From an uncultured Pseudomonadota bacterium (lineage in GTDB: Bacteria > Myxococcota_A > Polyangia > Fen-1088), in assembly GCA_963847705.1 (NCBI GenBank), contig CAWKBC010000032.1:128001-192000 (forward strand): 64,000 nt of DNA, read 5' to 3'. Both the position numbers and the translations under genes were made by a program. Of the stretch, positions 1 to 64,000 are shown in pieces; position 1 is the first letter of the stretch; each line of letters starts with the position of its first letter. Under the pieces are notes generated by a model. It was given only the letters and a program-made list of their open reading frames with translations. It had not been told where the DNA came from and did not search any database.

Positions 1-292
1 CCCGGGCGGCCAGCCACTCCACGGTCTTCTCGAGCTCCGTCAGGCTCTTGCAGGCCTCACCGGCGCGCAGGTCGAGCCGGCTGACGCCGGGCAGCCTGGC
101 GACGAGCGCCGCCACCAGCGCCTCCGTGCGCCCGTGCCTGGCCAGGCCGCCGTCGACCAGCAGCGCCACCCCCGTCGTCGAGGGCCCGAAGGCCGCCGCC
201 AGCACGTTGACGATCGTCTCGGGCGCGCAATCTCCAATCCGCACCTCGTAACGGCGCGGCCCTAGCTCGACAGGAATGATCGTATCGCTCAC
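1..292 (-). CDS. aroB: 3-dehydroquinate synthase, N-terminal part (runs off window edge)
   Basis: Hand translation from GTG at 292 gives MSDTIIPVELGPRRYEVRIG...LRAGEACKSLTELEKTVEWL (GExxKS motif); start overlaps the aroK stop; aroK-aroB synteny. Not in the ORF track. Confidence 0.9.
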   Translation of the reverse strand, partial: MSDTIIPVELGPRRYEVRIGDCAPETIVNVLAAAFGPSTTGVALLVDGGLARHGRTEALVAALVARLPGVSRLDLRAGEACKSLTELEKTVEWLAAR

Positions 293-888
293 GCGCTGTC
301 CTCTTTGTCCTGGGTTCGTCTTTCAGAGGCGTCCGGGCCGAGCCCGAGGCCTCCGAGGATCTCACCCGCCGCCTCGGCGGGCGTCTGGCGATCGGTCTCC
401 ACGCGCAGATGGGCGCGCGCGTAGAACGGCTGGCGCGCCGAGAGCAGCGCGGTGGCGGCCGCCAGCGGATCGGAGCTCCCGTCGAGCAGCGGCCGCCCCG
501 ACCGGCTCCCGGTCCGCCGCACCGCCTCGGCGGCCGAGACGGCGAGCGCCACCACCCGACCGGAGGCCAGCATCAGGGCCAGGTTCTCCTCACGGCACGC
601 CGCGCCGCCGCCGGTGGCGACCACCGACCGCCGCCCGGCCGCCGCCGTCCGCAGCGCCCCGGACTCGCGCCGCCGGAAGCCCTCTTCCCCTTCGCCGGCG
701 AAGATCTCGGCCACGGTCCGGCAGGCGGACCGCACGATCAGGTCATCGAGATCGTCGAACGACCAGCCCAGACGCTCGGCCAGGAGGCGCCCCACGGTGG
801 TCTTCCCCGAACCCATGAAGCCGATCAAAAAGATGGGGGCCTCGGGGGCGGAGGGGGGGGCCGAGCCAGGCACCACGACAGGCGACAT
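289..888 (-). CDS. aroK: Shikimate kinase
   Basis: IFLIGFMGSGKTTVGR Walker A, GEEGFRRRE, ATGGG, RPLL motifs. Confidence 0.95.
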   Translation of the reverse strand: MSPVVVPGSAPPSAPEAPIFLIGFMGSGKTTVGRLLAERLGWSFDDLDDLIVRSACRTVAEIFAGEGEEGFRRRESGALRTAAAGRRSVVATGGGAACREENLALMLASGRVVALAVSAAEAVRRTGSRSGRPLLDGSSDPLAAATALLSARQPFYARAHLRVETDRQTPAEAAGEILGGLGLGPDASERRTQDKEDSA

Positions 889-1008
889 GAGCGGGCAAAT
901 CTACCCGAAAATCCCGACCGATCGACGACGGTCCGGGTCTGACCGGCGCCAGGGGCCAAAACGAGTAAATTTTTTGCGCCCCGTCGCGTCCGGCGTTCTA
1001 CTGGAAGC

Positions 1009-1584
1009 ATGAGCGTTGAAGTAGAACGCGCGACATTGCCGTGCGGTGTCTGCGGGGCGGGCGTGACCGAGCTGCGTCGAGGACGCTGCTGGGGGTGCTA
1101 CATGCGGTGGGCGGAGTCGCGCCCGGTCGGACGGGGCGCAGCTTGCACCGTTTGCGGCGAGAAGCGACGGGCCCAGCTGAAGCTGGTCGAGCTTCAGGGG
1201 CGCAGCCTGCCGTTCTGCCACGGCTGTGCGGCGCAGGTGATGCGCCTCCCCGAGGTGCCGGTGACCGTCGAGGAGCTGCGCCAGGCCTTGCGCCGCGACC
1301 GCCGGGACGAGGACCGCCGCGGCGGCAGCAAGGTCGACCAGCGGATCTTTCCCCGCGAGCGTCGGGTGGGCGAGCGGCGCGGCCCCATGCGGGACGCCTT
1401 CGCCGACACCGATCCGCGCATCAAGCTCGCCGACGTGAACCTGGACGACGCCATCATCGAGCTCGGCGACGCCGATCTGGCCGAGGGCGATCAGACCCAG
1501 GTGCGCCGCAACCCGGCCGGCACAGCCGCAGCTGCCGCAGCCGCCGCTGCGATGACCTCCTCCGACCCCTCAGCGGAGCGGTAG
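1009..1584 (+). CDS. Hypothetical protein with four CxxC pairs (two putative zinc ribbons) and Arg-rich (D/E)RR repeats
   Basis: CGVC, CWGC, CTVC, CHGC; RDRRDEDRR, ERRVGERR; normal protein-like composition. Confidence 0.7.
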   Translation: MSVEVERATLPCGVCGAGVTELRRGRCWGCYMRWAESRPVGRGAACTVCGEKRRAQLKLVELQGRSLPFCHGCAAQVMRLPEVPVTVEELRQALRRDRRDEDRRGGSKVDQRIFPRERRVGERRGPMRDAFADTDPRIKLADVNLDDAIIELGDADLAEGDQTQVRRNPAGTAAAAAAAAAMTSSDPSAER

Positions 1585-1995
1585 CTCCACCTTCCAGCTC
1601 TTCTCCTCGCGGACGGTGTGGACCGTCTGCCGGTCGCCGGTCGCCGAGTAGACCTCGACCTCCGCCTCCGCGCCGTCACGGTGCAGCACGCGCGTCCCGG
1701 CTGGCTCCCAGGCCGGTGGCAGCCAGCCGACGGCGACCAGGTCGGAGGGAGCCAACATCCGTGCGCTGCCGGTCCGGTGGGTGGCCACCAGCAGCGCCTC
1801 GATGTGCGCCCGCGTGCGCGGCCCGAGGCGGTCGTAGACGGCGCCGCGATCGCCGGCGCGGGCGGTGGCGATGAGGGACCGCACGGCCGCCTCCGGGCTG
1901 GAGCCGTCGTCGCGGGCCCCGCAGCCGACCGCCAACCCGGTCGCCAACCCGAGCATGGCCAGCCAGGCCGGGGCCGCCAGCCGCAGACGTTTCAT
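1570..1995 (-). CDS. Hypothetical lipoprotein
   Basis: MKRLRLAAPAWLAMLGLATGLAVGC lipobox; ATG overlaps the trpS stop (ATGA). Confidence 0.7.
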   Translation of the reverse strand: MKRLRLAAPAWLAMLGLATGLAVGCGARDDGSSPEAAVRSLIATARAGDRGAVYDRLGPRTRAHIEALLVATHRTGSARMLAPSDLVAVGWLPPAWEPAGTRVLHRDGAEAEVEVYSATGDRQTVHTVREEKSWKVELPLR

Positions 1996-2978
1996 GCGCG
2001 CGCCGCGTAGAGACCGAGCCGTTCGCGCACACGCTTCATCGTCTCGGCGGCCACCTGGCGCGCCTCGGCCGCGCCGCGCGCCAGGATCGCCTCGACCCGC
2101 GCCGGATCGGCCCGCAGGGCGTCGGCGCGCGCGCGAATCTGCGCCAGCTCGGTCTTGACCCCTTCGAACAGCATCTTCTTGCAATCGATGCAGCCGATGC
2201 CGGCGGAGGTGCAGCCGGCGTGCACGGCCGCCTGCTGCGCCTGGTCGGAGAAGAACTTGTGCAGCGTGAAGATGTTGCACTTCTCCGGCGTCCCCGGATC
2301 GGTCCGCTTGACCCGCGCCGGATCGGTGGCGGCCGCGCGGAGCTTGTCCCAGATCACCTTCTCGGGCTCGGCGAGCGAGATGGTGTTGCCGAGGCTCTTC
2401 GACATCTTGGCCTGCCCGTCGAGGCCCAGGATCTTGGGTGTGCTCGAGAACAGCGGCTGCGGCTCGACGAACGTCTCGCCGAAGCGGGCGTTGAAGCGAC
2501 GGACGATCTCGCGCGCCAGCTCGAGGTGCTGGCGCTGGTCCTCACCGACGGGAACGCGCGTCGCGCCGTAGAGCAGGATGTCTGCGGTCTGCAGCACGGG
2601 ATAGGCCAGGAGACCGAGGTTGATGTTCTGCGGATGGTGCTGAGACTTGTCCTTGAACTGCGTCATCCGCTCGAGCTCGCCGAGCGGTGCCACCGACGAC
2701 AGGATCCAGCAGAGCTCGGCGTGCGCGGGGACCTCCGATTGGATGAACAGGGTCGCCTTGTCCGGATCGACGCCGCAGGCCAGGATGTCGATAGCCATCG
2801 CGCGCGCCCGACCCGGCATCTCGGCCGGTTCGTACGGCTGCGTGATGGCGTGGTAGTCGACGATGCAATAGAAGCAGCGGTACGACTCCTGGAGCGCCAC
2901 CCAGGTGCGGACCGCGCCGAGGTAATTGCCGAGGTGCAGCTCGCCCGAGGGCTGAATCCCGGAGAAAACGATCTCCAT
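1992..2978 (-). CDS. trpS: Tryptophanyl-tRNA synthetase
   Basis: MEIVFSGIQPSGELHLGNYLGA (HIGH-like), YPVLQTADIL, VPVGEDQ, KMSKS. Confidence 0.97.
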   Translation of the reverse strand: MEIVFSGIQPSGELHLGNYLGAVRTWVALQESYRCFYCIVDYHAITQPYEPAEMPGRARAMAIDILACGVDPDKATLFIQSEVPAHAELCWILSSVAPLGELERMTQFKDKSQHHPQNINLGLLAYPVLQTADILLYGATRVPVGEDQRQHLELAREIVRRFNARFGETFVEPQPLFSSTPKILGLDGQAKMSKSLGNTISLAEPEKVIWDKLRAAATDPARVKRTDPGTPEKCNIFTLHKFFSDQAQQAAVHAGCTSAGIGCIDCKKMLFEGVKTELAQIRARADALRADPARVEAILARGAAEARQVAAETMKRVRERLGLYAARA

Positions 2979-3129
2979 GGTCCCGCGTTGTTTAGACGTC
3001 ACACCGCGCGGGGTCAAGAACATCCGGGCCCGCGTCGATGGGGGGGATCGGTCGGCCTCGCGCTTGCTTAAGAGAGGATCGCGGCTTAGGTAGAGTTCAG
3101 TAGGGCGAAAACCCAACAGGAGAATGTCA

Positions 3130-3813
3130 ATGAATCGAGGGATTTGGTTGGTCTGCAGTCTTGCGCTGGGCACCGCTGCGGCGGCGTCCGGCTGCTACAT
3201 GGGCCCGCAACCGCCCCCTCCGGCCTACGTGGAGCCGGCCCCCGCGCCGGTCGCGGCCGACGACGGCACAGTCTACCCGACCACCCCTCCCCCCGATCCG
3301 ATCCCCGAATACCAGCCCCCGGCGCCCGGGTACGGCTATTCCTGGGTCAACGGGTACTGGGACTGGACCGGGGCTGAATGGGCCTGGGACACCGGCTACT
3401 GGGCGCCCTCGGACCAGGCCTACCTCTTCATCGGCCCGCGCTTCCTGTTTGTCGGTGGCCGCCCGGTCTTCTACCGCCCCTACTGGCAGGGCCCCGGCGG
3501 CTATCGCGCCTACGGCTACGGATACCGCGGCCGGGCGCCCGTGGGCGCGTGGCGCGCGCGGCCTTCGGTGGCGCCGGGCGTCTGGCGTACCCAGCACAAC
3601 GAGGGATGGCGGCGCACCCCTGGCGCGACGGCCTGGCGCGGCGCACCGGCACGCGGGCCCGAGCCGATGCGGGGCGGCAACCCTGGATTCCGCGGTGCGC
3701 CTCCGGCCGCCCGGGCAGGGGCGCCCGGCTTTCACCCGGCGCCCGCCTTTCACCCCGCCCCTGCGGCCCGCTCGGCGCCCGCCCGCGGCGGCGGTGGCCG
3801 CGTGCACCACTAG
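3130..3813 (+). CDS. YXWGXW-repeat-like Pro/Gly/Arg-rich lipoprotein
   Basis: Lipobox AASGC; PAPGYGYSWVNGYWDWTGAEWAWDTGYW. Confidence 0.75.
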   Translation: MNRGIWLVCSLALGTAAAASGCYMGPQPPPPAYVEPAPAPVAADDGTVYPTTPPPDPIPEYQPPAPGYGYSWVNGYWDWTGAEWAWDTGYWAPSDQAYLFIGPRFLFVGGRPVFYRPYWQGPGGYRAYGYGYRGRAPVGAWRARPSVAPGVWRTQHNEGWRRTPGATAWRGAPARGPEPMRGGNPGFRGAPPAARAGAPGFHPAPAFHPAPAARSAPARGGGGRVHH

Positions 3814-3825
3814 CGGCGGCGAGCA

Positions 3826-3851
3826 GCCCTCCGCGGAGGATGGGAGGGCTT
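3826..3851. terminator. Hairpin between convergent genes, possible terminator
   Basis: AGCCCTCC...GGAGGGCT 8-bp inverted repeat; no U-tract. Confidence 0.3.
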
Positions 3852-3909
3852 GGCCGCAACGCGGAGGTGAGCACGACGAACGGCGCCTCAGACGTAGGCA
3901 CCCGAAGGC

Positions 3910-5352
<1,443 letters not shown>

Positions 5353-5354
5353 GC

Positions 5355-5894
5355 TCAGAGCTCCTCGAACGTGCGCGAGCCGTTGGTGTAGATGCAGATG
5401 TCGCCGGCGATGGTCAGCGCCTGCTCGGCGATCTCCCGCGCCGACAGGGTGGTGGCGCCCAGAAGCGCGCGCGCCGCGGCCAGCGCGAAGGCGCCGCCCG
5501 ACCCGATCGCCGCCGCATCGCCGTCGGGCTCGATCACGTCGCCGGTCCCGGAAAGCATCAGCGTCTTGTGGTGGTCGGCCACCAGCAAGAGCGCCTCCAG
5601 CCGGCGCAGCACGCGATCGGTCCGCCAGTCCTTGGCCAGCTCCACGGCGGCGCGGGTGAGGTTTCCGCCGTACTCCTTGAGGCGGGCCTCGAACTTCTCG
5701 AACAGGGTGATGCCGTCGGCGGCGGAGCCGGCGAACCCGGCCACGATCCGTCCGTCGTGCAGACGCCGAATCTTGCGCGCCGACGACTTGACGACGGTGT
5801 TCCCCATCGTCACCTGACCGTCGCCGGCGAGAACGACGTGGCCACCGCGGCGGACGGCGAGAACGGTGGTCGATCGAATGCGGGGTCGTTTCAC
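5355..5894 (-). CDS. hslV: ATP-dependent protease peptidase subunit HslV
   Basis: STTVLAVRR...[28 protein letters not shown]. Confidence 0.97.
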
Positions 5895-5904
5895 GGGCGG
5901 GGCC

Positions 5905-6837
5905 TCACTGTTTGTTTCTGGCGCGCGGGTGGCTCTTGTCGTAGACGGCCATCAGGTGGTCGATGTCGACGTGCGCGTAGCGCTGCGTGGTGCGGAGGCT
6001 GGCGTGGCCCAGCATCTCCTGGATGGCGCGCAGGTCGGCCCCCTCGCCCAGGAGGTGCGTCGCGAAGCTGTGGCGGAGCGCGTGCGGCGAGACGCGTGGC
6101 GTCCCCGAGGCGAGCTCGCGGCGGGCCAGCAACCGGCGCACGGCCCGTGGCCCGAGCCGCCGACCCCGCGCGCTCAAGAACAGCGCGTGACGATCCGCCG
6201 CCGGCGTGCCAGCCAGCCGATCGACGCGCCGCTGGAGATAGGCGTCGGTGGCCTGCTGCGCCTTGGATCCGATCGGCACGATGCGATCCTTGCGTCCCTT
6301 GCCCTGGCGCACGCGCACGATCGCGCCGGAGCCGTCCATTTCGACGTCACCCAGGTCGAGGTTGCAGGCCTCCGAGACCCGCAGGCCGGCGCCGTAGATC
6401 ACCTCGAAGAGCGCCAGCTCGAGGGCGCGCCCGCAGGCGTCGGCCCCGGCGTCGTCGGACCGCGGGCCGCCGTCGAGCAGGCGGCCGACGTCCTCCTTGC
6501 CCAGGAAGGACGGCAGCCGCTTGGCGCGCTTGGGCGCGCGCAGCGCCGCGACCGGGCTCGCCTTGCAGAAGCGGCGGCGCACGGCCAGCCGAAAGAACGC
6601 GCGCAGGGAAGAGAGCTTGCGACCGATCGTCACGGCGTCGTTCTTCCCATGGAGCGACGCAAGGTAGGAGCGGCACATGATGACGTCAAGCTCGTCGAGC
6701 GCCGGGGCGCGCCCCAGCGTCGCCACGGCATGTTCCCGGAACTCGCCGAGATCGTGCAGGTAGGCACGCACGGTGTGCTCGGAGGCCCGCTTCTCGGCGG
6801 TGAGGAATTGGCGAAACGCCGCCAGAGCTTGCTCCAT
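5905..6837 (-). CDS. xerC: Tyrosine recombinase XerC
   Basis: [42 protein letters not shown]; topA-xerC-hslVU synteny. Confidence 0.92.
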
Positions 6838-6907
6838 CGCCACGGATCGTAGCGCAGCGACCGGCAGCGTGCGAATCGGCAGATCAGATCGGATAGTCTC
6901 TGCGGGC

Positions 6908-7966
6908 GTGTCCGAGCCCGCCCCTGCCCCCTCTGCCGTCCCGTCTTCCGCCCCCTCTGCCGTCCCGTCTTCCGCTCCCTCTGCCGCCGGCTCCGCCGTC
7001 CCCCTCTGTTCGCTGTTCGGGCGTTGCGGCGGCTGCCAGCTGCAGAATCTGGCGTACGACGCGCAGCTGGCGCTCAAGACCGAGGGAATTCGTGCGCTCT
7101 TCCCCGAGGCCACCGTCGCCCCCTGCCTGCCCTCGCCGCGCCCTTACGGCTATCGTTCGAAGCTGACCCCGCACTTTCCGCGCCCGCGCGCCGATCGGCC
7201 GGTGGCGATCGGCTTCCTCCAAGTCGGCCTTCCGCGCCGGACGCTCGACGTCCCGACCTGCCCGATCGCCATGCCCGCGGTGAATGCGCGCCTCGCCGAG
7301 CTGCGCGCCGAGGTGCTCGGCCGCTGGGCCAGCTATCGCAAGGGCGCGACCCTGCTCGTGCGCGAGGCCGCCTCGGGCGTCACCGTCGATCCGCGCGCGG
7401 TGATCACCGAGGAGGTCGGCGAGCTGTCGCTGCAGTTTTTGGCCGGCGACTTCTTCCAGAACAACCCCTTCCTGCTGCCGCAGCTGGCCGCCCACGTCGC
7501 CGCCCAGGCGACGTCGGGCGGTGCCCGATTTCTCGTCGACGCATACTGCGGCAGCGGCCTCCTCGGCCTGGCGGCCGCGCCCGGCTTCGAGCGGGTGCTC
7601 GGCGTCGAGGTGAGCTCCAGCGCCGTCGGCTGGGCGCGCGCCAACGCCGCCCGCAACGGCCGCACCAACTGCGAGTTCCTGGCCGCCGACGCCGGCGCCG
7701 TCTTCGCCGCCGTCCCCTTCCCCGCCGCCGACACCGCGGTCATCGTCGATCCGCCGCGCAAGGGGTGCGGCGCTGATTTCTTGCGCCAGCTCGCCGCCTT
7801 CGCGCCGCGCACGATCGTCTACGTCTCGTGCAATCCCGAGACGCAGGCCCCCGATCTGGCGGTGCTGCGCGCGGCCGGCTACCGCTGTCTCGGGCTGCAG
7901 CCGTTCGACATGTTCCCCCAGACCCGCCACGTCGAGTGCGTGGCGACACTGGCGCGCGACGTCTGA
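6908..7966 (+). CDS. SAM-dependent RNA (uracil-5)-methyltransferase, TrmA/RlmD/RlmC family, no obvious TRAM domain
   Basis: CSLFGRCGGCQLQ Fe-S motif, FFQNN, DAYCGSG, VDPPRKG, YVSCNPET, FDMFPQTRHVE; start inferred at GTG 6908. Confidence 0.9.
   Translation: MSEPAPAPSAVPSSAPSAVPSSAPSAAGSAVPLCSLFGRCGGCQLQNLAYDAQLALKTEGIRALFPEATVAPCLPSPRPYGYRSKLTPHFPRPRADRPVAIGFLQVGLPRRTLDVPTCPIAMPAVNARLAELRAEVLGRWASYRKGATLLVREAASGVTVDPRAVITEEVGELSLQFLAGDFFQNNPFLLPQLAAHVAAQATSGGARFLVDAYCGSGLLGLAAAPGFERVLGVEVSSSAVGWARANAARNGRTNCEFLAADAGAVFAAVPFPAADTAVIVDPPRKGCGADFLRQLAAFAPRTIVYVSCNPETQAPDLAVLRAAGYRCLGLQPFDMFPQTRHVECVATLARDV
6927..6987 (+). repeat. 24-bp tandem repeat (about 2.5 copies) encoding SAVPSSAP in the methyltransferase N-terminus
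   Basis: CCCCCTCTGCCGTCCCGTCTTCCG repeated. Confidence 0.85.
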
Positions 7967-8032
7967 ATCGGCGGCCTACGCCGCCCAGCGGCGGCACGTC
8001 GTCGGGCCGGGTTCGCCTTCGGCGACGCCCTC

Positions 8033-10649
<2,617 letters not shown>

Positions 10650-10660
<11 letters not shown>

Positions 10661-11570
10661 GCGTGACCCCTGTTCGTGTAAAGACGCCGCCGGGCCCCCT
10701 CAGGATCCATCCCCCCAGCTCAGCCTCGGACAAAAGCGCAAGCGCCGCGGGCAGCGACAAGCTCAAGCGGCGAGCGACCTCGACCGCCGGCGCACCTCCG
10801 GTCAGCGCATCGATCAAAGAGACCAGCGCCGGCGGAATGGGCGTGGGCGGCCGGGCTTCGCCGGCGAGCGCGGACAGCAGTTCGGCGGCATCGCAAACCG
10901 GGCGCGCCTTGCCGCTGGCGATCAACCCGTCCGTGCCGGGGCTCCCGGGAACGGCCAGGAGGGGTCGCCCCATGGCGATCGCCAGCCGGGCGGTCACCAG
11001 GGCGCCGGACCTCGCTTGCGCCTCGACCACCAGCACCGCCTCGGCCAGCGCCGCGACGATCCGATTGCGCGACGGGAACTGTGTCCCGCGCGGCGGCGTG
11101 CCTGGTGGAAACTCGGAGAGAAGGCCCCCGGAGGCGACAATCTCGCCGAACAGTCCCGCGTGGCGGTCCGGATAGACGACGTCGACGCCGCAGCCGAGCA
11201 CCGCGAAGGTCTGAGCCCCCGCCTCGAGCGCGCCCCGGTGCGCCGCCGCGTCGATCCCCAGCGCACCGCCCGAAACGATGGTGTGGCCGTGACCGGACAC
11301 CATCGCTGCCAGCTCCTGGGTGCGGCGACAACCGGCGCGGCTGGCCGCCCGCGCGCCGACGATCGCCAGCAGTTGTTGATGACGGGCCGGATCGGGGAGG
11401 CGCCCGCGATACCAGAGCGCCGCGACCGGTCGGGCGATCCGTCGCAAAACATCCGGGAAATCAGCGTGCGAGGCCGGCGCGAGAAGGACGTCCTGGGGGT
11501 CGGCGGGCAGGGACAACGACGGCTTTGTCGGCTGGTCGACGCCCCGGTTGTGCCTCAAAAGACCCGTCAT
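10650..11570 (-). CDS. dprA: DNA processing protein DprA (Smf)
   Basis: AIVGARAAS, IVSGGALGIDAAAH, FPSRNRIVAALA, VVEAQARSGALVTA. Confidence 0.93.
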
Positions 11571-11719
11571 CGGAGCCGTTGCAGATAGCTCCGCTGGGCG
11601 GCGCGGTCAAGCAACGCGGACAGAGGACATGTAATTACGCATACTTACAGAGACCGTCGCCGCGAGCTCTGCCGGGGCGGCCCTATCGGACCCTCGAAAC
11701 GTCGACCCTGACCGGGCCT

Positions 11720-12649
11720 CTACCACCCCTCGAGCTCGCGCAAAATCGCCCCGGCGCCGCGGGCGATCAGGCGCCGGGCCACCTCGGCGCCGATGGCGCG
11801 CGCGTCGGCAGGCAGGCCGTCGACCGACTCATGGATCATCTCGGAGGCGTCGGGGCGGCCAACCAGACCCCGGAGCGTGAGGCGCTCCCCGGAGAGCGTG
11901 GCGTGCCCGGCGACCGGCGTCCGGCAGCCGACGCCGAGCCCGGCGAGGAGGGCGCGCTCCGCGGCGACCGTCACCTCGGCGGCGGCGTCCGAGAGCGCGC
12001 GGCACAGTTGCCTGACGCGCAGGTCGTCGGCGCGCGCCTCCAGCGCCAGCGCCCCCTGCCCGATCGCCGGCAGCATGCGCGCCGGATCGATCCGCTCGGC
12101 GATGCGATCGGAGAACCCCAGCCGGTCGAGACCGGCGGAGGCCAGCACCCCCGCGTCGACCACCCCCTCGGCGATCTTGCGCAGCCGGGTGTCGACGTTG
12201 CCGCGCAGGATGTCGATGGTCAGATCGCCGCGCACCGCGCGCAGCTGGCAGACGCGGCGCAGGCTGGAGGTGCCGACGCGGCTGCCGGCGGGGAGCGCGT
12301 CGAGGCCGACGCCCGAGCGGCTGACGATCGCGTCGCGCGGGTCGGCGCGCGTCGGGACGGCGACGATGGCCAGACCGGCGCGCAGCTCGGCGGGGACGTC
12401 CTTGAGGCTGTGCACCGCCACGTCGATCTCCCCCGCCGCCAGCGCCGCCTCGATCTCCTCCACCCAGGCCCCCTTCCCCTCGAGCAACACCGGCGGGCCC
12501 GACTGCGCCCGATCGCCGGCGGTGACGATGATCTTCTGGCGCACCTCGAGCGACGGGTGCGCGGCCCGCAGCAGCCGGTCGACCTCGTCCGCCTGCCAGC
12601 GCGCCAGCGCGCTGCCGCGCGTGCCGATGATCAGCGTCCCGTCGCTCAA
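11720..12649 (-). CDS. hemC: Hydroxymethylbilane synthase
   Basis: IGTRGSALARWQA, AVHSLKDVP, GTSSLRR, RGNVDTRL, GCRTPV. Confidence 0.96.
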   Translation of the reverse strand: MSDGTLIIGTRGSALARWQADEVDRLLRAAHPSLEVRQKIIVTAGDRAQSGPPVLLEGKGAWVEEIEAALAAGEIDVAVHSLKDVPAELRAGLAIVAVPTRADPRDAIVSRSGVGLDALPAGSRVGTSSLRRVCQLRAVRGDLTIDILRGNVDTRLRKIAEGVVDAGVLASAGLDRLGFSDRIAERIDPARMLPAIGQGALALEARADDLRVRQLCRALSDAAAEVTVAAERALLAGLGVGCRTPVAGHATLSGERLTLRGLVGRPDASEMIHESVDGLPADARAIGAEVARRLIARGAGAILRELEGW

Positions 12650-14010
12650 CGACCCGCCGCTTTCTTGTCCGGAACGTTTTCCACGGCCGCCGCGTCCGAC
12701 TGGTCGGCGTCCGCCTCGACGGGAGCCGCGGCGCCGATCTCCAGCGCGAACAGCCGCTGCACCGCCACCACCAGCGAGACGCCGTCGTCGGCGTCGTCGT
12801 TGCGCAGCGCCATCTGCGGGGCGTGAAGCAGCTTCTTGGCCAGCGACTCGGCCAGCTCCACGATGGCCCGCCGCTCGCGCTCACCGAGCCCGGGCATCCC
12901 CGCGACCGTGCGCGCCGCCTCGGCCTGGGCCAGGCCCAGCACGTGCGCGCGCAGCGCCGTCACCGTCGGGGCCAGCTGGCGGCCGCGCCAGGATTTCAAG
13001 AACCGGTCCAGCTCCTGGGCGACGATCGCCTCGGCGTCGGCCGCCTCGTTCTTGCGCTCGTCGCGGTGCTCGGCGGCGACCTTCTGCAGATCGTCGATGT
13101 CGGCCAGGTAGACGCCGTCGAGCTTTCCTGCCTCCGGCTCCACGTCGCGCGGCACCGCGATGTCGAGCAGGAAGAGCGGGCGGCCCCGACGGGCCCGCTG
13201 GACCTGGCGCAGCATCTCCACCGTCAACACGGGACGCTGGGCGCCAGTCGAGGCAATCACGATGTCGGCCAGGCCGAGGGCGGCGGGCAGCTCGCTCCAG
13301 TCGCTGACGGCGGCGCCGTAGCGCACGGCCATCTCGTCGGCGCGCGCGCGGGTCCGGTTGGTGACGGTCAGGGTGGCGCCGTGCGTGCGCAGCGTGCGCG
13401 CCGCCAGCTCGGACATCTTCCCTGCCCCGACCACCAGCACCTGACGCTTGTCGAAGCCGCCGAACACCTGGCGCACGAGCTCGATCGCCACCGAGCTGAC
13501 GGAGACCGGATTGCGCGCGATCGCCGTCTCGCGCCGGACGCGCCGCGCCACCCGGAACGCGCCCTGGAAGCAGGCGTTGAGGATGGCGCCCGCGCTGCCG
13601 TGGCGGCGGGCGCTCTCGTGCGCCTGCTTGGTCTGCCCCAGGATCTGCGGCTCGCCCAGCACCAGCGAATCGAGGCTGCTGGCGACGCGAAACAGGTGGG
13701 CGACCGCCTCGGCGTCGCGCCGTTCATAAAGATGCGCCCCCAGCTCGAGCGAGGTCACGCCGGCGCGGCGGGCCAGCGCCTCCCCCAACCCCTGCGCGGC
13801 GCGGTCGCCGTCCCTGTCGATGGCGGCGTAGACCTCCACCCGGTTGCAAGTCGACAACAGCGCCGCCTCCCGCACCGAAGGGAGCGCCGCCAGCTCGCCG
13901 AGCACGCTCTCCATCATCTCGGGCACGACCGCCAGCCGCTCGCGCACGCCCACCGGCGCCGTCTTGTGCGAGACGCCGAGAACGATGAGGTCGATCGTGG
14001 TGCCGCCCAT
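12646..14010 (-). CDS. hemA: Glutamyl-tRNA reductase
   Basis: STCNRVEVY, LDSLVLGEPQILGQ, GAGKM, DIAVPRDVE. Confidence 0.96.
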   Translation of the reverse strand: MGGTTIDLIVLGVSHKTAPVGVRERLAVVPEMMESVLGELAALPSVREAALLSTCNRVEVYAAIDRDGDRAAQGLGEALARRAGVTSLELGAHLYERRDAEAVAHLFRVASSLDSLVLGEPQILGQTKQAHESARRHGSAGAILNACFQGAFRVARRVRRETAIARNPVSVSSVAIELVRQVFGGFDKRQVLVVGAGKMSELAARTLRTHGATLTVTNRTRARADEMAVRYGAAVSDWSELPAALGLADIVIASTGAQRPVLTVEMLRQVQRARRGRPLFLLDIAVPRDVEPEAGKLDGVYLADIDDLQKVAAEHRDERKNEAADAEAIVAQELDRFLKSWRGRQLAPTVTALRAHVLGLAQAEAARTVAGMPGLGERERRAIVELAESLAKKLLHAPQMALRNDDADDGVSLVVAVQRLFALEIGAAAPVEADADQSDAAAVENVPDKKAAGR

Positions 14011-14013
14011 GGC

Positions 14014-14832
14014 TCAGGCCGCGTGGCGCAGGAAGTAAGCGAGCAACACCAGCATCGCGCCGCCGAAGCCGCCCAGCGTCAGCCAGGCCGCCCGGCGGCC
14101 GCGCCAGCCGGCACCGACCCGCGCGATCAAGAGGACGCCGAACGCGGCCCAGGTCGCCAGCGCGAAGATGTACTCGGGGCGCAGCGCGGCCGCCTGCCGC
14201 ACCAGGCCCAGCCGCGCCACCCAGATCGCCCCGGTCACGATGGCCACCGTGAACACCGGAAAGCCGATCGAGACGCAGCGGAGCGCCAGGCGGTCGAGCG
14301 TCTCGAGCGGCGTCCCCCGCCCCATCATCCGTTCGAACTGCTTGCGCTTGAGCTGCCGGTCCTCGAACAGATAGAGGAGCGCCAGCACGGCGGCCAGCGC
14401 GAACACCGCGACGCCGATGACCGCCAGCAGGATGTGCACCTGCCCGAGCGAGCTCATGTGCGGCGCGTCGGCCTCCGCGGGAACGACCCGGGCCAGGACC
14501 AGCAACGCCAGCGCCGCCGGGACGGCGAACGCGCCCGCGGCCGCCAGCCGGTAGCGGAGGGAGGCCAGGAAATATCCCGCCGCGATCAGGAAGGCCACCA
14601 GCGACATCGCCTCCGGCGTCGACGAGATGGGGTTCACGCCGTGGATGCAGCGGGCACCGATGTCGCAGAGGTGCAGCCCCACGCCGGCGGCCAGCACGGC
14701 GTGGGCGACCCCCACGGCGCGGGCGCGCTCCGCGATGGCGCCGCCACTCATGGAGCGCCCCAGCAAATAGCCGAGGTAGATGGTGGCCGCGAGCGCGTAG
14801 ACCCCGATCACCAGCGCCGTCAAGGTCGCCAC
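14014..14832 (-). CDS. Cytochrome c assembly family (CcsA/HemX-like) membrane protein
   Basis: Multiple TM helices, HILLA, LETLDRL, GWRGRRAAWL; directly upstream of hemA. Confidence 0.85.
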   Translation of the reverse strand: MATLTALVIGVYALAATIYLGYLLGRSMSGGAIAERARAVGVAHAVLAAGVGLHLCDIGARCIHGVNPISSTPEAMSLVAFLIAAGYFLASLRYRLAAAGAFAVPAALALLVLARVVPAEADAPHMSSLGQVHILLAVIGVAVFALAAVLALLYLFEDRQLKRKQFERMMGRGTPLETLDRLALRCVSIGFPVFTVAIVTGAIWVARLGLVRQAAALRPEYIFALATWAAFGVLLIARVGAGWRGRRAAWLTLGGFGGAMLVLLAYFLRHAA

Positions 14833-14931
14833 ACCCTAGATTTACCACGCGGGGCCGGCGACGGCGCGTTCAGGAGTCGGAGCCCCTCGTCACGCTTGGA
14901 CCGGACCGTCGGGCGTGCTAAGCCATGGCGC

Positions 14932-15261
14932 ATGGCAAGCGAGAACATCGTCGAGGTCACCGACTCGAACTTCCAAACCGAGATCCTGGCCTCCAAACTT
15001 CCCGTGCTGGTCGACTTCTGGGCGGTCTGGTGCTCCCCGTGCCGCGCCATCGCGCCGCACGTCGAGGCGCTGGCCAAGGAGTACGACGGCAAGGTCCGCG
15101 TCGGAAAGTGCGACATCGACTCGAACTCCGAGGTCGCCACCCAGTACGACATCCGCAGCATCCCGACGCTGCTGGTCTTCAAGGAGGGGAAGGTCGTCGG
15201 TCAGGTCGTCGGCGCCGTCCCCCGCGCGAAGATCGAAGACCTGATCAAAAAGGCGCTCTAA
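14932..15261 (+). CDS. trxA: Thioredoxin
   Basis: VLVDFWAVWCSPCRAIAP, IRSIPTLLVFK. Confidence 0.95.
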   Translation: MASENIVEVTDSNFQTEILASKLPVLVDFWAVWCSPCRAIAPHVEALAKEYDGKVRVGKCDIDSNSEVATQYDIRSIPTLLVFKEGKVVGQVVGAVPRAKIEDLIKKAL

Positions 15262-15266
15262 CAAGT

Positions 15267-15362
15267 CGGGGACCTGAGAGGGTCCCCGTGCCCCCGCGAA
15301 GGACTCCACCGGGCCCTGGGTCCCCGCGCAGCTCCGCCTGCGCGGGGTGGATCAAAGCCCGG
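15267..15362. other. Structured intergenic element (multiple hairpins) between convergent genes
   Basis: CGGGGACC/GGTCCCCG 8-bp stem; CCCCGCGCAG/CTGCGCGGGG 10-bp stem nested inside CCGGGC/GCCCGG. Confidence 0.5.
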
Positions 15363-15384
15363 CTCCGTCCACGCGATCGTCGCT

Positions 15385-17028
<1,644 letters not shown>

Positions 17029-17120
17029 GGGGCCACTGTAGAGCGGCAATTGTCATCGAATTGTAATTCCTTGTGTTTCTTTGTGCGCAATGTAGGTGCG
17101 GCGGTTATTCTGATCGATAC

Positions 17121-17972
17121 GTGGCGGAAACAAGCGCGCCCAACGCAGAGGCGATCGGAGTCTGGAACGAGGTCCTGGTGCCGAAGTTCACCCGCTTCCG
17201 GAGGGTGCTGGCCGACGGCTTCTCCGTCCACAGCCAGCGCGCGTTGCAGATGCACCCCGTCCACGAGGGCGAGCGGGTGCTGGATGTCGGGTGCGGGTTC
17301 GGCGAGACGACGATCGAGCTGGCCCGCGCGACCGGAAGCGCGCTGGGGATCGACTGCTGCGAGCCGTTCCTGGCGGTCGGCCGCGCCGACGCCGCGCGCG
17401 CCGGCGTCGCGGGCGCCGCGTTCGAGCTGGCCGACGGACAGACGGTGAAGTTCGAGCAGCCGTTCGACGTCTGCTTCGCGCGCTTCGGGACCATGTTCTT
17501 CGTCAACCCGGCGGCGGCGATGGCGAACCTGCGCCGCGCGCTCCGGCCGGGCGGGCGCCTCCTGATGATCGTCTGGCGGCGGATCGAGGACAACTCCCCC
17601 TTCTGGACGGCCAAGCAGGTGGCGCGCAAGTATCTGCCGCCGCCAGCGGACGAGGCGCCGAGCTGCGGACCCGGCCCCTTTTCGATGGCCGATGCCGACA
17701 CGGTCGGCGCGGTCCTGAAGGCCGCCGGCTGGTCGGAGGTGGCGTTCGAAAGGGTCGACGCCGACATCTGGATCGGCGACACCGTCGACGACGCGCTCGC
17801 CTTTCAGCTGGCCATCGGCCCGACCGGCGAGATCGTGCGCGACGCGGGCGCGCTCGGGGAGGAGAAGCGCCCGGTCATCATCGAGGAGCTGAGCGGGACA
17901 CTGGCCCAGTTTCAGAGGCCGGGCGGCGTCTTCATGCCGACCAGCTCCTGGTGCGTGACCGCGCGGGCCTGA
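17121..17972 (+). CDS. Class I SAM-dependent methyltransferase
   Basis: VLDVGCGFG, FARFGTMFF, LRPGGRL, PGPFSMAD. Confidence 0.88.
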   Translation: MAETSAPNAEAIGVWNEVLVPKFTRFRRVLADGFSVHSQRALQMHPVHEGERVLDVGCGFGETTIELARATGSALGIDCCEPFLAVGRADAARAGVAGAAFELADGQTVKFEQPFDVCFARFGTMFFVNPAAAMANLRRALRPGGRLLMIVWRRIEDNSPFWTAKQVARKYLPPPADEAPSCGPGPFSMADADTVGAVLKAAGWSEVAFERVDADIWIGDTVDDALAFQLAIGPTGEIVRDAGALGEEKRPVIIEELSGTLAQFQRPGGVFMPTSSWCVTARA

Positions 17973-17988
17973 CCAAGCCGCCGGCGTC

Positions 17989-18348
17989 TCAGACCTTCGG
18001 CTTGTCGTCGGCCAGCGCGTAGAGCCCCAGGCAGCCGTTCGCCAGGTGGCGGACCTCGGCGGCCAGCGCGTCGCTGTCCGCGGCGTCCTGGCAGCGGGCC
18101 AGGATCTGCAGGAGCGCGTCCCGGCTGCGCCGGACCTCGGCGGCCAGCCAGCGGATGTCGTCCTCGCACCCGTGCGCGCTGCCGAGATGTCCCCGCTCGA
18201 GCTCCCGCAGCCGCCACTCGAACAGCTCCAGCCGCCCCGCCAGCTTGCCGTGCCCCATGCAATCGCGGCAGACGAGGGGGCCCTGATCGGTGACGATCTC
18301 CCCCTGCCCGTAGCAAGTCGCGCAGGTCTCGGCGGCCGCGGTGCTCAT
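17989..18348 (-). CDS. Small hypothetical protein with DnaJ-type CxxCxGxG zinc finger
   Basis: CATCYGQG and CRDCMGHG. Confidence 0.7.
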   Translation of the reverse strand: MSTAAAETCATCYGQGEIVTDQGPLVCRDCMGHGKLAGRLELFEWRLRELERGHLGSAHGCEDDIRWLAAEVRRSRDALLQILARCQDAADSDALAAEVRHLANGCLGLYALADDKPKV

Positions 18349-18422
18349 CGTCGACAGATAGCGCGACGCACGTTTCGCCGGCGTAACGGGAAGGCGCGGA
18401 GCGGGTTAACGGGGCGTCGAGA

Positions 18423-19871
18423 TTAGTAGAGGTACATCATGCGGACGCGAACGCTGAACATGTCGTCGTCGTAGGGATTCGCGGTCACGATGTTGTCGAA
18501 GTGAGACTTGGCATAGGCGCCGACGACCTTGAGGTAGAGCTGGCGATAGAAGAGGTATTGAACGGCGGCGTAGACCTGAATGTTGGTCGTTCGCTCGTTG
18601 TTCGGCATGTTCAAGTTCTGGAAAGTGGCATAGTTCCCGCCCAGCCCGACCAAGAGGTTGGGGAGCAGCGCCGGAACCGGCGAGGCATCGACGAACCCGC
18701 CGAAGCTGAGCCGATTGCCCGAAGCGGGGAAGTCCGGACCATGCGAGTTCGAGTCCGCGAGGTCGACGACCGCATAACCGAAGTTGACGCTCGCCTCGAC
18801 GAACGGCGCCAGCACGACCTGGGCGGAGGCCGCGCCGCCGCGGTTCTTCGCTGTCTTCAAGAACATCGGCTGGGAATCGATCGCCTTCTCGTACTGATAC
18901 TCGAGCGCCCCCCGCAACTTGAACCAACCTATGTCGAAGATGGCGGCGGGCCGACCCCCGACGATGTTGACCGATCCGTCGTTTCCGAACTGACCCAAAG
19001 CCTCTAACCGCAGGAACGGGAACGGGTACCCGTGGAAGGCCACGTCTCCCACCTTGGGCGCGTTTGGCCGATAGAGCATGAAGTCCGCCGCGTAGAGCTG
19101 GGCCACCCGCGTCGGTCCGTTGGGGCCGCCCGACGAGACCGGATCGTAGGCGCCCCCTCGCTCGTACGTGTTCAGATCCAGGCCCATCCCCAGGGGATAG
19201 ACGTCGAAGGCTTGAAACCGACCCACCGTCACGTCCCAGGACTGAAGCCCGCCCGTGCGGACCCAAACATCGTCGGCGGCCACGACGCCGTCCGGCAGCC
19301 CGTTGGTCCCCTGGGGATAGTACTGGTTCATGTTGGCGACGATCTCGGCCTGCGCCTGCACGAACCAATCGCCGCTCACGTAGGTGGGAGTCACCCGCAG
19401 CAGGAACCGGCCCTGATCGAGCAGCTCCTGTGTGGTCGGGGGGATGTTCGGGTTGCCGCTGCGAATCAGGCGGTAGTTCCCGTCGACCCAGCCGTAGCCA
19501 GAGATCCCGACGCCGGTGTGGGGCATGTACGGCCACTGCAGCCCCTGCATGTCCAGCCACAGCGGCCCCCCGTAGAGCCCTCGGGTGTAAGGCTCCGGAT
19601 ACGCCGACGCTGGAAGATGCTCGACGATCCCCGGCGAGATGTTGACGGCCGGCTGGGTGGGCGCCGAGGCCGGAGCCGGAGGAACCGCCGACTTGGACGG
19701 CACGGCCTCCGGCGGGCCCCCCGGGGGCGTCACCGCCGGCGGAGTCTCCGCGAACGGGTCGGCGTCGCTCGCGCGCGCTCCGCCGGCGCAAACCAAGACT
19801 GCGAGCGCAGTGGCGACGGTACCGACGATGATCGAATGGACCCGCTGCTTCTTGATTCGGACGTCGGTCAT
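18423..19871 (-). CDS. Putative outer-membrane beta-barrel protein
   Basis: Signal peptide (GGARA), Pro-rich linker, alternating amphipathic strands, aromatic C-terminus (VRMMYLY). Confidence 0.65.
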   Translation of the reverse strand: MTDVRIKKQRVHSIIVGTVATALAVLVCAGGARASDADPFAETPPAVTPPGGPPEAVPSKSAVPPAPASAPTQPAVNISPGIVEHLPASAYPEPYTRGLYGGPLWLDMQGLQWPYMPHTGVGISGYGWVDGNYRLIRSGNPNIPPTTQELLDQGRFLLRVTPTYVSGDWFVQAQAEIVANMNQYYPQGTNGLPDGVVAADDVWVRTGGLQSWDVTVGRFQAFDVYPLGMGLDLNTYERGGAYDPVSSGGPNGPTRVAQLYAADFMLYRPNAPKVGDVAFHGYPFPFLRLEALGQFGNDGSVNIVGGRPAAIFDIGWFKLRGALEYQYEKAIDSQPMFLKTAKNRGGAASAQVVLAPFVEASVNFGYAVVDLADSNSHGPDFPASGNRLSFGGFVDASPVPALLPNLLVGLGGNYATFQNLNMPNNERTTNIQVYAAVQYLFYRQLYLKVVGAYAKSHFDNIVTANPYDDDMFSVRVRMMYLY

Positions 19872-19886
19872 TCGTTTCCTGTCTGT

Positions 19887-22529
19887 TTATTGGGTGACGG
19901 TGAACGTGTCGGAGAGCGAGCACCCCACGCCGCCGCCGCCCGTGCACGGATTCGAGACCGCGCCGGCGTTCGGCGCCACGATGACATTCACGGGGCCCGG
20001 CTCGACGGCCCACGCCGACTGCGCCGTGTTCCAGTACTTGAGGTCCTTCATCCGCAGCGGGATGGTGATCTCCTTCGCGTCGCCCGTCGTCCCCTTGGCC
20101 GCCAGCGACACACGGTAGAAGCCTTTCAGCTCCTTGTAGTTGCCGGCGCGATTGGTCACCGAGGTGTTGGGGTACTGCACGAAGACGAACACCGTCTCGG
20201 TGCCGGCGACGGCGCTCTGGTTGTAGACGTCGACCTTGATCGGGACGACCCCGTCGGAGGGGACCGTCGAGCAGGGGACCTGCAGGTTCTGATAGCTGAA
20301 CGTCGTGTACGAGAGGCCGTACCCGAACGGGAACGATCCCTGAGCGGGCGTGAGCGCCGTATTGTTGTGGTCGAAGTACTGGTAGCCGACCCAGTAGCTC
20401 ATCGTCGTGCTGCCGCTCGGGTCCGCGAATTCCGGCCAGTGACTCACGGTCGTGTCCCAGGTGACCGGCAGCTTGCCACTGAAGTTGGCGTCGCCAAACA
20501 GGAGCCGCGCCAGCGCGGTCCCGCCGACCATGCCCGGGTACCAAGCCATCACCACGGCCGGGACCTTCGAGTACCAGGACGACATGTCGATGATGCCGCC
20601 GGCCTCCAGGACCACCACCATCGGCTTGCCGGCCGCCGCGACGTCGGAGATGAGCTGGTTCTGCGTCCCGGAGGCCACCTTGGGGTCGAGGCTGAGGACC
20701 ACCTGGTGCGAGGTCGAGGTGATGCCGCCGGTGGTGCGATCGCCCGCCCCCGTGTACTCCTCTCCTTCGTCCCCGGGCGTCAGGCCCGCCATCACGACGG
20801 CGAAGTCGAACCCGGCGCTGATCGCGTCGGAGGCTTTGTTGTACTCGGTGACGAGGATGCCGCTGGCGGCGGCCGTCAGGCCGGCCAGCGGATCGACGCT
20901 CTTGGCGGGATCCGAGAACACGCGCGAAGACCCGGCGTCGCCCGTCCGGACGTTGGAGGCGAAGTCGATGAAGCAGCCGGTGCTCCCATTCGAGGTGCAG
21001 TCCTGGCTGCCGGTCTCCTGCAGGGAGAACTGCACGCTGGCCCCGATGACGGCGAGCTTCTTCACGGCTGATCGGCTGATCGGCAACGTGTTGTTGTCGT
21101 TCTTGAGGAGGACCATACCCTCCTCCGCCGCCAGCTCGGCGAGCTGGACGTGGCTCATGCCGATCGCCGGATCGGTCTGATCATTTTTCTGGATGGACGA
21201 GTTCGAGTCCAGCGTGGTGAAGGCCGGCTGAAGCCCGTAGCCGCTGGTAAGGTCGGCGTGGAAGCGGTACTTCTGCTCCAGGATCTGCTCGGTCGCCGTG
21301 ACGAGCTTGGCGTCCTGCAGCCCGCCGGAGTTGACCAGACTGGTGAGCTCGAGGAAGTTGTAACGCCAGGGCAACTCCATGTCCAAGCCGGCGTTGACCG
21401 CCGCGGTCGTCAGCGGATCGGCCGCCGAGCCAGGGCTGCAGCAGCCGGGGGCGCTGCTGCCATTCATGGCCCACCAGTCGGTCAGGACGAATCCCTGGAA
21501 TCCGAACTCGCTGCGGAGCATGTCGGTGAGAAGGACGCTGTTCTGGGTCGAGTGCGTGCCATTGACCAGGTTGTAAGACGCCATCACCGAAGCGGCCCCG
21601 CCCTCTTCGACGATCATCTCGAAGTGACGCCCGTACTTTTCGCGCAGGGTCTGCGCGTCGATGGTGGCATTGGCGGTGCCACGGCCGTCCTCGATGTTGT
21701 TGGCGGCGTAGTGCTTCACGCAAGCACCGACGTGCTGCTGAAGACCCATGGCGAACGCGCTCCCCAGGCGACCGAGCAGAAAGCTGTCTTCGCCGTAGGT
21801 CTCCTGGGAGCGTCCCCAGGCCGGATGGCGCAAGATGTTGACGGTCGGCGCCAGCATCATCGTGTTGCCCGAGGCCAACATCTCGTCGCCGATGGCCACG
21901 CCGACCTTGTACTCGAGATCGACGTCGAACGAGGCACCACGCCCGATCGCCACCGGAAATGCCGTGGAGAAGTCCTTCTTGCCGTCGGCGGTCGCGTTCA
22001 GGTTGACGCCGCGGGGCCCGTCCCGGAAGTACCAGCCGCGGATGCCGCGCGCCGTGTTGTCCTCTTGATTGAAGACGTTGTAGTTGGCGGACCCGCTCTG
22101 CTGAACGCCGCTCATCTGCTGCGCGCGCTCCGTGTCCGACATCGACATGGCGACGGACATTGCGTTCGAGCGGATCGTCGCGTCGGCCGTGTAGCCCGCG
22201 GTGTACGGCAGCGGATCGGTCGTCGCCGACGCGCAGGCCGTCTTCGTGGGGGAGCCCCCGCTGCCCGACCCGCCCGCGTCCGTGTTGTTGCCGCCCCCCC
22301 CGCCCGCCGACGAGCCGCCCGACCCGGTCAGAATGACCTCGCCGCCGCCCGAGCCGGTGCTGCCGCCGGTCACGCCCACGTTCCCCCCCGTGCCGAATCC
22401 GCTCCCACCAGTGCCTGTTCCTGATCCGCCAGAGCCGGTCCCGATACGCGCCGGCGCCTTGCAACCAAAGGACAGGACGGCTGAGAGCGCGCTCACGGAA
22501 AGAAGCGAGAAAAAGCTACGGTGCAACAT
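19887..22529 (-). CDS. Glycoside hydrolase family 3 lipoprotein (beta-glucosidase/xylosidase-like) with Fn3-like C-terminus
   Basis: Lipobox LSFGC, Gly-rich linker, DGPRGV, WGRSQETYGED, KHY, VMASYN, VLTDW, VLLKN, FPFGYGLSYTTF. Confidence 0.93.
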   Translation of the reverse strand: MLHRSFFSLLSVSALSAVLSFGCKAPARIGTGSGGSGTGTGGSGFGTGGNVGVTGGSTGSGGGEVILTGSGGSSAGGGGGNNTDAGGSGSGGSPTKTACASATTDPLPYTAGYTADATIRSNAMSVAMSMSDTERAQQMSGVQQSGSANYNVFNQEDNTARGIRGWYFRDGPRGVNLNATADGKKDFSTAFPVAIGRGASFDVDLEYKVGVAIGDEMLASGNTMMLAPTVNILRHPAWGRSQETYGEDSFLLGRLGSAFAMGLQQHVGACVKHYAANNIEDGRGTANATIDAQTLREKYGRHFEMIVEEGGAASVMASYNLVNGTHSTQNSVLLTDMLRSEFGFQGFVLTDWWAMNGSSAPGCCSPGSAADPLTTAAVNAGLDMELPWRYNFLELTSLVNSGGLQDAKLVTATEQILEQKYRFHADLTSGYGLQPAFTTLDSNSSIQKNDQTDPAIGMSHVQLAELAAEEGMVLLKNDNNTLPISRSAVKKLAVIGASVQFSLQETGSQDCTSNGSTGCFIDFASNVRTGDAGSSRVFSDPAKSVDPLAGLTAAASGILVTEYNKASDAISAGFDFAVVMAGLTPGDEGEEYTGAGDRTTGGITSTSHQVVLSLDPKVASGTQNQLISDVAAAGKPMVVVLEAGGIIDMSSWYSKVPAVVMAWYPGMVGGTALARLLFGDANFSGKLPVTWDTTVSHWPEFADPSGSTTMSYWVGYQYFDHNNTALTPAQGSFPFGYGLSYTTFSYQNLQVPCSTVPSDGVVPIKVDVYNQSAVAGTETVFVFVQYPNTSVTNRAGNYKELKGFYRVSLAAKGTTGDAKEITIPLRMKDLKYWNTAQSAWAVEPGPVNVIVAPNAGAVSNPCTGGGGVGCSLSDTFTVTQ

Positions 22530-22778
22530 GAAAATAGGCTTCTCCTTACATCGAGTGGGGGCCTCATCCGACCATCTTGGATGAGGGGATCTCGGAGCCT
22601 AACACCCCACTGGTTACACCGAAATCGGCCCCAATGGCCAGCGGAATGCCGACGCAAGACGCGCGCGAAACCGTCCGCCAGAGGCTGAATTACCGGAAGG
22701 ACACCTACTCGAGGCCGAGAGCACGAGACTACTCCAAGCAGCCAGGTGCTCTTTCGGGGCAGCACCAGTTAATCTCTA

Positions 22779-23025
22779 CTGGTCTCTACGCCGCTAGAGG
22801 ATGGTGATCCCATCGGCGATGTCGCCGTGCGAATCGTCCTCGCAGGCGGAGCAGAGCGCCGCATCGACGAGCATCGCGACCAGGGCGCCTCGACGCACGT
22901 CCGGTCCGCCTTGGTTGGCAATCGCCGCCGGCTGTGTCGGCCATCGATCTGGCAATCGTATCCGCCGGACCGATGGGAAGCCCGGGCGCCCCCGCTGCCT
23001 CCGTCATTTCCAGTTCGGCCAAAGA
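22779..23025 (-). pseudogene. Degenerate duplicate of the dusB 3' end plus the 5' end of the neighbouring lipoprotein gene
   Basis: 22801-22860 matches 24481-24540 at 51/60 nt (hand count); LAELEMTEAAGAPGLPIGPADTIARSMA vs DusB FAELQAAEAAGSPRPLIAPADPVAKSMA; in-frame TAG in the lipoprotein copy. Confidence 0.8.
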
Positions 23026-23569
23026 GAGCCGGACGCGCATCAGCGCGCGAAAGGGGAGATCGGTCCGTTCGAACGGGCACACCCAATCGATCCTCGTGGT
23101 CATGGCGGCTCATTCGCTCCGTCTGGACCTGGCTCTTGGCAGACCCATTTTCAGGCCAGCCAGGGAGCCGCCGGTACTCACCCACATTCAACGGAGGTCG
23201 AGACATCGATCATAGCCGGGAGATCGAGGATGGCGTTGGCGATGTCCTTTGCCGCGGCCTAATCCGCGACGGTCACGTTCGCCGCGGACCGCGCGATTCC
23301 GTACACCGGACGACAGGAACTACCCGAGACGCCTGGGCATCTTCAACCACGTCCAACCTCCTGGGCATCCCTCTGTTGCCCAGCTGTGCTGAGCGTAACT
23401 CGACGCGACGATTGGAGGCGCCGGGAGTCGAACACTTCACTCAACCCCGATCCTTCGCCTTGCACAGATTCCCGCGCGCAACCACTCGGTTCGAGTTTTG
23501 GACGGTTGGATCAGTTTGGGCAACCGATGGACAGGCCTCTCCCCATGATCGTTTTCGGCTGACCCACGG

Positions 23570-23999
23570 TGCGTGGGGTGATAATGAACTCGACATCCTT
23601 ACGACCGCCGAGGGCGATGTCGCGCATGTAGCTTGGAATGGACCGTCAGGACCGAACGGTGGTTGGTACAACGGTTACGAGTCAATAACCGGCGCGCTTG
23701 GTAGCAATTCGCCCTCAGGCACCCCTGCGATCGCGTCCTGGGGTCCTAACCGACTCGATGCTTTCGTGATTGATAGGAACAATAATTTGATGCACGCCTG
23801 GTGGGATGGCAACTGGCACGGAGATTGGGAAAACCCGTTTGCAACTGATGCGGTTGGCGATCCAGTGGTGATCTCTCGGAATCCAGGGCAAGTCGAGGTC
23901 TTCTATCGAACTCACTCCGGGTCGCTCTCCCATTTTTTTTATAATGGAAGTAGTTGGCTCAGTCAGCCTGGCATCTTGCCCGTCGGTTCGATCCAGTAG
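23570..23999 (+). pseudogene. Lower-GC fragment of a Trp-rich beta-propeller lectin (PLL/fungal fucose-lectin-like), about 3 blades, no convincing start
   Basis: PAIASWGPNRLDAFVIDRNNNLMHAWWDGNWHGDWE; DPVVISRNPGQVEVFYRTHSGSLSHFFYNGSSW. Confidence 0.6.
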
Positions 24000-24068
24000 G
24001 TTCGAGTTCGCTCCGCTCTTCTCGCGTCTTGCGATACCGACCGGGTACACGCCGCTTGGGCCGAAGGC

Positions 24069-24578
24069 CTAAGGATTCGGTCCAGACCCGACCGGATCCG
24101 GCGCGCCGACGGTGGACGGTGCGCCCGGAATTCCGCCGTCGCCGAAGAGGAGCGGTCCCTCGCCGGCGGCGCGCTTGCGGGCGATCTCGCCGATGGCGTC
24201 GCGTGCCCGGGCGCCGCGCGCGTCGCTGTCGGCGGCCCAGGTCGCGAGGACCGCCTCGGCGGCGGCGCGGACGTCGGGCGTGATGTCGTAGAGCGCCGTG
24301 TGGCGGAGGATCGGCACCGCCTCGCCGTCGCCGATGCGGGCCATCGCGGCGATCAGGTGCAGCCGGCCTGTGGGCGCCGAGGTGTGCAGCGAGGTCTCGA
24401 TCTGCGGGATGGCGGCGCGCTTGTAGGCGGCCAGGCGCTCCGTCGCCGGCGGGACCAGCTGATCATTGCGGCGCACCAGGATGTTGATCTCGTCGGCGAT
24501 GTCGGCGTGCGAGCCGTCCTCGCAGGCGGCCGAGAGCGCCAGGCCCGCCAGCGCCGCGATCAGGAGGTGGCGACGCAT
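24069..24578 (-). CDS. HEAT-repeat-like lipoprotein
   Basis: Lipobox LSAAC; AMARIGDGEAVPIL...DITPDVRAAAEAVL. Confidence 0.7.
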   Translation of the reverse strand: MRRHLLIAALAGLALSAACEDGSHADIADEINILVRRNDQLVPPATERLAAYKRAAIPQIETSLHTSAPTGRLHLIAAMARIGDGEAVPILRHTALYDITPDVRAAAEAVLATWAADSDARGARARDAIGEIARKRAAGEGPLLFGDGGIPGAPSTVGAPDPVGSGPNP

Positions 24579-25666
24579 CGCTCGTCCGCCTCGGTGGGCT
24601 CGCCGCCGCGCCGGCCGTGCCGGGCCATCGATTTGGCGACCGGATCGGCCGGCGCGATCAGGGGGCGGGGCGAGCCCGCCGCCTCGGCCGCTTGCAGCTC
24701 GGCGAAGAACGCCTCGCCGAGGCCGAGCATCGCCGCCGGATCGTCGACCGAAGAGGCGCGCTGGCGCAGCGAGGAGCCGCCGTAGAGGCCGCGCGAGTAC
24801 CAGGCCAGCGTCTTGCGCAGCTCGTGCACGCGCATCTTCTCGGGGCTGTGGGTGATGACCAGCTCGGCGTGGCGGTGCCAGACACGCGCGCGCTCGGCCA
24901 GCGCTGGCGGGCCCGGATCGGGCGCGCCCCGCTCCAGCGCGGCCAGCGAGCGGAAGAACCAGGGGTTCCCCATCGCGCCCCGCCCCACCATCACGGCGTC
25001 ACAGCCGGTCTCGTTCTTCATGCGGGTGTAGGCGGCGACGTCCTTCACGTCGCCGTTGCCGACGACCGGGATCTCCCGCGGCAGCGCGGCGCGCACGGCG
25101 GCGATGGGCGCCATCTGCGCCTGGCCCGAAAATCCCTGCGCGCGGGTGCGGCCATGAACGGTGATCATCGCGGCGCCGGCGTCGACCAGGCTGCGGGCGA
25201 ACGTCGCGGCGTTGAGGTTCTGCTCGTCCCAGCCGGCGCGGTGCTTGACGGTCACCGGGATCTGCGCCGGCACCGCGCGCCGCACGGCCGCCACCAGCGC
25301 CCCGGCCAGCTCGGGCTCGCGCATGAGGGCCGAGCCGCAGGCGCCGGCGGTCACCTTCTTGGCCGGGCAGCCCATGTTGATGTCGACGATCGAGGCGCCC
25401 ACGTCGACCGCCATCCCGGCGGCGCGCGCCAGAGCTTCCGGCTCGCGACCGAAGATCTGCACCGCGAAGCGGCGCCCCTCCAGGCTCGGCCACATTCGCC
25501 CGACCGCCTTGGCGGCGCCGCGCGTGAGCGCCTCAGCCGAGAGGAACTCGGTGAAGGTGAGCGCGGCGCCCAGCTCTTCGCAGATGGTGCGGAACGGGAG
25601 ATCCGTCACCGCTTCCATCGGCGCCAGGAGTGCGCCGGGGTTAAGCTCGATGTCGCCGATGCGCAT
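24560..25666 (-). CDS. dusB: tRNA-dihydrouridine synthase (DusB-like)
   Basis: LAPMEAVTD, DINMGCP, GSALMRE, PVTVKHRAGW, TVHGRT, GNGDV, VMVGRGAMGNPW. Confidence 0.9.
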   Translation of the reverse strand: MRIGDIELNPGALLAPMEAVTDLPFRTICEELGAALTFTEFLSAEALTRGAAKAVGRMWPSLEGRRFAVQIFGREPEALARAAGMAVDVGASIVDINMGCPAKKVTAGACGSALMREPELAGALVAAVRRAVPAQIPVTVKHRAGWDEQNLNAATFARSLVDAGAAMITVHGRTRAQGFSGQAQMAPIAAVRAALPREIPVVGNGDVKDVAAYTRMKNETGCDAVMVGRGAMGNPWFFRSLAALERGAPDPGPPALAERARVWHRHAELVITHSPEKMRVHELRKTLAWYSRGLYGGSSLRQRASSVDDPAAMLGLGEAFFAELQAAEAAGSPRPLIAPADPVAKSMARHGRRGGEPTEADERCVATS

Positions 25667-27833
25667 GCGGGCCCAGGAGAATAGCATCGCGCTGGCCGGA
25701 ATCGTCGTCGTTGCGCTGGGAACCGGCGCTTGCCGACGCGCGCCGCCGTCACCCTCGCCATCGCCGCCGCCGCCAGGGCCTCCGGTCGTGGTGGCGCCCG
25801 CGGGTCCTGAGGCTTTGCTGGCGGAGGTGGTCGATCCCGACAGCTGGGCGCGCGCCCCGGCCCCGGCGGACGCGCGGGCGCGGGATCGCCAGCAGGCGCT
25901 CGAAGACCTCGGGCCTTTTGAACGAACGGGCGAGCGCACGCGCCCCGGAGATCCCGCGTCGCCGCTCATCAACACCAACGCCGACTACTGGACCCGGTTG
26001 GTCGGGATCGCCTGGGACCGCGACGTCGACATCGACTTCGACCATGAGCCGGTCGATCTCGACGGCGACGGCAAGCCGGACACCACCGTCACGCGCCACA
26101 TCCACGCCAAGGGAGGGATCCTGGCCAACCCGGGGCTGTTCGGCCTGACGCCCACGCCCGACGATCCGCGCGGCCGCGTCGGACGGGTGTCGGTCTCGAC
26201 CGGCGTGCTCGGCCTGCGCGAGCCGCTCGGCCCCGACGGCCAGCCGACCGGCCAGATCGGCATGACCTGCTGGCTCTGCCACGGCGAGGCCAATCCGACC
26301 GGCGGCGCGATCGTGCTCGGGCTCCCCGGCGTGGCGTTCGATTATGGCCTGCTGCTGGCGACCGCGGCCGTGCTGGACGACGGCAACGCAGCCGCGGTCG
26401 AGGACCGGCGCGCGCGCGGATTTCCCTCGGGGCGCACGGTGCGCGCGCGCCTCCTGCTGGCGGGTCCCGGGCGTCAGGATCTGACCGGCGAGTTCGGGCT
26501 CGACGTGACGGTGCCCGGCTATCACTCGGCGCGCTACCCGGGGACCGGGCGCGTCCGGCAGCACACACGCGGCCTCGTCAACCCGATCAGCGTGCCGACG
26601 ATCCTGGCCGCGCCGGGGCTGGCGCTCGAGAACTGGTCCGGCTCCGAGGCCGCGGACGCTCCCTGGCTCGAGCGCCTGCTCGCGCTGGGCGGCGCGCCGC
26701 CGCTCCCGCCCGCGGCAGCCACCGGGACGACCGATCGCCGGGCGGTCCGCCGCGCGCTTCTCTTCGACCTGCGCAACCTGGGAACCCTCGGCCTTCAGCA
26801 GGATTCGTTCCCCGGGCTGCTCTGGTCCGACGCGATCTACGGACACGCCACGCTGTCGCCGACCGCGCTCCGTGCGATCCCCAAGCTGTACGCCGCGACG
26901 TCGGTGCGCGCCGTGCTCGCCGACAGGTTCGCGCGACCGCCCGGAGACCCCGCCGCGATCGCCCGCGGGCGCGAGATCTTCAGCGAGCGCATCGTCGGGG
27001 CCATCGCCAACCGCCAGATCCTGAAGCTCTCCCCGCCCGCTTATGCGGCCGCCAGGATGGAGGGACCGATCCTGGCGCCGATCGATCCGACCAAGCCGCT
27101 CGAGGCGAAGCTGGCGGTCCGCTGCGCCGACTGTCACGCGGGCGCGCCGCTGGAGAACAAGCTGCCGCTGGCGACGAACCCGCCGCCGCTCGGTCGTTGC
27201 TCGCATTGCCACCTGGCGCACAGCCGACTCGACGAATGGGCGACCCTCCGCGCGCCGTCGGTCGACGCTGCGCTGGTGCCCGTCTCGGCGCTCCCGCGCG
27301 GCCGCCAGCCCGCCGACGAGGTCGCGTTCTGCGGCGGATGCCACAGCCAGCACCGCGACTTCGGGCCGCTCGTCTACTCGTCGGGCCGCCTGTTTCCGTT
27401 CGACGCCGACGGCGACGGCGACGCCCAGCAGGACCCCGCGGCCGATCGGCGCGCCGGCGGGATCGGCACCGATCCCTGGCTGGCCTTCGACGTCCCGCGC
27501 GCGGAGTGGCCGTTCGCCATCGACGTCGCGACAATCTCCGATCCGACGCGCGCCGGTCACGTCGGCCAGGCGCGCATCGGCGCCGCCTGGGTGCGCGCCG
27601 CGCCGCTGCTGGGCCTCGCGGCCAGCGCGCCCTATCTGCACAACGGCTCCGTCCCGTCGCTGCGCGCGCTGCTCGATCCTCCGTCGAAGCGCCCCCTCAG
27701 CTTCCCGCTCGGCAAGGCGGGCTTCATCTTCGACACCCGCCTCCCCGGCAACAGCAACCAGGGCCACGACTTCGGCAGCAGGCTCAGCGCGCCCGAGAAA
27801 TCCGACCTCCTCGCCTTTCTCCTCTCTCTCTAG
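25665..27833 (+). CDS. Multiheme c-type cytochrome lipoprotein, RoxA/di-heme peroxidase-like C-terminus
   Basis: CWLCH, CADCH, CSHCH, CGGCH; APYLHNGSVPSL; FDTRLPGNSNQGHDFG; lipobox-like GTGAC; exact start uncertain. Confidence 0.8.
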   Translation: MRAQENSIALAGIVVVALGTGACRRAPPSPSPSPPPPGPPVVVAPAGPEALLAEVVDPDSWARAPAPADARARDRQQALEDLGPFERTGERTRPGDPASPLINTNADYWTRLVGIAWDRDVDIDFDHEPVDLDGDGKPDTTVTRHIHAKGGILANPGLFGLTPTPDDPRGRVGRVSVSTGVLGLREPLGPDGQPTGQIGMTCWLCHGEANPTGGAIVLGLPGVAFDYGLLLATAAVLDDGNAAAVEDRRARGFPSGRTVRARLLLAGPGRQDLTGEFGLDVTVPGYHSARYPGTGRVRQHTRGLVNPISVPTILAAPGLALENWSGSEAADAPWLERLLALGGAPPLPPAAATGTTDRRAVRRALLFDLRNLGTLGLQQDSFPGLLWSDAIYGHATLSPTALRAIPKLYAATSVRAVLADRFARPPGDPAAIARGREIFSERIVGAIANRQILKLSPPAYAAARMEGPILAPIDPTKPLEAKLAVRCADCHAGAPLENKLPLATNPPPLGRCSHCHLAHSRLDEWATLRAPSVDAALVPVSALPRGRQPADEVAFCGGCHSQHRDFGPLVYSSGRLFPFDADGDGDAQQDPAADRRAGGIGTDPWLAFDVPRAEWPFAIDVATISDPTRAGHVGQARIGAAWVRAAPLLGLAASAPYLHNGSVPSLRALLDPPSKRPLSFPLGKAGFIFDTRLPGNSNQGHDFGSRLSAPEKSDLLAFLLSL

Positions 27834-27873
27834 TGAATCGGAGGTGGGTCCGTCGAGGGGCGAGCCCCCACGC

Positions 27874-29427
27874 TCATTTCGCGTAGTCGGTGGCGCGGGT
27901 CTCGCGGATGACGGAGACGCGGACCTGGCCGGGGTAGGCCAGCTCGGCCTCGACCTTGCGCGCGATGTCCTTCGACAGGAGGCGCGCCTCTTGATCGGAG
28001 ACGCGCGAGTTCTCGACGATGACACGGACCTCGCGGCCGGCCTGGATGGCGAAGGCGCGCTCGACGCCGGGGAAGCTGCGGGCGACCTCCTCGAGATCGG
28101 TGAGGCGCTGGACGTACGACTCCAGCATCTCCCGGCGCGCGCCAGGGCGCTGGCCCGACAGAACGTTCGCGGCGTCGACCAGGTGATCGAGGACGTCCAC
28201 CGGCGGCACCTCGCCGTGGTGGGCGGCGATCGCCTGGACCACGCGCGGGGGCTCGCCGAACTTGCGCGCGGCGGCGGCGCCGACGGCGGCGTGCGACCCC
28301 TCGGCCTCCTGCTCGATCGCCTTGCCGATGTCGTGCAGCAGGCCAGCGCGCCGGGCGGTCTTCACCGGCAGGTCGAGCTCGGCCGCCATCGCGCCGGCCA
28401 GGAAGCCGACCTCGATCGAGTGCTGCAGCAGATTCTGCGCGTTGCTGGAGCGAAACTTCAGCTTGCCCACCAGTCGAATCAGCTCCGGATGCAGCCGCGG
28501 CAGCCCCAGATCGAAGGCCGCCTGCTCGCCCGCCTCCTTGCACTGCTGCTCGATCTCCGAGGTGGCCTTCTCCACCATCTCCTCGATCCGCGTGGGGTGG
28601 ATGCGCCCGTCGGCGATGAGCCGGGTCAGCGCCAGCCGCGCGATCTCGCGCCGCACCGGATTGAAGCAGGAGATCACCACCGCCTCGGGCGTGTCGTCGA
28701 TGATGAGATCGACGCCGGTCGCAGCCTCGAGCGCGCGCACGTTGCGCCCCTCCCGGCCGATGATCCGCCCCTTCATCTCGTCCGAGGGCAACGGCACGGT
28801 GGCCACCGTCCGCTCGGCGACGTACTCGCTGGCGTAGCGCTGGACCGCCGCCGAGATCACCATCCTCGACTTCTCTTGGGCCTCGGCGCGCGCCGACTCC
28901 TCGATCTTCCGCACCTCATCGGCCGCGGCGCGACGCGCCTCCTCGCGCACCTCGTCGTAAAGACGGGCCTTGGCCTCCGCCATCGACAGCCCGGCGATCT
29001 TCTCCAGCCGCGCGCGCCCCTCCACCGCCTGCGCCGCCGCCGCCCGCGCCGCCGCCTCGGCCGCCGCCTCGCGCCCCGCCAGTTGCTTCTCGCTGCGGGC
29101 CGTCTCCTCCAGCCGCTGCTTCAGCTGACGCTCCTGGCGCTCGACCTCGCGCTCACGTTCGCTGGTCTCGCGCGCCTGCTTCTCCAGCTCCGCCTGGCGC
29201 CCCTTCAGCTCGGCGTCGATCTCGGCGCGCGCCTTTTGGGCCAGCTCCTTGGCGTCCAGCGCCGCCTGCCGCTTCAGCGACTCGGCCTCGACCTCGGCCG
29301 CCGCGACCAGCCGCCGCTTCTCCTCTTCCGAGTGCGGCAGCCCGGTCGGACGCATCGTCCGCCCCACGAAGAACGCGACCACCAGGACGACGAGCAGCAG
29401 CGAGAGGGCGACCGGCAGCGCGATCAT
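27874..29427 (-). CDS. rny: Ribonuclease Y
   Basis: N-terminal TM, coiled coil, KH (MKGRIIGREGRN), HD (LLHDIGK), AIQAGREVRV. Confidence 0.96.
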   Translation of the reverse strand: MIALPVALSLLLVVLVVAFFVGRTMRPTGLPHSEEEKRRLVAAAEVEAESLKRQAALDAKELAQKARAEIDAELKGRQAELEKQARETSEREREVERQERQLKQRLEETARSEKQLAGREAAAEAAARAAAAQAVEGRARLEKIAGLSMAEAKARLYDEVREEARRAAADEVRKIEESARAEAQEKSRMVISAAVQRYASEYVAERTVATVPLPSDEMKGRIIGREGRNVRALEAATGVDLIIDDTPEAVVISCFNPVRREIARLALTRLIADGRIHPTRIEEMVEKATSEIEQQCKEAGEQAAFDLGLPRLHPELIRLVGKLKFRSSNAQNLLQHSIEVGFLAGAMAAELDLPVKTARRAGLLHDIGKAIEQEAEGSHAAVGAAAARKFGEPPRVVQAIAAHHGEVPPVDVLDHLVDAANVLSGQRPGARREMLESYVQRLTDLEEVARSFPGVERAFAIQAGREVRVIVENSRVSDQEARLLSKDIARKVEAELAYPGQVRVSVIRETRATDYAK

Positions 29428-30083
29428 CGCGGTCCTTGGGCCCGCGCCGCGCCCGCGGGCCGCAGCACGCGCGCGTCGGTCACCACCAGATCGACCGGGA
29501 CGTCCCCCTCGGCGGCCGGACATCGGGCGACGATCTGGAAGTCGTAGCAGAGGCCGATCAGCGCCGGGCGCTTGCCCGGACCGGAGCGCGCCGGTCCCGA
29601 GGCGCCGAGTTTGCCGAAGGCGCCGTCGTAGTAACCGCCGCCGAACCCGAGCCGGCGCCCCTCCGCATCGAAGGCCAACCCCGGCACGATGACGACCTCC
29701 AGCTCGTCGGGGGCGATCTCGGGCGCCGCGGCGGCCGGCTCGCTGAGGCCGAAACGCCCGGCCGCGAGCGGTCCCGCGTCGGCGCGGTGAAAGCGGAGCC
29801 GGGGCGCCTCCGGGGCCACCCGCGGCAAGGCCACCGCCGCACCGGCGGCAGCGACCGCCGCCAGGGCCGGCGCCGGATCGATCTCCCCCTTGACCGCGAC
29901 GTAGCCGGCCACGGTCTTGAGGCCGGCGAGGGCCGCCAGCTCGGGCAGGGCCAGGAGCCGCGTGGAGGCGGCCTCGCTGCAGGTGCGGCGCTCGTTTTCG
30001 GACAGAGCCGCGCGCGCGGCGCTCATCTCGCGACGGAGTGCGCGCTTCTGCTCGGAGAGATCTGAACTCGTGAGGGGAGCCAT
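29424..30083 (-). CDS. ygfA: 5-formyltetrahydrofolate cyclo-ligase
   Basis: KRALRREM, VPGLAFDAEGRRLGFGGGYYD, DVPVDLVVT. Confidence 0.93.
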   Translation of the reverse strand: MAPLTSSDLSEQKRALRREMSAARAALSENERRTCSEAASTRLLALPELAALAGLKTVAGYVAVKGEIDPAPALAAVAAAGAAVALPRVAPEAPRLRFHRADAGPLAAGRFGLSEPAAAAPEIAPDELEVVIVPGLAFDAEGRRLGFGGGYYDGAFGKLGASGPARSGPGKRPALIGLCYDFQIVARCPAAEGDVPVDLVVTDARVLRPAGAARAQGPR

Positions 30084-30085
30084 CG

Positions 30086-30175
30086 TCGAGTGATGGGTCC
30101 CGGTGCTCTATTTATTGACGCGTCTGCCTTCGGACGGTTGCCCATGGCAAACGGCAGACCGGAACAATCAATCGA
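30086..30175 (-). ncRNA. Candidate compact structured RNA at the usual 6S RNA (ssrS) position
   Basis: zapA-ygfA intergenic; ends pair (UCGAUUGAUUGUUCCGG with CCGGGACCCAUCACUCGA), inner stem GUCUGCC/GGCAGAC, A-rich one-sided bulge; only about 90 nt. Confidence 0.4.
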
Positions 30176-30178
30176 GGG

Positions 30179-30463
30179 TCATACTCGCGCTTCGTGCGTC
30201 AGGCAGTCAAGCAGCGACTGACTCTTTTCGCGAATCTTCTTCCGCAGTTCACTGGTGTCGCGCCGCTCACGGAACAGCTCCTCCGCGAGCTGCAGCGCAG
30301 TCAGCATGGCGACCGCCTGGGTGTCGGGGGTGCGGGTCTTTTTCTGAACGTCGCGGAAGCGCTCGTCGACGAGCGCCGCGACCGCCTTCACCCACCGATC
30401 GTCCTCGTCGGTCTTGAGCGCGTACCGGACACCCGCGATCTGGACCGTCACCGAATGCTTCAT
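30179..30463 (-). CDS. zapA: Cell division protein ZapA
   Basis: MKHSVTVQIAGVRYALKTDED...VAMLTALQLAEELF; zapA-ygfA-rny synteny. Confidence 0.9.
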   Translation of the reverse strand: MKHSVTVQIAGVRYALKTDEDDRWVKAVAALVDERFRDVQKKTRTPDTQAVAMLTALQLAEELFRERRDTSELRKKIREKSQSLLDCLTHEARV

Positions 30464-31245
30464 GGCTCGCGCAGCAGCATACCACCGCCGCTCGGCCCCG
30501 AGACACGCACGCCGTCCTGGTAGAACACGTCCGCGATGAGCTGGCCGCGCTCGTCCCAGAACCTCCAGCGCCCCTCGCGCCGGCCGGCGAGGTAGCTGCC
30601 GTCGGCGGCCTGCGTCCCGTTCGGGTGCCACTCGCGCGCGGCCCGCTCGCGCACGCCGTCCAGAAACTCGAGCTCGCGCGACGGACGCCCGTCTTCGAAC
30701 CAGAACCGCCAGACGCCGACGCGCAGCCCCGCGGCGTCGTAGCTGCCGGCCAGGCGCGGGCGCCCGTTGGGAAAGCGCGAGACGAACGTGGCGTCCGTCG
30801 TCCCGCGCGCCTGGCGCGTCTCGCGGCCGGGGATCGGATCGTGCGAAGACAGCTTGATGATGCCGGAGCGGGTCGGGCCGAGCGCCTCCAGCTCGCCCGG
30901 GCTCAGGTGGGCGACGGCCGGATCGGTCGTCACCTGGACGAGCGCTCCGTCGTCCCACCGCTCGGCGCGCCAGTTGCGTCCGTCGTTGAAGCGATAGCGC
31001 CAGACGCCGCTCAGCGCGCCGTCGACGTAGCCGCCGCTCGCCAGTTCAGCGCCGCTCTCGTAGAAGCGGGTCTCCGGCCCCTGGCGCGCGCCGTCGGGGC
31101 GCCGGCACCACTCCGCCTCGGCGCCGCCCGAATAAACCTGCCGCGCGAGCGCCGTCCCGGGCGGACAGGTGGTGCGCCCGGTGGCGCAGGCCCCGAGCGC
31201 GAGCGCGCACCAGGCGGCGATCAGTGCAAGCGGCGGGCTTCGCAT
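30460..31245 (-). CDS. MORN-variant (YwqK-like) repeat lipoprotein
   Basis: Lipobox LGAC; repeats such as GSYLAGRREGRWRFWDERGQ. Confidence 0.8.
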   Translation of the reverse strand: MRSPPLALIAAWCALALGACATGRTTCPPGTALARQVYSGGAEAEWCRRPDGARQGPETRFYESGAELASGGYVDGALSGVWRYRFNDGRNWRAERWDDGALVQVTTDPAVAHLSPGELEALGPTRSGIIKLSSHDPIPGRETRQARGTTDATFVSRFPNGRPRLAGSYDAAGLRVGVWRFWFEDGRPSRELEFLDGVRERAAREWHPNGTQAADGSYLAGRREGRWRFWDERGQLIADVFYQDGVRVSGPSGGGMLLREP

Positions 31246-31304
31246 CGCTCGTCATTGTAAGCCGAGCGACAGACGCCGCGCGCGATCGTGTGTATTGATC
31301 CTGA

Positions 31305-32363
31305 GTGAGCATCCGTCAGGAAAAAAACAAGAAGCCCGGCGTCTCCTACGCCCTCGGGCACCTCGGCCCAGCCGGCCAGATCGGTCCCAAAGACGAATTC
31401 GAGCTGCCGGTCGTCGACGTGACCCACCCCGCCTTTGCGCTGGCGCCGACCGACGCGGAGCTGGCCGCCGAGGTCGCGCGCTTCCTCAACGAGCCGCAGC
31501 CGATGGCCGGGCTGCCGAGATTCTTGCGGCGTCCGCTGCTGCGCTTCCTGATGCGCGGCTCGGTGCTGGCGCGGGGGATCCAGGGCGCGGAGGGGAGCTT
31601 CTTGAGCGGCATGAACACCTACCTCTTGAAGCTCGGCCCCGACAACCTCGGCGCCGCCTACGCGCGCCCCATCGATCGCCGCATCGCCGCCGCGCTGCCG
31701 GTGATGGCCGTCCGGCTGCGCCTGGCGGACATGGCGACGCTGCTCGCCGAATCGCTTGGTCCGACGCTGGAGGCGCGCCCGCGCCATCCCCTGCGGCTGG
31801 TGAACATCGCGGGCGGCCCGGCGATGGACAGCCTCAATGCGCTCATCGTCCTGCGGCGCGATCGCCCCGGCGTCCTGGACGGCCGCCGCATCCAGATCGA
31901 CGTGCTCGATCGTGACGGCGATGGCCCGGCCTTCGGCGCCCGGGCCCTGACCGCGCTGCGCGCCGAGGGTGGCCCGCTGCACGGGCTCGACGTTCAGCTC
32001 CGCCACGTCCGCACCGACTGGACCGACACCGGCCCCCTGCGTGATCTCCTCCGGGCGGCACGCATCGGCACCGCGGTGATCGCCGGGTCATCGGAGGGGG
32101 GGCTGTTCGAATACGGGACCGACCCCGAGATCGAGGCCAACCTCGACTGTCTGCGCGACGAGGCGCCGTCCCATTTCGTCATGGTCGGCTCGGTGACCCG
32201 GGCCGACGAGCCGATCCAGCGCCTGCGGGCGACCAGCCGCGCCGCCACCCGCCCGCGCGGGTTGACGGCGTTCCGCGCCCTGGCGGCGCGCTGCGGGTGG
32301 CGGGTCACCCGCGCGCTCGAGCGCCCCTTCAGCGATCACGTCGTGCTCGCCCGCGCCCCCTGA
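31305..32363 (+). CDS. Conserved hypothetical protein, possible methyltransferase-like fold
   Basis: LVNIAGGPAMDSLNAL, SSEGGLFEYG; coding-like composition. Confidence 0.65.
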   Translation: MSIRQEKNKKPGVSYALGHLGPAGQIGPKDEFELPVVDVTHPAFALAPTDAELAAEVARFLNEPQPMAGLPRFLRRPLLRFLMRGSVLARGIQGAEGSFLSGMNTYLLKLGPDNLGAAYARPIDRRIAAALPVMAVRLRLADMATLLAESLGPTLEARPRHPLRLVNIAGGPAMDSLNALIVLRRDRPGVLDGRRIQIDVLDRDGDGPAFGARALTALRAEGGPLHGLDVQLRHVRTDWTDTGPLRDLLRAARIGTAVIAGSSEGGLFEYGTDPEIEANLDCLRDEAPSHFVMVGSVTRADEPIQRLRATSRAATRPRGLTAFRALAARCGWRVTRALERPFSDHVVLARAP

Positions 32364-32432
32364 AACGGCCGAGCTGAGACATTCTGGCGCTTGCCCGAGC
32401 CATCTCAGCCATTAGCTTCATGGGCGAACGCG

Positions 32433-33488
32433 ATGCGGCGATCCGTTGGGCACGTGCGGCTGGGTTGGAAGGACTTCCTCAAGGAGGTCTACCGCGAGTA
32501 CAGCCACGACAACGTCTCGGACACCGCCGCCGTCCTTGGTTACTACTTCGTCTACTCACTTTTCCCCTTTCTCTTCTTCCTCGCCACCCTGGCCGCCTAC
32601 ATCCCGAACGTTCGGGTCTCGATGGAGACCCTGCTGGCGCGGGCCCACGCGCTCGTCCCTTCGATGGCGATGAGCATGATCGAGAAGAACCTGCGCGCCC
32701 TGGTGGCGCACCCGCGGCCCCACTTGTTGACCATCGGGCTGGCCGGCACGCTCTACTCCGCTTCACGCGGCGTGGACGCCGTCCGCAGAGCGCTCAACCT
32801 CGCCTACGACGTCAAGGAGTCGCGCCCCTTCTGGAAGACCGAGCTGCTGGCATTCGGAATGACGATCAGCAGCGCGGCGCTGATCCTGTTCGGGATCGCG
32901 GCCCTGATCGCTGGCGGCAACGTCGGGTTGTGGGCGGCGGACAAGCTTCACATTGCCCCCGCCTACGTCGTCGTCTGGAGCTGGCTGCGCTGGCCGGTGA
33001 CGGCGGTGCTCATCATGTCGTGCGCGGCGACCGGCTACTACCTGCTCCCCGACGTCGAGCAGGAGTTCCGGTTCATCACGCCGGGCTCGGTGGTGGGGAC
33101 GCTGGTCTGGCTGCTGGGAACCTGGGGTTTCAGCCAGTACGCCGGCCACTTCGGCAGCTACAACGTCACCTTCGGCTCGATCGGCGGGGTCGTCCTGCTG
33201 ATGACCTGGTTCTACATCACCGCCTTCATCTTCATCATGGGCGGCGAGATCAACGCCATCTTGGAAGCGGCCTCCGAGGAGGGGAAAGCCTCGGGCGCCC
33301 GCGCCCCGGGCGAAGTGCCGCCGCCGCCCTCGCAGCGTCCGAGCGCGATGCCCCCCGGCGCCGCCAAGCGCGCCGAGGTCGCCGCGGAGACGCCCGGCGG
33401 AGCCACGCCACCGCCCGGCCTGCCCGCCCCCCCACCGCCGGCCACGCCAATCGCCCCCTACCCGCCCGCGGCAGACGACCCGCACTGA
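32433..33488 (+). CDS. YihY/virulence factor BrkB family membrane protein
   Basis: AAVLGYYFVYSLFPFL, ALNLAYDVKESRPFW, YNVTFGSIGGVVLLMTWFY, GGEINA; start uncertain. Confidence 0.9.
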   Translation: MRRSVGHVRLGWKDFLKEVYREYSHDNVSDTAAVLGYYFVYSLFPFLFFLATLAAYIPNVRVSMETLLARAHALVPSMAMSMIEKNLRALVAHPRPHLLTIGLAGTLYSASRGVDAVRRALNLAYDVKESRPFWKTELLAFGMTISSAALILFGIAALIAGGNVGLWAADKLHIAPAYVVVWSWLRWPVTAVLIMSCAATGYYLLPDVEQEFRFITPGSVVGTLVWLLGTWGFSQYAGHFGSYNVTFGSIGGVVLLMTWFYITAFIFIMGGEINAILEAASEEGKASGARAPGEVPPPPSQRPSAMPPGAAKRAEVAAETPGGATPPPGLPAPPPPATPIAPYPPAADDPH

Positions 33489-33679
33489 GCCAAGCGGCGT
33501 CGGTTCCGGCCCCGGCTTCATCCAGCCGATGCACGGGGTGAGGTCACGCACGCCGCTCCATCGCGCCCTCTACGCGATCACCACCCCGCTCTTCCCGATC
33601 GTCAAGCTGCTGTCGGGAGGTCCCCATTCACCACCGAGGACATCGGGCGCGCCCTAATCGAGGCCGCCAAGGAGCCGAA

Positions 33680-34210
33680 CTATTTACCGAACCCGGCGTC
33701 GATGATCTTCTCCGCGGCGGCCGCGTGCTTCTCCAGCGTCGGAAGAAGCTCGGTCAGGAGCTCGCGCAGCTGCGGGTCGGCGGTCTTGTCGCGCGCCGCC
33801 GTCAGCGCCCCGATCGCCTTGCGGTGATCGTCGAGCATCTCCTGGGCGAACTTCTTGTCGAAGTCGGGGCCCGTCGCCATCGTCCCCATGTCGTTGGGGC
33901 CGAGGGCCGGCGTGGCCGCCACCAGATCGACGTGCTCGCTTTGAGCCAGGGCAGCGACTCGGTCGTCGGCCGCCGTGTGGTCTTTGACCAGCATCTTTCC
34001 GTAATCCTGGACGGCCTTCGACTGGCCATCCTTCTGCGCGATGCGGCCGGCCTGGATCTCTTTCTGATCCGCCTCGTGCAAAGACCCCAGGACGTCGGCC
34101 GTCGTCGAGGTCTTGGGAGGATCCGCAGCGCGGCCACTCCCGTCGGCCACCAGCAAACCGCCCGCGATCAGCCCATAGCGCAAGAACCTCGTCCCGACAA
34201 CGATTGTCAT
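33680..34210 (-). CDS. DUF4142-like exported protein
   Basis: EIQAGRIA, VQDYGKMLVKDH, FDKKFAQEMLDDH, LPTLEKH. Confidence 0.8.
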   Translation of the reverse strand: MTIVVGTRFLRYGLIAGGLLVADGSGRAADPPKTSTTADVLGSLHEADQKEIQAGRIAQKDGQSKAVQDYGKMLVKDHTAADDRVAALAQSEHVDLVAATPALGPNDMGTMATGPDFDKKFAQEMLDDHRKAIGALTAARDKTADPQLRELLTELLPTLEKHAAAAEKIIDAGFGK

Positions 34211-34286
34211 GGCTCCTCCTCAGCGGGCGTCTCGCACGCCTCGCCTACGGAAGGTGGGAGCGTAAGGGAAACCCGCAAGGTGCAGC

Positions 34287-35243
34287 TCAGCGGGCGCGCC
34301 GCGGGCCTGGAAGCTCGGCCGCCGCTGTCTCCCCGGCGAGCTCCCGGATGAGCGCGGCGATCTGGCTCAGCGTCGGCGCGAACGGCGAGGTCCGGCGCCA
34401 GCAGAGCCCGAGCGTCCGGAACGCCCGCCCGTCGGCCAGCGGCCGGATCGCCAGCGCCGCGTGTCGGCTCTCGGTGGCCACCGCCAACCGCGGCAGCAGC
34501 GTCACGCCCGCGCCGGCCGCCACCATCTGCGCCAGCGTCGAGAGGCTGGTGGCCCGGAAGTCGAGCTCGTGCGTGCGGGCGTGCGCGCAGACCGCCAGCG
34601 CCTGCTCGCGCAGGCAGTGCCCGTCGTCGAGCAGCAGCACGTCGGAGCCGCGGAGCTCGCTCATCTCGGCCGGCGCGGTCCGGCGCCCGAGCGGATGCGC
34701 GCGCGCCGTGGCCAGCACGAACGGATCGCGCCCGACCGGCTCACGCGCCAGATCGCCGAGATCGGCCTCCAGCGCCAGCAGCGCGCCCTCGAGCGCCCCC
34801 TCCTCGACCGCCCGCACGAGCACGTCGGTCTTCTCTTCCGTCCAGCGGACGACCAGCCCCGGCTGCGCGCGGCGCAGCGCCGGCACGATCCGCGGCAGCA
34901 GGTAGGGGGAGATCGTGGGGATGACCCCGAGGCGCAGCCGGGCGGTGCGCGGATCGCCGAGGCGCCGGGCGGCGTCCGCGAGATCGTCGGTCTCCGCCAG
35001 CAGGCGCCGCGCCCGGGCCACGACCTCCTCGCCGGCGGGGGTCGGCAGCACGCGGCGCCGGTCGCGCTCGAACAGGCGCACGCCCAGCGCCGACTCCAGC
35101 TGGGCCAGCTGCGCGCTCAGCGACGGCTGCGACACCCCACAGAGGGCGGCCGCCTTGCGAAAGCTGCGCGCGCTGGCCACCGCGACCGCATACTGCAGCT
35201 GCCGGGTGGTGAAGGGAGGTGGGGCCAGGCGCTTCGTCGTCAT
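34287..35243 (-). CDS. oxyR: Hydrogen peroxide-responsive LysR regulator OxyR
   Basis: LysR HTH (SFRKAA...SQPSLS), LGVIPTISPYLLP, DGHCLREQALAVC with both redox Cys, ATSLSTL; divergent from ahpC. Confidence 0.92.
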   Translation of the reverse strand: MTTKRLAPPPFTTRQLQYAVAVASARSFRKAAALCGVSQPSLSAQLAQLESALGVRLFERDRRRVLPTPAGEEVVARARRLLAETDDLADAARRLGDPRTARLRLGVIPTISPYLLPRIVPALRRAQPGLVVRWTEEKTDVLVRAVEEGALEGALLALEADLGDLAREPVGRDPFVLATARAHPLGRRTAPAEMSELRGSDVLLLDDGHCLREQALAVCAHARTHELDFRATSLSTLAQMVAAGAGVTLLPRLAVATESRHAALAIRPLADGRAFRTLGLCWRRTSPFAPTLSQIAALIRELAGETAAAELPGPRRAR

Positions 35244-35287
35244 AGTCAAAAACTATGACATGGATACAAACGTTGTCTTGGCACTAT
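35242..35287. promoter_or_regulatory. OxyR-type operator between oxyR and ahpC
   Basis: ATAG-N7-CTAT-N7-ATAC followed by a further CTAT at 35284. Confidence 0.75.
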
Positions 35288-35326
35288 CAGCCGGCCGGCG
35301 ACACTGTAGCGACCAAGGAGGCACAC

Positions 35327-35866
35327 ATGTTGACCATCGGAGACAAGTTTCCAGCGTTCAAACTGAAGGCGGCCGTCAGCCTGGAGAAGGGCAAGGAGTT
35401 CCAGGACGTCACCAGCGACGAGTACCCCGGCAAGTGGAAGGTCGTCTTCTTCTGGCCCAAGGACTTCACCTTCGTCTGCCCCACGGAGATCGCGGCGTTC
35501 GGCAAGAAGAACCGCGACTTCCTCGACCGCGATGCGCAGGTGCTGGGGGTGAGCACAGACAACGAGTTCGTCCACGTCGCCTGGCGCAAGAACCACCCCG
35601 ACCTCAAGGACCTGCCGTTCCCCATGCTCTCGGACATCAAGCACGACCTGTCGAATGCGCTCGGCATCCTGCACCCCACCGCGGGGGTGGCGATGCGCGC
35701 CACGTTCATCGTCGATCCGGAGAACGTGATCCGCTTCGTCTCGGTGACCGACCTCGACGTCGGCCGCAACGTCGACGAGGTGCTGCGGGTGCTCGACGCG
35801 CTGCAGACCGACGAGCTCTGCCCCTGCAACTGGCAGAAGGGTGAAGCGACCCTGCAGGTCGCCTGA
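35327..35866 (+). CDS. ahpC: Peroxiredoxin AhpC
   Basis: FWPKDFTFVCPTEI, GRNVDEVLRVLDALQTDELCPCNW; AAGGAGG RBS upstream. Confidence 0.96.
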   Translation: MLTIGDKFPAFKLKAAVSLEKGKEFQDVTSDEYPGKWKVVFFWPKDFTFVCPTEIAAFGKKNRDFLDRDAQVLGVSTDNEFVHVAWRKNHPDLKDLPFPMLSDIKHDLSNALGILHPTAGVAMRATFIVDPENVIRFVSVTDLDVGRNVDEVLRVLDALQTDELCPCNWQKGEATLQVA

Positions 35867-35868
35867 CC

Positions 35869-36417
35869 ATGTCCGCGCTCGACGAGCTGCGCGACGCCAT
35901 CCCCGACGCCGCGCGCGATCTGAAGCTGAACCTGCAATCGGTGCTGGCCGAGAGCAGCCTGTCGCCCGCGCAGCGCTGGGGAACCGCTGTCGCCGCAGCC
36001 GTCGCGTCGCGCAACCCACGCCTGCGCGACGCCGTCCTCGCCGAGGCGCGCGCGGTGACCGAAGCGGCGGTGGTCGATGACGCCATCGCCGCCGCCGCGC
36101 TGATGGGGATGAACAATGTCTACTACCGGTTCCGCCACCTCATCGGGCGCGACGTCTACTCGGAGAAGCCGGCCCGGCTGCGGATGAACCGCATCGCCAA
36201 GCCGGCCGGCAGCAAGCTCGACTTCGAGCTCTTCTGCCTGGCGGTCAGCGCCATCAACGGCTGCGAGAGCTGCCTCAAGGCCCACGAGAAGGTGGTCCTG
36301 GCCGGCGGCCTCTCGGAGGACCAGGTGCACGACGCCGTCCGGATCGCGGCGGTCATCCACGGCGCGGCGGTGGCGCTCGATCTGGTCCCGGCCAACCCCA
36401 CCACGTCCCCGGACTGA
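35869..36417 (+). CDS. ahpD: Alkylhydroperoxidase AhpD
   Basis: ARDLKLNL, MGMNNVYYRF, VSAINGCESCLKAHE. Confidence 0.95.
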   Translation: MSALDELRDAIPDAARDLKLNLQSVLAESSLSPAQRWGTAVAAAVASRNPRLRDAVLAEARAVTEAAVVDDAIAAAALMGMNNVYYRFRHLIGRDVYSEKPARLRMNRIAKPAGSKLDFELFCLAVSAINGCESCLKAHEKVVLAGGLSEDQVHDAVRIAAVIHGAAVALDLVPANPTTSPD

Positions 36418-36438
36418 AGGCACCCTCGAAGTTGGGGG

Positions 36439-36467
36439 TTGTCATCCCCGGCACCGCCGCGTATTTT
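36439..36467 (+). promoter_or_regulatory. Sigma70-like promoter upstream of the MATE leader
   Basis: TTGTCA-N17-TATTTT. Confidence 0.6.
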
Positions 36468-36479
36468 TCTCCTCCCGCC

Positions 36480-36554
36480 ATGAGCCAGCACCCCGTCATG
36501 ATTCCGTTCCCGCGCACCGTCGTCGACGGTGCCGGCCGGGTCCTGCGCGGGTAG
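36480..36554 (+). CDS. Candidate 24-aa leader peptide MSQHPVMIPFPRTVVDGAGRVLRG
   Basis: Short ORF just after the promoter, followed by alternative hairpins and an RBS-sequestering stem. Confidence 0.4.
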   Translation: MSQHPVMIPFPRTVVDGAGRVLRG

Positions 36555-36667
36555 CACTCGCGGAAGACGACCCCGGGCCGGATGAGCCGGGGATCGTCAA
36601 AGTCCGTCGCTGACGATCTGTGGCTCCTCCCGCCGGCAGCACCCGGCAGCATCGGATGGAGAGCCAG

Positions 36668-38110
36668 ATGACCAGTCCGCAGATCGAACAACCAGAATCG
36701 GCCAGCGCCGTCAGCGCCCAGCAACAGGAGCGGTTCTGGCCGCTCGTGCGCGAGGCGCTGAGCGGGTCGCGCCGCGATCTGACCGCGATGCCGCTGGCAC
36801 GCGCCATCGTTCTCCTGGCCGTCCCGATGGTGCTGGAGATGGTGATGGAGTCGATCTTCGCCATCGCCGACATCTTCTGGGTCTCCAAGCTGGGGGCCGA
36901 CGCGGTCGCCGCCGTTGGCCTGACCGAGAGCCTGCTGACCGTCGTGTACGCGATCGGGATGGGGATGGCGATGGGCGTGGGCGCGGTGGTGTCGCGCCGG
37001 ATCGGCGCCAAGGATCAGGAGGGCGCCTCGCGCGCCGCCGCCCAGGCGATCTTCATCGGCCTCGGGTTGGCCGCCGTGCTGGGGGTCCTGGGCGGTCTCT
37101 TCGCGCCGGCGCTGCTCGCCGCCATGGGCGCCTCGCCGGCGGTGATGGCGGTCGGCGCGGGCTACGCACGTCTGATGCTGGTGGGCGACGTCAGCATCCT
37201 CCTGCTGTTCCTCATCAACGCCGGATTCCGCGGGGCGGGCGACGCCGCCATCACCATGCGCGCGCTCTGGCTGGCGAACGGGATCAACATCCTGCTGGGC
37301 CCGCTGTTCGTGTTCGGGCTGGGGCCGTTCCCGCGGCTCGGCGTCACCGGCGCGGCGGTGGCGACCACCATAGGCCGCAGCATCGGCGTGCTCTTCCTGT
37401 TGCGGGCGCTGGCGCGCGGCCAGGGGCGCCTGGTGGTGCGGCGCGCGCAGCTCCGCCTCGACCCCGAGACGCTGAAGACGATCTTCCGGCTGGCCAAGGA
37501 CGGCATCGTGCAGACGCTGATCGGGTTCACCAGCTGGATCGGCCTGGTGAAGATCCTGGCGGCCTTCGGCAGCGTGCCGCTGGCCGGCTACACGATCGCC
37601 ATGCGGGTGGTGATGTTCATGCTCCTGCCGTCGTGGGGGCTCGGCAACGCGGCGGCGACGCTGGTGGGGCAGAACCTGGGCGCGGGCAACCCGGCGCGCG
37701 CCGAGTTAGCCGTCTGGAGAGCGGCGTTCTACAACTTCGTCTTTCTCGGCATCATTGGTGTGCTCCTGGTGCTGTTCGGCGACATGGTGGTCCGCCTGTT
37801 CACGCCCGACCCGGCCGTGGTCGCGCAGGGGGGGCGCTGCCTGCGCATCGTCGCTTCCGGCTTTGCGTTTTACGCTTACGGGATGGTCGTCACGCAGGCG
37901 TTCAACGGCGCCGGGGACACCCGGACCCCGACCGCGATCAACCTCGGCTGCTTCTGGCTGGGCGAGATCCCGCTCGCGCTGTTGCTGGCGCGCGGCTTCG
38001 GGCTCGGGCCGACGGGGGTCTATGTGGCGATCACCGCGGCGTTCTCGGCGGTGGCGGTCGTCTCCATCACGCTCTTCCGCCGCGGGCGCTGGAAGACTGT
38101 GAAGGTCTAG
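36668..38110 (+). CDS. MATE family efflux transporter
   Basis: LAVPMVLEMVMESIFAIADIFWVSKLG, GLGNAAATLVGQNLGA, AFNGAGDT, FRRGRWK. Confidence 0.93.
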   Translation: MTSPQIEQPESASAVSAQQQERFWPLVREALSGSRRDLTAMPLARAIVLLAVPMVLEMVMESIFAIADIFWVSKLGADAVAAVGLTESLLTVVYAIGMGMAMGVGAVVSRRIGAKDQEGASRAAAQAIFIGLGLAAVLGVLGGLFAPALLAAMGASPAVMAVGAGYARLMLVGDVSILLLFLINAGFRGAGDAAITMRALWLANGINILLGPLFVFGLGPFPRLGVTGAAVATTIGRSIGVLFLLRALARGQGRLVVRRAQLRLDPETLKTIFRLAKDGIVQTLIGFTSWIGLVKILAAFGSVPLAGYTIAMRVVMFMLLPSWGLGNAAATLVGQNLGAGNPARAELAVWRAAFYNFVFLGIIGVLLVLFGDMVVRLFTPDPAVVAQGGRCLRIVASGFAFYAYGMVVTQAFNGAGDTRTPTAINLGCFWLGEIPLALLLARGFGLGPTGVYVAITAAFSAVAVVSITLFRRGRWKTVKV

Positions 38111-38112
38111 CG

Positions 38113-38134
38113 TATCTATTCTATAGAACAGATA
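38113..38134. promoter_or_regulatory. AT-rich near-perfect palindrome, candidate operator
   Basis: TATCTATTCTATAGAACAGATA: one mismatched pair, perfect core TTCTATAGAA. Confidence 0.45.
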
Positions 38135-38235
38135 TTTAAACTATAGATCGCTCGCCGCGCCCGGCGGTGCCGCGGCGATGCCCCGCGGTTGCGCGCCCGA
38201 CATCGACGGCACGACAGCTGCAGTACCACTCGGCC

Positions 38236-38622
38236 ATGACCGGACTCGAGTTCATCATGGCCGCCCGGGCCTTTCCGGGCGAACGGTTCGCCTTTCCCGC
38301 CGCCACGCTGGAGATCGGCCGCCGGATCATCAACCGCGAGCTGGCCGCCGTCGCGCGCCCCGGCGAGTCCTTCGCTCCCGGCGAGGAGGTCTACGCGCAC
38401 AGCGACGTGTCCGGACATGGCGCCGGCTTCATCGAACATGTCTGGACCCACGACGGTGTCGAGGTGGCGCGCCACTACATGCCGATCGGCGACGACCGGC
38501 GGTGGCGGACCTGGTCGCAGCATCGGCTCGAGGTGGGCGCCTACACGGTCGAGCTCTTCGGCCCCGACGGCAAGCGGATGGCGGTCAGGAACTTCTTCGT
38601 CGGCTCGACCGCCGGACGCTGA
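38236..38622 (+). CDS. DUF2914-like small protein
   Basis: IEHVWTHDG...RWRTWS...GAYTVELFGPDG. Confidence 0.65.
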   Translation: MTGLEFIMAARAFPGERFAFPAATLEIGRRIINRELAAVARPGESFAPGEEVYAHSDVSGHGAGFIEHVWTHDGVEVARHYMPIGDDRRWRTWSQHRLEVGAYTVELFGPDGKRMAVRNFFVGSTAGR

Positions 38623-38679
38623 TCGGACGTCGACCAGCTGCCCGCGGACGACCGTGGACGGGTATTCTCGCCGCCCGTC

Positions 38680-39441
38680 TTGGTGCTGTCACCCGCCGCC
38701 ATCGCCCTCCTCTCCGCGATCGCCGGGCTCGGCGGCTTCGTCAACGCGATCGCTGGCGGCGGCGGTCTCGTCACCCTGCCGGCGCTGCTGGCAGCCGGGC
38801 TGCCTCCGCAGCTCGCCATCGGGACGAACAAGGCGCAGGCCGTCTTCGGCGCCTTCACCTCGGTGGCCTCGTACTGGCACCAGGAGTCGCTCGACCGCGA
38901 GCGCGCGGCGCTCGGCTTCGCCGCCGGGTTCGTGGGCTCATCGATCGGAGCCCGGGCTCTGCTGGCCGTTCCCCTCGGTCCGCTGCGCGCCATCGTCATG
39001 GTGCTGCTGCTGGCGGCCGCCGCATTCCTGCTGGCCGGGCGCAACCTCGAGCCACGCCCACGCAGGCTCTCGACGCTGGTCGCGCGCCTGGCCCTCGTCG
39101 CCATCGGGCTCGTCCTGGGCGCCTACGACGGCTTCTTCGGACCCGGAACCGGCTCACTCCTGGTGGTGGCGTTCACCACCGTGTTCGGCGACAACCTGAC
39201 CCGCGCCTCCGGCAACGCCAAGGTGGTGAACTTCGCCTCGAACCTGGCCGCATTCCTGCTGTTCGCCTGGCGCGGGACCGTCATCTGGCGGATCTCGGTC
39301 CCGATGGCGGTGGCCAGCGTGATCGGCTCCGCGGCGGGCGCCCGCCTGGCCGTGCGCAACGGCGACCGGCTGGTGCGCGCCGTGGTCCTCGTCGTCGTGC
39401 TGGCAGTGGTGGTCAAGCTGGCCGTGGATCTGGCGCACTGA
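38680..39441 (+). CDS. TSUP (TauE/SafE) family transporter
   Basis: AIAGGGGLVTLPALL, GTNK, YDGFFGPGTGS, AKVVNFASN. Confidence 0.92.
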   Translation: MVLSPAAIALLSAIAGLGGFVNAIAGGGGLVTLPALLAAGLPPQLAIGTNKAQAVFGAFTSVASYWHQESLDRERAALGFAAGFVGSSIGARALLAVPLGPLRAIVMVLLLAAAAFLLAGRNLEPRPRRLSTLVARLALVAIGLVLGAYDGFFGPGTGSLLVVAFTTVFGDNLTRASGNAKVVNFASNLAAFLLFAWRGTVIWRISVPMAVASVIGSAAGARLAVRNGDRLVRAVVLVVVLAVVVKLAVDLAH

Positions 39442-39468
39442 AGCGAGCCATCCGCACCAGCCGGCGAG

Positions 39469-40245
39469 TCACCTCGGGACGCGGCGCGGGCGTTCGATGC
39501 GGACGTCGATCTCGCGCGCGTAGTGAACGAGCGGCGGCTGCTCGGCGAACGGCGGGAGGCCGGCGGCGGTGGTGAGCGACTGCCGCACCTGGAACGCGGC
39601 GGCCGGCTGCAGCGGGTACGGCGCGTGATGGACGCGGGCGCTCGAGAGCGTGCGTCCGTTCCAGGCGTAGAGGAGATAGCGCTCGGCCAGAAAGAACTCC
39701 AGCGATCCGACGGCCGCCGGCGCCGCCGGACCGGCGGGTCCGTACCGGGCCGAAAACTCCGCGGGCTGCTCGGAGCCGAGGCGGCGTGAGCGGTAAGAGA
39801 TCGTCGGCCCTTCGGAGAGCTCCAGCGCGATCCGCGCGTGAAAATACGGCAGGTGATAGCCGAGGCGCGCGCCCGCGACGGCGAGCCGGCTGGCCGCGTC
39901 CAGGCTGAAGAACCAGACCCCCGGATCGCGGCCCTGGCGGTGCACGTAGGTGCGCAGGTTCAGCTCGTGAAACGCCGGCGCGACCGGCAGTCCCAGCCGC
40001 GGCGTGCGCGACAGCGGGATGGTGAAGGGGACGACGCCGAGGTAGGCGACGCCGTCGAACGCATCGACCTCCAACCCCGGCGGGAGCAGCGGCGCGATCG
40101 CGGCGACGGCGACCGGCCAGTGCAGAAAGCCGAGGTGGCGCCAGACCTGACGCATCACGGGCCTCGTCGCCTGACCCGTGCTGGACCGCTCGCCGGTGGC
40201 GGCCCGCGCACGAAGCCGCTCGCCGTCGGTCGGCCGGGATGTCAC
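39469..40245 (-). CDS. YqjF/DUF2071 family protein
   Basis: MRQVWRHLGFLHW, FHELNLRTYV, GVWFFSLDA, FLAERY. Confidence 0.88.
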   Translation of the reverse strand: MTSRPTDGERLRARAATGERSSTGQATRPVMRQVWRHLGFLHWPVAVAAIAPLLPPGLEVDAFDGVAYLGVVPFTIPLSRTPRLGLPVAPAFHELNLRTYVHRQGRDPGVWFFSLDAASRLAVAGARLGYHLPYFHARIALELSEGPTISYRSRRLGSEQPAEFSARYGPAGPAAPAAVGSLEFFLAERYLLYAWNGRTLSSARVHHAPYPLQPAAAFQVRQSLTTAAGLPPFAEQPPLVHYAREIDVRIERPRRVPR

Positions 40246-41423
40246 GGGGCCGGCAGCGGGCGGGCCCCGAGGCGCGCGGCGGCCGAGCGCAGCGTCTCGT
40301 CACTCTTGGCGAAGCAGAACCGCACGAACGGCGGCGCGGCGGCCGGGTCGGTGTAGAAGACGGACGTGGGAATGGCCGCCACGCCGACCTCGGCGATGAG
40401 GCGGCGGCAGAAGGCGACATCGTCGGTGACCCCGCGCGCGCGAAGGTCCGCCAGAAGAAAGTAAGCGCCGTCGATCGGCAGCGGGGCCAGCTCCGCCGCG
40501 CGCAGCGCCGTCGTCAGAAGGTCGCGGCGGCGCGCGTAGTCGGCGCGGAGGCCGGCGTAGTAGCCGTCGCGCGCGGCGATCGGCAGCACGTCGGCCAGCG
40601 CCTCCTGAAACGGCGCCGCGTTGGTGAACGTCACGAACTGATGGACCGCGCGCAGCGCCGCCGTGAGCGGCGGCGGCGCGATGGCCCAGCCGACCTTCCA
40701 GCCCGTCACGCTGAAGGTCTTCCCCATGCTGTCGATGGTGATCGTCCGCTCGTACATCCCGGGCAGCGTGGCGATCGAGAGGTGCGGCGCGCCGAAGACC
40801 AGCTCCGAGTAGACCTCGTCGGCCACGACCAGCAGCTCGTGGCGCTGGCAGAGCGCGGCGATCGCCTCCAGCTCCTCGCGCCGGAACATCTTGCCGGTCG
40901 GGTTGTGGGGCGAGTTCAGGATGAGCGCCCGCGTGCGCGGGCCGATCGCCGCCGCGAGGCGGGCCGGCTCGAACCGCCAGTCGGGCGCCGCCAGCGGCAC
41001 CGCCCGGACCGTCCCCCCCGCCATCGCCACGTCCGGACCGTAAGCGTCGTAGGCGGGCTCGAAGACGATCACCTCGTCGCCCGGGTCGATGACCGCCAGC
41101 AGCGCGTCGTGCAGGAGCTCGGTCGCGCCGCTCGCCACCGTGACCTCGGCGTCCGCATCGACGACAGGGCCGTCCGGCCAGCGGCGCCGGTGGTCGTCCG
41201 CCAGCGCCCGGCGCAGGCGCGGCAGGCCGGCGCTGGCGGCATACTGGTTGTGGTCCTCGCGGATGTGGCGCGCCGCGGCCTCCTTGACGAACTCGGGCGC
41301 GGCGAAGTCCGGGAACCCCTGTCCCAGGTTGGCGGCGCCATGCTCGACCGCCAGGGCGGTGATCTCGGTGAAGATCGACGTCCCGATCCCGGCAATGCGC
41401 GCGGCCCCGGCCTTTCGCCCCAT
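40242..41423 (-). CDS. PLP-dependent class I/II aminotransferase (YbdL-like)
   Basis: NLGQGFPDF, NSPHNPTGK, DEVY, SMGKTFSVTGWKVGW, VRFCFAK. Confidence 0.92.
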   Translation of the reverse strand: MGRKAGAARIAGIGTSIFTEITALAVEHGAANLGQGFPDFAAPEFVKEAAARHIREDHNQYAASAGLPRLRRALADDHRRRWPDGPVVDADAEVTVASGATELLHDALLAVIDPGDEVIVFEPAYDAYGPDVAMAGGTVRAVPLAAPDWRFEPARLAAAIGPRTRALILNSPHNPTGKMFRREELEAIAALCQRHELLVVADEVYSELVFGAPHLSIATLPGMYERTITIDSMGKTFSVTGWKVGWAIAPPPLTAALRAVHQFVTFTNAAPFQEALADVLPIAARDGYYAGLRADYARRRDLLTTALRAAELAPLPIDGAYFLLADLRARGVTDDVAFCRRLIAEVGVAAIPTSVFYTDPAAAPPFVRFCFAKSDETLRSAAARLGARPLPAP

Positions 41424-41497
41424 CCGACTGATTTAACTCGAGATCGCGCGATCTTTGACCAACTTTTGGCGCCCTGCCGCACTATGGGGTCAGGGTG

Positions 41498-42124
41498 ATG
41501 GGCACGACCTCCTTTCGCGTCATTCGCGGCAGCGCGACCGGTCGGCCGGGCGGCGAGCCGACCGACGCGGAGATCGCGGAGGCGCTCCGGCGCGGCGAGC
41601 GCCAGGCGGAGCTCGAGGCCTGGAACCGCTTCTCGCCCGGCGCGGCCCAGACGCTGGCGCGGCTGCTCGGCCCCGGCCCCGATCGGGAGGATCTGCTGCA
41701 GGAGGTCTTCCTTCGTTTCTACAGACGGATCCGGACGCTGCGTGAGCCGGCGGCGGTCCGGGGGTTCCTGTTCGGGATCTGCGTCCGGGTCGTGCAAGGC
41801 GAGCTCGCCAGCCGCCACCGGCGCCGCTGGTTGCGCCTCACGCCGACCGGCGATGCGCCCGACATGGCGGTGCCGGGCCCGGATGTCGAGGCGCGCGCCG
41901 CCGTCGCGCGCTACTACGCGCTGCTCGAGCGGCTGGGCAAGAGCGAGCGCTCGATCTTCGTGTCGCGGACGATCGAGAGGCGGACGCTGGCCGAGGTGGC
42001 CGAGGCGCACGGGGTGTCGATCTCCACGGCGCAGCGGCGGCTGGCCCGGGCGAGCAAGCGGGTGGCGGTGCTGCTGCGGAGCGAGCCCGCGCTGATACGC
42101 TTCGCCGGCGGAGACGAACCGTGA
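41498..42124 (+). CDS. ECF sigma factor
   Basis: DLLQEVFLRF region 2, LAEVAEAHGVSISTAQRRLARA region 4. Confidence 0.88.
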   Translation: MGTTSFRVIRGSATGRPGGEPTDAEIAEALRRGERQAELEAWNRFSPGAAQTLARLLGPGPDREDLLQEVFLRFYRRIRTLREPAAVRGFLFGICVRVVQGELASRHRRRWLRLTPTGDAPDMAVPGPDVEARAAVARYYALLERLGKSERSIFVSRTIERRTLAEVAEAHGVSISTAQRRLARASKRVAVLLRSEPALIRFAGGDEP

Positions 42125-43506
42125 ACCGGCCCGACGACAGGGACGCGCGGATCCTGGCGGCGCTCTCCGAGGAGGCGCGGCGCCTGGCCGACGCCGACGC
42201 CGCGGAGCTCCCCCGGCCCGGCGCCTGGCACCGGCTCGAGCAGCGACGGGCGCAGCCCCGCGGCCGCGGTCTCCTCCGTTGGTCGGTGGCCGGGCTGGGC
42301 CTCTGCGCGGCCTCGGTGGCGGTGCTCTTCGGCCTGCACAACTGGCGCTCGGGCCGGGCGCTCACCTTCGACGTCGGTGGCGGCGCGATCGTGGAGAGCG
42401 GCTACATCCGCGGCGCGGCCAACGCCGGCGCCCCCGTCCAGTTCTCCGACGGGACGCGGATCGATCTGGCGGCGGGGGCGCGGATGTCGGTGGTGGCGCC
42501 GGGACCGCACGGCGCGCGGCTGCGGGTCGACGAAGGCGCGGCGCACTTCTCGGTCATGCACCTGCCGCGCGCCGCCTGGAGCGTCGAGGCCGGGCCCTAC
42601 GTCGTCGAGGTGACGGGGACCGTGTTCGACGTCCGCTGGTCGAGCGCGGACGAGATCGTCGAGGTGCGGCTGCAGTCGGGCTCGGTGCGGGTGAGCGGAC
42701 CGATGCTCACCGAGCACGCCACGCTGCGACCGGGACAGCATCTGACGGCGCGGCTGGCGACGCGCGAGCTGCGGATCGACGAGAACGTCGGCACCACCGT
42801 GGCGCCCGTCCTGGCCGTGCCGCCGCCCGGGGCAGCGCCGCCCGAGAAGGCAGCGCCGCCCGACGCGGCAGCACCGCGCGAAACGGCGTCGCTGGCACCG
42901 ACGTCGGTCGAGGCGCGGCTGCCCGCCGAGGCGCCGGCGCCGGCTGCGACGCGCCCCCCCGCCCCGGCGCGCGCCGTGAGGAGGCCGGCTCGCGCGGTGG
43001 CCGTCGCCGCCGCCGGTTCGCACGCCAACGCCGACTGGGCGCCGCAGCGCTGGTCGGAGCGCGTGTCGGCGGGTGACGCCAAGGGGGTGGTGGCCGAGGC
43101 GGTGGCGCACGGGCTCGACGCCGCCGTCACCGACGCCGACGCTCCCGAGTTGGTGGCGCTGGCCGACGCCGCCCGCTACGCGGGCCGAACCTACCTGGCC
43201 GAGCGCGTGCTGCGGGCCCAGCGGACGCGGTTCCCCGGCAGCGCCGCGGCGGGCGCGGCGGCCTTCTTTCTCGGGCGCCTGGCCGACGATCGTGGCGCCG
43301 CGGCCGACGGGCTTGACTGGTACCGGCGCTACCTGACCGAGCAGCCGCAAGGACCTTACGCGGCCGAGGCGCTCGGGCGTGAGATGATTGGCGTGGCGCG
43401 CCTCTCCGGGCGACCGGCGGCGCGAGAGCTGGCGCGCGAGTATCTCCGCCGCTTCCCCGACGGCACCTATCTGCTTCACGCCCGGGCCATTCTTCAATCT
43501 CCATGA
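42121..43506 (+). CDS. FecR-domain anti-sigma factor with Pro-rich linker and C-terminal TPR-like domain
   Basis: Single TM, FSDGTRIDL...VEVTGTVFDVRW (FecR), AAFFLGRL...YLRRFPDG; start overlaps the sigma stop. Confidence 0.85.
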   Translation: MNRPDDRDARILAALSEEARRLADADAAELPRPGAWHRLEQRRAQPRGRGLLRWSVAGLGLCAASVAVLFGLHNWRSGRALTFDVGGGAIVESGYIRGAANAGAPVQFSDGTRIDLAAGARMSVVAPGPHGARLRVDEGAAHFSVMHLPRAAWSVEAGPYVVEVTGTVFDVRWSSADEIVEVRLQSGSVRVSGPMLTEHATLRPGQHLTARLATRELRIDENVGTTVAPVLAVPPPGAAPPEKAAPPDAAAPRETASLAPTSVEARLPAEAPAPAATRPPAPARAVRRPARAVAVAAAGSHANADWAPQRWSERVSAGDAKGVVAEAVAHGLDAAVTDADAPELVALADAARYAGRTYLAERVLRAQRTRFPGSAAAGAAAFFLGRLADDRGAAADGLDWYRRYLTEQPQGPYAAEALGREMIGVARLSGRPAARELAREYLRRFPDGTYLLHARAILQSP

Positions 43507-44598
43507 TTGCCGCGTGATTGCTCCGTGATCGCCCCTGGCGCCGGCGCCCTCTGGGTCGGGCTGATGATGGCCGCCGCCGGCGAGCCGTCCCTCGCGGCGC
43601 CGGCGCCGACGCCGACCGAAAGGCCCGCGCCGTCCCCCAGCTCGATCGTGGGGGTGAGGAGGCCGCCGCTGGGCGACAGCGTGCTCACGGAGGCCGGGTC
43701 GCGGCTCCGCTCCGAGCTCGCCGCGATGGGGCTCGAGGGGCAGTTCGTCGATTGTCCGCCGACCGAGACCGATCCGGGCGCCTGTCCGGACGCCCAGGCG
43801 ACCGCCACGATCTCGCTGGCGCGGCGGGACGACGGCATCGTCGAGATCGGCGTTCGGACCATTCTTTCGGACGGGCTGGAGCTGAGCCGGCACGTCCGGG
43901 TGCTGGCGCGCGACGGCGGAGATGATCCCGCCGTTCTGGCGGTGCGCGCCGTCGAGCTCCTGCGGGATCTTCGGCTCACCGGCCAGCGCCCGGCGCCACG
44001 CGGGCCGAGGGGCCCCGCCCGCGACGACGAAGACCCGCCGTCACCCCCACCACCGCCGCCACCGCCGCCGGGCTGGACCCTGTCGACGGGGGTGGCGCTG
44101 CTCGGCTCGCCCAGGGGCGACCAGCCGGGGGTCGGTCCGGCGTTCGGGCTGACGATCGGCGTCGGCAAGATCATCGGGCCGCACCTGCTCGTCGTCGCGA
44201 GCTTCGCGGGACCGTTCAATACGTCGCTGGGGCCGTACGACGGGAGGAGCGCGGCCTTGGTTCAGGCCCTCGCCGTGCTGGAGCTCCGCTTCCGGCTGCA
44301 GATGGGTCCGTTCGAACCGTTCGCGGCGGTGCTCACCGGCATCAACTATCTGCAGGCGACGGTCCCAGGCTCCGTAGAGTTCCAAGCTCCGCCCGCCGAC
44401 AACTCTGCCTGGGTGCCGATGTTCGGCGTGGCCGTCGGCGGCTGCGGAAGCTTCCTGACGCGATTCTTCGTTTGCCTGGAGGCGGCGGCCTTCGTGACCC
44501 AACCCGACATGTACGTCCAGATCGACAGCCAGATCATCGGCGCCACCGGCGCGCCATCGACCCTGCTCAGCTCCAGCGTCGGCCTCACGCTCCCCTGA
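43507..44598 (+). CDS. Hypothetical exported protein: N-terminal domain, poly-Pro linker, putative beta-barrel
   Basis: LAVRAVELLR, PPPPPPPP, then amphipathic strands to the C-terminus; start uncertain. Confidence 0.65.
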   Translation: MPRDCSVIAPGAGALWVGLMMAAAGEPSLAAPAPTPTERPAPSPSSIVGVRRPPLGDSVLTEAGSRLRSELAAMGLEGQFVDCPPTETDPGACPDAQATATISLARRDDGIVEIGVRTILSDGLELSRHVRVLARDGGDDPAVLAVRAVELLRDLRLTGQRPAPRGPRGPARDDEDPPSPPPPPPPPPGWTLSTGVALLGSPRGDQPGVGPAFGLTIGVGKIIGPHLLVVASFAGPFNTSLGPYDGRSAALVQALAVLELRFRLQMGPFEPFAAVLTGINYLQATVPGSVEFQAPPADNSAWVPMFGVAVGGCGSFLTRFFVCLEAAAFVTQPDMYVQIDSQIIGATGAPSTLLSSSVGLTLP

Positions 44599-44690
44599 GG
44601 GGCGCGCGTTTGCGGCGTGACCTCCGGGAGTGAGTCGAGGTTCGCCCGCGACTTCTGGCGGGGCGGCGTCAGCGCCCACACCTCGAGGCG

Positions 44691-46382
44691 CTACGGAACC
44701 GTCATCTGGAATGCCACGGCGTAGTTCTGCCCCGGCATTCCGGAGAGGTAGCCCACCAGCGGATCCGAGTCGTGCAGCAGGCCCCAGCGGACGGTCCCGT
44801 TCGTGCGCGGCGCCGCGTCGGCGGTGAAGGCGTAGGCGACGGTCACGCCCGACGCCGCGAGATCGCTCGCCACGGTGATCTGAACGCTGTTGCCGGAGAT
44901 GGCGACGCTGCTGATGGTGACGGGCGTGGTTCCGTTCGACACCTCGAACCCCTTGCCTTGCGCCCAGGCGGTGTTGCTCGCCTGGTGCGGCATCGGCAGG
45001 GTGGTGTCCCAGGCGAGCGGCGCCACCGGCACGTTGAAGCTCACCGTGATCACCCGGCCGCTGCGCGACGCGCTGGTCGGCTGCAGCGGCTGCCAGGCGT
45101 TGCCCAGGACCACCCGCTGATAGAAGACCTCCGCCGACTTCTCGCCGAGCCGCTCGTAGTCCTTGTTGATGAGGTGGGTGTAGTCACTGACGTAGGAGTA
45201 CTGGTACTTCGGCCCCATGCAGATGATGTCGCCGGGATGATCGACGCCGATCTTCCACTGCGCGAGCGTGCCCGACGAGGTCGACCCGGCGTCCATCGGA
45301 TTGGAGTGCTGCTGCGAGAGCAGCATCGGAATCGCGAAGGTCTGTCCGGTCAGCGGCGGCAGATCCTGGTTGTAGTTCGACCAGAGCGCCAGCATGTCGG
45401 CCTCGAACGTCGCGCTGGCGGCGTCCGATTCGCCCGCGGTGAGAACGATGGCGCCCACGCCGTAGCTCTTCCCCTGCGCCTTGGACAGCTGCGCGATCGC
45501 CCCCACCTCGAACAGCGAGGCCGCGTAGGCGCGCCCGGTGGTCCCGGTGTCGGTGGCCCCCTTCTGGATCACGCTGATCGGCTGACCCGCTTCGCCGACC
45601 TCGGTCTGCGCGCTGATGTAGTCGCTCCTCGCGGCGGCCATCACCAGCGAGGTGAGCTCATCGCCCATCGCGGTGTGGAAGCTCTCGCCGTAGATGTTGG
45701 CTGGGTACGGGCTTGGGTAGGTGGTCGTGATCGCACGCAGCGGCTCGACCAGCGGCACCATCGAGAGCGCGGAGTTGGGCAGCTTGAACGGCGGCACCGT
45801 GGCGTTGCCGAGCGACAGCTTCAGGTTGTGAAATGGCTGCGTGGTGGCGCCGATCGTCATCGCCGGCGCGTTGCCATGACCGCCGACCGCCAGGCTCTGG
45901 CCGGTGCCGACGACGCCCGTCCAGGACCAGGCTGGCGCCGCAGGCAGGGTTCCGCCGTTGCCGTTGTTTCCGGCGCCGGCGCCGCCGATCCCGGCCGCGC
46001 CTCCGCCACCGGTTCCGGCGCCACCGGTTCCCGCAGCGCCCCCTCCGCCGCCGGCCCCCGGCGAGCCACCGCGTCCGCCGGCGCCGCCCACGTCGAGCGA
46101 GCCTCCGCCCCCGCCGTGGCCGCCGCTCCCACTGCCGCCACTGCCCGTGTGGCCGCCGCCCGCATTGCCTCCCGTCCCCTGACGAGCGCCCGCGCCCGCC
46201 GCACCGCCCGTCGCCGGGGCGCCGCCCGTCGAGCTCCCCCCGCTCCCCGGCCCCGCAGCGGCGTCCGTTCCCACGCTCTTGCCGCTCGCGCAACCGGCAG
46301 CGAGGACCAGCGCCAGCATCGCCGCGCGCAGCGTGGACGCTCGCCCACGCCTCGGCGCTCCGTTGGTCAGGGGGGCGACCAT
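44691..46382 (-). CDS. Secreted lipoprotein, SGNH/SASA (CE6-like) esterase fold
   Basis: Lipobox LAAGC, long Gly-rich linker, GQSLAVG, AGESD, DYTHL (DxxH). Confidence 0.65.
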   Translation of the reverse strand: MVAPLTNGAPRRGRASTLRAAMLALVLAAGCASGKSVGTDAAAGPGSGGSSTGGAPATGGAAGAGARQGTGGNAGGGHTGSGGSGSGGHGGGGGSLDVGGAGGRGGSPGAGGGGGAAGTGGAGTGGGGAAGIGGAGAGNNGNGGTLPAAPAWSWTGVVGTGQSLAVGGHGNAPAMTIGATTQPFHNLKLSLGNATVPPFKLPNSALSMVPLVEPLRAITTTYPSPYPANIYGESFHTAMGDELTSLVMAAARSDYISAQTEVGEAGQPISVIQKGATDTGTTGRAYAASLFEVGAIAQLSKAQGKSYGVGAIVLTAGESDAASATFEADMLALWSNYNQDLPPLTGQTFAIPMLLSQQHSNPMDAGSTSSGTLAQWKIGVDHPGDIICMGPKYQYSYVSDYTHLINKDYERLGEKSAEVFYQRVVLGNAWQPLQPTSASRSGRVITVSFNVPVAPLAWDTTLPMPHQASNTAWAQGKGFEVSNGTTPVTISSVAISGNSVQITVASDLAASGVTVAYAFTADAAPRTNGTVRWGLLHDSDPLVGYLSGMPGQNYAVAFQMTVP

Positions 46383-46411
46383 CGCCCCGATGATCGCACG
46401 AATCGGCGCGA

Positions 46412-47326
46412 TCAGGTCTGCCGGCGCAGGTATTCGCGCGGCGTCACGTGGCGAAGCGCACGGAACACCCGGTGGAACTGGGCGTAGCTGCCAAAGCCCG
46501 CCGCCAGAGCTGCCTCGAGCAGGTTCGTGCGCCCGCGGTCGAGCAGCACCGAGAACCGGTCCAGCCGCAGCCGGTTGCGGTACTCGACCAGGGACATCCC
46601 CATCTCGGACTTGAAGACGCGCGCCAGACGGCTGAGGCTGATGTCGAGGGCCGAGGCGATCTCCTTGCCCCCCATCGCCGGATCCTTCGAGAGCATCCCG
46701 ACCGTCGACGCGACCAGCCGGTTGCCGGGCGACTCACCGGGCGGTGTCGACCCGCGCCCCAGCGAGCCGCGAACGGGATCGAGCACGGTGCCGAGGAGCG
46801 AACAGAGAATGGCGGCGTGGGCCTGCTTGGCCTCGTCGACGGGCGCGCCGGTGAGGGCGGCGTCGTTGAACATCATGCCGATCGGCGCCCGGGTCGAACG
46901 GATCGGCGTACAGGCGACCCAGCCGCGGCCGGCGATGCGCGTCTCCCCCGCGTGGTGCTCGACGATGGGACAGTTCTCGTAGACCGTGAAGTGCGCTGCC
47001 TCCGCCTCCGAGCGGCGGAAGGTCTCCCGATCGGTGTCGCTCATGTCGTACATGATGTGGTGCTCGTCGACGATGGTCCCCTGCAGGTCCATCCCCCAGG
47101 TCCCCAGCATCAAATTGCGGGACCGATCGAGCACGAAGATTCCGGCCCGCATGAGGCCGATCCGCTCTCGGGTGAGCTCGACGGCGCGCCGCAGGATCTG
47201 GTCGGGATCGTCGAGCGCATGGATCTCGTCGAACGCGGCCAGCAGCGAGGCGAGCTTGCCGCGGGCAGATCGATCCACCACTTTCGGGACCGGTGCCGTC
47301 GGCCCGAGAATGATCGGCCAGTCCAC
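46412..47326 (-). CDS. AraC family regulator with GAF-like N-terminal domain
   Basis: SLSRLARVFKSEMGMSLVEYRNRLRL, AGFGSYAQFHRVF; start uncertain. Confidence 0.85.
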   Translation of the reverse strand: MDWPIILGPTAPVPKVVDRSARGKLASLLAAFDEIHALDDPDQILRRAVELTRERIGLMRAGIFVLDRSRNLMLGTWGMDLQGTIVDEHHIMYDMSDTDRETFRRSEAEAAHFTVYENCPIVEHHAGETRIAGRGWVACTPIRSTRAPIGMMFNDAALTGAPVDEAKQAHAAILCSLLGTVLDPVRGSLGRGSTPPGESPGNRLVASTVGMLSKDPAMGGKEIASALDISLSRLARVFKSEMGMSLVEYRNRLRLDRFSVLLDRGRTNLLEAALAAGFGSYAQFHRVFRALRHVTPREYLRRQT

Positions 47327-47497
47327 GCGTCGCCGCCGCGTCAAGGTGAGCAGATCTTCATATTCCCGAGAACACTCAGCCCTATCAGAAGCACCCCGAA
47401 TGCGCCACAAATGCGAGAATGAGCGCCAGAAATGAGATGTCGCTTCGCCCAGGTCAGGCCGGGCCGCAGCCGGGTTTCGTGCGCAACCTAATATGGC

Positions 47498-48364
47498 ATG
47501 AGCGAACCCAAAGCTTCGAAGGCCTGGACCTTCCACCTGGGCGGCGAGCTGCCCATCCACCGCCTCGGGTTTGGTTCCATGCGCCTGACGGGACCTGGGA
47601 TCTGGGGCGAGCCCGCGGACCCCGGGGAGGCCATCCGCACCCTCCAGCGGACGCGCGACCTGGGAATCGACTTCATCGACACCGCCGACTCCTATGGACC
47701 GGACGTCGCGGAGCGCCTCATTCGTGAGGCGCTTCACCCCTACGGCGACACGCGCATCGCCACCAAGGCGGGGCTGGCGCGCACGGGGCCTGATCGCTGG
47801 GTCCCGCTCGGGCGTCCCGAGTATCTGCTCCAGCAGGCGCACAAGAGCCTGCGCCAGCTCGGGGTCGAGCGGATCGATCTGTGGCAGCTCCACCGCATCG
47901 ACCCGAAGGTCCCGCGCGACGAACAGTTCGGCGCGGTCAAGGAGCTGCTCGACGCGGGGCTCATCCGCTACGCCGGCCTCAGCGAGGTGACCGTCGAGGA
48001 GATCGAGGCGGCCTCCAAGGTGTTTCCGGTGGCGACGGTCCAGAACCGCTACAACCTGTTGGATCGCACCAGCGAGGCGGTCATCGCCCACTGCGAGCGC
48101 CAGGGGATCGGGTTCATCCCCTGGTTTCCGCTGGGCGCGGGCAAGCTCGCGCAGCCGGGCTCGAGCCTCGACAAGATCGCCGCGCGCCACGGCGGCACCG
48201 TCAGCCAGATCGTGCTCGCCTGGACGCTCCGCAAGAGCCCGGTGATGCTTCCGATCCCCGGGACCTCACGTGTCGAGCACCTCGAAGAGAACGTCGCCGC
48301 CGCGCGCATCGTCCTGACGGACGCCGAGATGGCGGCGCTCGACGAGGTCCCGAAGCAGGCCTGA
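47498..48364 (+). CDS. Aldo/keto reductase
   Basis: [48 protein letters not shown]. Confidence 0.95.
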
Positions 48365-48406
48365 AGAGGCCCACACTTCCAGGTAAGCTTGCGCCCGAGG
48401 CCGGGC

Positions 48407-49204
48407 GTGAGCAGCGACGACTACCTCCTCGACAACCGGGTGAGCGAAGCGGGCGAGCGGATCGCGGCGCTGTCGGCGCTCTTCGATCCGATCACCTTCC
48501 GGCACCTCGACGCGCTCGGCATCGCGCGCGGGTGGCGCTGCTGGGAGGTGGGGGCCGGCGGTCCGTCGGTGCCGCGCGGGTTGGCGGCGCGGGTGGGACC
48601 CGAGGGGCGCGTGCTGGCCACCGACATCGAGCTTTCCTGGGCAGGCGCGGCGGCCGGCGCGCCCGTCGAGGTGCGGCGCCACGACGTCGTGCGCGACGCG
48701 CCACCCGACGAGCTGTTCGATCTGGTGCACGCCCGGCTGGTGCTGGTGCACCTGCCCGATCGCGAGCGCGCGCTGCGATCGATGATCGGGGCGCTGCGCC
48801 CGGGCGGGTGGCTGCTGGTCGAGGACGCCGATCCGGCGCTGCAGCCGCTGAGCGTGCTCGATCCGGTGAGCGCGGAGGACCTGCTGGCCAACAAGCTGCG
48901 GACCGGGTTTCGCACGCTGCTGGCGGAGCGCGGGGTCGACCTCGGCTACGGGCGCAAGCTGCCGCGCCTCCTGCGGGCGGCCGGGCTGGCCGACGTGGCG
49001 GCCGACGCCTACTTCCCGGTCGCCCTGCCCGCCTGCGCCCCGCTGGAGCTGGCGACCGTGAAGTTCCTGCGCGCGCAGTTGCTCGCCAAGGGGATCGCCA
49101 CCGCCGAGGAGATCGACCGGCACCTGGCCAGCGTGGCCGCCGGCCGCCTCGACCTGGCGCAGCCGCCGATGATCTCGGCCTGGGGGCGGCGACATCCGCT
49201 ATAG
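48407..49204 (+). CDS. Class I SAM-dependent methyltransferase
   Basis: CWEVGAGGPS, FDLVHARLVLVHL, LRPGGWLLVED. Confidence 0.88.
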   Translation: MSSDDYLLDNRVSEAGERIAALSALFDPITFRHLDALGIARGWRCWEVGAGGPSVPRGLAARVGPEGRVLATDIELSWAGAAAGAPVEVRRHDVVRDAPPDELFDLVHARLVLVHLPDRERALRSMIGALRPGGWLLVEDADPALQPLSVLDPVSAEDLLANKLRTGFRTLLAERGVDLGYGRKLPRLLRAAGLADVAADAYFPVALPACAPLELATVKFLRAQLLAKGIATAEEIDRHLASVAAGRLDLAQPPMISAWGRRHPL

Positions 49205-49213
49205 TCCGCCGCC

Positions 49214-49507
49214 ATGTCCACGACAGCGCTGAAACACAACAGCTACTTCGAGGGGAACGTGCAGAGCGTCGGCTTCGAGCGCAACGGGCGGCGCGCGACG
49301 GTCGGCGTGATCGCCCCCGGCAGCTATCACTTCGGGACCGAGGCCCCCGAGCGGATGACGGTCATCAGCGGCGAGCTGGCGGTCAAGCCCGACGGCGGCA
49401 CCGAGTGGACGCCCTACCCGGCCGGCACCGCCTTCGAGATCGCGGGCGGCGCCGGGTTCGACGTGCGCGCCAAAACGCCGACCGCCTACCTGTGTGAATA
49501 CCTCTAG
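49214..49507 (+). CDS. ppnP: Pyrimidine/purine nucleoside phosphorylase
   Basis: NSYFEGNVQSVGF, TVGVIAPGSYHFGTEAPERMTVISG, AYLCEY. Confidence 0.92.
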   Translation: MSTTALKHNSYFEGNVQSVGFERNGRRATVGVIAPGSYHFGTEAPERMTVISGELAVKPDGGTEWTPYPAGTAFEIAGGAGFDVRAKTPTAYLCEYL

Positions 49508-49890
49508 ATCGCCACGGCGGTCTGGAACAGGTCGTCGAGGGCGGCGGCGGGATCCTCGCAGAGGCCGGCGTGAGGCGAGGTCGGCTGCACGATCGTACTG
49601 CGGGGCGCCGACAGCCAGTGAAACCGCTCCGAGGGCGGCAGGCGCGCGATCGGGCCGGCGGTGACCTCGCCGGCGGCGACGGCGCGGACGGCCTCGAGCT
49701 GGCTCGCCAGCGCCGCGACGTCGACCTCCGGCGCCAGCGCGCGCAGCCGCCGCTCGTCGAGCGCGATCCGGCAACCGAGGTACGCGGTGGTCGGACAGAA
49801 CAGGATCACGCCGACGTTGAGCCGCTCGTCGCGATCGACGCGCGGCACGACCTGCACGATCACATAGTCAAACGCGCGACGCTCGGACAC
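49504..49890 (-). CDS. DUF3037 family protein
   Basis: FDYVIVQVVPRVDRDERLNVGVILFC, ERFHWLSAPRSTIVQ. Confidence 0.9.
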   Translation of the reverse strand: MSERRAFDYVIVQVVPRVDRDERLNVGVILFCPTTAYLGCRIALDERRLRALAPEVDVAALASQLEAVRAVAAGEVTAGPIARLPPSERFHWLSAPRSTIVQPTSPHAGLCEDPAAALDDLFQTAVAI

Positions 49891-50740
49891 GGTTCGCCTC
49901 GTCGAGGAGCTTCGGCAACGCCGCGCGCCGGGCGCGCAACCAGGTTCGGTACGCCGGCCGCAGCTTGTCGCTGCCCGGGCCCTCCAGCCAAAGATCGGGG
50001 ACGGCCTCGACGGCGCGCGCGATCTGCTGGTCGTCGAGGGCCGCCGCCAGTGCGACGCCCGCCGCGGGCAGCTGATCGGCGAACGGCAACAGCACGTGCT
50101 CGCCGACGCGCCCGAACGGCCGCGCCGCCGTGGTGACCAGCTCGTTCTCGTCATTCGCACCCTGGCCGTCCCAGCCGTGGTGCCAGTAGAGGGCGGCGCC
50201 GTGATCGATGAGCCACAGCTCGCCCCCCTGCCAGAGCAGGTTCGGGTTGCGCGCGGTGCGGTCGACGTTGACCGCGAAGAGGTCCAGGGCAACGATCCGT
50301 GAGGCCAGCGCACCGTCGATCGGCCGCCCCGCCGCCACGTCGTAGCCGACGGCCCCGGCCAGATACCCCATCGCCAGGTTGAGGCCCGCGCTGGCGATCA
50401 ACAGCTCCTGGATCTCCATGTGCGGCTCGCTGCGGCCGAGCGCGGCGTCGATCTCGATGAGCGCCAGCTCCGGAAGGCGCAGCCCCGCCGCCCGCGCCAG
50501 CTCGCCGACGATCAGCTCCGCCGCCAGCGCGCGTCCCCCCTGCGCGGCGGCCCGGAACTTGGCGACGTAGAGCGCGCCGTCGTCGGCCTCGACCACCGCC
50601 GGGACCGAGCCCCCCTCGCGCAGCGCGGTCACGTAGCGCGTGGCGAGGAGCCGCCGCAGCGGACGCGGCGGCGCTGGGAGCGAGTTGCGATCATGGTCGG
50701 GCGCGGCGGTCGACACGTCCGGCGATTCTGCCCGAGGCAC
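49868..50740 (-). CDS. HipA-like kinase
   Basis: RYVTALREGGSVP, YVAKFR, NVDRTARNPNLL, LIDHGAAL; start uncertain. Confidence 0.88.
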   Translation of the reverse strand: MPRAESPDVSTAAPDHDRNSLPAPPRPLRRLLATRYVTALREGGSVPAVVEADDGALYVAKFRAAAQGGRALAAELIVGELARAAGLRLPELALIEIDAALGRSEPHMEIQELLIASAGLNLAMGYLAGAVGYDVAAGRPIDGALASRIVALDLFAVNVDRTARNPNLLWQGGELWLIDHGAALYWHHGWDGQGANDENELVTTAARPFGRVGEHVLLPFADQLPAAGVALAAALDDQQIARAVEAVPDLWLEGPGSDKLRPAYRTWLRARRAALPKLLDEANRVRASRV

Positions 50741-50790
50741 CGGCCAGCGTCACCTGGCCTGTCCAGAAGGGTGCTATCAAAGAAGGGTCC

Positions 50791-51849
50791 ATGTTTTCGA
50801 TGGAGCGGCTGCGAACCAACCTGCTCGTCAAGCTCGGCGAGGTGACCGATCGTACGCACGCCCTCCCCCTGGTCCTGTTTGGCGTCACCGCCCGCTGCAA
50901 TTCTCACTGCCTCTCCTGCGACTTCTGGCAGGCCGACGGCGCCGGCGATCTCGCGCGCGAGGAGATCGAACGCCTGGCGGTCGAGCTCCACGATCTCGGG
51001 ACGCGGGTGGTGGTCTTCACCGGCGGCGAACCGTTGTTTCGGCCCGACGTCATGCAGATCGCCGACCTGTTTCGCGCCCGCGGAATCAACCTTCATCTCC
51101 TGACCAGCGGCCTCGCGCTCGAGCGGTTCGCGCGCGAGGTGGCCGAGAGATTCGTGGACGTGACGGTGTCGCTGGACGGCCACTCCCGGGAGCTCTACCG
51201 CCAGGTCCGTGGCGTCGACGGGCTGCCGGCGCTGACCCGGGGCGTGAAGGCCTTTCGTGCGCTGGCTCCGGGCGTCCCGTTTCGCGCGCGCAGCACCCTG
51301 CATCGGCACAACTTCCGGTTCTTGGCGCAGATCATCGACCAGGCGCTGGAGATGGGGATCCCGCAGGTCTCGTTCCTGGCCGCCGACGTGGGCCCCGATT
51401 CGTTCAATCGCGGCGTCCAGCGACTGCCGACGGTCGAGAGCTCACCGGCGCGCGACCTCCTGCTCGACGCGGGTGAGGTCGAGGAGTTCGATCGGGTCGT
51501 CGCCTCGGTCATCCGCTCTCACGCGCGTGAGCTGGCCGACGGCCGGGCCACGCCCGGGCCCGCGGGGCTGCGGCGTCTGGTGCGTTACTACGCCGCTCAC
51601 CTGGGCCTGGGCCCGTTCGCCTCCGTCGCCTGCAACGCGCCCTGGATGAGCGTCTACATCGGCGCGGACGGGGCGGTGCGCCCCTGCTTCTTCCACGGCC
51701 CGGTGGGGAACATCCGGCAGCGGTCGCTCCGGGAGATCATGACCGACGCCATGCCGGCCTTCCGTCGCACCCTGACCGTCGCCGACGACGCCACCTGCCA
51801 GCGCTGCGTCTGCAACATCAAGACGGGGCTGCGCTCCCGCCTCTGGTGA
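50791..51849 (+). CDS. Radical SAM protein with SPASM/Twitch domain
   Basis: CNSHCLSC, TGGEP, SLDG, CNAPW...VRPCFF...CQRCVC. Confidence 0.92.
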   Translation: MFSMERLRTNLLVKLGEVTDRTHALPLVLFGVTARCNSHCLSCDFWQADGAGDLAREEIERLAVELHDLGTRVVVFTGGEPLFRPDVMQIADLFRARGINLHLLTSGLALERFAREVAERFVDVTVSLDGHSRELYRQVRGVDGLPALTRGVKAFRALAPGVPFRARSTLHRHNFRFLAQIIDQALEMGIPQVSFLAADVGPDSFNRGVQRLPTVESSPARDLLLDAGEVEEFDRVVASVIRSHARELADGRATPGPAGLRRLVRYYAAHLGLGPFASVACNAPWMSVYIGADGAVRPCFFHGPVGNIRQRSLREIMTDAMPAFRRTLTVADDATCQRCVCNIKTGLRSRLW

Positions 51850-51858
51850 GCGAGCAAT

Positions 51859-52554
51859 TCAGCGCGCCGAAGCCGGAAGCGACGCGGCGAAGACGGTCAG
51901 CACCTCGCCCGAGATGACCGTCCGCGACCGGAGCGGCGTGACTTCAAAGCCCGCGGCCGCGAACGACTGATCGAGTCGGTCGACAGCGATGTCGGAGTCC
52001 GAAACCAGCACCCGGCCCCCCGGCCGGAGGTACTGGGCGGCCTCGGCGACGAAGCGCGCGCGCACCCGGTTGACGTCGCGCCAGGAGTGCTCCCAGAGGT
52101 CCTTGGCCTCGCCGGCGAAGTAGGGCGGATTGAAGATGATCACGTCGAACCGCTCGCCGGTCACGGACGCGAAGAGATCGCCCTGGCGCGCCTCCACCTT
52201 GTCCTCGAGGTGATTGAGGAGCGCGTTGATCCTGAGCGCGCGCGCCGCCTCCGGGTTGATGTCCGTACCGACGGTGCGCTGGGCGCGCCGCGCCGCCAGC
52301 AACGCCAGAAAACCGCTGCCGGTCCCCACCTCCAACACCGACTTCCCCTCGAGCGGCTCGCGCCCGACGACCTCGGCCAGCAGCTTGGACGAAAAGAACA
52401 GCCCGGGATGAAACACGTCGGGCAGGACGACCAGCGAGACGCCCCCGAGCTGCTCGAGCACCAGCCGCCGGTGGCGCTGCCGCTGCAGGAGGAGAAAGTG
52501 CGCGCGGAGCGCCGCCCGTCCCAGCCGCCGCTGAAGGCGCGCCCTGAAAGTCAC
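51859..52554 (-). CDS. HemK2/PrmC-like SAM-dependent methyltransferase
   Basis: VLEVGTGSG, DINP, GDLF, FNPPY. Confidence 0.88.
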   Translation of the reverse strand: MTFRARLQRRLGRAALRAHFLLLQRQRHRRLVLEQLGGVSLVVLPDVFHPGLFFSSKLLAEVVGREPLEGKSVLEVGTGSGFLALLAARRAQRTVGTDINPEAARALRINALLNHLEDKVEARQGDLFASVTGERFDVIIFNPPYFAGEAKDLWEHSWRDVNRVRARFVAEAAQYLRPGGRVLVSDSDIAVDRLDQSFAAAGFEVTPLRSRTVISGEVLTVFAASLPASAR

Positions 52555-52687
52555 GCGAGGGACCTTAGCTCCGCCGGGGGTTGGCGTCCATCAGGCCGGC
52601 TCGGCACGGCGTCAAGTGACGACCGACCGAGGACAGATGGGGAACCCGGAAGTGGTCTGCCCGGATGCTTGGTGCTTAGATGGGTCG

Positions 52688-53530
52688 ATGTCGAGCTCGC
52701 CGCCCTCGGCGCACCAGGAACGCGCGACCAAGGCTCCCGCGCTCACGGTGCTGGTCAACTCGACGGACAGTTACGAGGATTGTTGGCGGCCATTTTTCAC
52801 GCTGTTCTCGAAGTTCTGGCCCCGCTGTCCTTATCCGATCCTGCTCAACACCGAAAAAAAGGACTTCGCCTGGCCGGGGCTCGAGGTTCGGGCGTCGCGT
52901 GTCGCTCTTGCCGACGGGCAGGCTTCCCCCGCCTGGGGCGACTGCCTGTTGCGTTGCCTCGAGCTGGTCGGCAGCGAGGTGATCCTCTATCTGCAGGAGG
53001 ACTACTTTGTCTCGGCGCCGATTGACGTCGCGCAGATCGTGAGCCTCGCGCGCCGGATGATCGACGAAGAGCATAGCCACATCAGCCTGACGCCGTTCTC
53101 GATGGAGAGGCCGTGGCGCCCGCTCCCCGGAGATCCGTTGCTCTGCGCCGTCGATCAGAGAGCCGCGTTTCGAATCAACCTGCAGGCGGGGCTCTGGCGT
53201 ACGCAGGTGCTTCGACGCCACCTCCGTCGTCACGAGAACCCCTGGCAATTCGAGGTCTGGGGTACGCAGCGATCCCACCGCATCCGGGAGAGCTTTCTGT
53301 GCGTGAACCCCGACGCGCTCAACGGCGGCGCTGCGGCGCTCGTTCCCTACTTCCCGACCGGCGTCGTGGAAGGACGGTGGCAAGAGGAGGCGGTCATCCC
53401 GCTCTTCGGGCAGCATGGGATCGAAACCGACTTCAGCCGTCGAGGATTCCACGACCGAACGGCGCCGAGACCGAAACCCCGGGGTTGGATCGGGCGCCGG
53501 GCTTGGGCGCGCCTTCGATCGCTCATTTGA
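52688..53530 (+). CDS. Putative GT-A fold glycosyltransferase-like protein
   Basis: STDSYEDCWRPFFTLFSKFWP, YLQEDYF, LQAGLW, ENPWQFE; start uncertain. Confidence 0.6.
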   Translation: MSSSPPSAHQERATKAPALTVLVNSTDSYEDCWRPFFTLFSKFWPRCPYPILLNTEKKDFAWPGLEVRASRVALADGQASPAWGDCLLRCLELVGSEVILYLQEDYFVSAPIDVAQIVSLARRMIDEEHSHISLTPFSMERPWRPLPGDPLLCAVDQRAAFRINLQAGLWRTQVLRRHLRRHENPWQFEVWGTQRSHRIRESFLCVNPDALNGGAAALVPYFPTGVVEGRWQEEAVIPLFGQHGIETDFSRRGFHDRTAPRPKPRGWIGRRAWARLRSLI

Positions 53531-54695
53531 GCCAGTTCAGCGCGCGAGCAGCGGCCACGCTCTGGGCGTAGATCTCCAGCGCCCGACGGGCCAGCACCGG
53601 CCAGCTGAGCGTCGCTTCGAAGTGCGCGCGCACGATGGCGCGACGGGCGGCGCGGTCGCTCGCCGCGACGCCGAGGCGAATCAAGGCCGCTGCCAGCGCG
53701 CCGGCATCGCCGACGGGAAACAGCGCGCCGACGCGGCCGCCGTCCGTCAGCGCGCGGAACGAAGGAATGTCGGTGACGACCGGGGTGACGCCGAAGGAGA
53801 GCGCCTCCACCAGGGCGAAGCAGAGGCTCTCGCTGTGGCTGCCGAGCAGAAACAGATCCGCGCCGGCGTAGAACGCGGGCAGCTCGGCATGCGCGATCCG
53901 TCCCGCCAGGTGGACGCGCGATGACAGCAGCGGCGAAGCCGCGATCCGGCGCGTCACCTCGGGCAAAAGCTCGCTCTCGCCGAACACCAGCGTCAGCGCC
54001 GCGTCCGGCAGCGCCGGGAGCGCGCGCTCGAGACCGTCGAGAATCGTCAGCGGATCCTTGTTCGGGTTGAGACGACCGACCCAGAGGAGCGCCGGCGCGC
54101 CGGGGATCCGCGCCGGCGCGCCCGCGGCGGGAGGCGTCTCCGGCAGCGTCGAGCCGCTTTCCATGAGCTCGTAGATCGGCTGCTGGCGGCCGATGACGCC
54201 CGTCTCGATCCAGCGCGCGGCCTGCGCGCGGACGGAGAACAGGAACCCGTCCCCGGCGCGCAGCCCAAGACGGTTGAAGGTGCGCCATCTCCACTTGCGA
54301 AATCCGGGCGCCTCGTAGGCGCCACCGTGGTCCTGCGCCAGCACGGCGGTCGTCCGCGACAGCCTCGACCGCAGCTGGCGAACCGGCAGCGGGAGCAGCC
54401 CATGCAGATGGACGACGTTCGGCGCCAAGGCGACGACACGCTCGACGATCCGGGGCGCCCACAGTCGATCGACCTGCGCCTCCGGCGCCCCTTCGGCGAC
54501 GAAGTGGTAAGCGACGCCCCCCTGCCGCACCACCGCGTCCCGCGAGAACCGCTGCACGACCGAAACGTCGACGGAGCGCCCGCCCGCCGCCGCGACGGCC
54601 TGGGCCCAGCCCGTCAGGACCGGATAACGGTCCAAGAGCACCTCCGGCCGGTCCACGTCGGCGGCGTACGGATAGTTGACGAAGGTGACCCGCAT
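53523..54695 (-). CDS. Glycosyltransferase family 4
   Basis: WVGRLNPNKDP, ADLFLLGSHSESLCFALVEA, VVTDIP. Confidence 0.9.
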   Translation of the reverse strand: MRVTFVNYPYAADVDRPEVLLDRYPVLTGWAQAVAAAGGRSVDVSVVQRFSRDAVVRQGGVAYHFVAEGAPEAQVDRLWAPRIVERVVALAPNVVHLHGLLPLPVRQLRSRLSRTTAVLAQDHGGAYEAPGFRKWRWRTFNRLGLRAGDGFLFSVRAQAARWIETGVIGRQQPIYELMESGSTLPETPPAAGAPARIPGAPALLWVGRLNPNKDPLTILDGLERALPALPDAALTLVFGESELLPEVTRRIAASPLLSSRVHLAGRIAHAELPAFYAGADLFLLGSHSESLCFALVEALSFGVTPVVTDIPSFRALTDGGRVGALFPVGDAGALAAALIRLGVAASDRAARRAIVRAHFEATLSWPVLARRALEIYAQSVAAARALNWLK

Positions 54696-54714
54696 TCAGG
54701 CCGGGGACCTCGAT

Positions 54715-56268
54715 TTACAGACTCTCGTTCTGAGGCTCGCGCAACCGGATGAGACGGCGCGCGACGCGCAGCTCCCAGGGGTTGTCGTAGCGGCGGGTGG
54801 CGTAGCGCCAGCGCGCCAGATTGCTGAGGATCATCCGCGACGCGCCGGAGATGCGGGCGTCCTGCACGGTCGGGAAGCGGCAGGCGATCACCCGCGCGAA
54901 GTCGTTCACCCGCTGGCGGATGCGGGGGGTCAGCCAGGGGGCGTCGTGGTGGCAGACCCAGCGCACCCACTGGGGCTCGGTCCACTCCTCGGGCGTGGTG
55001 GGGAGCGCCGGGCCGGAGGGACCGTAGCTCTGCAGAACCGGCAGCCGCGGCGTCGCACCCCCCTTGGGAAGCGCCGAGTTCCGGCGCTGCGGCGTGGGGC
55101 TGTAAAAGTAGAGGACGATCTCCGATTCGGGGTTCAGCGTCTTGAGCCGGCGCACGAACTCGAACGTCTCTTCGATCTCCCCTTCCGGATCGTCCGGCCC
55201 GCCGAGCACGAACGAGAACTCCGGGATGACGCCATACTCGCGGCAGCGGCGGGCGACCTCGATGGTGTGCTCGACGCGGGACCCTTTGCGCATCCGCTTG
55301 AGCGCCTCGTCGCTGGCCGCCTCGGCGCCGACGTAGGCCATGCGCAGGCGGCTCTTGCGGATCTTCTCCCAGGTCGCGGCGCCGAAGCCGGCCAGCGCGT
55401 CGGTGCGCGCGTAGCACCACCAGGGCATCTGGAGCTGCCCCAGCACGTCGAGGATCGGGACCGAGGTCTCCTCGCGATCGAAGAAGTTGTGGTCGAAGAA
55501 CTGCACCCCGTCGGCGCCCCAGCGCTCGCGCTGGGTCCCGAGCGCGTGCAGCAGGCGCTCGGGCGCCTCCAGCAGGGTCTTGCCGTTCCACATCGAGACG
55601 ACACCGCAGAACTCGCACTTGAACCGGCAGCCGAGCGCCGCCTGGTGAACCGTCGTGCGCGCGCTCAGGAAGCTCGGGCGCATGTACTCGCTGATGCCCG
55701 GGATCCGATCGTAGGGGATGACCGGCAGCGCGCCCGGAGGGAGTGCGGGGCGATCGGGATTGTGAAACGTCCGGTGGTCCTGCTTCCAGGTGAGGCCGGC
55801 GATCTGGCCGATCTCGGAGAGATCGCGGGCAGAGCTTCCGTCGGCCGGCGGACCGGCGTCGGGCAGGCGGCAGAGAAGGTCGACCAGGGTCTCTTCCCCC
55901 TGACCGCGCACGAGGTAGTCGACGTAGGGGGCGTTGATCGCCGCGTCTGGATAGAGGGTCGGGAAGTACCCGCCCCAGACGATGGGGACCTCGGGGAACG
56001 CGGCCCGGATCGCCGCCGACATCTCGATGGCCGGGATCACCTGCGGCCCCGGCATCACGGTGAGCCCCACCAGCGCGTGCGGGCGGTCGCCGAGCAGCCG
56101 GAGCGTGGTCGCCGTCGGATCGGCGAGGCGGTTTCCGTCGACGATGCTCCAGGGCCAACGCCCCTCGAGCACGGCGGTGAGATGGACGATTGACAGCGGC
56201 ATGCGCGCGTTGCTCGCCACCCCCGTGCGCGGGTTGACCAGCAAGACGGCGCCCGGCGCCACGCTCAC
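54715..56268 (-). CDS. Cobalamin-binding radical SAM enzyme
   Basis: B12-binding domain (PLSIVHL, VWGGYFPT, VRGQGE), GCRFKCEFC, FFDHNFF, GAEAAS. Confidence 0.93.
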   Translation of the reverse strand: MSVAPGAVLLVNPRTGVASNARMPLSIVHLTAVLEGRWPWSIVDGNRLADPTATTLRLLGDRPHALVGLTVMPGPQVIPAIEMSAAIRAAFPEVPIVWGGYFPTLYPDAAINAPYVDYLVRGQGEETLVDLLCRLPDAGPPADGSSARDLSEIGQIAGLTWKQDHRTFHNPDRPALPPGALPVIPYDRIPGISEYMRPSFLSARTTVHQAALGCRFKCEFCGVVSMWNGKTLLEAPERLLHALGTQRERWGADGVQFFDHNFFDREETSVPILDVLGQLQMPWWCYARTDALAGFGAATWEKIRKSRLRMAYVGAEAASDEALKRMRKGSRVEHTIEVARRCREYGVIPEFSFVLGGPDDPEGEIEETFEFVRRLKTLNPESEIVLYFYSPTPQRRNSALPKGGATPRLPVLQSYGPSGPALPTTPEEWTEPQWVRWVCHHDAPWLTPRIRQRVNDFARVIACRFPTVQDARISGASRMILSNLARWRYATRRYDNPWELRVARRLIRLREPQNESL

Positions 56269-57236
56269 GCCCCCTCGACGCGGTAGGGATTCCGGCCGGC
56301 CAGCACGATCGACAACGTCTTGAGGCTGGACCAACACATCTCGAGGTTCCGCGTTCCGGCCTGGTAGAGGGCGTTTCCCAGCAGGGACCAGAGCAGCCAG
56401 CTCCGGCGCACGCCGGCGAGCTCGCTCCGCATGGCGATGAACCGATCGAGGGCCAGGACCCGCTTCGAATAGCCGATCGTCGCCCGGGGCCGCTCGGTCT
56501 CGGCCTTGTGGTGGTGAACGAAGGCCTCGGTCACCACGTGGATCCCCTCCGCCGGAAATCCGATGGCCACCCCGAAGTTGTCGCCGTAACCGTGGCGGTC
56601 GAGCCCCTCGTCGAACGGCGACCCGACGAGCCACTCCTTGCGCACCAGCGCCGCGCCCAGCGAGTAGACCGGCGTCTTGAAGAAAGGCCCGCTGAAATCG
56701 GTGAGCACGGGCCAGCCGGCGCTGGAGATGTGATTCCCGCGCCGGCGATAGTGCTGCGCCAGCAGCTCGCCGAGCGCGCCAGGGCACTGGATCTCGCCCC
56801 AGAGCCCCAGACGAAACAGCCGCACCCAGCAGAGCCAGGTCAGCGAGGTGACGGGGAACTGGCCCACCCACTTGCCGCCCACCTTCTCCAGGAACAGCCC
56901 CGAGACGGCGCCGGCTTCGGGGCGGGCGGCCAGATGTGCGGTCAGCTTCTGGAGATAGTCAGCGGGGACCTCGACGTCGTCGTCGCAGAGGAAGATCCAG
57001 CGCCCGCGCGCCTCCTGGATCCCCCGATTGCGCTGCACACAGACCGACTTGGGCGATTCGAAGCAGCGCACCCGCTCGCCGAACGGCGCCAGGTCGGTGG
57101 GCGAGAGCGGGCGATCGCTCGAATCGATCACCAGGATCTCCAGCGGACGGTGGGTCGAGCGTTCGAGATCCCCCAGCAACGAAAGCACCCGCTCCCGTCG
57201 GTTGCAGGTGGGGATGACGACACTGATCTCGCTCAT
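56265..57236 (-). CDS. Glycosyltransferase family 2
   Basis: ISVVIPTCNRR, QRNRGI, FLCDDDV. Confidence 0.9.
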   Translation of the reverse strand: MSEISVVIPTCNRRERVLSLLGDLERSTHRPLEILVIDSSDRPLSPTDLAPFGERVRCFESPKSVCVQRNRGIQEARGRWIFLCDDDVEVPADYLQKLTAHLAARPEAGAVSGLFLEKVGGKWVGQFPVTSLTWLCWVRLFRLGLWGEIQCPGALGELLAQHYRRRGNHISSAGWPVLTDFSGPFFKTPVYSLGAALVRKEWLVGSPFDEGLDRHGYGDNFGVAIGFPAEGIHVVTEAFVHHHKAETERPRATIGYSKRVLALDRFIAMRSELAGVRRSWLLWSLLGNALYQAGTRNLEMCWSSLKTLSIVLAGRNPYRVEGA

Positions 57237-57365
57237 GGACCTCGGGCGATTCTACTTCAAGGCTCACCGCCCGGACGCCGGGCCGAGGCCAACATCCCCG
57301 TTCGGAGGGTGAGCCCCGGCGTAGGATGCCCCTCGGATGACCGTCTCGCAGACTGGCGCGCCCTC

Positions 57366-58481
57366 ATGAGTCGCAAGCGGCTGGCGATCTTCGCCCCCGG
57401 CGGGATCGGCGTGGGGGTCTTTTCGCAAGGGTTGCCCGCCCTCGGCTCGCTGGTCGCTTCGTTGGCGGAGCGATTCGAGGTGACGTTCTACTCGCTGGCG
57501 CCGGTCAATCCCGGGTTCGCGCCGGAGGGCTTCCGTCTCCGCGCCCCGTCCGCCACCGTCGACGTCAAGGGTGCCCGTTGGCTCGATCTGGCGCGACGAT
57601 TCCTGGCCGATCACCTGACCGCCCGCTACGACCGGACGCTGTCGCTCTGGGGTTATCCCATCGGCGCATTCGTGGTGGGGCTCTCGGGGGCGCTGCGCCT
57701 GCCGGCGGCGGTGATGCTCTTGGGGGCCGAGACCGCCGATGTCCCCAGCATCGGCTACGGACACCTCGGCCAACCGCTCAGCCGCAGGCTGGTCATCGAG
57801 ACCTGCCGGCGCGCCGACGCGCTGGTGGCGGTGGCGCAATCGCAGCTGGACGCGCTCGCCAGGTGTGGGTTCGCGCGGCCCGACGATCAGGTGATCCCGA
57901 TCGGCGCCGAAGCCGCGCTGTTCCCCTTCGCAGCCAAGCCGCGCACGAAGCCGCTCAAGATCCTCCACGTGGGGAACCTGACCGGCGTCAAGGACCAGGC
58001 GACGCTGCTGCGGGCGTTCGCGCGGCTTCCGGCGGCGCTGGACGCGCGGCTGCGGATCGTCGGCGACGGATCGCTGCGTGGCCAGCTGGTCGCCCTGATC
58101 CGCGAGCTCGGGCTCGAGGGCGCCGTCGAGCTGACCGGCGCGGTTCCGTTCGGGGAGATGCCGGATCACTACCGCTGGGCCGATATGTTCGTGCTGACGT
58201 CGCTCTCCGAAGGGCAGAACCGCTCGCTGACCGAGGCGGCGATGTGCGGCGTGTTGCAGGTGAGCACCCCGGTGGGACACATCGCCGATCTCGGCGAGAC
58301 CGTGGCCGTGGTGGTACGGACCGGCGATCCCCAGCACGTCGCCGACCGCATCGTCGGGATCGCCGGTGACGCCGACGGTTGGAGCCGCCGCGTGCGTGCG
58401 GCGCGCGGCTGGGCGGCCACACACGACATGGCCTGGACCGTCGATCGGTTGAGCGCGCTCCTCGAGGGTCTGCGCGCGTGA
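57366..58481 (+). CDS. Glycosyltransferase family 4
   Basis: HVGNLTGVKDQATLL, ADMFVLTSLSEGQ...EAAMCG, STPVG. Confidence 0.9.
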   Translation: MSRKRLAIFAPGGIGVGVFSQGLPALGSLVASLAERFEVTFYSLAPVNPGFAPEGFRLRAPSATVDVKGARWLDLARRFLADHLTARYDRTLSLWGYPIGAFVVGLSGALRLPAAVMLLGAETADVPSIGYGHLGQPLSRRLVIETCRRADALVAVAQSQLDALARCGFARPDDQVIPIGAEAALFPFAAKPRTKPLKILHVGNLTGVKDQATLLRAFARLPAALDARLRIVGDGSLRGQLVALIRELGLEGAVELTGAVPFGEMPDHYRWADMFVLTSLSEGQNRSLTEAAMCGVLQVSTPVGHIADLGETVAVVVRTGDPQHVADRIVGIAGDADGWSRRVRAARGWAATHDMAWTVDRLSALLEGLRA

Positions 58482-58530
58482 GCAGCGAGATCTCCCTCCG
58501 CCAGGCTTGCGGTCCCCGCGCGGCGCCGAC

Positions 58531-59629
58531 GATGATGTCCCTCTCCCGGAAGCGCCGCATGCCTCTCTCTCTTCTCGCCCTCGGGCTCGTGCTGCTGGCC
58601 GTCGTCCTGGCCGCATGCGCGGGGCGATCGCCCGGCGGGCAATCGCCCGCGGTCCGCTCGCCTGCCGCGCCGGCCTCGCCGCCGGCGGTGACGATCAGGA
58701 AGGGTTCGTTCCATGGCTGGGACGCCCTCTTGCTGCGCAACCGCGCCGCGGAGGTGACCGTCGTCCCCGCCATCGGTCGGGTCATGCAGCTCGCGCTGCG
58801 CAGCGGTGACGGGGCCGCCACGCAGGGGCCCTTCTGGAGCCATCCCGGAATCGGTCCGGGCCTGGGCGGCGACGAGAACGGCTGGATCAACCTGGGCGGC
58901 GACAAGGCCTGGCCGGCGCCGCAGTCGCGCTGGGAGGCGATCGTCGGCAAGGGGTGGCCGCCGCCCGAGACGTTCGACGCTTCGCCGTTCGAGGCCAGGA
59001 TCGTCAGCAGCTCGAGGGTCGGAGGTGGCGCGGGCGACGCGGTGGAGCTCCTCTCCACCGTCGATCCGGCGTACGGCGTGCGGGTGCGACGAACGATCGC
59101 GCTCGATCCGGCCGCGCCGATCGTGACGATCGAGACCTGCTACGAAAAGATGGCCGGGGAGCCGATCCGCGTCGGCGTCTGGACCATCACGCAGCTGGCC
59201 TCGCCCGAGCGCCTGTTCATGCGGCTCCCGGCGCACTCGGCCTTCCCGGGCGGCTATGCGCTGCGGCTCCCCGATCGGCCGAAGGACCTGCGGGTTGCGG
59301 GGCGCCTCCTGTCGCTGGCGCGCGAGCCCGCCGCCAAGACCATGCTGGGGAGCGACGGCGACGCGCTGCTCTGGGTCGGCAGCGCTGCGCATCTCCTGAT
59401 CGAAGCGGTGACCGGCCCGCATGATCCACCGGGCGAATGGCCGGACGGGATGCAGGCGCAGATTTACACCAGCTCGGACCAGGCGCTCCCCTACGTCGAG
59501 CTGGAGCTCCTCTCGCCGCTCCGCGACCTGCGGATCGGCGAGCGCGCCTCTCTGCGCGTGCGCTACACGCTGGAGGCCCGCTCCAGCGCCGACCCGACCG
59601 CCGAGGCGAAGCGGGTGTTGGGCCTTTGA
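58531..59629 (+). CDS. DUF4380/aldose-epimerase-like lipoprotein
   Basis: Lipobox LAAC, VVPAIGRVMQ, WINLGGDKAWPAPQ, YVELELLSP; start uncertain (GTG 58478 also possible). Confidence 0.65.
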
Positions 59630-60909
59630 ACCGGCCCGGTTGGCGGGCGCTCGGAGCCGCCCTGGCCGCGCGCCGCTGGCTGCTCCTCCTGCTGGCCGTG
59701 GCGGCGGCGCCGTTCCTGCCGGGCGCCCTGCAGTTTCTGCGACACGGCGTCCCCGACGTGATGTTCACCGGCGACGGCGCCGTCCTGGAGCTCCGGACCC
59801 TCTTCGCCGCGCAGGGCCGCGAGCTGCTCGGCCCCTACTCGCGCTTCCAGTGGAGCCATCCCGGCCCCGCCTTCTTCTATCTCGCCGTCCCGCTCTATCA
59901 GCTGTTTCATCAGCGGGGCCCCGCGCTGAGCCTGTTCGTGCTGATCGCCAACTTCGCGACGGCCACAGCCTTGGTGGTGACCGCCCGCCGGCTGCGCGGC
60001 GATCTCTTTGCGCTGGCCGTGGCGGTGCTGCTGGCGGTCTACGAGACAATTGCGGCGCCCTTCCCCCTTTCCTGGGAATGGAACCCGATGACGCCCATCT
60101 TGCCGCTGGCCCTGCTGGTGTTCCTCTGCGTCCGTCTCGGCACTGGCGCCCTCGGGGTGCTTCCAGCGGTGGCCTTCGTGGCCTCGGCGATCGTCCAGAC
60201 GCACCTCGGGTTCACGCCGGCGGCGCTCTACCTGGTGGCCACCGGTACGCTGTTCTGCTTCCGCGAGCTGTTCGTCGTCGGATCCCCAACGACGATCGAT
60301 AGACGTCGCTCGGCGCTGTCGCTCGGGGCCGCCATCCTCGTCGCGACCCTGCTCGTCGCCACCTGCGCGGTGCATGAGATCCGCGGCGAGATCTTCGCTC
60401 ACCTCACCGCCTGGATCTCGGTGCTGGGGTTCATCGCCTGGGCCGCCGTCGCCGCGGCGCTGCTCCCGGCGGCCGTCGGCGGTCGGCCCCTCAACCGGGT
60501 CGCGCTGGCGGTCGCCCTACCGGTGCTGGCGCTGGCGCTGGCCGCCGGAGGCGACAAACCGATGATCCGAGGTCGCGACGTTCCGACGGAGAAGCTGACC
60601 GCCGACGCGGAGACGTTCCTGCGCCGCGCCCGGATCGATCGCTTGCGGCTGGAGATCGCCGCGCACGACGAGTGGCCGCGCGCGGCCGCAATCATCGTGA
60701 CGCTCGTCAAACATGGTTTCGGCGTCACGGTCACCGACGACTGGCTGTTCATGTTCGGCACCCAGCTGGCGTCGGGAGCGGGAGAGCTGCCGGCACTGGT
60801 CATCGCCGACGCACCCGCCGCCTCGCGGCTGCGCCTCCAGGCGGGCTTTGAGCCGGTCGCCATCGCCGACGGGACCTCCCTCTTTCTTCGCGGTGGGACC
60901 AGGCCATGA
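59626..60909 (+). CDS. Polytopic membrane protein, GT-C-like glycosyltransferase candidate
   Basis: GDGAVLEL...LGPYSRFQWSHPGPAFFY, WNP, many TM helices; TTG start overlaps the upstream stop. Confidence 0.6.
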   Translation: MNRPGWRALGAALAARRWLLLLLAVAAAPFLPGALQFLRHGVPDVMFTGDGAVLELRTLFAAQGRELLGPYSRFQWSHPGPAFFYLAVPLYQLFHQRGPALSLFVLIANFATATALVVTARRLRGDLFALAVAVLLAVYETIAAPFPLSWEWNPMTPILPLALLVFLCVRLGTGALGVLPAVAFVASAIVQTHLGFTPAALYLVATGTLFCFRELFVVGSPTTIDRRRSALSLGAAILVATLLVATCAVHEIRGEIFAHLTAWISVLGFIAWAAVAAALLPAAVGGRPLNRVALAVALPVLALALAAGGDKPMIRGRDVPTEKLTADAETFLRRARIDRLRLEIAAHDEWPRAAAIIVTLVKHGFGVTVTDDWLFMFGTQLASGAGELPALVIADAPAASRLRLQAGFEPVAIADGTSLFLRGGTRP

Positions 60910-61971
60910 CGCCGCGCGCGCAACGACTCCCAGGCCTGGGGCTGGTCAGGCTCGCCGCGGTCGGCAGCTTGCTGCTGAGCGGGGCACGCGCGCAGGCGCT
61001 GCCGCCACCGGAGGGGGCGCAGCCGGTGCCCTCGTCGCCGCCCGAGCGGACCGCGCCGGTCGAGCCGCCGGTGGCCATCACGGTCAGCGGGACCTGCCCC
61101 AACAGCGAGGCGATCTCGGCGGCGATCGCCTCCATCGTCGCGGCGAAGGATCTCGATCGGTTCGCCTCGTCGGCGAGGGCCGAGGTCTCCGATTTGGGCG
61201 ACACCTACCGGGTGTCGGTGAACGCCAAGGGCGACGGGCCCGGGATTCTCTCGGCTGCGGGTCTACCGCGACCTGGCCCACGACTGCGATCACCGCGCCC
61301 GCTTCGCTGCCGTCTTCATCGTGCTCACGCTGATGCCGCCCGACGTCCTTCTCGACGCCTTGCCGCCACCACCGCCGCCGCCGGCACCACCACCAGCGCC
61401 GCCGCCCGCGCCGCACCCGACCGTCGTCGTGATTCCACCGCCGCCGCCCCCGCTGCCCCCGCGGCGGGTCAGGCTGGAGCTCTCCGCCCTGGCCGATTTC
61501 GCGCCGCGCTCCGGCTCGCCGCTGGCGGTCGCACTGGGCGGCGAGCTGCGCGTCGCGCCTGGCCCGAAGCGGCTGGGGCCGGTCGGCGCGGTCGGGATCG
61601 CCGCCGGCTCGATCGACTTCGGCGTGAGCGCGACGGAGCTTCGTCTCCCGTTCGACCTCGGTCTGCGGCTTCCGCTGGTGACCCGCGCCGCGCTCGATCT
61701 GGTCGCCGACCTCGGCGTGGCGGGCGCGATCTTTCGCGACATGGGCAAGAACACACCCGAGCCGCAAGCGGGAACGCGGCTCGATCTCGGGGCGCGCGCC
61801 GGCCTGGTGATGCACGCGGGACGGGTGAGCGATCGGCTGCTCGGGATCGCCGGCATTCACGTGGAGGCCTTCCCGCGGCCCTACGACCTGACGCTCCTGC
61901 CGCAGGGGACGGTGGGACACACGCCCGCGTTCTGGATCGGCGCCACGCTCGGGCTGGCGGTGCAGCCATGA
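60906..61971 (+). pseudogene. Exported protein (N-domain, Pro linker, beta-barrel) interrupted by a +1 frameshift near 61222-61255
   Basis: Frame of 60906 is protein-like to ...VNAKGDGPGI; the +1 frame continues RLRVYRDLAHDCDHRARFAAVFIVLTLMPP...LGLAVQP. Confidence 0.7.
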
Positions 61972-62801
61972 TGGCGGCGCGACCAATGGCCGCGCGACCG
62001 ATGGCCGCGCGAGGAACGATCGGCCAGACTGGCCGCGTGCTGCGCGGGCCACTCAGCTTGCTGGTCCTGGCCCTGATGCCGCTGGCGTTGCCGGCCTGCA
62101 ACCCGCACCTCACCCTGGGGAGCAGCATCCTCTGGTCGGCGCGCCACGAGACCGGCGATCTCAGCGAATGGACGGATGGGGGCAAAGGGGGCGCGGCGGC
62201 GGACATGCCCGACACCTCGGTGGCGGTCTCGACCGACTTCGCGCACAGCGGCCGGTATTCGGTGAAGCTGACCAACGGCGCCCTGTCGATGCCCGAGGAC
62301 GCGCACCTCTGGCGCGAGGACGACTATCCCGCCGAGGCGTACTACAGCGCCTGGCTCTATCTGCCCCGCGCCTATCAAACGACCGCCGACTGGTCGATCG
62401 TCGAGTTCCAGGTCCCGACCAGCGGCGACTCCGGGGTCATTGGCCAGCTGATCGACATCGACCTGCGCAGCCTCCCCAACGGCGACCTGATCCTGAGCGT
62501 CTACGACCACCGCTCCGCCTACCTGCGCTCGCCCACGCCCGATCCGGCGATCCTGGTCCCGGTCGGTCAGTGGTTCCAGATCGAGGCCTTCTATCGCAAC
62601 GTGAACGACGACAGCGGCCGGCTCACCGTGTGGCTCGACGGGCAGCTCAACTACGACATCCAACGTCCATTCGGCTCGAACGGCACGGTCTACTGGACGG
62701 TCTCCAGCAAGACCTTCGGGCTCTCGCCGGCCGAGTCGGCCATCTACGTCGACGATGCCGCGGTGAGCCTGACCCGCGTGACACCGACCGGGGACCTTTG
62801 A
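61968..62801 (+). CDS. Polysaccharide lyase-like (jelly-roll) lipoprotein
   Basis: Lipobox LPAC, HETGDLSEW, AHSGRYSVKLT, EAYYSAWLYLP, GQWFQIE, LTVWLDG, IYVDD. Confidence 0.65.
   Translation: MMAARPMAARPMAARGTIGQTGRVLRGPLSLLVLALMPLALPACNPHLTLGSSILWSARHETGDLSEWTDGGKGGAAADMPDTSVAVSTDFAHSGRYSVKLTNGALSMPEDAHLWREDDYPAEAYYSAWLYLPRAYQTTADWSIVEFQVPTSGDSGVIGQLIDIDLRSLPNGDLILSVYDHRSAYLRSPTPDPAILVPVGQWFQIEAFYRNVNDDSGRLTVWLDGQLNYDIQRPFGSNGTVYWTVSSKTFGLSPAESAIYVDDAAVSLTRVTPTGDL
61971..62012 (+). repeat. 15-bp tandem repeat x3 encoding MAARP/MAARP/MAARG
   Basis: ATGGCGGCGCGACCA ATGGCCGCGCGACCG ATGGCCGCGCGA. Confidence 0.85.
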
Positions 62802-62837
62802 CCCCGAGGAGAGCCCCGAGGAGAACCCCGAGGAGAG
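62802..62837. repeat. 12-bp tandem repeat x3, intergenic
   Basis: CCCCGAGGAGAG CCCCGAGGAGAA CCCCGAGGAGAG. Confidence 0.85.
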
Positions 62838-63005
62838 CCCCCGGGACAGGCAAAGGGGAACCGCTCCGCAAATTGGCACACGCCGGCACGCTCTTTCGAC
62901 ACCTCACGGCGCAAAAGCGTGGCGCGGCGCGCGCGACGTTTGACCAGAGGTGACTCGGCCGATCCGCTCGGTTAAGCTCATGGTCTCTTTCCGTCGCCTC
63001 TGGCC

Positions 63006-63665
63006 ATGACGTTCAAGCTGACCCAGACACGGACCACCGCGGGACAGCCAGCTGCCTGGCGCGGCCCGGGGATCCCGCACGTTCCTGCGGAACCGGCCGG
63101 CATCGACGTCCACAGCTTCCAGGCGATCTACGACGCCTACTACGCCGAGGTGGCGCGCTGGATTCGCGCGCTGGGCGGGCCGGCCGCCGACCAGGACGAT
63201 CTCATTCAAGAGGTGTTCGTGGTCGTCTACCGGCGGCTGCACGACTTCGACGGCCGAAACCTGGCCGGCTGGCTCTATCGCATCACCGCGCATCAGGTGC
63301 GGGATTACCGGCGCCTGGTCTGGATCAAGTACATCTTCCGGCGAAGCATCGCGCTTTCGTCCGAGGTTCCTTCGGGCAAGCCAACACCGGTCATGATGTT
63401 GGAGACGCGCGAGCGGCAACGAAACCTGGAACGCCTGTTGTCGAAGTTGAGCGATCCGTTGCGCGCCGCCTTCGTGCTGTTCGAGATCGAGGGCTACACC
63501 GCCGAAGAGATCAGCGAGATGCAGTCGGTCCCCACCAACACGGTGCGCGCGCGCATCCATCGCGCGCGCAAGAAGATGACGACCTTGCTCGAGTCGGCGG
63601 CCAAGGCCGACGGCCCACAGAACGAGGGCGACCAGGCGGGTCACAAGCTCGGTGGAGGACGGTGA
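63006..63665 (+). CDS. ECF sigma factor
   Basis: DDLIQEVFVVV, WLYRIT, FVLFEIEGYTAEEISE, TVRARIHRAR. Confidence 0.92.
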   Translation: MTFKLTQTRTTAGQPAAWRGPGIPHVPAEPAGIDVHSFQAIYDAYYAEVARWIRALGGPAADQDDLIQEVFVVVYRRLHDFDGRNLAGWLYRITAHQVRDYRRLVWIKYIFRRSIALSSEVPSGKPTPVMMLETRERQRNLERLLSKLSDPLRAAFVLFEIEGYTAEEISEMQSVPTNTVRARIHRARKKMTTLLESAAKADGPQNEGDQAGHKLGGGR

Positions 63666-64000
63666 AGGTGGAGCGTTTGATTCAAAAGAAGGGGTCGTCC
63701 ACGCGAGCCGAGGCGGAGCTGGCCCAGCTCGTCGAGGCGTGCGAGCCCCTGGTGATCTCCGAGGTGCAGAAGCGGCGCTCGCTCAGCGCCGTCTACAGCC
63801 GCAACCACGAGCGGCGGCGAACCGTCCGGTTCGGCGTCCGTGCCGCGATGGCCGCGGGCGTTCTGCTCATGGCCGGCGCGGCGACGGCGGCCGTGTTCGG
63901 CCTCCACTTCAAGATGTCGGCCACGAACCCGGCGGCGATCGCTCCCACGCCCGCGCCGGCCGTCCGCCATGTCGCGCGACGCGCCGAGCTGGCGCCGCTC
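63662..64000 (+). CDS. Putative membrane anti-sigma factor, N-terminal part (runs off window)
   Basis: GTG overlaps the sigma stop; MKVERLIQKK...AMAAGVLLMAGAATAAVFG TM segment, then Pro/Ala-rich. Not in the ORF track. Confidence 0.7.
   Translation, partial: MKVERLIQKKGSSTRAEAELAQLVEACEPLVISEVQKRRSLSAVYSRNHERRRTVRFGVRAAMAAGVLLMAGAATAAVFGLHFKMSATNPAAIAPTPAPAVRHVARRAELAPL

Follow-up and report, generated by a model that had tools for sequence, protein, structure and literature searches.

Seven of the nine genes at positions 50,791 to 60,909 of the window, the 64,000-nucleotide stretch analysed here, are the accessory half of a split locus. The window lies in a myxobacterial genome that we call G000, and together with genes on another of its contigs (C30) the window genes make up two halves of one widespread gene set that is split across contigs. 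A sequence-only reading of the window had predicted nine open reading frames, all of which are present with the limits given below. Pfam agrees with its identification of a radical SAM-SPASM enzyme, a methyltransferase with an FNPPY motif, two GT4s, a B12-binding radical SAM enzyme and a GT2.

50791..51849, + strand: twitch-type radical SAM enzyme, 352 aa (Pfam Radical_SAM and SPASM)
51859..52554, - strand: HemK-family SAM methyltransferase (Pfam class I methyltransferase, FNPPY)
52688..53530, + strand (ORF open from 52616): soluble GT2/GT-A-like protein (Atlas feature search)
53523..54695, - strand: GT4a, of a cassette-specific GT4 subfamily (Pfam)
54715..56268, - strand: cobalamin-dependent radical SAM enzyme "B12A", 517 aa (Pfam B12-binding and Radical_SAM)
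56265..57236, - strand: GT2, translationally coupled to B12A (Pfam)
57366..58481, + strand: GT4b, of a cassette-specific GT4 subfamily (Pfam)
58532..59629, + strand: predicted lipoprotein without a family match, probably outside the cassette
59626..60909, + strand: multi-pass membrane protein of a weakly GT-C-like family, probably outside the cassette

The strand order (+ - + - - - + + +) requires at least five transcription blocks, which excludes a single operon. The proposed coupling of the GT2 gene to B12A was borne out: the two overlap by 4 nt, with the GT2 stop codon lying over the GTG start of B12A.

A locus in two halves

The partner half occupies 254-266 kb of C30. It encodes a second B12 radical SAM enzyme (c2), a methyltransferase, a priming glycosylphosphotransferase that passes TIGR03025 (299.7 vs 295.6 bits), a Wzx flippase and two Wzy_C ligase-like proteins that pass the Pfam cut-offs, and two GT4s, one of which is fused to a nucleotidyltransferase-like domain. 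The absence of Wzx and Wzy noted earlier thus holds for the window but not for the genome, and the description of the cluster as orphan and self-contained, without assembly machinery, has to be given up. In G030 and G033 both halves stand together as one contiguous locus, and orthologues of the C30 proteins adjoin B12A in L008, L009, L010, L012, L031 and G005. Of the 16 relatives with B12A, 15 also have the c2 gene, as do all 10 relatives with the twitch gene. Priming transferase, flippase and ligase or polymerase are genetically linked, as in a Wzx/Wzy_C lipid-linked glycan locus. With undecaprenyl-pyrophosphate glycan loci of this type (O antigen, O-linked protein glycosylation, EPS) the gene set has in common the priming transferase, GT4s, Wzx and Wzy_C, as well as a strain-variable gene content. 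It differs from them in its radical SAM tailoring enzymes, in the absence of Wza from the locus (the Poly_export matches of G000 are confined to C23:63 kb and C30:105 kb, from where they might act in trans) and in that no lipid A pathway was found in the family. Neither half showed an aminotransferase, dehydrogenase or de-N-acetylase that might provide a free amino sugar.

The earlier reading had named a failure of the genes to co-occur in other genomes as an argument against itself; they co-occur across phyla. The B12A family recurs in six phyla: it was found in 20 genomes of an even sample of 251 Acidobacteriota, and 16 of the 61 relatives of G000 have it. Cultured strains of the Roseateles group carry the cassette; cultured carriers are Roseateles saccharophilus BE314, Pelomonas sp. 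Root1217 and Paucibacter sp. DJ2R-2. Among 80 metagenome loci fetched with the twitch gene, 23 extend over at least 8 kb, and the B12 family is present in 19 of these, so the clustering is not due to chance; 21 of the 23 contain a gene for a glycosyltransferase or for assembly, and a membrane step is encoded in 15. Of 19 B12A loci from the evenly drawn Acidobacteriota, 9 lack any glycan gene in the surrounding 9 kb or so, on a scan of 69 of the 114 unassigned ORFs. With 6-8 candidates scored per genome, GT4a was found in 5 and GT4b in 6 of the 20 Acidobacteriota genomes with B12A, and in 7 and 6 genomes, respectively, without it. Close homologues of the window GT2 were seen only in the loci of near relatives. 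We found no paper on the cassette in the literature searched, which included few subscription papers.

The window copy is eroded: a GT87 gene has been replaced, the membrane protein carries a deletion, and c18 and MTc22 were not found. The replacement is the GT-A-like gene. Its earlier label finds no Pfam match even at E<=1 and is upheld by the Atlas feature search only, where the matches (0.98) are clusters automatically named GT family 2 or hypothetical. The gene occupies the slot of a GT87 gene in G001 and has a GC3 of 0.80, compared to 0.89-0.93 in its neighbours; it is a recent replacement of the GT87 gene. The last two genes of the series fared less well as cluster members, since G001, the nearest relative, is the only one in which they recur among 153 loci. 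The DUF4380 label of the lipoprotein was not confirmed (PF14315 has no match at C32:186.5 kb, E<=1), and the GT-C label of the membrane protein is weak: it has no Pfam match itself, 7 of 39 relatives match PMT_2 at E 0.0015-0.05, and a PDB profile search with the family returned nothing useful. Compared to its relative P0134, the membrane protein is shorter by about 105 internal codons, lost in frame, and the conserved W242 is among the missing residues. Both proteins are probably bystanders, outside the cassette.

Radical enzymes and the methyltransferase slot

B12A matches the B12-binding domain PF02310 with 40.9 bits (cut-off 32.1) and keeps the cobalamin motifs G68/T70/M72, G99-G100 and G124-E125. 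It conserves G-x-T/S-x-M, GG, GE, CX3CX2C and D-x-N motifs, and the cysteines of CX3CX2C (C214, C218 and C221) are invariant in 33 sequences. Motifs of the form G-x-S/T-x-X, GG and GE characterize the N-terminal B12 Rossmann domain of class B radical SAM enzymes (PMC9204698). Judged by domain and motifs, B12A belongs to the class B enzymes; it may bind cobalamin and transfer a methyl group. Its fold matches TsrM, OxsB, AprD4 and MgmA (TM 0.54-0.64), a comparison that leaves methylases and non-methylases unseparated, with OxsB and AprD4 ranked alongside TsrM; AprD4 binds no cobalamin (PMC12931638). The earlier reading had also regarded membership of a characterised radical SAM family as evidence against novelty, and neither radical SAM enzyme of the window reaches an NCBIfam cut-off. 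For B12A the scores against the cut-offs are HpnJ 78/578, HpnR 20/650, BchE 72/481, PhpK 42/600 and Sden_1168 46/575 bits. No curated family covering B12A was passed, and we rejected hopanoid (HpnJ/HpnR) and phosphinate (PhpK) identities. The hopanoid enzymes HpnJ, HpnR and HpnP share the domain architecture of B12A, but the scores are far under the cut-offs and the partners are absent; the HpnR of G000 sits elsewhere, on C34. No CobS was found in G000, so cobalamin would be salvaged.

The twitch enzyme has a radical SAM core CX3CX2C (C36/40/43) and, in the family alignment, five invariant C-terminal cysteines (C281, C299, C336, C339, C341). PF13186 matches residues 281-339, and the short C-terminal domain is that of an enzyme with one auxiliary cluster. 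BlsE is the best match by sequence as well as by fold (Z 27.7, rmsd 2.8, 297 aligned; the next solved fold has 23.3). BlsE and BtrN share with the window enzyme a twitch architecture without RRE; in our model a single N-terminal helix precedes the barrel. In other respects the enzyme is distant from BlsE: identity is about 20%, the C-terminal cysteines form CX2CXC and not CXCX2C, there is no cytosylglucuronate synthase near the gene, and the BlsE equivalog TIGR04466 gives 56.7 bits against a cut-off of 400. PqqE, NirJ and MftC have the same domain architecture, but scores are far under the cut-offs (PqqE 49 vs 381, NirJ 60 vs 515 bits) and the partners are absent; PQQ, heme d1, mycofactocin and RiPP SPASM maturase identities were all rejected on this basis. 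A HygY/NeoN-type epimerase was discarded because the twitch family has no invariant cysteine in the barrel.

The methyltransferase beside the twitch gene carries the HemK-family motifs GTGSG and FNPPY (GxGxG and NPPY types), with G77, G79, G81, N142 and P144 invariant in its family. It falls just short of TIGR00537 (84.8 bits, cut-off 87), while its homologue in L013 scores 89.5. GenN is the top PDB match of the family profile, 77.9 bits, leading protein HemK (73.7) by 4 bits, and AprI was also matched. Among 82 B12A loci, 29 have only this HemK/GenN-like type, 33 only a BioC-like type and none both, and in 40 of the 62 loci with one type the methyltransferase lies within 400 nt of B12A. A quick IQ-TREE phylogeny of B12A shows 7 changes of methyltransferase label, at least 5 of them forced; of the 62 labelled loci it leaves out 6 in which the B12A match was short or weak and 1 that was a duplicate. 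The HemK/GenN-like and BioC-like methyltransferases are alternatives in one slot beside B12A, an arrangement newly found here. The swap predicts two chemotypes, differing at one position.

The pairing of a HemK-family methyltransferase with a cobalamin radical SAM enzyme resembles GenN and GenD1 of gentamicin, and AprI of apramycin. According to PMC4340712 and PMC9338882, GenN N-methylates a sugar and the C-methylase GenD1 then acts on the same sugar. The similarity of the window enzymes is only distant, and a GenD2/GenS2-like dehydrogenase or aminotransferase is absent here. GenN and GenD1 belong to an antibiotic cluster, whereas the window-type genes keep company with those for Wzx, ligase and priming transferase.

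A proposed surface glycan and its alternatives

If both halves act together, what might they make? We favour, with slightly better than even confidence, a methyl-decorated oligosaccharide built on a polyprenyl-pyrophosphate carrier and passed on to an acceptor at the surface that is not lipid A. The core idea of a radical-modified, methylated glycan decoration is retained from the earlier reading, without the orphan status and without the lipoprotein and membrane protein. Synthesis of the chain would begin with the priming transferase and the GT4s of C30, and GT4a, GT4b and GT2 of the window would add further strain-variable residues. By analogy to GenN and AprI, the HemK-family enzyme may N-methylate an amino or amido sugar, which B12A, using methylcobalamin and a 5'-deoxyadenosyl radical, could then C-methylate at an unactivated carbon, as GenD1 does after GenN. 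The substrate of BlsE, the blasticidin S cytosylglucuronate radical SAM enzyme, is a uronic acid glycoside (PMC3715490). The twitch enzyme might decarboxylate, dehydrate or oxidise a sugar, probably a uronic acid, by radical chemistry of the BlsE/BtrN type. The radical and methyl edits could occur on the NDP-sugar or on the carrier-bound chain. Wzx would flip the unit, and the Wzy_C proteins would attach or polymerise it, with proteins or a non-LPS lipid as the acceptor.

LpxC was over the cut-off in 0 of 37 genomes of the myxobacterial family, and LpxB and WaaA were not found in G000 (85% complete). The absence of LpxC indicates that the acceptor is probably other than lipid A in this family. 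The Roseateles and Acidobacteriota carriers presumably make LPS, so a non-LPS acceptor may not be general. Of the Wzy_C proteins at C30, none matched the PglL-specific Pfam domains expected of O-oligosaccharyltransferases of the PglL/TfpO type, Wzy_C enzymes that transfer a glycan to protein.

We think it unlikely, while giving it real weight, that a lipid or small aglycone (for example a ceramide, hopanoid or ether lipid) is what the radical enzymes alter and GT4a, GT4b and GT2 glycosylate in the cytoplasm, the Wzx locus being merely a frequent neighbour. Consistent with this, cassettes without nearby glycosyltransferases exist (L185, L186, L180, L181, L183); yet in G071 and G157, whose cassettes also have none, GT4b adjoins the same Wzy_C protein elsewhere. 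The missing lipid A genes would fit a lipid product, as would the hopanoids that G000 makes (HpnR) and a related myxobacterium, described in the title of a work cited by PMC11324152 as lacking LPS and having unusual outer-membrane lipids. Lipid-modifying B12 radical SAM enzymes are known, but scores against the HpnJ, HpnR and ladderane models fall well short of the cut-offs. The tetraether synthase Tes was not found over its cut-off in G000, on which ground a brGDGT-type lipid was rejected, and in many lineages the radical genes alternate with those for Wzx, ligase and priming transferase.

A diffusible aminoglycoside- or nucleoside-like metabolite appears improbable. The nearest characterised counterparts, GenN, AprI, AprD4 and BlsE, all belong to the biosynthesis of aminoglycosides or peptidyl nucleosides, but among the neighbour clusters no gene for a cyclitol synthase, an aminotransferase, resistance or export turns up repeatedly, and the membrane genes that do recur (Wzx, Wzy_C, GT87/PMT_2, priming transferase) act on lipid-linked glycans. 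Still a little less probable is that the methyltransferase is a helper that methylates the cobalamin or the protein of B12A, the glycan edit being non-methylating radical chemistry. The methyltransferase closely tracks B12A from a slot filled by two unrelated families, HemK enzymes do methylate proteins, and the BioC-like family weakly matches the corrinoid-protein methyltransferase model CpaM (47 vs 180 bits). Against this, both methyltransferases are missing from 6 of the 51 B12A loci with complete flanks, and GenD1 alone regenerates methylcobalamin from SAM (PMC4340712). In 23 B12A loci the BioC-like type comes with an amidohydrolase, which is never found with the HemK type there, and this suits substrate chemistry better; a strict link was rejected, as the amidohydrolase stands beside GT4a without a BioC-like methyltransferase in L198, L199, L204 and L209. 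Tailoring of a ribosomal peptide is very improbable: RiPP pathways often include SPASM/twitch and B12 enzymes, and in Roseateles and Armatimonadota the cassette is found with genes for an HprK-like kinase and NTP_transf_5, but the twitch model has no RRE, the intergenic gaps of 9-133 nt would not fit a precursor, BlsE ranks above peptide maturases in the fold search, and the PqqD/SPASM cassette of G000 is a separate locus.

Possible implications for surface glycans

In a broader and more tentative proposal, which we hold at clearly less than even confidence, soil bacteria of several phyla would use cobalamin-dependent C- and N-methylation, a chemistry so far known from antibiotic pathways, on a surface glycan, and in this family, apparently free of lipid A, the product would be the main surface glycoconjugate, carried on protein or sphingolipid in place of LPS. 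Since cultured Roseateles-group strains carry the cassette, this can be tested now. Should the favoured glycan reading be right, radical C-methylation would be a routine edit of bacterial surface glycans, with a bearing on phage receptors and soil predation, and the gene set would offer new glycan-editing enzymes and a clue to the surface cover of myxobacteria that lack lipid A.

Gene content of the locus and its recurrence

The window covers 128001-192000 of contig C32 in the source genome (G000). All nine ORFs of the sequence-only reading (50791..60909) were found in place, and Pfam agreed on the twitch/SPASM radical SAM (50791-51849), the methyltransferase, the two GT4s (GT4a and GT4b), the cobalamin-dependent radical SAM (B12A, 54715-56268) and the GT2. 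The cluster is real, but its strand order, + - + - - - + + +, excludes transcription of all nine genes as one operon. The GT-A-like, lipoprotein and membrane proteins gave no Pfam match at E<=1. A HipA-like kinase (PF20613) and a DUF3037 gene (window 49504-50740) lie directly upstream of the twitch gene and divergent from it, an adjacency also seen in G001, the nearest relative.

Of the 42 loci returned by a GTDB contig scan, 35 are close to B12A (45-93% identity); the loci come from Myxococcota, Acidobacteriota, Armatimonadota, Planctomycetota, Entotheonella and Pseudomonadota. Neither outcome that had been named as speaking against the cluster was observed: the cassette genes recur together across phyla, and both radical SAM genes of the window score below all NCBIfam cut-offs for characterised families. 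Among 24 genome-derived loci of at least 17 kb, eight of which are Roseateles-group and not independent, we found the methyltransferase c1 in 20, the second B12 radical SAM c2 in 18, the twitch gene and GT4a in 15 each, GT4b in 14 and Wzx in 11. A reciprocal test seeded with the twitch family gave 80 metagenome loci; the 23 of at least 8 kb contained B12A (19/23), c2 (17/23), a glycan gene (21/23) and a membrane step (15/23). In every Roseateles-group locus (e.g. L023:5645-7233) the twitch gene is preceded by a pair of conserved genes of unknown family together with an ECF sigma factor, an anti-sigma and a subtilase.

The remaining window genes are more local. Among 153 loci compared, the lipoprotein and membrane protein reappear in G001 alone, and the GT2 is restricted to near relatives. 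The GT-A-like gene, whose GC3 is below that of its neighbours, occupies the single break in an otherwise continuous alignment to G001 (88-89% identity); at this position G001 has a GT87. The membrane protein (window 59626-60909) is about 105 residues short of its relative P0134 through the in-frame loss of about 105 codons; its family comprises 132 matches, mostly of 500-700 aa, with no precomputed Pfam domain. The locus as such is real, conserved and uncharacterised; no description of the cassette was found in the literature searched, and it belongs to none of the curated equivalogs tested.

A partner half in the same genome

Searching G000 with the neighbour families located c2 (74% to locus L009) and c1 at 254-256 kb of contig C30.

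Partner half of the cassette
G000:C30:253907-266084 (L059, L060): B12 radical SAM c2, methyltransferase, Wzy_C protein, priming transferase, GT4, Wzy_C protein, GT4 fusion, Wzx

The absence of Wzx/Wzy remarked on earlier applies to the window alone, and assembly genes exist in the same genome. After c2 and c1, the genes stand in the order listed. The first Wzy_C protein carries an Ig-like insert and the second a TPR-like tail, and the priming transferase passes TIGR03025. The GT4 fusion is presumably nucleotidyltransferase-like, judging from a GG...DxD motif; that domain had no Pfam match. Orthologues of the C30 genes adjoin B12A in L008, L009, L010, L012, L031 and genome G005, and the two halves lie side by side in G030 and G033, from two other genera of the same myxobacterial family (f1). 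Among 61 relatives, c2 was present in 23. B12A was present in 16, of which 15 also have c2, and the twitch gene in 10, every one of them with c2. Since c2 is commoner than B12A and the twitch gene and nearly always accompanies them, the C30 set forms the core, to which the window set is a variable addition.

Radical SAM enzymes and the methyltransferase swap

The predicted fold of B12A (pLDDT 88.6) matches TsrM, OxsB, AprD4 and MgmA (TM 0.54-0.64), and the protein retains the downstream cobalamin motif, GG, GE and a TokK-like D-x-N (reference motifs as given in PMC9204698). Motifs and modelled fold support probable cobalamin use, not methylation as such; AprD4 is described in PMC12931638 as binding no cobalamin. 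For the twitch enzyme (pLDDT 90.7, no RRE in the model), the best match by both sequence and fold was BlsE (Z 27.7 vs 23.3 for the next), whose substrate is reported in PMC3715490 to be cytosylglucuronic acid. Of 7999 candidates scored in a homologue search with the twitch enzyme, 4753 proteins reached E<=1e-30, a set that may include other SPASM families. Elsewhere in G000, a separate cassette of PqqD, a SPASM radical SAM and a kinase-like protein (G000:C32:268634-272142; L062:6634-10142) lies beside very large ORFs and resembles a peptide-maturation system. The genome also encodes the hopanoid C-3 methylase HpnR (G000:C34:118997-120511; L061:10997-12511; 847 vs a cut-off of 650 bits), at a distance of two genes from a GT4 and a methyltransferase-like gene.

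The best PDB match of the HemK-like methyltransferase family was GenN, narrowly above HemK, and AprI also matched. GenN and AprI are presented in PMC9338882 as HemK-family sugar N-methyltransferases, and PMC4340712 places the GenN step just before the B12 C-methylase GenD1. By family HMMs, built from the same loci and clearly bimodal in score, the 82 B12A loci (L009 and L076 being near-copies) had a HemK-like methyltransferase only (29), a BioC-like one only (33) or neither (20), and never both; with at least 4 kb on each side (n=51) the counts were 17, 28, 6 and 0. A quick B12A tree with 55 rows requires 7 switches of the methyltransferase label, and well-supported branches force at least 5 of them; the swap has therefore occurred repeatedly. 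PDB matches of the BioC-like family include N- and O-methyltransferases. Among the B12A loci, 23 of the BioC-like type and none of the HemK type have an accompanying amidohydrolase; this gene was also found beside GT4a without a BioC-like methyltransferase.

From this pattern we infer one methylation step tied to the substrate of B12A in both locus types. In the HemK type this substrate would be N-methylated directly, while in the BioC-like type hydrolysis would come first and methylation second. The specific N-then-C methylation scheme, drawn by analogy, is a tentative proposal with odds somewhat against it; neither half in G000 showed an enzyme that would produce a free amino sugar. PIG-L de-N-acetylase genes occur in two HemK-type loci (L066:1208-2647 and L008:17126-18187), one directly downstream of B12A, and were not found in G000.

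Reach of the glycan link and the acceptor

An even draw of 251 Acidobacteriota genomes, with few candidates scored in each, gave B12A in 20 and the twitch gene in 10 of these 20; GT4a and GT4b were each in 12 (5 and 6 within B12A genomes). Nine of 19 fetched acidobacterial B12A loci lacked a glycan gene within about 9 kb, and in two of these nine genomes GT4b adjoins the same Wzy_C protein elsewhere. The five GT4a genomes lacking B12A that were tested all have c2-like genes. In L196, L197 and L200 (G072, G106 and G090), GT4a and GT4b stand on either side of a 143-aa unknown gene, next to two sulfatases; no radical SAM genes are nearby, and c2-like genes lie elsewhere in these genomes. Taken together, the acidobacterial counts and glycan-poor loci leave a strong glycan link in Myxococcota, Roseateles and a single branch of the Acidobacteriota, with a looser one in other lineages.

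An LPS pathway fits poorly in family f1. LpxC exceeded the cut-off in 0/37 of its genomes (one 27-residue sub-threshold fragment in G013) and was present in 12/24 genomes from the rest of the class. Neither LpxB nor WaaA was found in G000, which is 85% complete, and its Wza genes sit at other loci. Ligation to lipid A by the Wzy_C proteins is therefore improbable in this family, which appears to be without lipid A; this leaves protein, a non-LPS lipid or a free polymer as candidate acceptors or products. A myxobacterium lacking LPS has reportedly been described by Keck et al. (2011), a paper cited in PMC11324152.

The cassette would operate as a Wzx/Wzy_C-type glycan pathway to which tailoring of the aminoglycoside style is added. 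Modification of a surface glycoconjugate is its likely function, and the account as a whole, our best explanation, is slightly more probable than not. What this locus newly contributes is the reconstruction of a split locus, the methyltransferase swap, and a host that appears free of lipid A.
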